Source: a virus
Lineage: Duplodnaviria > Caudoviricetes
Virus record (IMG/VR): IMGVR_UViG_3300044983_000399
Location: 1 to 41,172 of that record
Length of the DNA: 41,172 nucleotides
Direction: 5' to 3' (one strand)
Shown here: piece after piece, positions 1-41,172 of the stretch
How the letters are laid out: each line of letters starts with the position of its first letter
How positions within the stretch are numbered: the stretch's first letter is position 1
The notes under the pieces: model-generated
Seen by the model: the letters and a program-made list of their open reading frames with translations, nothing else
What the model was told of the DNA's origin: nothing
Database searches by the model: none
Position numbers and translations under genes: made by a program

Positions 1-317
1 GCGGCTCTCCCGATAAGACCTGCCGGCCCATCACGTCGGCCTGTTTTCTTCTCTCGAGGTAACTCTACAGTGGCACAGGCATGCGTATACCCTAAGGCAG
101 GCTGCGCGAGCGGGCGTGCCTGAGCGTTTAGCGTTGCATCAGCGAGCGCTGCCCCGCGCAGCTTTTCGTGGGGTATAAGTACCTCGGTGGTGGCGCTGGG
201 AGAAGCAATAATGCCTGCTGCTGCGCAGCAGAGATTGTTTGTTTCTAGCGTGTCGACACTCTCGGGAGTGCGGAGCAAAGCGGGCAGGGCGCTTGTGTTG
301 TCCTGGTGGTTCTTCAT
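1..317 (-). CDS. Hypothetical phage protein, 3' end outside window
   Basis: ATG at 317 overlaps the upstream gene's TGA (ATGA). Frame MKNHQDNTSALPALL... stays open to the window edge. Not in the ORF track. Confidence 0.6.
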   Translation of the reverse strand, partial: MKNHQDNTSALPALLRTPESVDTLETNNLCCAAAGIIASPSATTEVLIPHEKLRGAALADATLNAQARPLAQPALGYTHACATVELPREKKTGRRDGPAGLIGRA

Positions 318-856
318 GTCGCTTTCCTCCGGTGTTCGATAGCGAGTTGGTCCATCAGGCGTTGGTGGTAGGCGTTGCGTGCTTCTGCGGCTGGCCATGG
401 ACGAATGGTTTCAACCATGGGCTCGATGCCGGCCAAACAATCCCAGATAGCCGGATCGGTTGGCATGAGGTCGCGGCGCTCTGTGGCCAGCGCAATCAGG
501 TCAGCCTGGTGTATACAAGCGGATAGATCGAAGGCCAGGTCGAAGCGCTCACAGATGCGCCCCCAAACGACGTCCTCAAATCCTCGGTAGTCGGGCATCC
601 ACTGTTTGAGTGGCCGGGTCATATCGCCTAGATACGCCTCGGTCGCATCGTGGAGCAGGGCCGCCAACTTGTGTTCTTCCGGCACCAACTCGGCGACGAT
701 ACAGCTGTGTTGTGCCACGCTGTAAAACTCGCGAGTGTGGCCGTTGAACCGACACAGTTGGGCCAACGAGTGCGATATGTCCCGTGGGTCGATCATGTCG
801 ACGTCTGGCTCGTACAGGTTGAAGTGCTTGCCGGTGAAGGTGAGGATGAAGTTCAT
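314..856 (-). CDS. HD-domain phosphohydrolase (YfbR-like 5'-deoxynucleotidase family)
   Basis: RFNGH...YSVAQH...ALLHDATEAYLGD motifs. Confidence 0.88.
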   Translation of the reverse strand: MNFILTFTGKHFNLYEPDVDMIDPRDISHSLAQLCRFNGHTREFYSVAQHSCIVAELVPEEHKLAALLHDATEAYLGDMTRPLKQWMPDYRGFEDVVWGRICERFDLAFDLSACIHQADLIALATERRDLMPTDPAIWDCLAGIEPMVETIRPWPAAEARNAYHQRLMDQLAIEHRRKAT

Positions 857-1251
857 GCTGCATCCTCCAGAGTGAATGGATCCAGCAGGGCAGCCATGCC
901 CAGAGCCTTGTTACGTAAGGCAAGTGCTTGCGTTGCCTGGCTCTCGGATCTCACTGCTCGGAAGGTGTCAGCCGCAAGCTTCAGCTTTTCGGCGATGGCT
1001 AACAGGGTGACTCGATTTTGTGGTCGAAGATCCAAGATAAGTTGCAGGCGCCGGCATCGTTCGGTGACTTGCTCAAGTTCGGTAGACACTGCTGACTCGC
1101 CCTGGTCCATCCCTTCCATAAAGCCCTGAGCGTAGCCATCGTCATAGCCTTCAGCTCGAGCATCTATTAAGCCGCCGTTGTAGCCGATCCAGTAGAGAAT
1201 CCCAAGCGCGATAACGATGCCGGTCAATGCGTATATTTGAATTGCAGTCAT
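853..1251 (-). CDS. Hypothetical phage protein with N-terminal TM helix
   Basis: Hydrophobic N-terminus, GYxxGY repeats, GGAG RBS, ATGA coupling to the HD gene. Confidence 0.75.
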   Translation of the reverse strand: MTAIQIYALTGIVIALGILYWIGYNGGLIDARAEGYDDGYAQGFMEGMDQGESAVSTELEQVTERCRRLQLILDLRPQNRVTLLAIAEKLKLAADTFRAVRSESQATQALALRNKALGMAALLDPFTLEDAA

Positions 1252-1306
1252 GTGGTGTGCTCCAGGTGTTATTGGCTGGTGGTGGCAGCCGTTGGGGTAA
1301 CGGGTA

Positions 1307-1624
1307 TCACTCGGTTGATTCGGGTACTAGACGCGACATGTCTTCATCTGCTCGGTAAGCGCGGATGTCGATCAGGGCGGCTACGTGCTTGATGTGGGCG
1401 TACCTCAATGCTTTGGCGCTGTGGTCCAAAGTGGTCACTGGCAGTTGGATACGACCGGCGTTGATCGCCTCGATGAAAGTCTTTTCATTAAGGTTCTTGA
1501 AGTAGTGCACGCGCAGCTTTTCCAGGGGGATGAGCACATCGCCGAAGAGTAGATGCAGCATTTCGACGGTTGCGCTATCCGGCGCGGGTTGCAGCCGTAG
1601 CGGTGTTTGACTGTTATTGCTCAT
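1307..1624 (-). CDS. Pyocin activator PrtN family protein
   Basis: TVEMLHLLFGDVLIPLEKLRVHYF...GRIQLPV...HIKHVAALID resembles PrtN; start reassigned to the ATG at 1624 after GGAGG. Confidence 0.75.
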   Translation of the reverse strand: MSNNSQTPLRLQPAPDSATVEMLHLLFGDVLIPLEKLRVHYFKNLNEKTFIEAINAGRIQLPVTTLDHSAKALRYAHIKHVAALIDIRAYRADEDMSRLVPESTE

Positions 1625-1793
1625 GGGCGGCGGCCTCCTTGCGTTTGAGACGTGAAGGGTGGTTCCAGGCATTTAGGCAGTGGCGTTTGGTTAGCTCCCG
1701 CAGATGCTCCGGCACTTCGAGGAGCGCAGCGTTGCGCTCCTCCCGTGTGCGCATGGCGACGATCTGGCGGGCATACTCCCTAGGCCGCGTCAC
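1614..1793 (-). CDS. Small hypothetical phage protein (59 aa)
   Basis: Manually translated GTG-start ORF MTRPREYARQIVAMRTREERNAALLEVPEHLRELTKRHCLNAW...; overlaps both neighbours in operon fashion. Confidence 0.65.
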   Translation of the reverse strand: MTRPREYARQIVAMRTREERNAALLEVPEHLRELTKRHCLNAWNHPSRLKRKEAAAHEQ

Positions 1794-2064
1794 GGCTGTC
1801 TGCCGGGATAGCTGGCAGTTCTAGGCCCAGCTGACTCGCTAACCAGGGCATGCCGGCTTGCCGTACCTTCGTCGACTGGCTGTATTGCATCCCGGCCGTC
1901 TCGTGGTACCAGTTGCCGTTCTTGATCCGCAGGTACTCCTGGTCACGTTCGGGGAAAGCCGGGAGGTTGCGGTCGTTGAGCAAACCCTTTTCACGCATGA
2001 GTGTTATTAGCTTGGGGCGGGTGAGGCCGAAGTACTTGGCGGCTTTTTCCAGGCTACGTTCCAT
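1780..2064 (-). CDS. Phage antirepressor KilAC-domain protein
   Basis: AAKYFGLTRPKLITLMREKG...NLP...YL...STKVRQAGMPWL pattern; GGAGG RBS. Confidence 0.75.
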   Translation of the reverse strand: MERSLEKAAKYFGLTRPKLITLMREKGLLNDRNLPAFPERDQEYLRIKNGNWYHETAGMQYSQSTKVRQAGMPWLASQLGLELPAIPADSRDAA

Positions 2065-2073
2065 CGCAGCCTC

Positions 2074-2655
2074 CTAGGCTGCATGCGCGGCGGGAGTCGC
2101 CACGGCTGCTAGGTGAGTGATGGACTCGGCCACCATGGAGTAGATTTCTACGTCACTGCCATACACCGTGAAGCACTTGGTGCGTGGCTTCCTGACACCG
2201 ATGCTCATGATGGTGGTGATACCGGTGCGGGTTTTGTTGCGATGGATTGTCAGGTTAATGGGTTGCTCAAAACCCATATCGAGGCTGAGCGCGCCGCCGG
2301 TTTGCACCAGCTCGAACACACGCTGCTTGTGTTCAACCTCGAACACGCCGTAGCGGCGGTCTGCGTGCGGCAAAGACGACGGATCGGTTGGGCTGGTCGG
2401 TCCGTTGACGATCTCTTCAATGAAGTCCGCAAGCTTAAGGTGCATCTTCTTGCTGTTAGTCAGAGTCAGCGTGTGGCGTTCGCTGCCCAGTTCAACAGTG
2501 AAGTGTGTATCGACTTTGCGGCGCTCGACTTTCAGGCGGAAAGCCAAGGCCTCGCGTTGAACTTCGGCTCGCAGGAGATGTTTGAAGGTCTCGGTCAGGC
2601 TAACCTGGGCCTTCAGCAGTGTGAGGGTGCGGTTGTCGAGCTTGTACTTGCTCAT
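2074..2655 (-). CDS. Hypothetical phage protein
   Basis: ORF with start reassigned to MSKYKLD (2655), ATGA-coupled to the upstream small ORF. Confidence 0.7.
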   Translation of the reverse strand: MSKYKLDNRTLTLLKAQVSLTETFKHLLRAEVQREALAFRLKVERRKVDTHFTVELGSERHTLTLTNSKKMHLKLADFIEEIVNGPTSPTDPSSLPHADRRYGVFEVEHKQRVFELVQTGGALSLDMGFEQPINLTIHRNKTRTGITTIMSIGVRKPRTKCFTVYGSDVEIYSMVAESITHLAAVATPAAHAA

Positions 2656-2828
2656 GCCGCCCGCCCTCCGCCGTTTGGATCGAATGGGGTGGGTGAGAAG
2701 CTCTGTGGCAGTTTGGGTTTCGACGCTATGAAGGCGCAGCCGCAATCTTGCGCCAGCCGGCGGATTTCGAAGATGCGGGAGGGGTTAGCAGCGGCCGGGT
2801 GGACGTGCAGGGTAGCTGTGGTGTGCAT
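2652..2828 (-). CDS. Small hypothetical protein (58 aa), first gene of leftward operon
   Basis: Manually translated MHTTATLHVHPAAANPSRIFEIRRLAQDCGCAFIA...; GAGG RBS; stop overlaps next ATG. Confidence 0.6.
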   Translation of the reverse strand: MHTTATLHVHPAAANPSRIFEIRRLAQDCGCAFIASKPKLPQSFSPTPFDPNGGGRAA

Positions 2829-2863
2829 GGTGTTGCCTCGCTCTGTGGTGGAAGAGTGAGGCG

Positions 2864-2913
2864 ATGATAACCCGAAAGGTTAATATTGCAATCTAAAATA
2901 ACCTTCTAGGTTG
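2864..2913 (-). promoter_or_regulatory. PL-like promoter with two repressor operators (OL)
   Basis: Minus-strand TTGCAA-16-TATCAT; operators TAACCCGAAAGGTTA (2868-2882) and TAACCTTCTAGGTTG (2899-2913). Confidence 0.75.
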
Positions 2914-2914
2914 T

Positions 2915-3892
2915 TTAGTCTCTCCACACCCATGACGAAGGTGTGAGTGCGCTTGAGAGGTGTCCAGCAGTGGTTACATAGACCTTGCAGTCTAATAACA
3001 GACTGAGCCCCGCATTGATCAACACGGATTTGATATCTTGCTCGCCTGCTGCGGTCGTGGGCTGGTTCAGTACCACTACGAGATGGAGCTGAACTTTTCG
3101 ATTTGATACGTTTGTGATCGTTTGTGATGCTAAGTAAGCATTTTCCAGCGTTGCTTTAAATCGTGACGGTGAAAATCTGTTGTCTGGAAAGTACTTTACT
3201 TCTGCTATGTGGATTGTTTCACCTTGATCGGCAACAGCATCAAAGATAATTGGCTTTTTGCGTCCTGGAATTTCGAATTTGACTTTCGAGGAGAAATTTA
3301 TCTTGGTGGCCTTTTTTAACTTTTCCACTGATCTTTTTTCAATGTATTCAAGTTTTGCTATCTGTTCAATGTTGCTTTTTATTGCAAGCCCTTCCAGGTC
3401 GAACATTTGTTCTGTCTGTTTATCAGATAGCTCAACATCGTTTGATTTCTCATCGGAAGGACTACTATTCATTGATTCAGGTTTCGAGGTCTCTCTTGCA
3501 GGGGGCTCAGAGTTGGCTGGTGGAGTGGGTTCAACAACCTCTGCGTAAGCCGGTTCCTTTGTTTCCTCCACCTCCGCAACAAGCTTTTCGTCACGTTCAG
3601 TCGTCGTAACAATCCCAAATAAATTTAGAAAGTGATCTTGGTTTGAGTAGTCTGATGGAGCATATAGTGTTTTATGGTTGAAGTTTAAAGTCAAAAAAAA
3701 GATTCCCACGAGGAATGCAGGAAATAGCATCAAGAACCAAATATAGATGGCTTGATTTTCAGGGGCGATAAAAGGTAAAACTATAGTGCCACTTATTTCC
3801 GCAATGGCCGCAAACTGGGATATAACTGTCAGAGGATTTTTTATGTGGCCAACATTGCTCTTCATATCTATCCTTGATGGTTTAAACTTCAT
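2915..3892 (-). CDS. Accessory membrane protein with C-terminal PD-(D/E)XK-like motif, cotranscribed with repressor
   Basis: AT-rich; two N-terminal hydrophobic segments, acidic/Pro linker, FDAV-x9-AEVKY; ATGA overlap with the cI stop. Confidence 0.75.
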   Translation of the reverse strand: MKFKPSRIDMKSNVGHIKNPLTVISQFAAIAEISGTIVLPFIAPENQAIYIWFLMLFPAFLVGIFFLTLNFNHKTLYAPSDYSNQDHFLNLFGIVTTTERDEKLVAEVEETKEPAYAEVVEPTPPANSEPPARETSKPESMNSSPSDEKSNDVELSDKQTEQMFDLEGLAIKSNIEQIAKLEYIEKRSVEKLKKATKINFSSKVKFEIPGRKKPIIFDAVADQGETIHIAEVKYFPDNRFSPSRFKATLENAYLASQTITNVSNRKVQLHLVVVLNQPTTAAGEQDIKSVLINAGLSLLLDCKVYVTTAGHLSSALTPSSWVWRD

Positions 3893-4536
3893 AGGTCAGA
3901 GATTTTCCAGCGGGCTCTACCACAAATACTCCAATCTTCGGTCATCTTGATTATGCGTTCGGGCCAGTCAGGGTTAATAGCGTAAAGATACTGCTCATCC
4001 CCCTCTTGTTTTAGCTGCTTAAGCGTCGCGGCTTGGTCTCTTGTTCTTTTCGCTGCAACGAAGTGTCCTGGCATTGCTTCAAGGGACGGGTCGATCACTA
4101 TTTTATCCCCCTCCACAAACTTGGGCTCCATGCTGATGCCCTCAACGCGAAGGATGAAAGCCCTAGGACCGACTGGGCCAGGAGCATCAATCCACTCCTC
4201 GGCATCCCTAGGATCAAAATTTCCATTTGTCTCGCACCAAGCGCCCGCTGCGATCGACCCTATCACTGGAAGCTTTCGACCCGTGTGGCTTAAAACTGTG
4301 GCGTTATTAAATTCACCAATTCCATAGGGCATATCGAGATAACCGTTGTGCAGATCAAGAGCTTTTTCTATCTGGCGAGCAATCTGATCTCCAATCCCTT
4401 TAGTAGGATTTTTGCCGCCGAAAGCGCTCACTTGTGCGGGTGCCTTGCCCAGTCGCTCAGCCATGTCGGTCAAACGGAGGCCCCTTTCAGCTAGGACTCT
4501 GCGGAAGTTTTGTAGTCGGGTATCTGAAATTTTCAT
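3889..4536 (-). CDS. CI-like phage repressor (HTH plus S24 autopeptidase)
   Basis: N-terminal HTH, AG cleavage site (IAAG), GISMEP catalytic Ser, ATLKQL Lys. Confidence 0.93.
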   Translation of the reverse strand: MKISDTRLQNFRRVLAERGLRLTDMAERLGKAPAQVSAFGGKNPTKGIGDQIARQIEKALDLHNGYLDMPYGIGEFNNATVLSHTGRKLPVIGSIAAGAWCETNGNFDPRDAEEWIDAPGPVGPRAFILRVEGISMEPKFVEGDKIVIDPSLEAMPGHFVAAKRTRDQAATLKQLKQEGDEQYLYAINPDWPERIIKMTEDWSICGRARWKISDL

Positions 4537-4555
4537 GAGCGGATTGTGTCCCGAT

Positions 4556-4614
4556 TAACCCTGGAGGTGAATGTCCTATTTGGTATTGCAAAAAATAACC
4601 TACATGGTTAAATT
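4556..4614 (+). promoter_or_regulatory. PR-like promoter with operators (OR)
   Basis: TTGCAA(4586)-17-TAAATT(4609); operators TAACCTACATGGTTA (4596-4610) and TAACCCTGGAGGTGA (4556-4570). Confidence 0.78.
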
Positions 4615-4636
4615 GGTGCTCTAGGAGGTACACCAT

Positions 4637-4870
4637 ATGAAATTGCGCGACTACATCCACGGGCTGGACCCTTTAGCTCTTGCCTCATACGCAATGCGTT
4701 GCGGTATTGCCGTTAGCTATCTTCGGCTGCATGTCAAATACGCGAGCAAAGATCCTAGTGTTTCCTTAATCAAAGCTTTGGCGAGAGAAAGTGAGGCACA
4801 TGTTTCGCTTAGTGAGGTTTTGGAGCATTTCGGTGTTACCGAGGAACCACTCTCAAACAAGGCAGCATAG
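4637..4870 (+). CDS. Cro-like HTH regulator
   Basis: Small HTH-like protein divergent from cI; AGGAGG RBS. Confidence 0.8.
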   Translation: MKLRDYIHGLDPLALASYAMRCGIAVSYLRLHVKYASKDPSVSLIKALARESEAHVSLSEVLEHFGVTEEPLSNKAA

Positions 4871-4894
4871 AAAAAAGGCGACCCAAGGGCCGCC
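4871..4894 (-). terminator. Rho-independent terminator on the minus strand, just downstream of cro
   Basis: Minus-strand GGCGGCCC-TT-GGGTCGCC followed by TTTTTT. Confidence 0.6.
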
Positions 4895-4960
4895 CAGTTC
4901 CTCCCGGCACACACCACCACAGTGCTGTCGGGTCGCGATGAAGGTAGGAGGGCACACCAC

Positions 4961-5035
4961 ATGCAAACCTCCTCTCTTTATCGCGTTACCAAGGCACGGA
5001 TGCCTTGGGTTGCTGCCTTTTCCACCACAGATTAG
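4961..5035 (+). CDS. Possible 24-aa leader peptide MQTSSLYRVTKARMPWVAAFSTTD
   Basis: GGAGG RBS then GCACACCAC-ATG, the same context as the start at 1251. Confidence 0.3.
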   Translation: MQTSSLYRVTKARMPWVAAFSTTD

Positions 5036-5194
5036 GCAGCTGTTGCGCCAGAGGTGAGCAACGGATTGTTCGCCTCGGCACGGTGCCGGTTTCGATCCCT
5101 AGATCTAGCCGGCGTTTGGGCCCTTTCAAGCCACGCGGCAAATGTATCACCACTGCATGTCGCGGGGCACTGGCAACTTTGTAGGATTAATGCC

Positions 5195-5713
5195 ATGAGC
5201 CGAGTAGCTTTAAACTGTGTAGATCGAGCGCAAAGGGAAGTTTTGACGCTCGAATTAGCCCTGTACCACGCGGCACGGGACTATCCCGGTGGTGCTGCAG
5301 CAATCGCTGCCACCACCGGTAGAAATGCCACCACGCTGCAACACAAGTTGTCTCCCACCCATCCCTCCCACACTGTCAACGTCCAAGAGTTCGGCGAGAT
5401 CCTCGAGCTGACCAAAGACCGTCGCATTCTCGATGCGGTACACGGCCTTGTCGGCGACACGATCTGGCAGGAGCTGGCCGAGGCGTACACCAATGACATG
5501 CCTGAAACCCTCACCACGGGTATTGCGCAGTTCTTTCGGCAGGTCGCGGATTTGTCCGAGACCTGGGCCAAGCATATTGGCGACGGCAAGGTCGACGACG
5601 GCGAGCTGGCTGAGATTCGCCAGTTGGTGTTTCGCGGCATCCAAGGACTGCTGGGCATGTACAACCGCGCCCGCTACGTGAACCAGACGACGCGTGGGGT
5701 GGAACGTGGCTGA
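5195..5713 (+). CDS. Phage regulatory protein, CII family
   Basis: YPGGAAAIA...TLQHKLSP...H pattern; position after cro; start reassigned to 5195. Confidence 0.8.
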   Translation: MSRVALNCVDRAQREVLTLELALYHAARDYPGGAAAIAATTGRNATTLQHKLSPTHPSHTVNVQEFGEILELTKDRRILDAVHGLVGDTIWQELAEAYTNDMPETLTTGIAQFFRQVADLSETWAKHIGDGKVDDGELAEIRQLVFRGIQGLLGMYNRARYVNQTTRGVERG

Positions 5714-5933
5714 TATCGCAGACTTCGCCAACGACCTGGTGCAAGAGCGCCTGGATCAAGCCCTCGCGGCACGCAGCGCCCTGAAGCCCGCCAGTGCGGC
5801 GCATTCGTTCATGTTCTGTGAGGGGTGCGAGACGCCGATTCCACTGGCGCGCCGAGTTGCTATTCCTGGCTGCACTCAGTGTGTGAGCTGCCAAACCATC
5901 GACGAAGCCAGGAAGGCCCGCCATGCTCGATGA
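5706..5933 (+). CDS. TraR/DksA C4-type zinc finger protein
   Basis: ADIADFA...CEGC-IPLARR-AIPGCTQCVSCQ. Confidence 0.9.
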   Translation: MADIADFANDLVQERLDQALAARSALKPASAAHSFMFCEGCETPIPLARRVAIPGCTQCVSCQTIDEARKARHAR

Positions 5934-8139
5934 GGTACTGAATCAATTTGCGGATTACGGCCTGGAACCAAAGCTCCCCCTGGTGTTCGGCAAAATCACT
6001 CGCTGTAAGGCCGGCCCGGACAAGGGCAAGGAAAAGAACGGCTGGTACATCATCCACGAACACCTCACCGAGAAGAATGAAACGCTGATCTTCGGCGCAT
6101 TTGGTGATTGGCGTTCCGGTGAGACGCAGAAGATCAAGGTCAAGGCCGGACGTATGAGCCCCGAGGAGCGCGAGGTCATGCGCGCCCGTCAAGAGGAAGC
6201 CAAGCGCAAGGTGGTGGAGATCGCGGCCAACGCTGCACGTCGAGCGGCCAACCGTGCCTCCGGCCTATTCAAGCGCATGCCCGAAAGGGGCAAGAGCGCT
6301 TACCTGGATCGAAAGCAGATCGTAGGCTTCAAAGTCCGCTATGCGCCACGTACCGGCGCATTTTTAGTCCCTATGTGCAACGTGCGCGACCAGATCGTCG
6401 GCCTGCAGGTGATCTATCCGGCAGTTCAAGAGGACACGGGGCGCGACAAAGCCTATTGGCCTTACGGCATGTCGAAAGAGGGCGCCTTCCACTTGATTGG
6501 CCCGCACCCGGAGCCGGGCGAGCCGGTGCTGGTATGTGAGGGCTACGCCACCGGCGCCAGCCTGCACATGGCGACGTCGCTTACGGTCGCCATTGCCTTC
6601 GACGCGGGTAACCTGCTGCCGGTCTCCAAGGCCATGCGCGAGCGTTTCCCCGGATGCCCGTTGATTATCTGCCGTGACGACGACTGGAAGACCAAGCGCC
6701 CCAATGGTGACGCCTGGAACCCAGGCGAGGAGAAGGCGAACAACGCCGCGCTGATCGTCGGTGGCCAGGTGGTTGCCCCAGTGTTCTCTGCCGAGCGCGA
6801 GACTAAGTGGACCGATTTTAACGACCTGCACGTCGCCGAAGGATTGGAGGCTGTTCGCCGCCAGGTGTTGGCGGTGGTCAAGCCTCCTGCAGCTGGTGGT
6901 TGGAAAGATCAGCTCGCCCGCACCGAAAATGGCTCCCTGATCGCGCACATGCAAAACGTCGAGCTGATCCTCGGCAATGACGAGCGATGGGCTGGTGTGA
7001 TCGGTTACAGCGTGTTCAGCTCCAAGATCGTCAAGCTGCGGTCTGCGCCTTTCGGTGGCGGCGCCGGTGATTGGGCCGACATCGACGACATGCGCGTGAT
7101 GAAGTGGCTCGCGCAGCAGTACAACCTGAGGGTCAAGGCGTCCCATGTGATCGAGGCGGTCAGCGTGGTTGCTCACGACCATTCCTTTCACCCGGTGCGC
7201 GAGTACCTGGAGAAGCTGGAGTGGGATCGCGTGCCTCGCCTGGAGACCTGGCTGACCGACGTGCTGGGCGTTAATGCCACCGAGTACTCGGCCAAGGTCG
7301 GCAAACGTTGGCTGATCTCTGCGGTTGCGCGTGTGATGCGCCCAGGCTGCAAGGCTGACTCGGTGATGATTCTCGAAGGCGGGCAGGGCGCCGGTAAGTC
7401 CACGGCCATGGGCATTCTCGGCGGCGAGTGGTTTATGGACACGCCTTTTGCTCTTGGTGACAAGGACAGCTTTCAGGCGATTCGCGGCAAGTGGATCGTC
7501 GAGCTGGGGGAGTTGGACAGCTTCAACAAGGCAGAAAGCACCAAGGCCAAGCAGTTCTTCTCCGCATCTACTGACACCTATCGCGAGAGCTACGGCCGCA
7601 GAACGAACGACGTGCCACGCCAGTGTGTGTTCGTGGGTACCACCAACCAGGAGGAATACCTCAAGGATGCCACGGGCAACCGTCGTTACTGGCCGGTGTT
7701 CTGCAACAAGGTAGATCTGGAGCAGCTGCGCGAGATCCGTGACCAATTATGGGCCGAGGCGTTGTTCTGCTTCGAGGCTGGTGACATTTGGTGGGTGACC
7801 AAGGACGAATCCTGGATGTTCGCCGAGGCCCAGGACGAACGCTTTGTGGTGGATGAATGGGAAGGGCCAATCCTGACCTGGTTGGAGGAGTCGCAGATCG
7901 GCGAAACCGCCACCGGCAACGAGATCCTGACCCAGGCGCTCAAGCTGGACTTCGGTCACTGGGGCAAACCTGAGCAAATGCGTGTCGGGGCGATCATGCA
8001 CCGATTGGGTTGGCGCAAGAAGCGTATGCCGGCGCTGCCGAAAAGTGGGGTACGGCCGTGGGCGTATGAGAAGCCTTCGGGTTGGGGACGGGCGTCTGCG
8101 TTGCAGCAGTCGGTTAAAGAGGAACCTTGCTTTGATTAA
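5923..8139 (+). CDS. TOPRIM primase fused to VirE/VapE-type SF3 helicase
   Basis: CEGYATG and DDD TOPRIM motifs; Walker A GGQGAGKS; VELGELD; GTTN; GNRRYWPV. Confidence 0.9.
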   Translation: MLDEVLNQFADYGLEPKLPLVFGKITRCKAGPDKGKEKNGWYIIHEHLTEKNETLIFGAFGDWRSGETQKIKVKAGRMSPEEREVMRARQEEAKRKVVEIAANAARRAANRASGLFKRMPERGKSAYLDRKQIVGFKVRYAPRTGAFLVPMCNVRDQIVGLQVIYPAVQEDTGRDKAYWPYGMSKEGAFHLIGPHPEPGEPVLVCEGYATGASLHMATSLTVAIAFDAGNLLPVSKAMRERFPGCPLIICRDDDWKTKRPNGDAWNPGEEKANNAALIVGGQVVAPVFSAERETKWTDFNDLHVAEGLEAVRRQVLAVVKPPAAGGWKDQLARTENGSLIAHMQNVELILGNDERWAGVIGYSVFSSKIVKLRSAPFGGGAGDWADIDDMRVMKWLAQQYNLRVKASHVIEAVSVVAHDHSFHPVREYLEKLEWDRVPRLETWLTDVLGVNATEYSAKVGKRWLISAVARVMRPGCKADSVMILEGGQGAGKSTAMGILGGEWFMDTPFALGDKDSFQAIRGKWIVELGELDSFNKAESTKAKQFFSASTDTYRESYGRRTNDVPRQCVFVGTTNQEEYLKDATGNRRYWPVFCNKVDLEQLREIRDQLWAEALFCFEAGDIWWVTKDESWMFAEAQDERFVVDEWEGPILTWLEESQIGETATGNEILTQALKLDFGHWGKPEQMRVGAIMHRLGWRKKRMPALPKSGVRPWAYEKPSGWGRASALQQSVKEEPCFD

Positions 8140-8491
8140 AGAGATCGATGCACGGCTCCGTATGTGGGCAGAAGAACTGCACAGCGACTTCACCAAGGGC
8201 GGGCTTGCTGGCGGCAACATGGTTGCCATGATGATGGAAAGCAATGGTCAGTTGATTCGCGGTCGGCGTGCGTTCCGTGCGCCGCTGGAGGGTTCGCTTG
8301 ATATAGAGCTGATCGTGAATAAGCACCTGGAGCAGCCCCTGGCGACTGTCGTCCGTGAGCACTACTGCAACCATGACACCAACATGCGCTTGAAGTATGC
8401 CCATTGCGGCTGTGGTCGCGACACCTACTACCAGCGCCTGCATGAAGCCCACCTGCACATCTACTACGTGCTGATGGGGAAGGCTGCATGA
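8132..8491 (+). CDS. Probable late regulator or Q-like antiterminator
   Basis: TTG start; IDARLRMWAE...VVREHY...TYYQRLHEAH C-terminal HTH-like segment; located just before the late operon. Confidence 0.6.
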   Translation: MIKEIDARLRMWAEELHSDFTKGGLAGGNMVAMMMESNGQLIRGRRAFRAPLEGSLDIELIVNKHLEQPLATVVREHYCNHDTNMRLKYAHCGCGRDTYYQRLHEAHLHIYYVLMGKAA

Positions 8492-8515
8492 CCCTCGGCG
8501 TCACTCCGCGTACTT

Positions 8516-8794
8516 CTGTCCTACTGTCCCGCCTTGTCCGACTGCCATATAGCGCAGTTGGACAGCCGCAGGCCGCGCTGTTGTTGGCTTGTCCTACCGT
8601 CCAACCTTCACCCGCCCCACGCACACATGAGCATAGCGGGCACGTAGTCGCGCCCATGGCGCGCACGCGTGCTTTTAGCTTTCTTTCTATACACAAGAGA
8701 AAAGTAAAAAAGGTAGGACAGTAGGGCACAGCCTCGAACTCAGGCGCTTGTAGCTGTCCTACTTCGATTCAGAATAGTGGGACAGGTAAGACAG
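8516..8794. repeat. Iteron-like TGTCCNAC repeats in both orientations; putative replication origin
   Basis: About 9 copies (8516, 8525, 8535, 8557rc, 8590, 8598, 8713rc, 8754, 8776rc) around an A-rich tract at 8690-8712. Confidence 0.6.
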
Positions 8795-8823
8795 GGGAGC
8801 AGAAGCGATAGCCGATTGAATGC

Positions 8824-8878
8824 GTTGTCCCTGCGTTACACCTGCGTCATACCTGCATTGCACCCGTATTGCGCCATG
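8824..8878 (+). repeat. Five tandem 11-bp repeats upstream of the late operon
   Basis: GTTGTCCCTGC GTTACACCTGC GTCATACCTGC ATTGCACCCGT ATTGCGCCATG. Confidence 0.7.
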
Positions 8879-8974
8879 GCATTAAATCCTCCTTGCTGCC
8901 ACCGGAATCCACCTGTAAAAAGTACCCATCTTCGATAGGTGCGACCGCAAGCAGCGGGACACACCACCACACTG

Positions 8975-8999
8975 AACCCGGCCATTGCGCCGGGTTTTT
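8975..8999 (+). terminator. tR'-like terminator before the holin
   Basis: AACCCGGC-CATTGC-GCCGGGTT followed by TTT. Confidence 0.75.
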
Positions 9000-9018
9000 G
9001 CGTTTATGGGGTAGGGCG

Positions 9019-9363
9019 ATGACGAACGAGCAGCAAGCGCTTATTGATATGCCGATCTGGATGGTGATCGTGCTGTCCCTGGTCGGCGGGATTTCCGGCG
9101 AGGCATGGCGAGCAGACAAAGCAGGGGTAAGCGGCTGGTCCTTGATTCGCCGTTTGCTCCTTCGGTCCGGTGCCTGCGTGGTCTGCGGGCTTTCCACCAT
9201 GATGTTGCTGCACGCGTCAGGCATGTCTGTCTTGGCGGCGGGGAGTATCGGCTGCCTCACCGCGATGGCCGGTGCTGATGTTGCCATTGGCCTGTACGAA
9301 CGCTGGGCCGCCAAGCGGTTAGGCGTATGCGATGTGCCACCCTCGGGTGGTGGTCAAGCCTGA
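9019..9363 (+). CDS. Phage holin
   Basis: 114 aa with about three TM segments; first late gene; start reassigned to MTNEQQ. Confidence 0.8.
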   Translation: MTNEQQALIDMPIWMVIVLSLVGGISGEAWRADKAGVSGWSLIRRLLLRSGACVVCGLSTMMLLHASGMSVLAAGSIGCLTAMAGADVAIGLYERWAAKRLGVCDVPPSGGGQA

Positions 9364-9419
9364 TGTGCTGGAGGCCACGTATTACGTGGCCTGTAGTGCC
9401 ATGCTTCAAAATGGTGCGC

Positions 9420-9560
9420 TGAAAGGTCGCCGGGGACCCTGGCGGCATCCGAGGGACACGGGGCATGAAACCCGCGGGAAAGCGTTAGCGGGTGGGCTGC
9501 CAGCTTACTGAAATTCAATCCATTGAAATTGAAAGGTTTCCATTGAAAAGCCGTTGAAAA
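9420..9560. other. Putative cos/packaging region
   Basis: GC-rich block followed by TTGAAA repeats directly upstream of the terminase small subunit, matching the lambda-like layout. Confidence 0.45.
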
Positions 9561-9569
9561 GGAGGGCTT

Positions 9570-10172
9570 ATGACGGATTCACTCTTTCTGTCTAAAAGCG
9601 CATTCGCGGCTCGCATCGGCAGGACGCCGAGCTACATCACTTGGCTCAAAGGCAACAACCGCCTGGTGCTGTCGCCTGACGGCAAGATGGTGGACGTGCT
9701 GGCAACCGAAGCGCTAATCCTCGACACTGCCGACCCCAGCAAGGCCGCCGTCGCTGCTCGACACCAGCAGGACCGGATCCAGCGGGACGTTTACAGCCAA
9801 CTGTCCCCCCAGGTCGAGCCGACTAACACGGCTGCGCCGCAGCTGCCTATTGCTGTCGGCGCCAAGGGCCACGACTTCCAGAAGGCTCGCGCAATGCGCG
9901 AACACAACCTGGCGCAGCTGGCCGAGATCGAGCTGCACAAGGCGCAGGGCTCCCTGGTCGCCAGGGATGCCGTCGAGCTGGGCGCCTACAACGCCGGGCG
10001 CCATCTGCGTGACCAACTGTTCGGTCTGTTGCCCCAGCTGTCCCACAAGTTGGCAGTGATGACCGACCCTTGGGATATCGAGAAACACCTGACGGCGACA
10101 CTCCGTAAATCACTGGAAGAGGCTGAGCGCATGTCCTCCTCCGACCTTGAACGAGCAATGACGACGAGCTGA
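9570..10172 (+). CDS. Terminase small subunit
   Basis: N-terminal wHTH (SKSAFAARIG), coiled coil then G-LV motif of Nu1-like proteins; precedes gpA. Confidence 0.85.
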   Translation: MTDSLFLSKSAFAARIGRTPSYITWLKGNNRLVLSPDGKMVDVLATEALILDTADPSKAAVAARHQQDRIQRDVYSQLSPQVEPTNTAAPQLPIAVGAKGHDFQKARAMREHNLAQLAEIELHKAQGSLVARDAVELGAYNAGRHLRDQLFGLLPQLSHKLAVMTDPWDIEKHLTATLRKSLEEAERMSSSDLERAMTTS

Positions 10173-10175
10173 CTT

Positions 10176-12200
10176 ATGACCACGGAATTTCCTGACGGTG
10201 ACCGTGCGTACCGTGAGGCGTATTTCCGTGGGCTGCGCCCTGATCCAGATCTCTGGATCGACGAGTGGGCCGATGAATACATGCGTATCCCGCGCGACAC
10301 GGGCGCGCCTGAGCCCGGCCAGTATCGGACCGAACGTACGCCCTACGCTCGCGAGCCCATGCGCTGCCTGTCGCCGGCACACCCGTGCCGGCGGGTGGTC
10401 ACCATGGTAGCTTCGCAGCTGATGAAAACGCAGATCGCCCTGAACTGGATGGGCGGCCTGATTCACATGGCACCGTCCAATATCCTGGCGCTGTTGCCCA
10501 GTTTGAGCCTGTCAAAGCGGGTCTCCGGGCGGATCAGCAAGACCATCAAGGCCACGCCGGAGTTGGCTAAGCGCGTAGCGGCCAGCCGCTCGCGGGATGC
10601 GCGCAATACCATGGACACCAAGGAATTCGAGGGCGGCGCCTTGTACGTCACCACGGCGGGCTCTGCTGCCAACTTGTCCGAACTGTCGGCGCGCTACATC
10701 TACGGCGACGAGGTCGACCGTTGGGAAAACGATGTCGGCCAGGAAGGTGACCCCATCGTTCTGGCGGAAACGCGGGCGACCAACTTCGGCCGCAACGCCA
10801 AGATCTACTTCTCCAGCTCGCCGACGATCAAGGGCGCCTCGCGGATCTCGGACCTGTTCGAGTCCAGCGACCAGCGTTACTACTACGTGCCATGTCCCAC
10901 CTGCGGGCATATGCAGGTGCTGGAGTGGGAGCGGCTGCTCTACAGCAAGGACTACAGCACGGTTCACTACCAGTGTGCCGCGTCTGAATGTGACGTCCTG
11001 ATCGAGGAGCATCACAAAACCGACATGCTCGCCCGTGGCGAGTGGCGTGCCCATGGCAGCGGCGACGGCAAGACCGTTGGCTTCCACCTCAACGCGCTGT
11101 ACTCGCCGATTGGTTGGAAGGACTGGGCCTCGCTTGCCGAGGAGTTCGAAGACGCCAAGAAGGCCCAGGCCAAGGGCGATATGGGCCTGATGCAGGTGTT
11201 CTACAACACACGTCTCGCCAAGGTTTGGGACAGCGCGCAAGAGCAGACAAAGGCCGAAGTGCTGATCGCTCGGGCACGGCTGGAGACTTACACCCTCGGC
11301 AGCATGCCGGTGGGCGTGCTGATGCTGACCGGCGCCGTCGACGTCCAGGCCAATCGCCTGGAGTTGATGGTGATGGGCTTCGGCGTAGGCATGGAACGTT
11401 GGGTGGTCGACCACCAGGTGATCTGGGGTGACCCAGCTGATGAACGCACCTGGGCGGTGTTGGACGAAAAACTCAAGGTTCGGTACCGGCATCCTTGCGG
11501 TGTCGGTTTGGCGATTCTGGCGACGGGCGTCGACTCCGGCGGTCACCACACCGACGAGGTGTACCAGTTCTGCCGTGTGCGGCGCTGGCGCAACATCTTT
11601 GCCATCAAGGGCGCGAGCAAGCCTGGCAAGCCGGTGATTGCTCAGCGGCCGTCCATGGTCGACGTGACCTGGAAGGGCCAGACCGAACGCGGCGGCGCCG
11701 AGCTGTGGTTCGTCGGTACCGACACCGCGAAGGATTGGATCTACAACCGCTACGCCTTCGAGCACGGCCCAGGCTCGCTGCACTTTGCCAACGACCTGCC
11801 GGACGACTTCTTCGCTCAGTGCGTGGCCGAGCGCAAGGTCGCCCGATACGTCAAAGGCTACAAGCGTATCGAGTGGGTCAAGGGCAAGGCCGAGCGCAAC
11901 GAAGCGCTCGACCTAATGGTGTATTGCCTGGCAATGGCGCATTACCTGGGCATCAACCGCTACCAGGAACACGACTGGGAGCGGGTACGTCAGGCGCTGG
12001 CGCAGTCCGGTTTGTTCGACGATGTATTGGGCGTCAAGCCCGTACAAGGCGAGCGTGTCGACGAAGACGAAACACCGGCACCGGTTGCAGCGCGTCAATC
12101 GCTACCAGCACCGCCACCTGCTGCCCCGGCCGCCCAGCAGCGACCCGCTGCACCCCCACAACGCCGCAGCTCCACCAGCGGCTACCTGAAGAGACGCTGA
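10176..12200 (+). CDS. Terminase large subunit, lambda GpA family
   Basis: SQLMKT, DEVD, SSPT, CPTC, VDVQ, DSGG and NEALD motifs. Confidence 0.96.
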   Translation: MTTEFPDGDRAYREAYFRGLRPDPDLWIDEWADEYMRIPRDTGAPEPGQYRTERTPYAREPMRCLSPAHPCRRVVTMVASQLMKTQIALNWMGGLIHMAPSNILALLPSLSLSKRVSGRISKTIKATPELAKRVAASRSRDARNTMDTKEFEGGALYVTTAGSAANLSELSARYIYGDEVDRWENDVGQEGDPIVLAETRATNFGRNAKIYFSSSPTIKGASRISDLFESSDQRYYYVPCPTCGHMQVLEWERLLYSKDYSTVHYQCAASECDVLIEEHHKTDMLARGEWRAHGSGDGKTVGFHLNALYSPIGWKDWASLAEEFEDAKKAQAKGDMGLMQVFYNTRLAKVWDSAQEQTKAEVLIARARLETYTLGSMPVGVLMLTGAVDVQANRLELMVMGFGVGMERWVVDHQVIWGDPADERTWAVLDEKLKVRYRHPCGVGLAILATGVDSGGHHTDEVYQFCRVRRWRNIFAIKGASKPGKPVIAQRPSMVDVTWKGQTERGGAELWFVGTDTAKDWIYNRYAFEHGPGSLHFANDLPDDFFAQCVAERKVARYVKGYKRIEWVKGKAERNEALDLMVYCLAMAHYLGINRYQEHDWERVRQALAQSGLFDDVLGVKPVQGERVDEDETPAPVAARQSLPAPPPAAPAAQQRPAAPPQRRSSTSGYLKRR

Positions 12201-12201
12201 T

Positions 12202-12408
12202 ATGTCGTTTACCCCGAAGCACCTCGACGCCATCGAGCGCGCCATTGCACGCGGTGAAAAGACCGTGCGCTACAGCGACCGTACGGTGGAATACCGCTCC
12301 ATCGACGAACTGCTCAAGGCCCGCGACGAGATTCGCACGTCGCTGAGCCAGGCCGCCGGGCCGCGATCTCGCGTAGTTCGGCTTTACCACGGAGGCAAGG
12401 GAATCTAA
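12202..12408 (+). CDS. Head-tail joining protein (gpW-like)
   Basis: AIARGEKTVRYSDRTVEYRSIDEL; between terminase and portal. Confidence 0.85.
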   Translation: MSFTPKHLDAIERAIARGEKTVRYSDRTVEYRSIDELLKARDEIRTSLSQAAGPRSRVVRLYHGGKGI

Positions 12409-13889
12409 TGGCTCGACATTTTCCGACGCTGACCCGTAATGGATTCTTGCTGCCGTCGAACATCAAGGCCAGTTACGAAGGCGCCGGTGAAGGACGACGT
12501 TCGGCCAGTTGGGAAGCCACCGATAACGGCATCAACAGCATCAACACCCCGGCCCTGCGCAATCTGCGCGCCCGTTCGCGAGCGGCGGTACGCAATGATC
12601 CCTATGCGTTCAACGTCATCGACAAGCGCGTCAGCAATCTGATCGGCACCGGTATCACGCCCAGGCCGACCACGGAAGACGCAGATCTGCGCAAACTTCA
12701 GCAGCAGCTGTGGGATGACTGGGTGGACGAGGCGGATGCCGATGAGCTGACCGATTTTTACGGCATGCAAGCCTTGGTGGCGCGCACCGTGGAAACGGCC
12801 GGCGAGTGCTTTGTGCGCTTGCGACCGCGCAGCCCCAGTGAAGGTTTGGCGGTGCCGCTGCAACTGCAGGCGCTGGCCCCTGAATTTGTCCCGCACGATA
12901 AGTTCGAGACGGCCAAAAACGGCAACGTGATCCGCGCCGGGATCGAGTTCAACCCGGCCGGTAAGCGTGTGGCGTACTGGATGTATCTTTCCCATCCGCG
13001 CGACTCTTCGTCGCTGAACGCAGGTTACAACCAGTTGGTACGTGTGCCGGCTACGCAGGTGTTGCACATCTTCGAACCGATGGAACCGGGGCAATTGCGC
13101 GGTGTGCCACGTCTGGCCCCGGTGTTGAAGCGGCTGCGCAGCCTCGACAATTACGACGACGCAGTGCTGTTTCGGCAGGAGGTGGCGAATCTGTTCGCCG
13201 GCTTCATCAAGCGGCCGGCCCCGGACAGTGGGCAGCAGCCACGCGACCCTGTCACGGGGCAATTACTGACCACCGACCGCGACGGCTTCACGCCAATGGT
13301 CGCCCTGGAGCCCGGCACCATGCAGGAGCTGGGGCCAGGTGAAGAAGTGGAGTTCTCCAAGCCACCGGACGCCGGCAATAACTACCCGGACTTCATGCGG
13401 CAGCAGCTGATGGCTGCGGCGGCGGGGTCGGGCACGCCTTACGAGATCCTCACCGGTGACATGCGCGAGGTCAACGACCGGGCGCTGCGGGTGGTGCTCA
13501 ACGAGTTCCGGCGCCGCCTGGAGCAGCTGCAATTCGGCGTGTATGTGCATCAACTGTGTCGTCCAGTGCGTGCTGCCTGGATGGATATGGCGGTGCTGTC
13601 CGGCGCGCTGGTGCAGGAGGACTACGCGCAACGTCGGCGGGAATATCTGCGTACGCGTTGGGTGCCGCAAGGCTGGGCCTATATCCAGCCGGTGCAGGAC
13701 GTGCAGGCGCGGCGGATGGAAGTGCAGGCGGGCTTTGGTTCGCGCAGCGAGATGTGCCTGCGCAACGGCTACGACGCGGAAACCATTGACGCGGAAAACG
13801 CTGCCGACCTCGCCCGGTCCACGGAACTCGGCCTCAACTACACCACGCTTGATGCCATCGAGCCGAATGACGACAAGGAACAAACATGA
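12408..13889 (+). CDS. Portal protein, lambda family
   Basis: RARSR-RND, GQLRGVP, YEILTGD, W-YIQP motifs. Confidence 0.95.
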   Translation: MARHFPTLTRNGFLLPSNIKASYEGAGEGRRSASWEATDNGINSINTPALRNLRARSRAAVRNDPYAFNVIDKRVSNLIGTGITPRPTTEDADLRKLQQQLWDDWVDEADADELTDFYGMQALVARTVETAGECFVRLRPRSPSEGLAVPLQLQALAPEFVPHDKFETAKNGNVIRAGIEFNPAGKRVAYWMYLSHPRDSSSLNAGYNQLVRVPATQVLHIFEPMEPGQLRGVPRLAPVLKRLRSLDNYDDAVLFRQEVANLFAGFIKRPAPDSGQQPRDPVTGQLLTTDRDGFTPMVALEPGTMQELGPGEEVEFSKPPDAGNNYPDFMRQQLMAAAAGSGTPYEILTGDMREVNDRALRVVLNEFRRRLEQLQFGVYVHQLCRPVRAAWMDMAVLSGALVQEDYAQRRREYLRTRWVPQGWAYIQPVQDVQARRMEVQAGFGSRSEMCLRNGYDAETIDAENAADLARSTELGLNYTTLDAIEPNDDKEQT

Positions 13890-15016
13890 GTAAAAAAGCC
13901 AAGCCCCGCGTCTTTGACAAGGCGGGCAAGCAGGTCAAGGTCGCCGACAAAAGCTGGTACACCCTCCAGGCCAGCGGCGAAGCCGAGCAACGCAGCATCG
14001 AAATCTTCGTGTACGGCGAGATCGGCGCCTGGGGAGTCACCGCCAATCAGTTCGTGCAGGATCTGCGGGCCATGGATGACGGCGCGTCACCGGTGATTGT
14101 TGCCTTTAACAGCATCGGCGGGGACTTGTTCGACGGCCTGGCGATTCACAACGCGCTGTCGCGATTGGGTGATCGCTGCACCGGTCGCATTGACGCCCTG
14201 GCGGCGAGTGCAGCCAGTGTTGCGGTGTGTGGCGCTCACCGAGTGGTGATCGCGGCCAATGCCATGTTGATGATCCACAACCCCTACACCTTTACCGGTG
14301 GTGATGCCGAAGACTTCCGCCGTGTCGCGGATGTGCTGGACCAGACCCTGGAAGCGATCATCGCGGCCTACAAGGCCAAGGCGCCGGACATCGACGAAGC
14401 CGAGCTGCGGCGCATGGTCAATGCTGAAACCTGGCTCACGGCCAACGAAGCGGTGGCACTGGGCCTGGCCGATGAAGTGGGCGACGGTTTGAAGGTCAGC
14501 GCCTGTCTCGGTCAGGGCAGTGTGCTGCAGCGTTTCCAGCATGCCCCGGCCGAACTGCTCGCTCAGCTGGACGAAGAGCCGGAAGTCGACCTGCCGGAAC
14601 CAGATCCAACGCCCGTACTGGATGCGGCCAGGTTGGCGCTGATGGTCACACAGGGGTGTGCAGCGGCGGGCATCAGCAACCTGGTGGACCCGATTCTCTC
14701 TGCGACGAAGCTGGAAAGCGAAGCCGTGGTCCAGGCAGCGCTGACCAAGGCCAAGGCGCTGCACGGCCTCTGTGTCGCGGCACGCTTGCCCGAACTGGCC
14801 GGCGAATTCATCACGGCCGGCCTGGACGAAGCCGCCGTCAGGGCGCGGTTGTTCGACAAACTGGTGAGCAGCGGCGGCGGTTTTGAAATCAACAACAGCC
14901 TGCCGCTGGACGATGACCCAGCCGCAACGATCAAGGCCAAACAGGTCGACACCCACTCAATCTGGGCCAGCCGTCAGGCGGCACAGAACGGAACCTCGAA
15001 AGGAGCAAGAGCATGA
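13886..15016 (+). CDS. ClpP-type head maturation protease with scaffold region
   Basis: NSIGGD, AASAAS, MIHNP, ETWLTA-EA motifs. Confidence 0.93.
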   Translation: MSKKAKPRVFDKAGKQVKVADKSWYTLQASGEAEQRSIEIFVYGEIGAWGVTANQFVQDLRAMDDGASPVIVAFNSIGGDLFDGLAIHNALSRLGDRCTGRIDALAASAASVAVCGAHRVVIAANAMLMIHNPYTFTGGDAEDFRRVADVLDQTLEAIIAAYKAKAPDIDEAELRRMVNAETWLTANEAVALGLADEVGDGLKVSACLGQGSVLQRFQHAPAELLAQLDEEPEVDLPEPDPTPVLDAARLALMVTQGCAAAGISNLVDPILSATKLESEAVVQAALTKAKALHGLCVAARLPELAGEFITAGLDEAAVRARLFDKLVSSGGGFEINNSLPLDDDPAATIKAKQVDTHSIWASRQAAQNGTSKGARA

Positions 15017-15351
15017 AAATCGAATCGATGCACGCGGGCGAGTTCCTGCTGTCCGAAGGCGCTGGCAACATTTCCCGCGAAGCGATCAACGTCGCCGCTG
15101 GTGCCGCCTTGGAGCCTGGTCAGATTCTTGGCCTGGTCACACTCACCGGCGAGTTCGCCCCGTATAACCCGACCGCCGAAGACGGCACCGAAAACGCCAT
15201 CGCGGTCCTCTACGGGCCGCTGGGCGAGTCGGATGTACCACGTCGCGGTCGCGCGGTCGTGCGGCTGGCAGAGGTCAGCGAAGCGCATTTGACCGGCCTC
15301 GATCCCGCCGCTGAAAAGGCCCTGGCTATCCATTTCGTGATCGTCCGCTAA
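15013..15351 (+). CDS. Head decoration protein
   Basis: EFLLSE-G-ISRE; Y-P-A-DG; precedes the capsid gene. Confidence 0.85.
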   Translation: MKIESMHAGEFLLSEGAGNISREAINVAAGAALEPGQILGLVTLTGEFAPYNPTAEDGTENAIAVLYGPLGESDVPRRGRAVVRLAEVSEAHLTGLDPAAEKALAIHFVIVR

Positions 15352-15372
15352 GACGTTCACCCTCTTTTATCC

Positions 15373-15395
15373 ATCCCGCCGCGTGCGGGATTTTT
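15373..15395 (+). terminator. Hairpin plus U-tract before the capsid gene
   Basis: ATCCCGC-CGCGT-GCGGGAT-TTTT. Confidence 0.6.
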
Positions 15396-15414
15396 CGTTT
15401 CTGGAGAGTACCCC

Positions 15415-16410
15415 ATGGCCGATATCGCCATTTTTGAAGACGATGCATTCAGCGTCTCCTCGCTGACCGCTGCAATCAATGATCAGGAATACCTGCCGGG
15501 CCGCATCAGTAGCTTGGGCCTGTTCCGCGAAGAGGGCATCAGCACGTTGACTGTGCAGATCGAGAAGGACGGCGACACTCTGGCCCTGGTGCCAGCCGGT
15601 GAACGTGGCACCTCGGGCCTGGTGGTCGGCGGGACCAAGCGTCAGATGATTCCCTTCAACACTGTGCACCTGCCCGAGCGCTTCACCATCAAGGCTGATG
15701 AGATCCAGGGTATCCGAGCTTTTGGCACGCGCACCGAGCTGCAGTCCGTGCAGGATGTCGTCAACAAGCGCTTGGCGAAGGCGCGCCGCCAGTTGGATGC
15801 CACCCACGAATTCCAACGCATGGGCGCGTTGAATGGACAGGTGCTGGACGCCGATGGCAAGACAGTCCTGCTGGATATCTACAAGACGTTCGGCGTGGTT
15901 CGCAAGAAACTGACTATGGGCTTGGGCAACCCGGACACCGAGCTGCGTGTCCGTTCCGGTGAAGCGCTCGATATGCAAGAGGAAGCCCTGGGCAGCATCA
16001 CCAGCACCGGCTCCCGAGCCTTCTGCGGCAAGAACTTCTGGAACAAGCTGATCGTCCACAAGTCGGTGAAAGAGACCTACCTCAACACCATGCAGGCCGC
16101 GTCCCTGCGTGGCGATGCCCGTGAAAGCTTCGAGTTCGGCGGGATCGTCTGGGAGCGCTATCGCGGCAGGGTGGCGGGTGTTTCGTTCGTCCACGACGAC
16201 AAGGCCCTGCTGATCCCTGAGGGCGTCCCGGATCTGTACATCTCGTCTTTCGCACCGGCCGACTATATGGAAACGGTCAACACTCAGGGCATCCCGTACT
16301 ACAGCAAGATCGAGCCGCTGCCGTTCAACAAAGGCGTGGCCGGTGAAGCCCAGTCCAACCCGTTGCACCTGTGCACGCGACCGCTGGCGCAGATCCTGCT
16401 GGAACTCTAA
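15415..16410 (+). CDS. Major capsid protein (lambda gpE family)
   Basis: FSVSSLTAAIN, THEFQRMGAL-G, QSNPLHLCTRP motifs. Confidence 0.93.
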   Translation: MADIAIFEDDAFSVSSLTAAINDQEYLPGRISSLGLFREEGISTLTVQIEKDGDTLALVPAGERGTSGLVVGGTKRQMIPFNTVHLPERFTIKADEIQGIRAFGTRTELQSVQDVVNKRLAKARRQLDATHEFQRMGALNGQVLDADGKTVLLDIYKTFGVVRKKLTMGLGNPDTELRVRSGEALDMQEEALGSITSTGSRAFCGKNFWNKLIVHKSVKETYLNTMQAASLRGDARESFEFGGIVWERYRGRVAGVSFVHDDKALLIPEGVPDLYISSFAPADYMETVNTQGIPYYSKIEPLPFNKGVAGEAQSNPLHLCTRPLAQILLEL

Positions 16411-16412
16411 CC

Positions 16413-16733
16413 GTGAGCTTTCGCGATCTGATCGACGACATCGACGCGGTGGTGTTCGAAACACTGGGCGATACCGCACGGATCGAGGGTCGTGACGAAC
16501 CAGTGCTCGGCATGTTCGCGGCGCCCTGGTTGCAGCCTAAGCTCGGCAAGCTGAACACTGGCTTGCGCGAGCCTCGGTTTGAAATTCGCGTCAGCGATTC
16601 GGAAGGCTTGAAACGCGGGCTATTGGTCAGCATCGACTTGCCTGCTTTGGATGGCGGCGGCGATTACGACCTGCTGCAGCTGGAGCCGAGTGGCGACGGT
16701 CTGGTCGCCTTGATCCTGAGGTTACGCCCATGA
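16413..16733 (+). CDS. Head-tail joining protein
   Basis: GTG start after the capsid gene; synteny. Confidence 0.7.
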   Translation: MSFRDLIDDIDAVVFETLGDTARIEGRDEPVLGMFAAPWLQPKLGKLNTGLREPRFEIRVSDSEGLKRGLLVSIDLPALDGGGDYDLLQLEPSGDGLVALILRLRP

Positions 16734-17389
16734 GCATCGGTAGCTACTACAAGCCCTCGGCTGGCGGCGGCATGATCTCCATCCAGTCGTCAGCCGCAGA
16801 CCTGCAGGCGTTTCAGGACTTTGCCAAGCTGGTGCCCAAGGCAGCAGCGACTGCCCATCGTCGAGCCATCAACAAGACACTGGGGTGGTTGCGCACGCAC
16901 ATCGCCCGTGCGGTTAGTCGTCAAGAGCGCATAGCTGTCGCGGCCGTGCGTCAACGGTTGCGCAGTTACCCGGTGTCTGGCGGGGCTGCGAGCGGCAAGC
17001 TGTGGTTCGGTTTGAACGCTATCGAGTCCAGCCGGATCGGCCGCGCACGGCAGACAGGCAGCGGTGTGTCGGTGGCGGGGCGGCGGTATCAGGGCGCGTT
17101 TCTCAAGAAGGTTTACGGAAACCAGCCGGACATTTGGATCCGTACCGCGAGCAAGCACTTCAATGCTGACGATTACCCTGACAGCACGGTGTCGCCAGGG
17201 CGCGGGTCGAGTTCGGGATGGGTGGCGGAAAACGGCAGTCGCTTTCCGCTGGCAAAGGCGAAGGTCTCCCTGGAGCAAGCCCGTCCCCACTTTGAAAGCT
17301 GGGTACAAAAGGCTGATGAACGCTTGCTGGAGATCCTGAAACAGGAACTCAACTTTGAGTTGCAGAAATACCTCAAGAGGATCGGGTAA
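16730..17389 (+). CDS. Neck/minor tail protein (gpZ-like)
   Basis: RRAINKT...basic protein; synteny. Confidence 0.7.
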   Translation: MSIGSYYKPSAGGGMISIQSSAADLQAFQDFAKLVPKAAATAHRRAINKTLGWLRTHIARAVSRQERIAVAAVRQRLRSYPVSGGAASGKLWFGLNAIESSRIGRARQTGSGVSVAGRRYQGAFLKKVYGNQPDIWIRTASKHFNADDYPDSTVSPGRGSSSGWVAENGSRFPLAKAKVSLEQARPHFESWVQKADERLLEILKQELNFELQKYLKRIG

Positions 17390-17904
17390 TGGCGGACGAA
17401 CCTTTTACCCTCGACCAGCTTTACCGGGCGGTCGAGCAACACCTGTTGATCCATCTGCCAGGGGTTCAGACAGTGAGTGCCTGGCCGAACATCCAGGATC
17501 GCATTGCGTTACCTGCAGTGTTTCTGGAGCTGGCCGAGATCGAGCCCGGTACCGATATCGGCACCGGCGAAACCGCGTTGGTGTGTAAGTTCGAGGCGCG
17601 GATCATCGTTGACCCCATCGATCCCTTGCATCAGCAGCAGGCGGTGCAGTTGGTTACCCAACTCGCTGTTCTACTGCGGGCACAGACCTGGGGGCTGGAG
17701 GCCGAGCCAGCAGAGTTCGTTCAGGCGTTGCAGGATTGGACCCAGCCTGCTTTGGATGGCTACACGGTGTGGCTGGTGGAGTGGACGCAGCAAGTGTATG
17801 TCGGTCCCGAGGAATGGCCTTGGCCTGACCAGCCGCCGGGCATGCTGTTGTTTGGCTTCAACAACGATGTCAAAGAGGACTTTGTGCCGGCGGAGGAGAT
17901 GTGA
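17389..17904 (+). CDS. Tail terminator-like protein
   Basis: Acidic; PAVFLE...W-VEW-Q; synteny. Confidence 0.65.
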   Translation: MADEPFTLDQLYRAVEQHLLIHLPGVQTVSAWPNIQDRIALPAVFLELAEIEPGTDIGTGETALVCKFEARIIVDPIDPLHQQQAVQLVTQLAVLLRAQTWGLEAEPAEFVQALQDWTQPALDGYTVWLVEWTQQVYVGPEEWPWPDQPPGMLLFGFNNDVKEDFVPAEEM

Positions 17905-18467
17905 GCAGCTATGCCAGCGCCCAGCATGACCGCATGCTCGCCGGTGTGGTGAAGGATTGTTATGTGGTGGCACTTGACCTTACCGCTTCGCCGCCGGTGT
18001 GTCGGGTGTCCGATGGCGAATGGGTCAGCGCCTGGGTGCGCTGGCACAGTATTGCCGCCGGCAAGGCCAGGCACTGGCGGGCGCCATCCATGGGGGAGCA
18101 GGGGACTTTAGTCAGTGCCAGCGGTGACGTGGCGCAAGGGACCTTCATCCCGGGCTTGTATGGCAATGCCGGCCCACCACCGGATAACCGTGATCATGTA
18201 GAAGTCTGGCGCTTTGACGATGGTGGCTCGCTGATCTACGACTGGCAGGCCAAGAGCTACAGCATCACCGTGCCGAGCGGCACTGTGACGATCAAAGTCG
18301 CCAGTACAGAGGCGGTCATCACGGACAGCGCTGTGAATGTAACCACCGGCAACATCAATCTGAAAGCAGCGGTGCTGATCGACGGTGCATTGCACGTAAC
18401 AAAGGGCATCACCAGTGCCGGCGCTATCATTGATGCCGGTGGCAACAGCAATCACCACACGCATTAA
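17901..18467 (+). CDS. Baseplate spike protein (P2 gpV family)
   Basis: WRAPSMGEQ, FDDG-YD, C-terminal HxH. Confidence 0.92.
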   Translation: MSSYASAQHDRMLAGVVKDCYVVALDLTASPPVCRVSDGEWVSAWVRWHSIAAGKARHWRAPSMGEQGTLVSASGDVAQGTFIPGLYGNAGPPPDNRDHVEVWRFDDGGSLIYDWQAKSYSITVPSGTVTIKVASTEAVITDSAVNVTTGNINLKAAVLIDGALHVTKGITSAGAIIDAGGNSNHHTH

Positions 18468-18482
18468 TTTCAATCCCCAACA

Positions 18483-18505
18483 GCCCGCCCAGTGCGGGTT
18501 TTTTT
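18483..18505 (+). terminator. Hairpin plus U-tract
   Basis: GCCCGC-CCAGT-GCGGGT-TTTTTT. Confidence 0.6.
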
Positions 18506-18523
18506 ATACCTGGAGTTTGCCTT

Positions 18524-18802
18524 ATGACTAAGTCTCGAACTGATGGCGATTCGGCCGGGGCCGTAGAAGCGATTGCGGTTGTGGGGTTGAAGCCCACGCC
18601 GCTTGGTATTCCCGCGACTACTGACGCGGCGGAGTCCATCGGCTCCGTGCGTGTCTTTCGCGACAAGGTTTTCACCTCGCGAACCTTGATCCTGCCCAGC
18701 GGCGAGACGCTACCTGTTATTGCAGGACGCGTCACCGCATGTGGCGATGATCAATATGCGTTCTTGAAAGCGCATCCAGACCTGGAGCAATTGAAGGAGT
18801 AA
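18524..18802 (+). CDS. Hypothetical phage protein
   Basis: GGAG RBS; ORF within the tail operon. Confidence 0.7.
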   Translation: MTKSRTDGDSAGAVEAIAVVGLKPTPLGIPATTDAAESIGSVRVFRDKVFTSRTLILPSGETLPVIAGRVTACGDDQYAFLKAHPDLEQLKE

Positions 18803-18807
18803 TCACA

Positions 18808-19134
18808 ATGATCGGAATGGACCGCCACACCGGCCAGCCCATTTCCGGCATCGCGCACTTGCGCCAATCAGTTCCAGACATCTTGGGCACGCCGTTGGGC
18901 AGCCGCCGGCACCGGCCGGAATACGGAAGCAATCTGCGGCGGTTTGTGGATTTGCCCGTTAATGAGGGCTGGAAAAGCGCTGTTCAGGCGGAAGTCGCCC
19001 GCGCCCTGGGGCGTTGGGAGCCGCGTTTGAAACTGGATCAGGTACGCGTCGTTTCCGTTATCGGCGGGCAAATCAATCTGAAGATCGTCGGGCAGTACCT
19101 GGGCGACGCCGTCACGTTGGAGGTGGCCGTATGA
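18808..19134 (+). CDS. Baseplate wedge protein (gpW/gp25 family)
   Basis: HLRQS-DIL-TP-GSR-RPEYGS, WEPR. Confidence 0.93.
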   Translation: MIGMDRHTGQPISGIAHLRQSVPDILGTPLGSRRHRPEYGSNLRRFVDLPVNEGWKSAVQAEVARALGRWEPRLKLDQVRVVSVIGGQINLKIVGQYLGDAVTLEVAV

Positions 19135-20012
19135 GTATTGTGGATCTGTCGTCGTTGCCGGCGCCGACCGTGTTGGAGCCGCTGGACTTTGAAGAGGTGT
19201 ACCAGGAAGGGCTCAGCGTTTTTCGCGGGTATATGGGCGGCAACTGGACCGCCGCGCTTGAAAGCGACCCAGTGGTTAAGGTGTTGGAGGTCGGGGCTTA
19301 CATCAAGGTCGGCAACCGCGCCCGGGTCAATGACGCCGGCAAAGCGGTACTGCTGGCACACGCCATAGGTGGCGACCTCGATCATTTGGGGGCCAACGTC
19401 AATCTAAAGCGCCTGATCATTCAAACCTCGGATCTGCTGGCGGTGCCGCCGGTGCCGGAGGTCAAAGAGGATGATGACCCGTTTCGGGAGCGGATTCAGT
19501 TGGCATATGAGGGGCTGACCACGGCCGGCCCGCGTAACAGCTACATCCTGCACGCGCGAAACGCGTCCGGGCTGGTGGCGGATGCCACGGCCGAAAGCCC
19601 TGCGCCTTGTTACGTGACGGTAACGGTGTTGGGGCTGGACGGGGAGGGCGTGGCGCCGCCAGCACTGCTGGCTACAGTGGCCGCCGCGCTGAATGACGAA
19701 AACGTGCGGCCCGTGGGAGATCGAGTCACGGTGCAGAGCGCCCAGGTGATCCGCTACCAAATTAATGCGATTCTGCACATGGCTAGCGCTGGGCCCGAAG
19801 CTGACGCCAGTTTGGTCGAGGCGAAAAGCCGTTTGGCCGCCTGGATCAATCCCCGCAAGCGGCTTGGCGTCGAGGTGGCACGATCGGGCGTGGATGCGCA
19901 GCTACACGTTGCCGGCGTCTCCCGGGTCGAGCTGGTTGGATGGCAGGACCTGGCCCCGACCAAGGCCCAGGCGGCATTCTGTACGGGCTACACCGTGACG
20001 CTGGCGGGCTGA
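19131..20012 (+). CDS. Baseplate J/gp47 protein
   Basis: DLS-LPAP-V-E-LDFE, ESDP, TAGP, VRPVGD; start reassigned to 19131. Confidence 0.93.
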   Translation: MSIVDLSSLPAPTVLEPLDFEEVYQEGLSVFRGYMGGNWTAALESDPVVKVLEVGAYIKVGNRARVNDAGKAVLLAHAIGGDLDHLGANVNLKRLIIQTSDLLAVPPVPEVKEDDDPFRERIQLAYEGLTTAGPRNSYILHARNASGLVADATAESPAPCYVTVTVLGLDGEGVAPPALLATVAAALNDENVRPVGDRVTVQSAQVIRYQINAILHMASAGPEADASLVEAKSRLAAWINPRKRLGVEVARSGVDAQLHVAGVSRVELVGWQDLAPTKAQAAFCTGYTVTLAG

Positions 20013-20013
20013 T

Positions 20014-20703
20014 ATGAAAAGCCTACTGCCGATCAACAGCACGCAACTGGAACGGGCCATGGAGGCTACGTTTTTTGAGAAAACGATTGCCCCGCTGCGC
20101 GACCTCTACAACGCCGATACCTGCCCGGTTCATTTGTTGCCGCATCTGGCGTGGGCCTGGTCGGTGGATCGTTGGGATTACCGATGGACTGAAGCGACCA
20201 AGCGCGCCGCCATCAAGGCCTCTTATTACATCCATGCCCACAAAGGGACCATCGGCGCATTGCGCCGTGTGGTCGAGCCCTTGGGCTACCTGATCGAGAT
20301 TATCGAGTGGTTCAAGATGGTGCCGGAAGGCATCCCTGGCACCTTCGCATTGAAAGTTGGCGTACTCGACACCGGTATCACTGAGGAAATGTATCAGGAG
20401 CTGGAGCGGTTGATTGATGACGCCAAGCCTGTCAGTCGGCACCTGACGGGGCTGGCTATCAGCCTCGAAACTACTGGCCCGATAAACATTTTTGCAAGTG
20501 CATACGACGGGGACGAGATCGATGTTTATCCGCCGGTACTTCGGGATGTTGAATCAAGCGGTTTTATCGGGGGAGGCGGGCGTGAGCATTCCATTGACGA
20601 GTTGGAGGTTCACCCACCGTCGCCGGCCCCTATTTCGATTGATTGTTATATCGGTGTTCCTGGCCGCGAACATTCCATAGACCTTTTGGACGTATACCCA
20701 TGA
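20014..20703 (+). CDS. Tail protein I (P2 family)
   Basis: LLP-NS-LE, CP-LLP-LAW-SVD-W, HKGT. Confidence 0.92.
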   Translation: MKSLLPINSTQLERAMEATFFEKTIAPLRDLYNADTCPVHLLPHLAWAWSVDRWDYRWTEATKRAAIKASYYIHAHKGTIGALRRVVEPLGYLIEIIEWFKMVPEGIPGTFALKVGVLDTGITEEMYQELERLIDDAKPVSRHLTGLAISLETTGPINIFASAYDGDEIDVYPPVLRDVESSGFIGGGGREHSIDELEVHPPSPAPISIDCYIGVPGREHSIDLLDVYP

Positions 20704-22130
20704 TTGATGCTAATTCGCAGTTCTTCGCCATCCTGACGGCTGTTGGTGAGGCCAAGCAGGTCAAAGCCGATGCAGGGCAAATGACTTGGAAACTTACTCA
20801 CATGGCCGTAGGGGATGCAAACGACACTAACCCGATACCGGACCGCTTGCAGAAGTCATTGATTAATGAGCGCCGGCGGGCGCCATTGAACTCGCTGGGA
20901 CCTGATCCAATTAACCCAGGAATCCTAGTAGCCGAACAGGTTATTCCGGCTGACGAAGGCGGGTTCTGGATTCGCGAAATGGGCCTGTTCGATTCGGACG
21001 GGGATCTGGTCGCGGTGGCCAACTGCGCGCCGAGCTATAAGTCGAAATTGTCACAAGGCTCTGGCCGCACGCAAATCCTGCGTATGAACTTTATCGTCAA
21101 AAGCTCGACGAATGTGGTTTTGCAAATTGACCCATCAGTTGTACTGGCCACACGTAAGTTTGTGGAAGACTCGGTGCTTAATGCAGTCAACGCGCTAGAC
21201 CACAAGGCTTCTGTGCTGGTCGCCACTACAGCACCAATTGTGCTGGCGGGTGTGCAGACCATTGATGGTTTGGTTGCTCCGGCGGGTTCTCGGGTGTTGG
21301 TGAAAAACCAAGCTAAAGCGGCAGAAAATGGCCTTTATTTGGTCTCGGCTGAAAGCTGGGTGCGTACCGCTGATGCGGACAACGGCACGAAGGTAACGCC
21401 AGGCATGCAAGTGATTGTCGAGCGGGGGGCTGTGAACGCCGATACGTTGTGGCTGTTGGCAACGGATGGCGTGATTACCCTCGGCACAACGTCTTTGTCG
21501 TTCGTGCAGCGCGGCTCTCAAGGTAGCTATGCCGGGCAAACGAACTACACCGGCGACACAGCTTTAACTGCGGCAGATGTTGGGAAATTAGTTAACTTTT
21601 CGCAACAGTCGACAGTAGCTTTGCCCCAGGCCTCAAGCGTTGCGGCTGGGTCATTGATCACTATCGGCAGTTCATTGTCTGGCGGCGTTTGGGTGGTCCC
21701 AGCTGCGGGCGACACGCTAACTAATATGCTGACTGACCCAGGGCCGTTTTTTATCCAAGTCGGCTCACTTGGCAAATTCCGCCGGCTGTTAGGGGCGGGC
21801 GGCTGGAGTTTTGACGGTGGGGATGCAGTGCTTAAGTATTCGCCCGGTTTCGCCGCGCGTCTTGAGGGTAACGGCTACCAAAAGTTGCCATCCGGTCATA
21901 TTGAGCAATGGGGCATCGTTCCACCTATCCCGGCTGGTGGTTCGGTGCTGATCAATTATCCGATTAAATTCCCGAATGGCCCGCTGGCTATTGTGGCGGG
22001 GGCGGGTGCTTCGCAGGCCGGTAGTCCTGGGATCAATTCATACAATGAATCTGCCGGACAGGTGAGGTTCTGGAATTCGTCACTTACCGTTGCTACGCAA
22101 GCAAGCACCTATTTTGCGAAGGGCATTTAG
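20700..22130 (+). CDS. Tail fibre protein
   Basis: P2 gpH-like N-terminus (GGFWIREMGL, IDPSVVLATR); C-terminal GYQKLPSG-IEQWG; start 20700. Confidence 0.9.
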   Translation: MIDANSQFFAILTAVGEAKQVKADAGQMTWKLTHMAVGDANDTNPIPDRLQKSLINERRRAPLNSLGPDPINPGILVAEQVIPADEGGFWIREMGLFDSDGDLVAVANCAPSYKSKLSQGSGRTQILRMNFIVKSSTNVVLQIDPSVVLATRKFVEDSVLNAVNALDHKASVLVATTAPIVLAGVQTIDGLVAPAGSRVLVKNQAKAAENGLYLVSAESWVRTADADNGTKVTPGMQVIVERGAVNADTLWLLATDGVITLGTTSLSFVQRGSQGSYAGQTNYTGDTALTAADVGKLVNFSQQSTVALPQASSVAAGSLITIGSSLSGGVWVVPAAGDTLTNMLTDPGPFFIQVGSLGKFRRLLGAGGWSFDGGDAVLKYSPGFAARLEGNGYQKLPSGHIEQWGIVPPIPAGGSVLINYPIKFPNGPLAIVAGAGASQAGSPGINSYNESAGQVRFWNSSLTVATQASTYFAKGI

Positions 22131-22150
22131 GATTTTCAGAGGGGGGATTT

Positions 22151-22576
22151 ATGTTCGCTTCAAAACAAACCGGCTTTTTTTACGATCCTGCGTTTAACGA
22201 TGAGATTCCCAAGGACGCGGTGGAAATCTCCCCTGAGGTGCATGCTGAACTGCTGGCGGGGCAAGGCGAAGGCAAGGTAATAGGTTGGGGTGATAATGGC
22301 GTCCCGTGCCTCGTACCTGCGCCAGGGTCGTCTCCCGAACAACTGGCAATGGTTGAGCGAGCTTGGCGTGACGTGCAGCTCACCGGGACAGATAGCGTTG
22401 TGACGCGCCACCGCGACGAGCTGGAGGAGGGTTCTCCGACTTCCCTTACTGCTGAGCAATATGTTGAGCTACAAGCCTATCGACGACAACTGCGTGATTG
22501 GCCGGAAGTCGGCGAGTTTCCTTTGAGCGAACATCGCCCGCAAGCGCCGGCCTGGCTTTCGGAGTCAACTCAATAA
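22151..22576 (+). CDS. Tail fibre assembly chaperone
   Basis: GFFY...P-DAVEI...YRRQLRDWP...P-AP. Confidence 0.85.
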   Translation: MFASKQTGFFYDPAFNDEIPKDAVEISPEVHAELLAGQGEGKVIGWGDNGVPCLVPAPGSSPEQLAMVERAWRDVQLTGTDSVVTRHRDELEEGSPTSLTAEQYVELQAYRRQLRDWPEVGEFPLSEHRPQAPAWLSESTQ

Positions 22577-22606
22577 ACGCCCTGCACTGACGGGGCGTTT
22601 TCTTTT
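22575..22606 (+). terminator. Terminator after the tail fibre assembly gene
   Basis: AAACGCCCTG...CGGGGCGTTT followed by T-rich tail. Confidence 0.65.
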
Positions 22607-22634
22607 CCGTTACGCGTAACACGAACAACCCACG

Positions 22635-22657
22635 GCCTCGCTCATGCGGGGCTTTTT
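22635..22657 (+). terminator. Hairpin plus U-tract before the sheath gene
   Basis: GCCTCGC-TCAT-GCGGGGC-TTTTT. Confidence 0.55.
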
Positions 22658-22678
22658 CGTTTCTGGAGATCGAACCTT

Positions 22679-23845
22679 ATGAGTTTCTTTCACGGCGTTA
22701 CCACGTCCGACATCAAGACCGGCGCGCGCACTATTTCGTTGCCGTCGTCTTCCATTATCGGACTGTGCGACACCTTCACTCCAGGTGGCCTGGATGGGGG
22801 CACGGCCAAGGCGGGTGAGTTGAAATTAATCACCACTGAGCGCGAAGCCATTGTCGCTTTCGGTCCAAACTCGGCAATCACCAAGGCTTGTAAAGCAATC
22901 TACACCAAGGCCAAGGCGGTGATCGTCGCCATTGGCGTGCCGAAGCTGGAAGACGCGGCGCTGCAAACCTCGGCGATTATCGGCGGCGTTTTAGCTTCGG
23001 GTCAGCGCACCGGCCTGCAGGCGTTGCTGGACGGCAAAAGCCTGTTCAACGCGCAGCCGCGGTTGTTGATCGCGCCGGGTCATACCGCCACGCAAGCAGT
23101 GGCAACCGCGCTCGATAGCTTGGCGCAGAAGCTGCGGGCTATCGGCATCCTTGATGGTCCTGGCACCACGGATGAGGCGGCGATGCTCTATGCCGAAAAC
23201 TTCGGCAGTCGCAACCTGTTCATGGTTGACCCGGGTGTTCAGTACTGGGACACCGATCTCAGCAAGACGGTTGATGCGCCGGGCTCGGCCTGGGCCGCAG
23301 GCTTGTTCGCCTGGACCGATGCCGAATATGGCTTCTGGGCCTCGCCGTCGAACAAGGAGTTCACCGGTATCACCGGCACGACCCTGGCTGTCGAGTACCT
23401 GGACGGCGATGAGACGTGCCGGGCCAACCTGCTGAACAACGCCAATATCGCGACGATCATCCGCGACGACGGCTATCGCTTGTGGGGCAACCGTACGTTG
23501 TCGAGCGATCCGAAATGGGCGTTCGTTACGCGCGTTCGCACACTGTTCATCCTCATGGATGCGGTGCAGGCCGGCCACAAGTGGGCGGTAGACCGCTCGA
23601 TCACCAAGACCTACGTCAAGGATGTAACTGACGGCCTGGACGCTTTCATGCGCGACCTGAAAGCCCAGGGCGCGATTATCAATTTTGAGGTGTTCCCGGA
23701 CACCGAACTGAACACGGCCAGCCAGATCGCCCTGGGCAAAGTTTATTGGCGCATCCGCTTCACCGACGTGCCGCCGGCAGAAAACCCGAATTTCCTTTTC
23801 GAAGTCACCGATCAGTGGATGACCGAAGTTCTTGAAGCAGCCTAA
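22679..23845 (+). CDS. Contractile tail sheath protein (FI-like)
   Basis: FFHGV, RTGLQAL, SPSN, GYRLWGNRT, PPAE. Confidence 0.95.
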   Translation: MSFFHGVTTSDIKTGARTISLPSSSIIGLCDTFTPGGLDGGTAKAGELKLITTEREAIVAFGPNSAITKACKAIYTKAKAVIVAIGVPKLEDAALQTSAIIGGVLASGQRTGLQALLDGKSLFNAQPRLLIAPGHTATQAVATALDSLAQKLRAIGILDGPGTTDEAAMLYAENFGSRNLFMVDPGVQYWDTDLSKTVDAPGSAWAAGLFAWTDAEYGFWASPSNKEFTGITGTTLAVEYLDGDETCRANLLNNANIATIIRDDGYRLWGNRTLSSDPKWAFVTRVRTLFILMDAVQAGHKWAVDRSITKTYVKDVTDGLDAFMRDLKAQGAIINFEVFPDTELNTASQIALGKVYWRIRFTDVPPAENPNFLFEVTDQWMTEVLEAA

Positions 23846-23857
23846 GGGGCCAAGCAA

Positions 23858-24361
23858 ATGATTCCTCAAACTTTGTACAACACGAACCTGTTTGTCGACG
23901 GCGTGAACTTTGCCGGTGACGTGCCCAGTTTGACCCTGCCCAAGCTGACGATTAAGACCGACGAGTATCGCGGCGGCGGCATGGCCGGTGCCATTGAGAT
24001 GGCCCAGGGCCTGGAAAAAATGGAGCCGTCATTTGTCACCAGAGGCGTGCGTCGTGAGTCGTTGAAACACTTTGGCTTGGCCGATGGTACAGCCTTCAAC
24101 GCGACGTTCCGTGGTGCCTTCAGGGGCCAGAAGGGAGCAGTGACGGCCGTAGTTGCCACCATTCGCGGTTTGCTCAAAGAGGTCGACCTGGGCGACTGGA
24201 AGGCCGGTGATTCGGCGGAGATCAAGCACGCAATTGCGGCGTCCTATTACAAGCTCGAAATCGACGGCCGCGTCATGTACGAAATCGACATGGTCGCAGG
24301 TGTTCAAGTCGTCGACGGTAAAGACCAACTCGCTGACATTCGCGCCGCACTCGGCCTCTAA
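23858..24361 (+). CDS. Major tail tube protein (FII-like)
   Basis: LPKL-EYRGGGM-G, YYKL-IDG-EID. Confidence 0.95.
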   Translation: MIPQTLYNTNLFVDGVNFAGDVPSLTLPKLTIKTDEYRGGGMAGAIEMAQGLEKMEPSFVTRGVRRESLKHFGLADGTAFNATFRGAFRGQKGAVTAVVATIRGLLKEVDLGDWKAGDSAEIKHAIAASYYKLEIDGRVMYEIDMVAGVQVVDGKDQLADIRAALGL

Positions 24362-24375
24362 GGGAAAAGATCCAG

Positions 24376-24975
24376 ATGAATCAAGCAAACACTAAGAAGG
24401 TGCCGGCCTGGTTGTCGCTCAGTGCGCTCGCTGCTGTCGTGACGCTCACGCGGCCAAGCAATGCCAACGGCGTGCTGGTTGAGACGCTCACCTTGCGTGC
24501 CCCAATCGTGCGCGAAGTGCGGGCAGCCGACATGGCGTCGAATGGCGATGAGGAGCAGCGTGAGCTGATGTTGTTCGCCGGACTGGCTGAGGTCGGTGTT
24601 AAGGATCTCGAAGGTCTCAAGCTGACGGACTATCGTCGTGTTCAAGCCGCGTATTCGCACCTGGTTCCCGAAACCGACTACACGGATGTGATGCCGCCGT
24701 GGTTGTCGGTGACCACCGATCAGGCCGTGGTGACGCTTTCCTGTCCAAGTGAAATCAACGGCGTCTCGGTCGATAAATTACCCCTGCGCTCCCCGACAGT
24801 GGGCGATGTGCGTGCGGCAAATCGTGACGCTGCCGGTGATGCCGAGCAGCGTGAGCTGGTGTTGTTTGCCGCGCTCGCCGGAGCACCTATCGCAGATCTG
24901 GAGGGCCTGAAGCTGGTTGATTTTAACCGCCTGCAGGCCGGCTATTTTCGCATGGACCAAGACGACGGGGTTTGA
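24376..24975 (+). CDS. Tail assembly chaperone with internally duplicated domain
   Basis: Two copies of VTL..NGV-V-L-LR-P-V-VRAA..GD-EQREL-LFA-LA...DLEGLKL-D-R-QA-Y. Confidence 0.88.
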   Translation: MNQANTKKVPAWLSLSALAAVVTLTRPSNANGVLVETLTLRAPIVREVRAADMASNGDEEQRELMLFAGLAEVGVKDLEGLKLTDYRRVQAAYSHLVPETDYTDVMPPWLSVTTDQAVVTLSCPSEINGVSVDKLPLRSPTVGDVRAANRDAAGDAEQRELVLFAALAGAPIADLEGLKLVDFNRLQAGYFRMDQDDGV

Positions 24976-25087
24976 TCCTGCCGTCATAAAAATGGCCGCG
25001 AAACGTCTGGCAGCGGAAACTGGATTTTCCGCTGCCGAGATTCTGTCGATGCCGTTTGCAGAAATGGTGTGGTGGCTCACGGACTGA
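24971..25087 (+). CDS. GpE'-like chaperone extension (frameshift product, or own ATG at 24992)
   Basis: FDPAVIKMAAKRLAAETGFSAAEILSMPFAEMVWWLTD in the +1 frame between chaperone and tape measure genes. Confidence 0.65.
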   Translation, partial: FDPAVIKMAAKRLAAETGFSAAEILSMPFAEMVWWLTD

Positions 25088-25125
25088 GCCGCCTCCGATA
25101 AAACTATGCAAATGAGGGCCATGAC

Positions 25126-28100
25126 ATGGCGAACAAAATCGCCCTCGGGCTGGTGATCGGCGGCGCCGTCAGTTCGACCGTCGGTGCTGCGTTTAAAGAT
25201 GTAACAGGGCGCATCAAGCGTCTTGAGGCGGAAGGCAACAAGGCACGTGTTCTACAGCGCACTATCGGCGACACCATTCGCTTGCGTGATGAATGGAAGA
25301 AAGCCCATGACAGCGGCTCTGAGGGTGCATCCAAGCTGTTGGGGAGGCTGAACTCCAATCTCGACAGTTTGAAAAAGCAGGGCATCGAGGTCGGCCGGCT
25401 GGAAAAAGCCTATCGTTCCATGGGACAGACCGCCAACAAAGCCGAGCTTAAGGCCCGGGGGCATCAGCAACTGGATGCTGGTAAGAACAGCATGAAAAGC
25501 ACCGTCGGCGCCGCTGTTGTTGGTGTCGGCATGCTGGCTGTACCGACCAAGGTCAGCGCGGATTTTGGGGCCATTGTTCGTGACATCGCGATCAAGGCCG
25601 GTATTGCCAACAAGCCGCAAGAAAAGGAGATGTCGCGCAAGATTATCGACACCTCGCGCGACACCGGTATGGCGCGTAACGCTGTAGCCGACGTCGTTAA
25701 CCAGTTGGTCGGTGCCGGCATGGAGTTGAGCAAGGCCCTGGAATATGCACCGGTCGCGGCCAAGTTTGTTGTGGGCCAAGGATCGAACGGTGTCGACACG
25801 GCGAAAATGATCAACGCCCTGGGGCAAAACGCCAAGATCACCGACCCTAAGCAGATGCAGCAGGCCCTGGAGGCGATTGCCTACCAAGGGCAGGCGGGCA
25901 GCTTTGAAGCGGCGGACATGGCCAAGTGGTTTCCTGAGCTGTTGGCGAACATGGGCAGCCTAGGCATCACCGGCATGGATGCGGTGACGCAGTTGGGTGC
26001 CATGCTGCAGGTCCAGATGAAGTCTGCCGGCGGCGCCGATGAGGCGGCAAACAACCTCAAAAACTGGATGAGCAAAATCGGCTCAGGCGATACCGTCAAG
26101 TCGTATGCAAAGGCCGGTATCGACTATAAGGGCTCGATGCAGACCGGTTTGCAGAACGGAATGTCTACGCTGGAAACCAGTATGGCGTTGGCGCAGAAGT
26201 ATATTCAAGCCACCGATCCTAAGCGTGCGGCGGCAATGGCCGAGGCCACGGCGAAAATCAGCAAGGAGTCCGACCCGGAGAAAGCCAAGGCCATGATGGC
26301 CTCGCTGGAGGAATCGTTGCGCACTGGCGACCTGTTTGCTGACATGCAGGTGAAGGCCGCGCTTTCTGCCTATATGCAGAACAAGGCGTTGTACAGCCAG
26401 CTCAAAAACGATTCGCGTGATGCCACGGGAATTCTCGATAAAAACCTGAGCGAGCGACGCGAGGCGTCTTCGCAGAAGTGGGCCGAAATGGCTCAGTCGA
26501 TGGATGACGCGATGCGGAGCGTCGGGGATGCTCTGCGTCCGGTCACGGACACTGTGGCTGAAGCGTTGACCAAAGTCACCAAGGGTATTACCTCGCTCTC
26601 AGACAGCGCGCCCGGGGTGGTGACGGGCATCGCGGCTGTGGGTGGCGGTCTTGTCGCGCTAAAGGGGCTGCGTAGTTCGTTCAAAATCGCTAAGGGGTTG
26701 CTCAACGTCGCGCGGGGTTCGTTGGGTGGCAAGGCCGGCGAAGTGCAAAAAGTCTTTGTGACGAACTCCCCGGATGGGGGCGGCGGTGATGGCAAGGTCA
26801 GCGAGCCCAAGGGGAAGGCCGGTAAAGCCCTTTCTTTGGTCGAGTCCGGGCTCAAGGCTGTGGCCGCTCTCAAGGGTGATTCAGATGATGTCGAGGGTAA
26901 GGATGATAAGAAACCCGGCAAGTTGGATATTGTCGCGACAGGTCTAAAAGTTGTTTCTCTGGCAAAAGAGGCAGTGTCGGGTAATGAAGAGGCCGGCAAG
27001 GTTGGCGATTCGGCAGCGGGCGGCGCTGATGTTCAAAAGGTTTTCGTGGTCAATGCAAGCGCTATGGGTGGGTCGAATGGAGGTATAGGCGAACTGCGTC
27101 GACGTGGTCGCGGCTCAAGGCGTAATCCTTCGCGCCGTCGGCCAACATCGCCTCGTGCGGGTAGTTCGCCGCGACCTCGGGTACGGGCGCCGCGCCTGTC
27201 AGTGCCACGGTTTCCAGTTCCGGCCCCGCGTCCGCCACTGGTGCGCTCGCCTACACCTAGCTCGCGTCCGCCAGTGTCACGGCTGTCGGTACCCGCCACG
27301 CGTCCGTCAATGCCACGGCCGCCGGTTGCGGTTCCGAGTTCATCCGTGGCCCGGCCTCCTGTGCCCGGCCCGCGTCCACAAATGTCGCGCCCCCCGGTAC
27401 TGACTCCAAGTCCGCCAGTGCCACGGCCTCCGGTGCTGATCCCACGGCCGCCGCTTCCACCAGTTACGGTTCCCAGCGGGGCGTTAGCTAAATTGGGTGG
27501 AGTGGTGCAAGCGGTCGGTAAGATCGGCAAAGCCGCCAAGATGATACCTGGCGGCTCGCTGATGGAGGCCGGCGCCATGGCCTTCGATACCTATGAGAAC
27601 GCCAAGACCAAGGACGAAAAGGCCGAGGGTTATGGCGCTGCCGCCGGCAATCTTGCCGGCACCATGGCCGGGGCTGCTGCCGGGGCTGCTATCGGCTCAG
27701 TGGTGCCGATTATTGGCACCGCCATTGGCGGGCTTGTAGGCGCTTACTTGGGCAGCATGGGTGGTTCGGCGCTGGGCGGCGCTGCAGGTAAGTCGTGGTT
27801 TGGAGGTGAGGATGAAAAGCCCGCGCCTCCGGTAACGCCGTTGCTGATGGCGCCTCGGCCGGGGCCAGCCATTCCAAGCTTGGCGACCATGGGCAAGTCA
27901 TTCAATGGCGCGAACGGTTCAGGTGCGCTGCTATTGGCACCTGCGCCGCAATCGCAGGTGTTGGGTGACGTGGCGCGCTCTATGGCGGTGTCCGCACCGA
28001 CCAAACCGGCGGCAATGGCCATTCAGCCCAAAGAACCAGAGAAGCCCGTGCCGGCCAAAGTGGATCAGAAGTTTGAGTACTCGCTGACGGTGCCGATCAC

Positions 28101-28224
28101 GGTGCAAGGGGATGTGAAAGACCCGCAACGCTTGGCGCAGGACCTCATGCCGCATATGCGGTTAATGATGGCTGATGCGGCGAAACAAAACGCCGCGAAG
28201 CTGTACGACGAACCGCACCTGTAA
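25126..28224 (+). CDS. Tail tape measure protein
   Basis: Long helical Ala/Gly-rich protein, GAAIGSVVPIIGTAIGG segment, synteny. Confidence 0.93.
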   Translation: MANKIALGLVIGGAVSSTVGAAFKDVTGRIKRLEAEGNKARVLQRTIGDTIRLRDEWKKAHDSGSEGASKLLGRLNSNLDSLKKQGIEVGRLEKAYRSMGQTANKAELKARGHQQLDAGKNSMKSTVGAAVVGVGMLAVPTKVSADFGAIVRDIAIKAGIANKPQEKEMSRKIIDTSRDTGMARNAVADVVNQLVGAGMELSKALEYAPVAAKFVVGQGSNGVDTAKMINALGQNAKITDPKQMQQALEAIAYQGQAGSFEAADMAKWFPELLANMGSLGITGMDAVTQLGAMLQVQMKSAGGADEAANNLKNWMSKIGSGDTVKSYAKAGIDYKGSMQTGLQNGMSTLETSMALAQKYIQATDPKRAAAMAEATAKISKESDPEKAKAMMASLEESLRTGDLFADMQVKAALSAYMQNKALYSQLKNDSRDATGILDKNLSERREASSQKWAEMAQSMDDAMRSVGDALRPVTDTVAEALTKVTKGITSLSDSAPGVVTGIAAVGGGLVALKGLRSSFKIAKGLLNVARGSLGGKAGEVQKVFVTNSPDGGGGDGKVSEPKGKAGKALSLVESGLKAVAALKGDSDDVEGKDDKKPGKLDIVATGLKVVSLAKEAVSGNEEAGKVGDSAAGGADVQKVFVVNASAMGGSNGGIGELRRRGRGSRRNPSRRRPTSPRAGSSPRPRVRAPRLSVPRFPVPAPRPPLVRSPTPSSRPPVSRLSVPATRPSMPRPPVAVPSSSVARPPVPGPRPQMSRPPVLTPSPPVPRPPVLIPRPPLPPVTVPSGALAKLGGVVQAVGKIGKAAKMIPGGSLMEAGAMAFDTYENAKTKDEKAEGYGAAAGNLAGTMAGAAAGAAIGSVVPIIGTAIGGLVGAYLGSMGGSALGGAAGKSWFGGEDEKPAPPVTPLLMAPRPGPAIPSLATMGKSFNGANGSGALLLAPAPQSQVLGDVARSMAVSAPTKPAAMAIQPKEPEKPVPAKVDQKFEYSLTVPITVQGDVKDPQRLAQDLMPHMRLMMADAAKQNAAKLYDEPHL

Positions 28225-28233
28225 GGAGTCCCT

Positions 28234-29079
28234 ATGGCTTATATGGAACAGATGCAGTCGGGCCTCAAGTACCTGGTTGAAGCGGGGGAGGCTGGCAGAC
28301 GTAGTGCCGACGGCATGCTTGGGCCTGTCAACGGAGCGATCAGGGAGTTAACCGGCGCGGCGGCGGAGCTGGAGAATATCCCGTTTGTGGGGCCGACTGT
28401 CGGGGCCAAGCTGCAGAGGATGATGCGCGGCGTGGATGCAGCGCAGGCCAAGGTCGGCCAGGTGGTGGCCGTGTACGGCCGCGCGACACGGGCGGCCACC
28501 GAAGTGCAGGAGCGGATGGGCGCCCTGAAAGAACAGGCGGGTAGGGCGGCGACGGCGATCAACAACATCGCCGGCAAGGTCAGCCCGTCGTTGGCGAACA
28601 TCGTGCCCACCAGTTCCTTTGCGACTGATGCAACGCCGGCACCGGAAGCGGTGAAACCGTTCCCGCATTTGCTGATCATCCAGCCCCGTGACCCCAAGGT
28701 TCAGCCGTACTACTTCAACCTGGACACGGCCGCATTCGACGAGCTGAGCCGCTCGACCGAATTCCGCTGGGCTTCTCAAGAGCGACTGTCGCGGCGCCCA
28801 GCGCCGCAGGCCGTGGGCATAGGCGAGGAAAAACTCACTCTCAAGGGGACGATTTACCCAGGCTTCAAGGGCGGCCTCAAGCAGCTCGACACTTTGCGCA
28901 CCATCGGCGGCAGATTACAGCCACTGACCTTGACCACGGGTTATGGCGAAGTGATCGGGACTTGGTGCCTGAAGTCCATCAACGAGGAGCAAGGCGCGCT
29001 TCTGCACGGCGGGATTCCCCGTAAACAAGGGTTCACTCTGGAGTTTGCACGCTATGGCGACGACATGCAGAACGTCTGA
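28234..29079 (+). CDS. Tail protein, P2 GpU family
   Basis: C-terminal W-Q-RL-R-PA-Q-VG-GE, L-TGYG-G-W, F-LEF-RYG. Confidence 0.88.
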   Translation: MAYMEQMQSGLKYLVEAGEAGRRSADGMLGPVNGAIRELTGAAAELENIPFVGPTVGAKLQRMMRGVDAAQAKVGQVVAVYGRATRAATEVQERMGALKEQAGRAATAINNIAGKVSPSLANIVPTSSFATDATPAPEAVKPFPHLLIIQPRDPKVQPYYFNLDTAAFDELSRSTEFRWASQERLSRRPAPQAVGIGEEKLTLKGTIYPGFKGGLKQLDTLRTIGGRLQPLTLTTGYGEVIGTWCLKSINEEQGALLHGGIPRKQGFTLEFARYGDDMQNV

Positions 29080-29260
29080 CGGAGACATGCTAGATGTCAT
29101 TTGTCATAACGTTTACGGCCATCTAAACGGCAGCGTTGAGGCGGTGCTTGATGCCAATCAAGGGTTGGCAGACGAGCCCCAGCCTTACCGCACTGGGGTG
29201 GTGATCGTTTTGCCGGATCTGCCAAGCCCGACTGAGGAAGGGATTAGTTTGTGGGATTGA
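29054..29260 (+). CDS. Tail protein X (LysM-like)
   Basis: GD-LD-IC-YG...VL-AN-GL...I-LP...LWD. Confidence 0.9.
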   Translation: MATTCRTSDGDMLDVICHNVYGHLNGSVEAVLDANQGLADEPQPYRTGVVIVLPDLPSPTEEGISLWD

Positions 29261-29353
29261 ACCCGAACCACACCGCCAGGATCCCGTTGCGTTACGCGTA
29301 ACGGCACTTTGTGTACGGCCCGCCTTGTGCGGGTATTTTTTTGGAACAAATCC

Positions 29354-30400
29354 ATGACTCCCACTTTTCGAATCGTTGCCGATGGTGCCGATATTACCGC
29401 CAAGATTAATGATCGACTGTTGCTGCTGCGGACTTCTGACAAGCCAGGTATGAATTCCGACGAGTTTGAATTGCGTATTGATGACCGTGAGGGCCAGGTG
29501 CAGCTGCCCCGGCGGGGTAGCTCAATCGAGATTTACCTGGGTTACGCCGAGACGTCTCTGATGCGCCTTGGGCGTTACGCAGTGGACACGGTCGAAGTGT
29601 CCGGCCCGCCGGATACGATTGTGATCAAGGGGAAGGCCAGCGACATGCGCGGCAGTGGCAAGACTATCCGTAGTGGAAGCTGGGAGGACGTGCCGCTGTC
29701 GAAAATCGTGGCCGACATCGCCGCGCGCAATGGTTGGCAGGCGGTGTGTCCGGTGGCAACGAAGGTCGCCCGGGTGGATCAACTCAACGAGTCCGACTTT
29801 AATTTCATCACGCGCCTGGCTAAGCAATACGACTGCACGGCCAAGGTGGCCGACGGCAAGCTGTTGGTGATGCCGCGTCAGGGTAGCCAGACTGCCAGCG
29901 GCAAGACGTTTGGCGCGATCACACTGACGAAAAGCGACCTCAGTCGATGGCAATTCAGCCTTGGGGATCGCAACTCTCACAAGGCGGTGGCGACCAAGCA
30001 TCAGAATAAGAAGGACGGCAAGCTGTCGGTGGTCACCGTTGACAACAACGACGCCTCAGATGGATTGCCGGCGGTGCATACAGACCGGCATATCTACCCG
30101 AACAAGACCGCTGCCGAGGCTGCCGCCAAAGCTCGGTTGGCGGCGTTCAATCGCTCGACCGCCGATGTGCGCTTTGAGATGCCTGGCCGCACAGACATTT
30201 TTGCCGAACGTCTGATCAACGCCCAGGGCTTCAAGGGCGGTCTAGATGGTGAGTACCTGGCGGACTCGGTCGAGCAGGTGTTCACCCAATCCGGCTGGTC
30301 GACCACGGTGGAATGCAATGCCGGTAAACAAGGTAAATCCAAAGACAAGAAAAAGAAGGAAAAGAAGCCGCTCAAAGTAGTGAGCGTCGAGAAGCAGTAG
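29354..30400 (+). CDS. Baseplate hub / late control D family protein
   Basis: P-F-I-ADG-DIT, Q-NESD-NF-TRLA; start 29354. Confidence 0.9.
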   Translation: MTPTFRIVADGADITAKINDRLLLLRTSDKPGMNSDEFELRIDDREGQVQLPRRGSSIEIYLGYAETSLMRLGRYAVDTVEVSGPPDTIVIKGKASDMRGSGKTIRSGSWEDVPLSKIVADIAARNGWQAVCPVATKVARVDQLNESDFNFITRLAKQYDCTAKVADGKLLVMPRQGSQTASGKTFGAITLTKSDLSRWQFSLGDRNSHKAVATKHQNKKDGKLSVVTVDNNDASDGLPAVHTDRHIYPNKTAAEAAAKARLAAFNRSTADVRFEMPGRTDIFAERLINAQGFKGGLDGEYLADSVEQVFTQSGWSTTVECNAGKQGKSKDKKKKEKKPLKVVSVEKQ

Positions 30401-30411
30401 TGCATCCCATC

Positions 30412-30433
30412 GCCGCCAGAGTGCGGTTTTTTT
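30412..30433 (+). terminator. Hairpin plus U-tract before the endolysin gene
   Basis: GCCGC-CAGAGT-GCGGT-TTTTTT. Confidence 0.55.
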
Positions 30434-30448
30434 ATGTCTGGAGTTTTT

Positions 30449-31012
30449 ATGTCTGTTACCGAGCAACAGCTGCAACGCATCATGCCGAACGCCCGCCGCC
30501 AAGCGGGCGTTTTTGTATCTGCTCTGAACGCGGCAATGGAGCGTCGGCAGATCAGCACACCGAAGCGCCAAGCGGCGTTCCTGGCGCAGGTCGGCCACGA
30601 GTCGGGGCAACTGCAGTACGTCCGCGAACTGGGCGGCGATCAGTACCTGAGCAAATACGACACCGGCAACCTGGCTGCGAAACTTGGCAATACCCTGGAG
30701 CCCGACGGTGATGGCCAACGCTATCGTGGTCGCGGCCTGATCCAGGTCACCGGCCACGACAACTATCTGCGCTGCAGCCTGGCACTATTCGGCGATGAGC
30801 GATTGCTGCGCACGCCCGAGTTGCTGGAGCTGCCGCAGTGGGCCGCAGAGTCTGCCGCATGGTTCTGGTCGGTAAACGGGTTGAATGCGCTCGCGGATCA
30901 GGATCAGTTCAACACCATCACCCGCCGAATCAATGGCGGCCTTAACGGTCTGGAAGATCGCCTGCAACTTTGGGCCAGGGCGAGGGCGGTGTTATGCGTC
31001 TCCTCAATCTGA
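30449..31012 (+). CDS. Glycoside hydrolase family 19 endolysin
   Basis: AAFLAQVGHES, YRGRGLIQVTG-NY, TRRINGGLNG. Confidence 0.95.
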   Translation: MSVTEQQLQRIMPNARRQAGVFVSALNAAMERRQISTPKRQAAFLAQVGHESGQLQYVRELGGDQYLSKYDTGNLAAKLGNTLEPDGDGQRYRGRGLIQVTGHDNYLRCSLALFGDERLLRTPELLELPQWAAESAAWFWSVNGLNALADQDQFNTITRRINGGLNGLEDRLQLWARARAVLCVSSI

Positions 31013-31536
31013 TCCCTGCGCAGTTCCGAATTGCGGCCATGGGCCTGGTGCTGGTGCTCCTGGCTGCTGGATCTGCTGCATTGGCCTGGACCGCACAAGG
31101 TTGGCGTTACGGCCAGCAGTTGGAACGCCAGGCCCGACTCCATGCCGACACCCTCACCGAGATATCCCTGGCCGGCGCTGCCCTGCAGCGCAAAGAGCAG
31201 GATAAGCGCCTCGCCCTGGAGCGGCGCCTGCGGGACAAAGACGAAACCCACCACCAGGAATTGACCGATGAACAAACCAAGCAGGCTCGCCTGCGTGATC
31301 GCCTGGCTACTGCTAATTTGCGGCTGTCAGTCGTACTCGCCACCACCGACGCCACCGGCAACTGTTCAATGCCAACCACCACCGCCACCGGCTGCGTGGT
31401 TCATGGCCCCACAAGAGTCGAACTTGACCCTGCGCATGCTCAACGAATTATCGGCATCACCGATTCCGGCGACCAAGGATTGATCGCCCTGCGGGCCTGT
31501 CAGGCTTACGCAAAAGAAGTTTCTACACTGAAGTAA
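30994..31536 (+). CDS. Rz-like inner-membrane spanin
   Basis: N-terminal TM, coiled coil, RLSV, LRACQAY. Confidence 0.88.
   Translation: MRLLNLIPAQFRIAAMGLVLVLLAAGSAALAWTAQGWRYGQQLERQARLHADTLTEISLAGAALQRKEQDKRLALERRLRDKDETHHQELTDEQTKQARLRDRLATANLRLSVVLATTDATGNCSMPTTTATGCVVHGPTRVELDPAHAQRIIGITDSGDQGLIALRACQAYAKEVSTLK
31268..31483 (+). CDS. Rz1-like outer-membrane lipoprotein spanin, fully nested in Rz
   Basis: Signal peptide with lipobox-like ICGC and Pro-rich mature part, in the +1 frame of Rz. Confidence 0.8.
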   Translation: MNKPSRLACVIAWLLLICGCQSYSPPPTPPATVQCQPPPPPAAWFMAPQESNLTLRMLNELSASPIPATKD

Positions 31537-31651
31537 AAGGAGCGGCCCAGCAGGATGCGTCAACATCCAACCCGGCCACCTTACCCGCAGATCGTCCCTG
31601 CAAGTCCAGCCAAGGCTCCTGCTTCGTGCACAAAGCGAAGCGAGCCTAGCA

Positions 31652-31667
31652 CTGTTTATCCATACAG
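31652..31667. promoter_or_regulatory. LexA (SOS) box upstream of the methyltransferase
   Basis: CTGTTTATCCATACAG fits CTGT-N8-ACAG. Confidence 0.75.
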
Positions 31668-31684
31668 CAAAGGTCTTGCTTTCT

Positions 31685-32479
31685 ATGTCTACACCCATCA
31701 TCCCTTGGATGGGCGGCAAACGCCGTCTGGCCGACCGCCTTATCCCGCTCTTCCCACCCCACGAATGCTACGTCGAAGTCTTCGCCGGCGGCGCCGCGCT
31801 CTACTTCATGCGTCCCCAGGCCGCGCCCGTTGAAGTCCTCAACGATATTAATGGCGACCTGGTGACGCTGTACCGCGTCGTGCAGAACCATCTGGAAGAG
31901 TTCGTGCGCCAGTTCAAATGGGCGCTCAGCTCCCGGCAGGTGTTCGAGTGGCAGAAGATGACCCGCCCTGAAACCCTCACCGATATCCAGCGTGCCGCCC
32001 GTTTTTTCTACCTTCAGCACCATGCCTTTGCCGGCAAGGTGACCGGGCAGACGTTTGGTACCGCGACCACAGGGCCAGCTATCAACCTGCTGCGGATCGA
32101 GGAAAACCTCTCGGCCGCCTGGCAGCGTCTGTCTGGTACCTACGTTGAAAACCTTCCTTGGCTCGAATGCGCAGAACGTTACGACCGTGCCCACACGTTC
32201 CACTACATGGACCCACCTTACTGGCAGACCGCCGGCTATGGCGTGGACTTCCCGTTCAAGAACTACGAGCGCATGGCCGAGTTCATGCGACGCTGCAAAG
32301 GCAAGGTGATGATCAGCATCAACGATCACCCTGATATCCGGCGGGTGTTTGAGGGGTTTCACTTTGAGATGGTGGACATTCGGTACACCACATCGAACCA
32401 GCGACAAGGAAAGGGTGAGGTTAGCGGTGAACTGGTGATCATGAACTGGGAGCCAGCCGCATTGGGGGGGCTGTTCTGA
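31685..32479 (+). CDS. DNA adenine methyltransferase (Dam/D12 family), orphan
   Basis: WMGGK, YVEVFAGG, LND-N, YMDPPY. Confidence 0.93.
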   Translation: MSTPIIPWMGGKRRLADRLIPLFPPHECYVEVFAGGAALYFMRPQAAPVEVLNDINGDLVTLYRVVQNHLEEFVRQFKWALSSRQVFEWQKMTRPETLTDIQRAARFFYLQHHAFAGKVTGQTFGTATTGPAINLLRIEENLSAAWQRLSGTYVENLPWLECAERYDRAHTFHYMDPPYWQTAGYGVDFPFKNYERMAEFMRRCKGKVMISINDHPDIRRVFEGFHFEMVDIRYTTSNQRQGKGEVSGELVIMNWEPAALGGLF

Positions 32480-32484
32480 TAGCA

Positions 32485-33186
32485 TCACACATACTTGGGT
32501 GGCACCGGCAGCAGTAAGTCAGCCCCCCGGTTATTCAAACTCCCCACTGCTTTGCCAACGGCATACCACTCAAAGTCCTCCACAGGCTGGCAACATTCCT
32601 CTGCTATTTCCTCGGCTCGGGCTGGAGTAAGGTCGGGGTCGATCCATTCCCTGGCGTATCTAGGTGTCAGCACCAACGGCTTGCGGTCGTGGATGTCCAC
32701 CATGCCCTGGTCACTGGCGGCGGTGATGATGACGAACCCATCGCCGTCCTGGGGATGCAGGCCTGGATGCACCTGGGCTAGTGCGCCAAAGAACATGGGT
32801 TTCTGACTCTTCAGGCAAATGAAGTAGGGCTGCTTTCTCTTCTGATCGTCAGGGTCTTTGACCCATTCAAACCACCCTTCACTCGGCACCAGGGCTCGGC
32901 CATTTGGCCAGAGTTGCTTGAAGAACTTTCCCGTGGTGACCGTCTCTACGCGTGCGTTGATCGGATCGGGGCGCTTGCCCTTGGCCCAGAACGGCGTCCA
33001 TCCCCATTTGACCGCAGCGATATGCAGCCCATCCTTAGCAGCGTGCAGTAACTGCACCCGTGTCGACGGTGCGACGTTGTAGCGATCAATAGGCTGAGCG
33101 TCGTAGCCGCTGAACAGCTCTATCTGGGGGCTCAGTTCTTCAATGAAAACCGCCATCCCTTCGTACTGCACGAATCGCCCGCACAT
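32485..33186 (-). CDS. SOS response-associated peptidase (SRAP; YedK/HMCES family)
   Basis: MCGRF N-terminus, YNVAP, INAR-ET, FEW, IHDR-P. Confidence 0.93.
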   Translation of the reverse strand: MCGRFVQYEGMAVFIEELSPQIELFSGYDAQPIDRYNVAPSTRVQLLHAAKDGLHIAAVKWGWTPFWAKGKRPDPINARVETVTTGKFFKQLWPNGRALVPSEGWFEWVKDPDDQKRKQPYFICLKSQKPMFFGALAQVHPGLHPQDGDGFVIITAASDQGMVDIHDRKPLVLTPRYAREWIDPDLTPARAEEIAEECCQPVEDFEWYAVGKAVGSLNNRGADLLLPVPPKYV

Positions 33187-33251
33187 ACGCACCTCTCCGC
33201 CTGTCGAAATCCCCTACAGAAAAATTGACCGCAAGCGTCCTACAAAGTTAA

Positions 33252-33267
33252 CTGTACATTCGTACAG
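33252..33267. promoter_or_regulatory. LexA box between divergent SRAP and umuD
   Basis: CTGTACATTCGTACAG. Confidence 0.85.
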
Positions 33268-33287
33268 TATCTATAAAAGGCCGCATC

Positions 33288-33713
33288 ATGAGCTTCACCA
33301 TTCTAGGTCCTATCGCTGAGGTAGGCGCGAAGCTGCCTATGTGTTCGTTCCAAGTTCCGGCTGGCTTTCCTTCGCCAGCAGCGGATCACATTGAGCAGCA
33401 CATCTCATTGGATGAGGTCCTGAATATCCGCGCACCACATGTTTACCTGGTAGCCATCACGGGAGAAAGCATGCAGGGGATTGGTATCTTCGAAGGCGAT
33501 CTCGCGGTGGTTGATCGTGCCATTGAGCCCGCGCACGGGCACGTGGTGGTGGCTTTGCTGAACAATGAGCCCGTCTGCAAGCGCCTATGTAAGCGCGGCC
33601 GGGATGTTGTCCTTCTTTCAGAAAACTCCAAATACCCGGCGCGGCACGTTCTTGAAGGGGATGAGTTGTCAATTTGGGGTGTGATCACTAGCACAGTGCG
33701 CAGCCATGTCTAA
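33288..33713 (+). CDS. umuD: Pol V accessory subunit UmuD/RulA
   Basis: VPAGFPSPA, GESM, CKRL, IWGV. Confidence 0.93.
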   Translation: MSFTILGPIAEVGAKLPMCSFQVPAGFPSPAADHIEQHISLDEVLNIRAPHVYLVAITGESMQGIGIFEGDLAVVDRAIEPAHGHVVVALLNNEPVCKRLCKRGRDVVLLSENSKYPARHVLEGDELSIWGVITSTVRSHV

Positions 33714-34983
33714 GCGGCAATCGACCTTTGCGCTCGTTGACTGCAACAGCTTCTATGCTAGTTGCGAGCGGGTATTCCGGCCGGATTTGGCGAAGGTGCC
33801 CATCGTGGTGCTGAGCAACAACGACGGCTGTGTCATCGCGCGCAGTTACGACGCGAAGCCTTTCATCAAGATGGGCGAGCCGTATTTCCAGATCAAGCAC
33901 AAGCTCAAGCAGCACGGCATTGTGCCGTTCTCCTCCAACTACGCATTTTACGGCGACATGAGCGAGCGCGTGATGAGTCTGATCGAGTCATTGGTGCCAG
34001 CAGTTGAGGTGTACAGCATTGATGAGGCGTTCGCTGACTTGACTGGCATTGTTGGGTTGGATGCTTTGGGTCGCCAGATTCGGGCTCAGGTGCTTCGCTG
34101 TACGGGTATTCCTGTCGGTGTTGGTATCGCTCACACCAAGACTCTGGCGAAGCTGGCGAACCACACGGCGAAACGTCTTCAGGCGCAGACGGGTGGTGTG
34201 GTCAACATTACCGATCCAATTAAACGCGATTGGGTGCTGCGCAATACAGACGTGGCAGAGGTATGGGGCGTTGGCCGCAAGATGAAACTGCACCTGGATG
34301 CCTTGGGCATAAAATCCGCTATGGATTTGGCAAGGGCGGACCCGTGGGCGCTTCGCAAGAAGTTCAGCGTTGTGATCGAGAAGACGGCCAGGGAGCTGGG
34401 CGGCACCTCTTGTCTGGAACTGGACGAGCCTGATCCTCCAAAGCAGGAAATCTGCTGCAGCCGGATGTTCGGCATGAGGCTAACCGAGTTGGCACCCATC
34501 AGAGAGGCAGTGGCCACCTACATGATACGGGCCTCGGAAAAGCTCCGTGCTCAGAATTCGCTCTGCAAGAAGGTCCGTGTGTGCATCCGCACCGGTATGT
34601 TCAACCCGGACGAAGCTAAGTATGCGAATGGGGTAGTAGTGGACATGCCGTATCCAACCGATGATGTTCGCCTACTCACCAAGGCTGCCGTAGACGCACT
34701 GGACCGGATATTCCGGCCTGGATTCAAGTACAGCAAGGCCGAAGTGCTGCTGCTCAACCTATGCCAGCCTGGCGAGTACACCGATGATCTTTTCGCACTT
34801 TCGCAGCCGGCAGAGTCCACCCGGGTAATGACGGTCTTGGACCAGATTAACGGCCGGTGGGGGCGAGGCACCCTTCGAGCTGCAAGCGTGCCAGCTAACC
34901 CTGACTGGGGTATGCGTCGCGAGATGATGAGTCAAAGCTACACAACCAAGCTCGATCAGCTTTGGTCGGTAGCCTGTAAATAA
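33706..34983 (+). CDS. umuC: Y-family DNA polymerase V UmuC/RulB
   Basis: DCNSFYASCE, VLSNNDGC, YSIDE, W-MRRE-S-YTT. Confidence 0.96.
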   Translation: MSKRQSTFALVDCNSFYASCERVFRPDLAKVPIVVLSNNDGCVIARSYDAKPFIKMGEPYFQIKHKLKQHGIVPFSSNYAFYGDMSERVMSLIESLVPAVEVYSIDEAFADLTGIVGLDALGRQIRAQVLRCTGIPVGVGIAHTKTLAKLANHTAKRLQAQTGGVVNITDPIKRDWVLRNTDVAEVWGVGRKMKLHLDALGIKSAMDLARADPWALRKKFSVVIEKTARELGGTSCLELDEPDPPKQEICCSRMFGMRLTELAPIREAVATYMIRASEKLRAQNSLCKKVRVCIRTGMFNPDEAKYANGVVVDMPYPTDDVRLLTKAAVDALDRIFRPGFKYSKAEVLLLNLCQPGEYTDDLFALSQPAESTRVMTVLDQINGRWGRGTLRAASVPANPDWGMRREMMSQSYTTKLDQLWSVACK

Positions 34984-34986
34984 CTG

Positions 34987-35006
34987 CTGCTTTCGGCCAA
35001 AAGCGG
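34987..35006 (+). repeat. Left 20-bp imperfect inverted repeat flanking the accessory cassette
   Basis: CTGCTTTCGGCCAAAAGCGG; 17/20 match to the reverse complement of 39711-39730. Confidence 0.6.
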
Positions 35007-35374
35007 ATACTCCATCTGCCGAGTATCCGAATCTAATCGCCGGAAAATGCGTCCCACCATCCAATCAACAAGCCCCCTAACATGCGAACTCAAGCGTGTA
35101 GGCAGGGGATAGATAATCGATATTGGAATGAGGGTGTTGGGTTGTTTTTTTAGTAGAGGTACTAAAGCCCCTGACGCCAGGAACTCGCTCCCACCGACTC
35201 ATGCGTGCGGCGCATCCGAAGAATGTTGACTTTCAGTCCAACGAGCCCCGCACTGTGATAGGCGGAGACGTCGAAGCGAGAAATGCGCTCTTCCCCCCTT
35301 CACCTAAATTGCAAAGGCCAGACCTCATTGTTTGAGGCGCTGAAATAACCGAGGAGATGATAGTTTTCAAGGTC

Positions 35375-35424
35375 GGCCTGGGCCTAGGCTAAGAGGTTAC
35401 TACCTCTTCGCCTAGGCCCAGGCC
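35375..35424. other. Long near-perfect hairpin downstream of the SAMD9-like gene
   Basis: GGCCTGGGCCTAGGC-T-AAGAGGT-TACT-ACCTCTT-C-GCCTAGGCCCAGGCC. Confidence 0.8.
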
Positions 35425-35442
35425 CAGTGCCCAAAGACAGTG

Positions 35443-38400
35443 TTATAGAACTTTCACCGCCCATGCTCTTGGGCCATCGTAGCTAAAGCCCAAATAGCAA
35501 CTCACGCGGACGTTCTCGGAGCGACCACGGTCTAACCCGAGCGGTCCTGGAACAAAGAAAGCTCTAATACCTCCTGCAAGCTCAATTTCTCCGGCTTGAG
35601 GACCAGTTATTGATAAGACTGATCCCTCCACTCGCTCAAGGTCCATAGCATCTGACCAGAAATCGATTTTTCTATCCCACTCCCCAAGTTGATCTGTGTG
35701 GGTTATTCTTTTCAAGCCCACACCACTTGAAAGCCATTCAAAGCTCAGCTTTCTGCTGCGCCTCAAGCGACTTATATTTCGGCATTCCTCTAGTTCTTTT
35801 TGATATTTCTCAAAAGCTAGAATTGACCCGTCCAATGCCTGGATGGCGTAGAGCACAGAAAGATAATAAGGGGCATCACTACTCGATTGAATGCTTTTCC
35901 AATATGCGACTTTTTCAATTGCTGAATCTACACTCGGAGGAGCGTTCAAAAAGCGTGACGCCTGAATCCATAACCTAACGTTAGCATCATTTCCCGGTTC
36001 TTCCGATAAATTTTCATCTAGCAAAGTTACGCAGCGTTCTATCTCTTTATTGCTCAGGTTTTCCCACTTTCTGCCTCGTCGGGCCAAGTAAGTCCAGACA
36101 ATCTGCCGGCGGATCGGGGGCGCATAAATGCCGCTTCTTTCAGGATTGTCTAGCAGGCTCTGCCAGCGTTGCAGTGCTATTTCGTGAGAGCCATAGAGCC
36201 TATCTAGTTCAGCTCGACATACTTCCTCATAGTCACTTGAATTGCTACGGGTGTTCATCCTACGGACAGTAGAGAGAAAGGTTTCTGCGCGTTCGAAAGC
36301 TTCTTTGAGCCATTTATTTTGGCTTTTACTAGACGCGTCCACTGGCGATAGTTTTTTTGCCTTGGCTGCGTACTCAAGAACCTTGATTATGAGCTGTACC
36401 TCACTAATATACTTGTGTTCATCGTCCGCACTAAGGTCTCTTGAGTGATCGAAGGATAAGGATGCCGCTGCAGCTGAGTCTAGGACTAAGTCCAAATCAA
36501 AAGAATTTTCAATTTTGTAGTAAGCCTCAGAGCGGTCGACCATGCCCTTCATGTGATGGAGCACTGAGTCGCCAGGCTCCAAATTGATAGCGGTTTCCAA
36601 AGAGTCTCTGGCCTCATCGAAACGTTGCAGTTGAAGTGAGTATAAGCGCCCAAGGTGGGCCCAATAATGAGGCTCGTTTGGAAACAGCCCGACAATATGA
36701 TTCAGTAATCTCAACCTCCCTTCCGGCGTTGGGATGTCCATCACCAATTGTGAGAAATATCGTTCACCCGAACTTACTGTGCCCAGCAGATCGGAAGCGT
36801 TACGATAAAAGAAAGTCCTAGTCACTACCTCACTTAACTTATCGGTTGCGGTATTGTTAAGAGACCGACAAAATTCCACAAACTCGCAGGAAATGTCGAC
36901 GAGTCCGCCTTTCCAAGTGCGGGAATCCGCACCATTTTTAGTGAGGTTCTGAACCAGTACTTCTTTTCCGATTTGGTAGTGCATCGGCCTCCACACTCCC
37001 GCACTCTCTTCTACGAGCAGCCCTATCGCCGCAGGAGATAAAGCTTTACGCAAATCAACTATTTTCGTTGCTGGCAGACTTAGAAAGCTTGAGAAATCTT
37101 GCGCATTGAGACTTTGTTGGCCGTAGACGTACGCAAGGCTAAAGTATGTGAGAATCTTTTTCTGACTTTCCGGAAGACTTTCTAGATGCCGGGCAACATA
37201 GGAATTTAGTCCGTCGAAATTTTCGTTAAATGCGGTCAGGCCATACAATAGTACCGTAGGGTTCTGCGATTGAGTTAAGTTCCTTAGCTCATCCGCTTTG
37301 TCCGGGCACACATTCGAAAATGCGATATTGAATCTGCCAGCCTCCATACTTTCGAGCTGGCTATCCACCTCGAACACTTGCTGAGCCTTCCTAGGCGGCC
37401 CATTTAAGCGTCGAAAAACCTGGAGAAAGACAGATGGGATCTGCCGAGAAGCGAGCAAGTCGCTTAACCCTTCGCTGTCCTTATCCGAAATTACCCCGCC
37501 TTCTCTCAATATTAGAATCGGATTCTCGGTTGCCTGATAGATTCGTTGGATTCTCTCAATCGTCTCTCTGGGCTTACAGTGATTGAGTACTATCGTTGGG
37601 AACTCTTCGTGGATATCCCAAAGTATCCTTCTGGCAAGTGTCGAGCCTCCAGCCCCAGGGTAATGAAATATATTTATCGTGGAAGACTTTCTTGACCGCA
37701 AATCACTTAAAACCAGTTTCTTGATCATCGAGGTCTTAATGCGATCAATATCTGCTCGCAGGTTAAGTCCTTCCCATGTTACTGGAAAGCCTTTTAGGAA
37801 AGCTGTTTTGTCATAGCTTAACTCTACCTGCCCTATGCCAAGGTGTACTAGCTCCAGATCCTCCTGCAACCAGTTATAATCTTGAGGGGGGATTATTTTT
37901 TTGATTCCATCTCTACCGGGCAGAAGTATAGAGTTTATTCCGCTCGCTTTTTTTGCGACGTCTAGTGAGGCCAGACCTTCGAAAAATTGTCCTGCACTCA
38001 GTTCTACGATTTCGGACTCGCTGCTCTCGGCGATAGCTTTTAGAGATTCGGCTTGATCCGTAATAATAACTTTTGTGACGCTGTCTCCAAGCAACTCAAC
38101 AGCATCGTCTAAGCATCTCGATAAGTGCTTAGAAAGGGACAAATCGCTCCAAAGAGCAACTAGAACAACCGGTTCAGAGCTGCTTTTGGCGATAGTGCTA
38201 AATTTTTCCTTGAAATCTTGGGCGTAGACCGTCAACCACTCGTTCCAGTTCCTGCTTACACATGTGATATCACGGCCGGTCCTTCCGCGTGCAAAGTACC
38301 AGGTCGTGGATAGCTGTAGATTACCAGTCAACTGATCCCCTTTAGTTGCCACATGCACGCTCCGAGCGCTGGCAAGGCTTTCAATTCCCTTAATCGTACT

Positions 38401-39117
38401 GGAAGTTGCAGATGCTTCTACGTCGAAATCAACAATTAAGTTCCAGTCAACGCCGGATATATGTTCTAGATCCAAACTCGGCCTCTGATCTTCCTGGGCT
38501 AACAACAATATATATCGCTGCCTTTTGGAAGTTAGGTCTACTAGGTTTCGTAATCTATCCCAAGCTGATATTCCTTGATCACCGGTTCGGCCTTGTAGAT
38601 ATTCACCTGTTGAAAACCAATGATAAATTAACTTGCTCTCATCATGGTTTGCTTCATCATTCATCGTGCTTCGACGCCAATACACTGTTTTTGGTATCAG
38701 TGTTTTTTTATCGAGACTTTTGCTTTCGAGGATTACGAATGGTCCAACCATTGATTCCCTGTCCAGAATTTCGATGACCCCATATTGTTTTCCCTTATAG
38801 GAGACCTCAATATATCTAAACTTTGGAAACGGGTAGACCATGCCGTCAAGCTTTTGTTGTAGTGTGTTGTCATCTTCGTGCTCTTCTATGCCGAGAAGTT
38901 CACGCTCTCCGTTTGCTTTAGCTTTTACTCCAATGATGATATAAGCGGAGCCCAAGCGCGGAGTGTTCGCCATGCTGACGACGTCTTTAACAAATCTTGC
39001 ACGCTTCCGGTGAACATCAAATGGGTCTAAACCATGAAACTTGTAGCTTTCAGATTTGAAGTCTAACGTATCCGACTCCGAGCGTCCGAGTAGTTCCTCA
39101 AAAGCATTTTCGTCCAT
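35443..39117 (-). CDS. SAMD9-like protein (AlbA_2/Schlafen, SIR2-like, STAND-like NTPase, TPR, OB-fold); putative anti-phage defence (Avs9-like)
   Basis: ESDTLDFK..KDVVSMANT..YIIIGV; VDWNLIVDFD; FHYPGAGGSTLARRILWD; HYWAHLGRLY; YLGFSYDGPRAW. Confidence 0.85.
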   Translation of the reverse strand: MDENAFEELLGRSESDTLDFKSESYKFHGLDPFDVHRKRARFVKDVVSMANTPRLGSAYIIIGVKAKANGERELLGIEEHEDDNTLQQKLDGMVYPFPKFRYIEVSYKGKQYGVIEILDRESMVGPFVILESKSLDKKTLIPKTVYWRRSTMNDEANHDESKLIYHWFSTGEYLQGRTGDQGISAWDRLRNLVDLTSKRQRYILLLAQEDQRPSLDLEHISGVDWNLIVDFDVEASATSSTIKGIESLASARSVHVATKGDQLTGNLQLSTTWYFARGRTGRDITCVSRNWNEWLTVYAQDFKEKFSTIAKSSSEPVVLVALWSDLSLSKHLSRCLDDAVELLGDSVTKVIITDQAESLKAIAESSESEIVELSAGQFFEGLASLDVAKKASGINSILLPGRDGIKKIIPPQDYNWLQEDLELVHLGIGQVELSYDKTAFLKGFPVTWEGLNLRADIDRIKTSMIKKLVLSDLRSRKSSTINIFHYPGAGGSTLARRILWDIHEEFPTIVLNHCKPRETIERIQRIYQATENPILILREGGVISDKDSEGLSDLLASRQIPSVFLQVFRRLNGPPRKAQQVFEVDSQLESMEAGRFNIAFSNVCPDKADELRNLTQSQNPTVLLYGLTAFNENFDGLNSYVARHLESLPESQKKILTYFSLAYVYGQQSLNAQDFSSFLSLPATKIVDLRKALSPAAIGLLVEESAGVWRPMHYQIGKEVLVQNLTKNGADSRTWKGGLVDISCEFVEFCRSLNNTATDKLSEVVTRTFFYRNASDLLGTVSSGERYFSQLVMDIPTPEGRLRLLNHIVGLFPNEPHYWAHLGRLYSLQLQRFDEARDSLETAINLEPGDSVLHHMKGMVDRSEAYYKIENSFDLDLVLDSAAAASLSFDHSRDLSADDEHKYISEVQLIIKVLEYAAKAKKLSPVDASSKSQNKWLKEAFERAETFLSTVRRMNTRSNSSDYEEVCRAELDRLYGSHEIALQRWQSLLDNPERSGIYAPPIRRQIVWTYLARRGRKWENLSNKEIERCVTLLDENLSEEPGNDANVRLWIQASRFLNAPPSVDSAIEKVAYWKSIQSSSDAPYYLSVLYAIQALDGSILAFEKYQKELEECRNISRLRRSRKLSFEWLSSGVGLKRITHTDQLGEWDRKIDFWSDAMDLERVEGSVLSITGPQAGEIELAGGIRAFFVPGPLGLDRGRSENVRVSCYLGFSYDGPRAWAVKVL

Positions 39118-39636
39118 GCGAGCAAAACCTAATTTTGTTGGCTTGATTACTCGTCCCTTGATGCAAATTACCGGGGCCCGGTATGTCGAGGTACGAAACT
39201 GTCTAAACTATGCCGGTTCCGCGCCTGGACAGCAAGCTGTGGCCAGCATAATAGATCCTGGGTAGATCACTCTCTTGCTATCTGCCAAGTTGAGCTTGAC
39301 TAGTGGGGCGTGTTATACACTCGCAGTTACCTTCACTATTCTCATCACATAGCGAAGGGCTTTCTATGCTGAACGTAAGCATGCTGGATCCCGCAGTGTT
39401 GGAAACATTGTCAGTTTTGCTCGCGTCGATCCAGCCCCTCAGACGTGTTTCAAAGTCTAGCATCCCCCGTCAATTGCGTGCATTTAAGGTGGCGGCATGA
39501 CCGCCTGGCCTGTCAGGAAGCGTTCTGAATATTTTAGTCTAGGCTCAGTAATTTAGAGTCTGATAGCGGTATAAGCGTGTAGTGCATTCCAAGAAAAACG
39601 CGCGTAACTCGTCGGAGTCACGGGCGCTTTTGAATG

Positions 39637-39664
39637 TGGCGGTGACGGAGAAATCCGAACTCTC
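39637..39664 (-). other. Degenerate tRNA 3'-end fragment (att-like scar)
   Basis: Minus strand GAGAGTTCGGATTTCTCCGTCACCGCCA: T-arm-like GTTCG plus acceptor end CCA; no full tRNA body. Confidence 0.5.
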
Positions 39665-39710
39665 ATCACTTCAGGCGTCCATAGCGTCCGAATCAGCGCC
39701 CAAGCAATGA

Positions 39711-39730
39711 CTGCTATTGGCCGAAAGCGG
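39711..39730 (-). repeat. Right 20-bp imperfect inverted repeat flanking the accessory cassette
   Basis: CTGCTATTGGCCGAAAGCGG. Confidence 0.6.
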
Positions 39731-39801
39731 TCCGTTATGATTTTCAAATTGACCATCATCAGGCTTGCCCGACGCGACCGTGAACTCTGAGGGATGAAGG
39801 G

Positions 39802-39950
39802 GGGGCAAAAATGGGGCAAATCACACGCCAATCTATGCCATTTAATGCCTGTTATGAATTTAAGCAGTCTGCTGAACAGAGGCATTCTGACCAGCAACCA
39901 CGGGACTTTGCCCTAAAGTTTTCCGCATACTCCTACACAATCGAGGTGTG
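39802..39950. other. Putative prophage att end (integrase arm-type and Xis-type repeats)
   Basis: GGGGCAAA twice (39802, 39813); ACGCCA/ATGCCA/ATGCCT at 10-bp spacing (39825-39850). Confidence 0.5.
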
Positions 39951-39955
39951 CTTTG

Positions 39956-40168
39956 TCAGAGACGATTGGTTCGTAGCTTAGCCAGGCCCTGCTTGATGTG
40001 CCCAGCGTTTTCGCCGATCACGAATAGAGCACCGCGTACGTTGTTACCAACCTCATCCATGCCTTGCTTTTCGCTTTGGAGAGCAAACTCCATCAGAGCT
40101 GCTTCCAACGCGAGCTGATTCTCGTACATTCGTTCAAGCAAATCTTGAAGTGAGTATTCCCCTGCCAT
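39956..40168 (-). CDS. Small hypothetical protein
   Basis: MAGEYSLQDLLERMYENQLALEAALME..., helical, plausible RBS. Confidence 0.7.
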   Translation of the reverse strand: MAGEYSLQDLLERMYENQLALEAALMEFALQSEKQGMDEVGNNVRGALFVIGENAGHIKQGLAKLRTNRL

Positions 40169-40299
40169 GTGTGTCACCCCGCCTAAAAGGGCTAAGCATA
40201 GCAGTGGCCCAGTAAATTGGTGCTTGCTTAAAAATTGGTACGAAAACGGCCGCTCAACGCCTCGAAAGCAGGACTAGCGCCAGTTTTGGGGAGGGCTAC

Positions 40300-40316
40300 G
40301 TCCAATCCATCATCGG
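40300..40316 (-). other. dusA-like att-core remnant
   Basis: Minus strand CCGATGATGGATTGGAC encodes PMMDW(T), the conserved DusA N-terminal motif; the rest of dusA is absent. Confidence 0.55.
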
Positions 40317-40407
40317 GCGGTGAGGACTTGGCTCCGAGACCGCGTATGCACTGCATGCTTGGCAGTATTGCGCTAACCTCCAGCTCTTAAAATTAAGGAT
40401 GATCTTG

Positions 40408-40806
40408 ATGAAGTTCTTCACCGTGGCCTTATCTCTGCTGCTAGTTGCGTGTCCAGTGTTTTCTTGCGACTGGAAAGTCAGCAAAACCACAGATCAGATG
40501 ACCGACGTGGTCACGTGTGCTGTGACTTCCGCCAAAGCAAAAGTTTCATTTTATCGGCATGGAAAGGATCGTCCCAACGTCAACGACGGAAGTGCCTACA
40601 GCGAATCCAGCCTGAGAATCAGAATCGATGACAACAAGGTCATCTCGATGGGCGATAACGCGTATACGCGCCAAAAGGCTTTGGATGAGTTGCTGCCGCA
40701 GCTGAAATCCGGCACGCGTATCCGCACCTCTTTTGATGACTACCCTGAATACAGAGAAGGGGATGCGCCGTTGTGTAATCTCCAGAAGCTATTGGATGCT
40801 TGCTGA
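40408..40806 (+). CDS. Secreted hypothetical protein
   Basis: Signal peptide MKFFTVALSLLLVACPVFS; W-V-TDQMTD motif. Confidence 0.75.
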   Translation: MKFFTVALSLLLVACPVFSCDWKVSKTTDQMTDVVTCAVTSAKAKVSFYRHGKDRPNVNDGSAYSESSLRIRIDDNKVISMGDNAYTRQKALDELLPQLKSGTRIRTSFDDYPEYREGDAPLCNLQKLLDAC

Positions 40807-40825
40807 AAACTTAGGGAGGCCCTGT

Positions 40826-41172
40826 ATGTTTTGGAAGAAAAAAGTGGCGGCGCTGACTGATGAACAGTTTTTATTCAGACGATTGCCGCCGCCAATGAGA
40901 GCGGCGATCAGCACATAGAGCGGACCTATCGTGTGCTGTTTCTCGCGCAGGATGCAGAGAAAATTCGTGTCAGTATGCAAAGCATTGCCGACAACTATAG
41001 CGACGGACTCAGCGATCTGACCCGAGGAGCCTGTCATCTTTTTCCGACGCCGTTGGCCGATGAAGTTGAAGGGCTGGAGCGTTTGGTCATTGACACTTTC
41101 GAGATGGTCGAGGGGGTGGCGGATACGGCTAAGGATCTAGTGATCAAGTTAAGTCGGCAGACACGACAATGA
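40826..41172 (+). pseudogene. Frameshifted hypothetical gene
   Basis: GGGAGG RBS and ATG at 40826. The frame changes by -1 near the T5 run at 40868-40872 into a frame open to TGA 41172. Confidence 0.5.

What the first reader, a model, noticed from the sequence alone, without database searches (positions are those of the whole stretch)
35443..39117. Prophage-encoded SAMD9-like (Schlafen/AlbA_2, STAND-like NTPase, TPR, OB) candidate anti-phage protein
Seen: an AT-rich 1224-aa gene opposite to the phage late genes. It has an N-terminal AlbA_2 signature (ESDTLDFK, KDVVSMANT, YIIIGV), VDWNLIVDFD, a Lys-less P-loop FHYPGAGGSTLARRILWD, TPR-like HYWAHLGRLY..FDEA repeats and C-terminal VSCYLGFSYDGPRAW. 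Established: metazoan antiviral SAMD9/9L have this same domain order, a similarly Lys-less P-loop (recalled as HxPGCGGTTLA) and a terminal YLGFSxxGPxA OB-fold; their AlbA_2 domain cleaves tRNA. Bacterial homologues have been described, so the family itself may not be new. Inference: a single-gene sensor-effector that detects an incoming phage and shuts down translation, carried by a temperate phage to protect its lysogen. The acidic residue usual after the AlbA_2 GVx motif is Ala here (GVKA), so catalysis may differ.
Basis: partly seen in the sequence, partly recalled or inferred. Interest (0 to 1): 0.92.

Follow-up and report, generated by a model that had tools for sequence, protein, structure and literature searches.

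The report
Prophage-carried Avs9 (SAMD9-like) defence cassette
A Pseudomonas-type prophage carries an intact bacterial relative of the human antiviral protein SAMD9, from the already named Avs9 family, on a 4.7-kb DNA block that also occurs between other flanks; it likely protects the host by cutting tRNA when another phage infects, which remains untested.

Summary
The gene at 35443-39117 (-) is intact and 1224 aa long, with AlbA_2, SIR2-like, STAND, TPR and OB domains. The family is known: it is Avs9 (Legrand et al. 2025, PMC12680541). The protein is 60% identical to a P. fluorescens BBc6R8 protein that is almost certainly the tested Avs9, which kills E. coli through D45.

No Walker A lysine occurs in any of 101 homologues. 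The Ala after GVx is also Ala in the BBc6R8 protein. The catalytic E14/D19/K21/D45 are intact, and four SAMD9 nucleotide-switch positions are kept family-wide.

The new part is the context. The gene lies inside the prophage, in a variable low-GC slot after umuC. It sits on a 4.74-kb block bounded by two inverted GGCC-centred palindromes, and five other sequencing studies show the whole block with different flanks. The same site family brackets other, often defensive, cargo in Pseudomonas prophages. An earlier report of this scan noted these sites.

Phage protection, trigger and substrate are untested for Avs9 in the papers found. Verdict: new member of a known kind, interest 0.4.

The parts
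35443..39117 (-). Avs9 gene, 1224 aa, intact, GC 0.46
   Evidence: 60.0% identical to P0123 (QQD56245.1, P. fluorescens BBc6R8)
38650..39078 (-). AlbA_2/Schlafen nuclease domain (aa 14-156) with Ex4DxK (E14, D19, K21) and D45
   Evidence: Pfam PF04326 E 1.2e-11; Foldseek hits to SAMD9 tRNase domains 7ksp and 9o0d; conservation
37945..38565 (-). SIR2-like Rossmann domain (about aa 185-391), with no T-N-Y/F motif; predicted scaffold rather than NADase
   Evidence: model; Foldseek hits to SAMD9, ThsA and SIR2/HerA; profile alignment to SAMD9
36928..37800 (-). STAND/NOD module (about aa 440-730): Walker A H485-x-P-G-x-G-G-S492-T, Walker B E539, Sensor-1 R569, WHD H713
   Evidence: alignment to SAMD9 H737/T744/D799/R837/H985 (with residue roles); invariance in 101 homologues
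35773..36726 (-). TPR/helical sensor region (about aa 798-1115)
   Evidence: model; Pfam TPR_8 below cut-off; TPR hits
35446..35640 (-). C-terminal beta (OB-fold) domain, ending YLGFSYDGPRAW
   Evidence: beta strands in model; aligns with the SAMD9 C-terminus, a weak stretch on its own
34987..35006 (+). left boundary site of the block: 20-bp GGCC-centred quasi-palindrome, 4 nt after the umuC stop
   Evidence: 2 matches in the window, 0 in 100 shuffles; contigs of other studies begin matching at 34983-34993
39711..39730 (+). right boundary site, inverted relative to the left one
   Evidence: contigs of other studies stop matching at 39723-39732
32485..34983 (.). prophage SRAP-umuD-umuC cassette, left flank of the slot
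39802..39950 (+). conserved phage-end (mutS-type att arm and core) element, right flank of the slot; the attR or a relic of it

Best explanation
This is an intact Avs9, a single-gene SAMD9-like protein lying inside a temperate Pseudomonas-type prophage, and it likely acts as an abortive-infection system that cuts host tRNA when a foreign phage trips it. Shown here: the domain order, the intact Schlafen active-site residues, the conserved nucleotide-switch residues, the position inside the phage, and a block with sharp boundary sites found in other contexts. Shown in print for the probable 60%-identical homologue: D45-dependent killing of E. coli. Inferred from SAMD9: an ATP-bound, autoinhibited rest state in which H485 stands in for the Walker A lysine and H713 clamps the WHD, with SIR2 as a non-enzymatic scaffold. 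Inferred from Avs5 and other Avs systems: the TPR/OB region senses a phage protein, and opening and oligomerisation bring the AlbA_2 domains together. Inferred from SAMD9 and RorSlfn5: these cut tRNA anticodon arms and stop translation. Inferred from context: the phage acquired the gene as site-bounded cargo and benefits by protecting its lysogen.
For: Identity with Avs9: strain BBc6R8 in the paper's Supplementary Table 2 and E14/D19/D45/E65 at the same numbers in P0123. Active site intact in 89 of 93 homologues; Ex4(E/D)xK is the tRNase motif required for phage defence by RorSlfn5 (PMC13056530). H485, R569 and H713 are invariant and position 539 is acidic in 101 of 101; they map to SAMD9 residues with tested roles. 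The top Foldseek hits are SAMD9, then the Avs5 structures 9jap and 9nc9. The orthologue in Pseudomonas sp. R1-7 lies in an integrase island with Olokun and Shedu. The same prophage slot holds bSEFIR, PDC-S45, PDC-S39 and HNH/FRG genes in sister phages. The distribution is patchy: 0 of 400 drawn Pseudomonas genomes, yet many phyla.
Against: No paper found shows phage protection, a trigger or a substrate for any Avs9; the authors leave these open. Full-length Avs9 was toxic on induction without phage, so toxicity alone does not show sensing. Defence neighbourhood is modest: clear defence neighbours in 4 of 16 genome loci, generic hits in 3 and none in 9, without a background control. Only 4 of 30 slot ORFs in sister phages hit PADLOC at 1e-5. 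K65 replaces the E65 named in Avs9, and the second Walker B acid (SAMD9 D800) is Gly. No sigma-70 promoter was found upstream, and expression was not examined. Global superposition on closed SAMD9 is poor (TM 0.39, rmsd 35 A).
Confidence: 0.72

Rival explanations
1. It is a defence nuclease, but its trigger or target differs: it senses nucleic acid, a disturbed host process or a plasmid rather than a phage protein, or it cuts rRNA or mRNA rather than tRNA.
For: No Avs9 trigger or substrate is known. An OB fold can bind nucleic acid (PMC5445408). Avs9 is toxic without phage.
Against: Avs5, with which the SAMD9 sensor clusters, responds to the phage proteins JADA and T7 gp1.7. The Ex4DxK Schlafen nucleases in the passages read are tRNases.
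Confidence: 0.15
2. It is a passenger: a cassette that landed at the umuC-stop site, silent or of no use to this phage, or kept by toxicity alone.
For: The block occurs with unrelated flanks. It is rare in phages: none in 50,697 INPHARED records, one other IMG/VR locus. One genome holds 400, 393 and 189-aa pieces, apparently a broken copy. No promoter was found.
Against: The frame is intact, and full-length copies at 97-98% identity exist in several strains. All key residues are kept. The slot repeatedly takes up defence genes.
Confidence: 0.09
3. It is a non-defence signal-transduction STAND protein, as first suggested for bacterial SAMD9 homologues.
For: PMC5445408 proposed signalling roles for bacterial members. 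9 of 16 loci show no PADLOC neighbour.
Against: An intact toxic nuclease domain, carriage on mobile islands, and patchy spread.
Confidence: 0.04

Closest known systems
Avs9 (P. fluorescens A0A7T4VS34; Legrand et al. 2025, PMC12680541)
   Same: Same five domains and nearly the same length; 60% identical to the BBc6R8 protein P0123; E14, D19, D45 at the same positions; Ala66 shared.
   Different: K65 for E65. Carried in a prophage on a site-bounded block; the word 'prophage' does not occur in that paper's main text.
Human SAMD9/SAMD9L (PMC5445408; PMC13600222; bioRxiv 10.64898/2026.02.01.703102)
   Same: AlbA_2-SIR2-like-NOD-TPR-OB order; GG[S/T] Walker A with upstream His; first Walker B acid, Sensor-1 Arg and WHD His kept.
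   Different: No SAM domain; second Walker B acid replaced by Gly; about 16% identity; the AlbA_2 is of a separate lineage according to Legrand et al.
Avs5 (EfAvs5, PaAvs5; PMC11897194, PMC12931631)
   Same: SIR2-STAND-TPR layout; next-best structural match (9jap E 5e-13).
   Different: In Avs5 the SIR2 is the NADase effector and PaAvs5-1 has a canonical GKT; here there is an extra nuclease, no TNY motif and no lysine.
Prokaryotic Schlafens, e.g. RorSlfn5 (PMC13056530)
   Same: Ex4DxK nuclease motif; phage-triggered tRNA cleavage is the model for the effector step.
   Different: RorSlfn5 uses a small Ig-like sensor, not a STAND module.
Integron cassettes (recalled), for the bounded block
   Same: Promiscuous cargo, often defensive, without its own recombinase, between short palindromic sites; found in arrays.
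   Different: Sites are about 20-bp GGCC-centred dyads, mostly in inverted pairs and in 34-bp tandem steps, unlike attC hairpins as recalled; no integrase identified.

Membership tests
Avs9 | N-terminal AlbA_2 domain, no SAM domain | tested here: met
   Pfam PF04326 aa 14-156, E 1.2e-11, starting at the N-terminus
Avs9 | SIR2-like domain after AlbA_2 | tested here: met
   Foldseek to SAMD9, ThsA and SIR2/HerA; profile alignment
Avs9 | STAND P-loop, TPR array, C-terminal OB fold | tested here: met
   Foldseek E 8e-36 to SAMD9 over about 1190 columns; the OB stretch alone is weak by sequence (E 0.8-1.3)
Avs9 | AlbA_2 catalytic acids E14, D19, D45 | tested here: met
Avs9 | fourth named acid, E65 | tested here: not met
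   K65 here; acidic in only 9 of 93 homologues, so it is a feature of the one tested protein, not of the family
Avs9 | AlbA_2-dependent cell killing | not testable with these tools
   shown only for A0A7T4VS34
SAMD9 family (Mekhedov 2017) | GG[T/S] Walker A with conserved upstream His | tested here: met
   H485..G490-G491-S492; His in 101 of 101, Lys in 0 of 101
SAMD9 family (Mekhedov 2017) | stable ATP binding without hydrolysis | not testable with these tools
   4 of 5 named contact positions plus the Walker A Ser/Thr kept; D800 equivalent is Gly
Avs5 | Walker A lysine (GKT, as in PaAvs5-1) | tested here: not met
Avs5 | N-terminal SIR2 NADase with T-N-Y pocket | tested here: not met
   SIR2 is internal, and residues 180-395 hold no TN[YF] (motif); that D230-F-D is the equivalent strand is inferred
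Prophage cargo (moron) | inside the phage ends, in a variable slot, with atypical GC | tested here: met
   the exact attR of this window is not fixed
Integron cassette | attC site and IntI integrase | tested here: inconclusive
   no recombinase ORF in the block; sites do not fold better than shuffles; no formal attC search was run

The most novel reading that the evidence does not exclude
The Avs9 gene is cargo of an undescribed site-specific cassette system of Pseudomonas. GGCC-centred 20-bp dyads in inverted pairs and 34-bp tandem steps let recombinase-less defence blocks be swapped, in either orientation, into a landing site at the umuC stop codon of temperate phages. A SAMD9-type receptor with the human ATP-clamp logic is thereby traded between prophages.
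Probability: 0.4. Interest if true: 0.72.

Novelty: new member of a known kind. Interest (0 to 1): 0.4.

Why it matters
The protein family is not new, but its central question is open: whether Avs9 stops phages, what trips it and what it cuts. A copy taken up by a temperate phage into a slot that often holds defence genes is indirect support for a defence role, and it points to Pseudomonas phages as the test panel. The residue map to SAMD9 predicts that H713A is self-activating and R569A is dead. That makes it a cheap bacterial test of whether the SAMD9 ATP clamp is ancient. The bounded block adds a concrete example of a possibly undescribed way of moving defence genes.

Tried and rejected
Rejected: (1) A new family; it is Avs9. 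(2) Altered catalysis from GVKA. (3) The Lys-less P-loop as a sign of decay. (4) The gene lying outside the phage. (5) The element at 39802-39950 being certainly attR: sisters G088 and G145 end there, in mutS, but sister G003 has the same right flank and ends about 5 kb further on at a tRNA-Ser repeat. A core-pattern search found no direct-repeat pair in 5 genomes.

Empty or uninformative: PADLOC has no full-length model, only a PDC-S50 hit on the AlbA_2 part; PHROGs none; INPHARED none; plasmids AlbA_2-only hits; IMG/VR with the single protein none; JGI metagenomes none. The promoter scan was below chance. Of the 20 runs holding the stretch, only small-share rows were RNA or guessed RNA, and I did not lay them. 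The boundary sites do not fold better than shuffles. The recombinase inside one cassette (L223) occurs in only 1 of 121 site loci, so no mobilising enzyme was identified. No such site lies near six more distant Avs9 relatives. Paper searches for the sites or a recalled name ('tycon', 'tfs') gave nothing relevant, and a search for an umuC hotspot listed nothing on point. A supplement search of PMC13581612 for Avs9 found 0 occurrences. No VIA-align comparison and no complex prediction were obtained.
Full report
Observation. The ORF is as described: 35443-39117, minus strand, 1224 aa. GC is 0.46 against 0.60 for the phage body, and GC3 is 0.46 against 0.79 for the terminase. The window is a virus record of a temperate phage with a lambda-type terminase and portal, a contractile tail, and an SRAP-umuD-umuC cassette directly before the gene. 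It has no integrase or left end.

Domains. Pfam finds AlbA_2 at 14-156 (E 1.2e-11). phmmer against the PDB returns human SAMD9 first (E 3e-8). A 71-sequence family profile raises this to E 3e-41 over positions 130-894. Two AlphaFold2 models (residues 1-400 and 176-1224, mean pLDDT 92) both give SAMD9 as the top Foldseek hit. The N-terminal model also hits the SAMD9 tRNase domains, ThsA and SIR2/HerA. The C-terminal model hits SAMD9 at E 8e-36 over about 1190 columns, then EfAvs5 at 5e-13. The global TM-score is only 0.39 (rmsd 35 A), so the domains match but their arrangement in the model does not.

It is Avs9. Legrand et al. (PMC12680541; I saw the abstract, passages, the data-availability section and supplement search hits) named bacterial proteins with the SAMD9 domains minus SAM 'Avs9'. 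They showed that A0A7T4VS34 kills E. coli on induction unless D45 is mutated. Their Supplementary Table 2 gives the strain as P. fluorescens BBc6R8. P0123 (QQD56245.1, same strain, 1227 aa) has E14, D19, D45 and E65, the four residues they name, and is 60.0% identical to the window protein. That P0123 is the tested protein is inferred from strain and numbering; the paper's supplementary figures and figshare sequence could not be read. Mekhedov et al. (PMC5445408, passages) had already described the bacterial members and the GG[T/S] P-loop.

The two oddities. The homologue search gave 115 proteins among 7993 candidates scored. I kept the 101 of 1150-1260 aa and dropped 14 for length; 93 of the 101 have an aligned N-terminus. 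E14+D19+K21+D45 are intact in 89 of 93, an acid stands at 65 in 9 and at 66 in 12. The BBc6R8 protein reads GVEA, so Ala66 is shared with an active enzyme; the window differs only at K65. Ex4(E/D)xK is the motif needed for tRNA cleavage and defence by RorSlfn5 (PMC13056530, passages). D82 and R148 are invariant and unexplained. No homologue has a Walker A lysine (0 of 101). Reading the alignment (chain offset +139) against the SAMD9 structure paper (PMC13600222, passages and section 7) gives H485=H737, S492=T744, E539=D799, R569=R837 and H713=H985. H485, R569 and H713 are invariant and 539 is acidic in 101 of 101; D800 is replaced by Gly or another small residue. SAMD9 and SAMD9L hold unhydrolysed NTP in a closed state, H985A is self-activating and R837A is dead. 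The SIR2-like part has no TNY motif of the EfAvs5 pocket (PMC11897194, abstract and section 9), so it is probably a scaffold, as in SAMD9.

Inside the phage. Of 79 IMG/VR loci with the closest umuC, 16 show the same 150-bp end element as window 39802-39950, at 0.6-6.4 kb from umuC, with different cargo of GC 0.40-0.54 in between. Many of the others end too soon to tell. In sisters G088 and G145 this element is the right end of a phage integrated in the 5' end of mutS. In G003 it is internal and the phage ends at an 84-bp tRNA-Ser repeat about 5 kb further on. Either way the gene is inside. Slot cargo includes bSEFIR and PDC-S45 (strong hits) and two partial hits, 4 of 30 ORFs in all, DUF4238 and DUF3800, HNH plus FRG, and PDC-S39. 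It also includes plainly metabolic genes (L100).

Spread. Relatives occur in many phyla (147 of 182 candidate stretches) but in 0 of 400 drawn Pseudomonas genomes besides the centre. There are none in INPHARED and one other IMG/VR locus, L079, beside an integrase. The R1-7 orthologue lies in an integrase island with Olokun and Shedu. I scanned 85 neighbours of 16 of the 78 genome loci: 4 loci have clear defence neighbours (Gabija, type III R-M, type II R-M, MTase plus HEC-06), 3 have generic hits and 9 none, with no background control.

A bounded block. I laid 8 of the 24 listed runs. Five (X2, X3, X6, X7, X9; five studies) carry the stretch from 34983-34993 to 39723-39732 at about 96-98% identity and then diverge. 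X11 and X12 are fragmentary but have loose ends at 34989 and 39723. X8 has pieces 99% alike that run from umuC into the block. X2, X3 and X6 share a left flank, so they are not independent contexts. In them the block adjoins the phage-end 73-aa gene in the opposite orientation. The ends fall in two 20-bp GGCC-centred dyads, 34987-35006 and 39711-39730, the only two in the window (0 in 100 shuffles), inverted relative to each other. The same pairs bracket other low-GC cargo in sisters L086, L102 and L131. The exact pattern occurs in 12 of 61 Pseudomonas genomes with 0 control hits. In the first 80 of 122 IMG/VR loci chosen by the site there are 148 sites against 1 control, and GC is lower on the inward side in 76 of 110. 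After removing duplicates, neighbours face inward 22 times, outward 5 and the same way 11 (p 0.0015 for in versus out), and close neighbours sit 33-34 bp apart in all but three listed cases. Among 15 full umuC ends in those site-selected loci, 13 have a site right after. Of 50 cargo ORFs, 10 hit PADLOC at 1e-10 (Tmn, PDC-S28, PDC-S67, PDC-S73, a type II methylase and others); others are regulators or enzymes. No recombinase was found. An earlier report of this scan (e1-6046559) describes the same site family, which is a lead and not independent proof. Three paper searches found no description. I vaguely recall integron-like site-bounded cassettes in print, so novelty here is uncertain.

Mechanism. 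The most likely reading (0.72) is an ATP-clamped, autoinhibited receptor that opens on sensing a phage protein, oligomerises and cuts tRNA. The trigger step rests on Avs5 (PMC12931631, passages; PMC11897194) and on the clustering of the Avs5 and SAMD9 sensors (bioRxiv 10.64898/2026.01.04.697583, passages). No phage protection by Avs9 appeared in searches or 78; apart from the papers named, I saw those results only as listings.

Verdict. Observation confirmed; interpretation partly supported; new member of a known kind. The first-stage 0.92 is too high. Interest is 0.4, carried by the open Avs9 question, the testable SAMD9 residue map and the cassette context.

Noticed in passing
window 34987-35006 and 39711-39730; L086, L102, L131, L192-L271: A family of GGCC-centred 20-bp dyads that bracket swappable cargo, often right after the umuC stop, with 34-bp tandem spacing; no recombinase found.
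   Followed up: partly
window 39802-39950; L181, L183, L188, L190: Sister prophages integrate in the 5' end of mutS and supply a replacement mutS start; the window's copy of the core is not followed by the mutS 5' piece and may be a relic, as in G003.
   Followed up: partly
window 39632-39664: A short stretch shared with many genomes whose continuation in other contigs looks like tRNA-Ser (recalled likeness); probably a relic attachment site inside the block. ARAGORN finds no tRNA in the window.
   Followed up: no
window 35375-35424: A perfect 15-bp inverted repeat with an inner 6-bp stem, 18 nt after the Avs9 stop; no U-tail; related copies differ by small insertions here.
   Followed up: no
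window 2915-3892 (-): A second low-GC gene (325 aa) next to the repressor, with no Pfam or PADLOC hit and a partial phrog_26238 hit; sister G003 has a gap in similarity here with a 365-aa ORF, so possibly a second cargo slot.
   Followed up: no
L079 6697-10335: A second virus-borne Avs9 (37% identical), beside an integrase and a Sak4-like gene.
   Followed up: partly
P0120-P0122: Pieces of 400, 393 and 189 aa from a 6.79-Mb contig in the same 90% cluster: apparently a broken copy.
   Followed up: no
window protein D82, R148: Invariant in 101 of 101 homologues but not among the named catalytic residues; D82 could replace the variable fourth acid.
   Followed up: no
L085, L107, L123, L141, L143, L147 (slot after umuC); L198, L223, L131 (between sites): Many cargo ORFs of 200-1250 aa with no Pfam or PADLOC hit: candidate unknown defence genes.
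   Followed up: no
P0114: A 1568-aa relative with kinase-type Pfam domains instead of AlbA_2, like the kinase variants described in PMC5445408.
   Followed up: no
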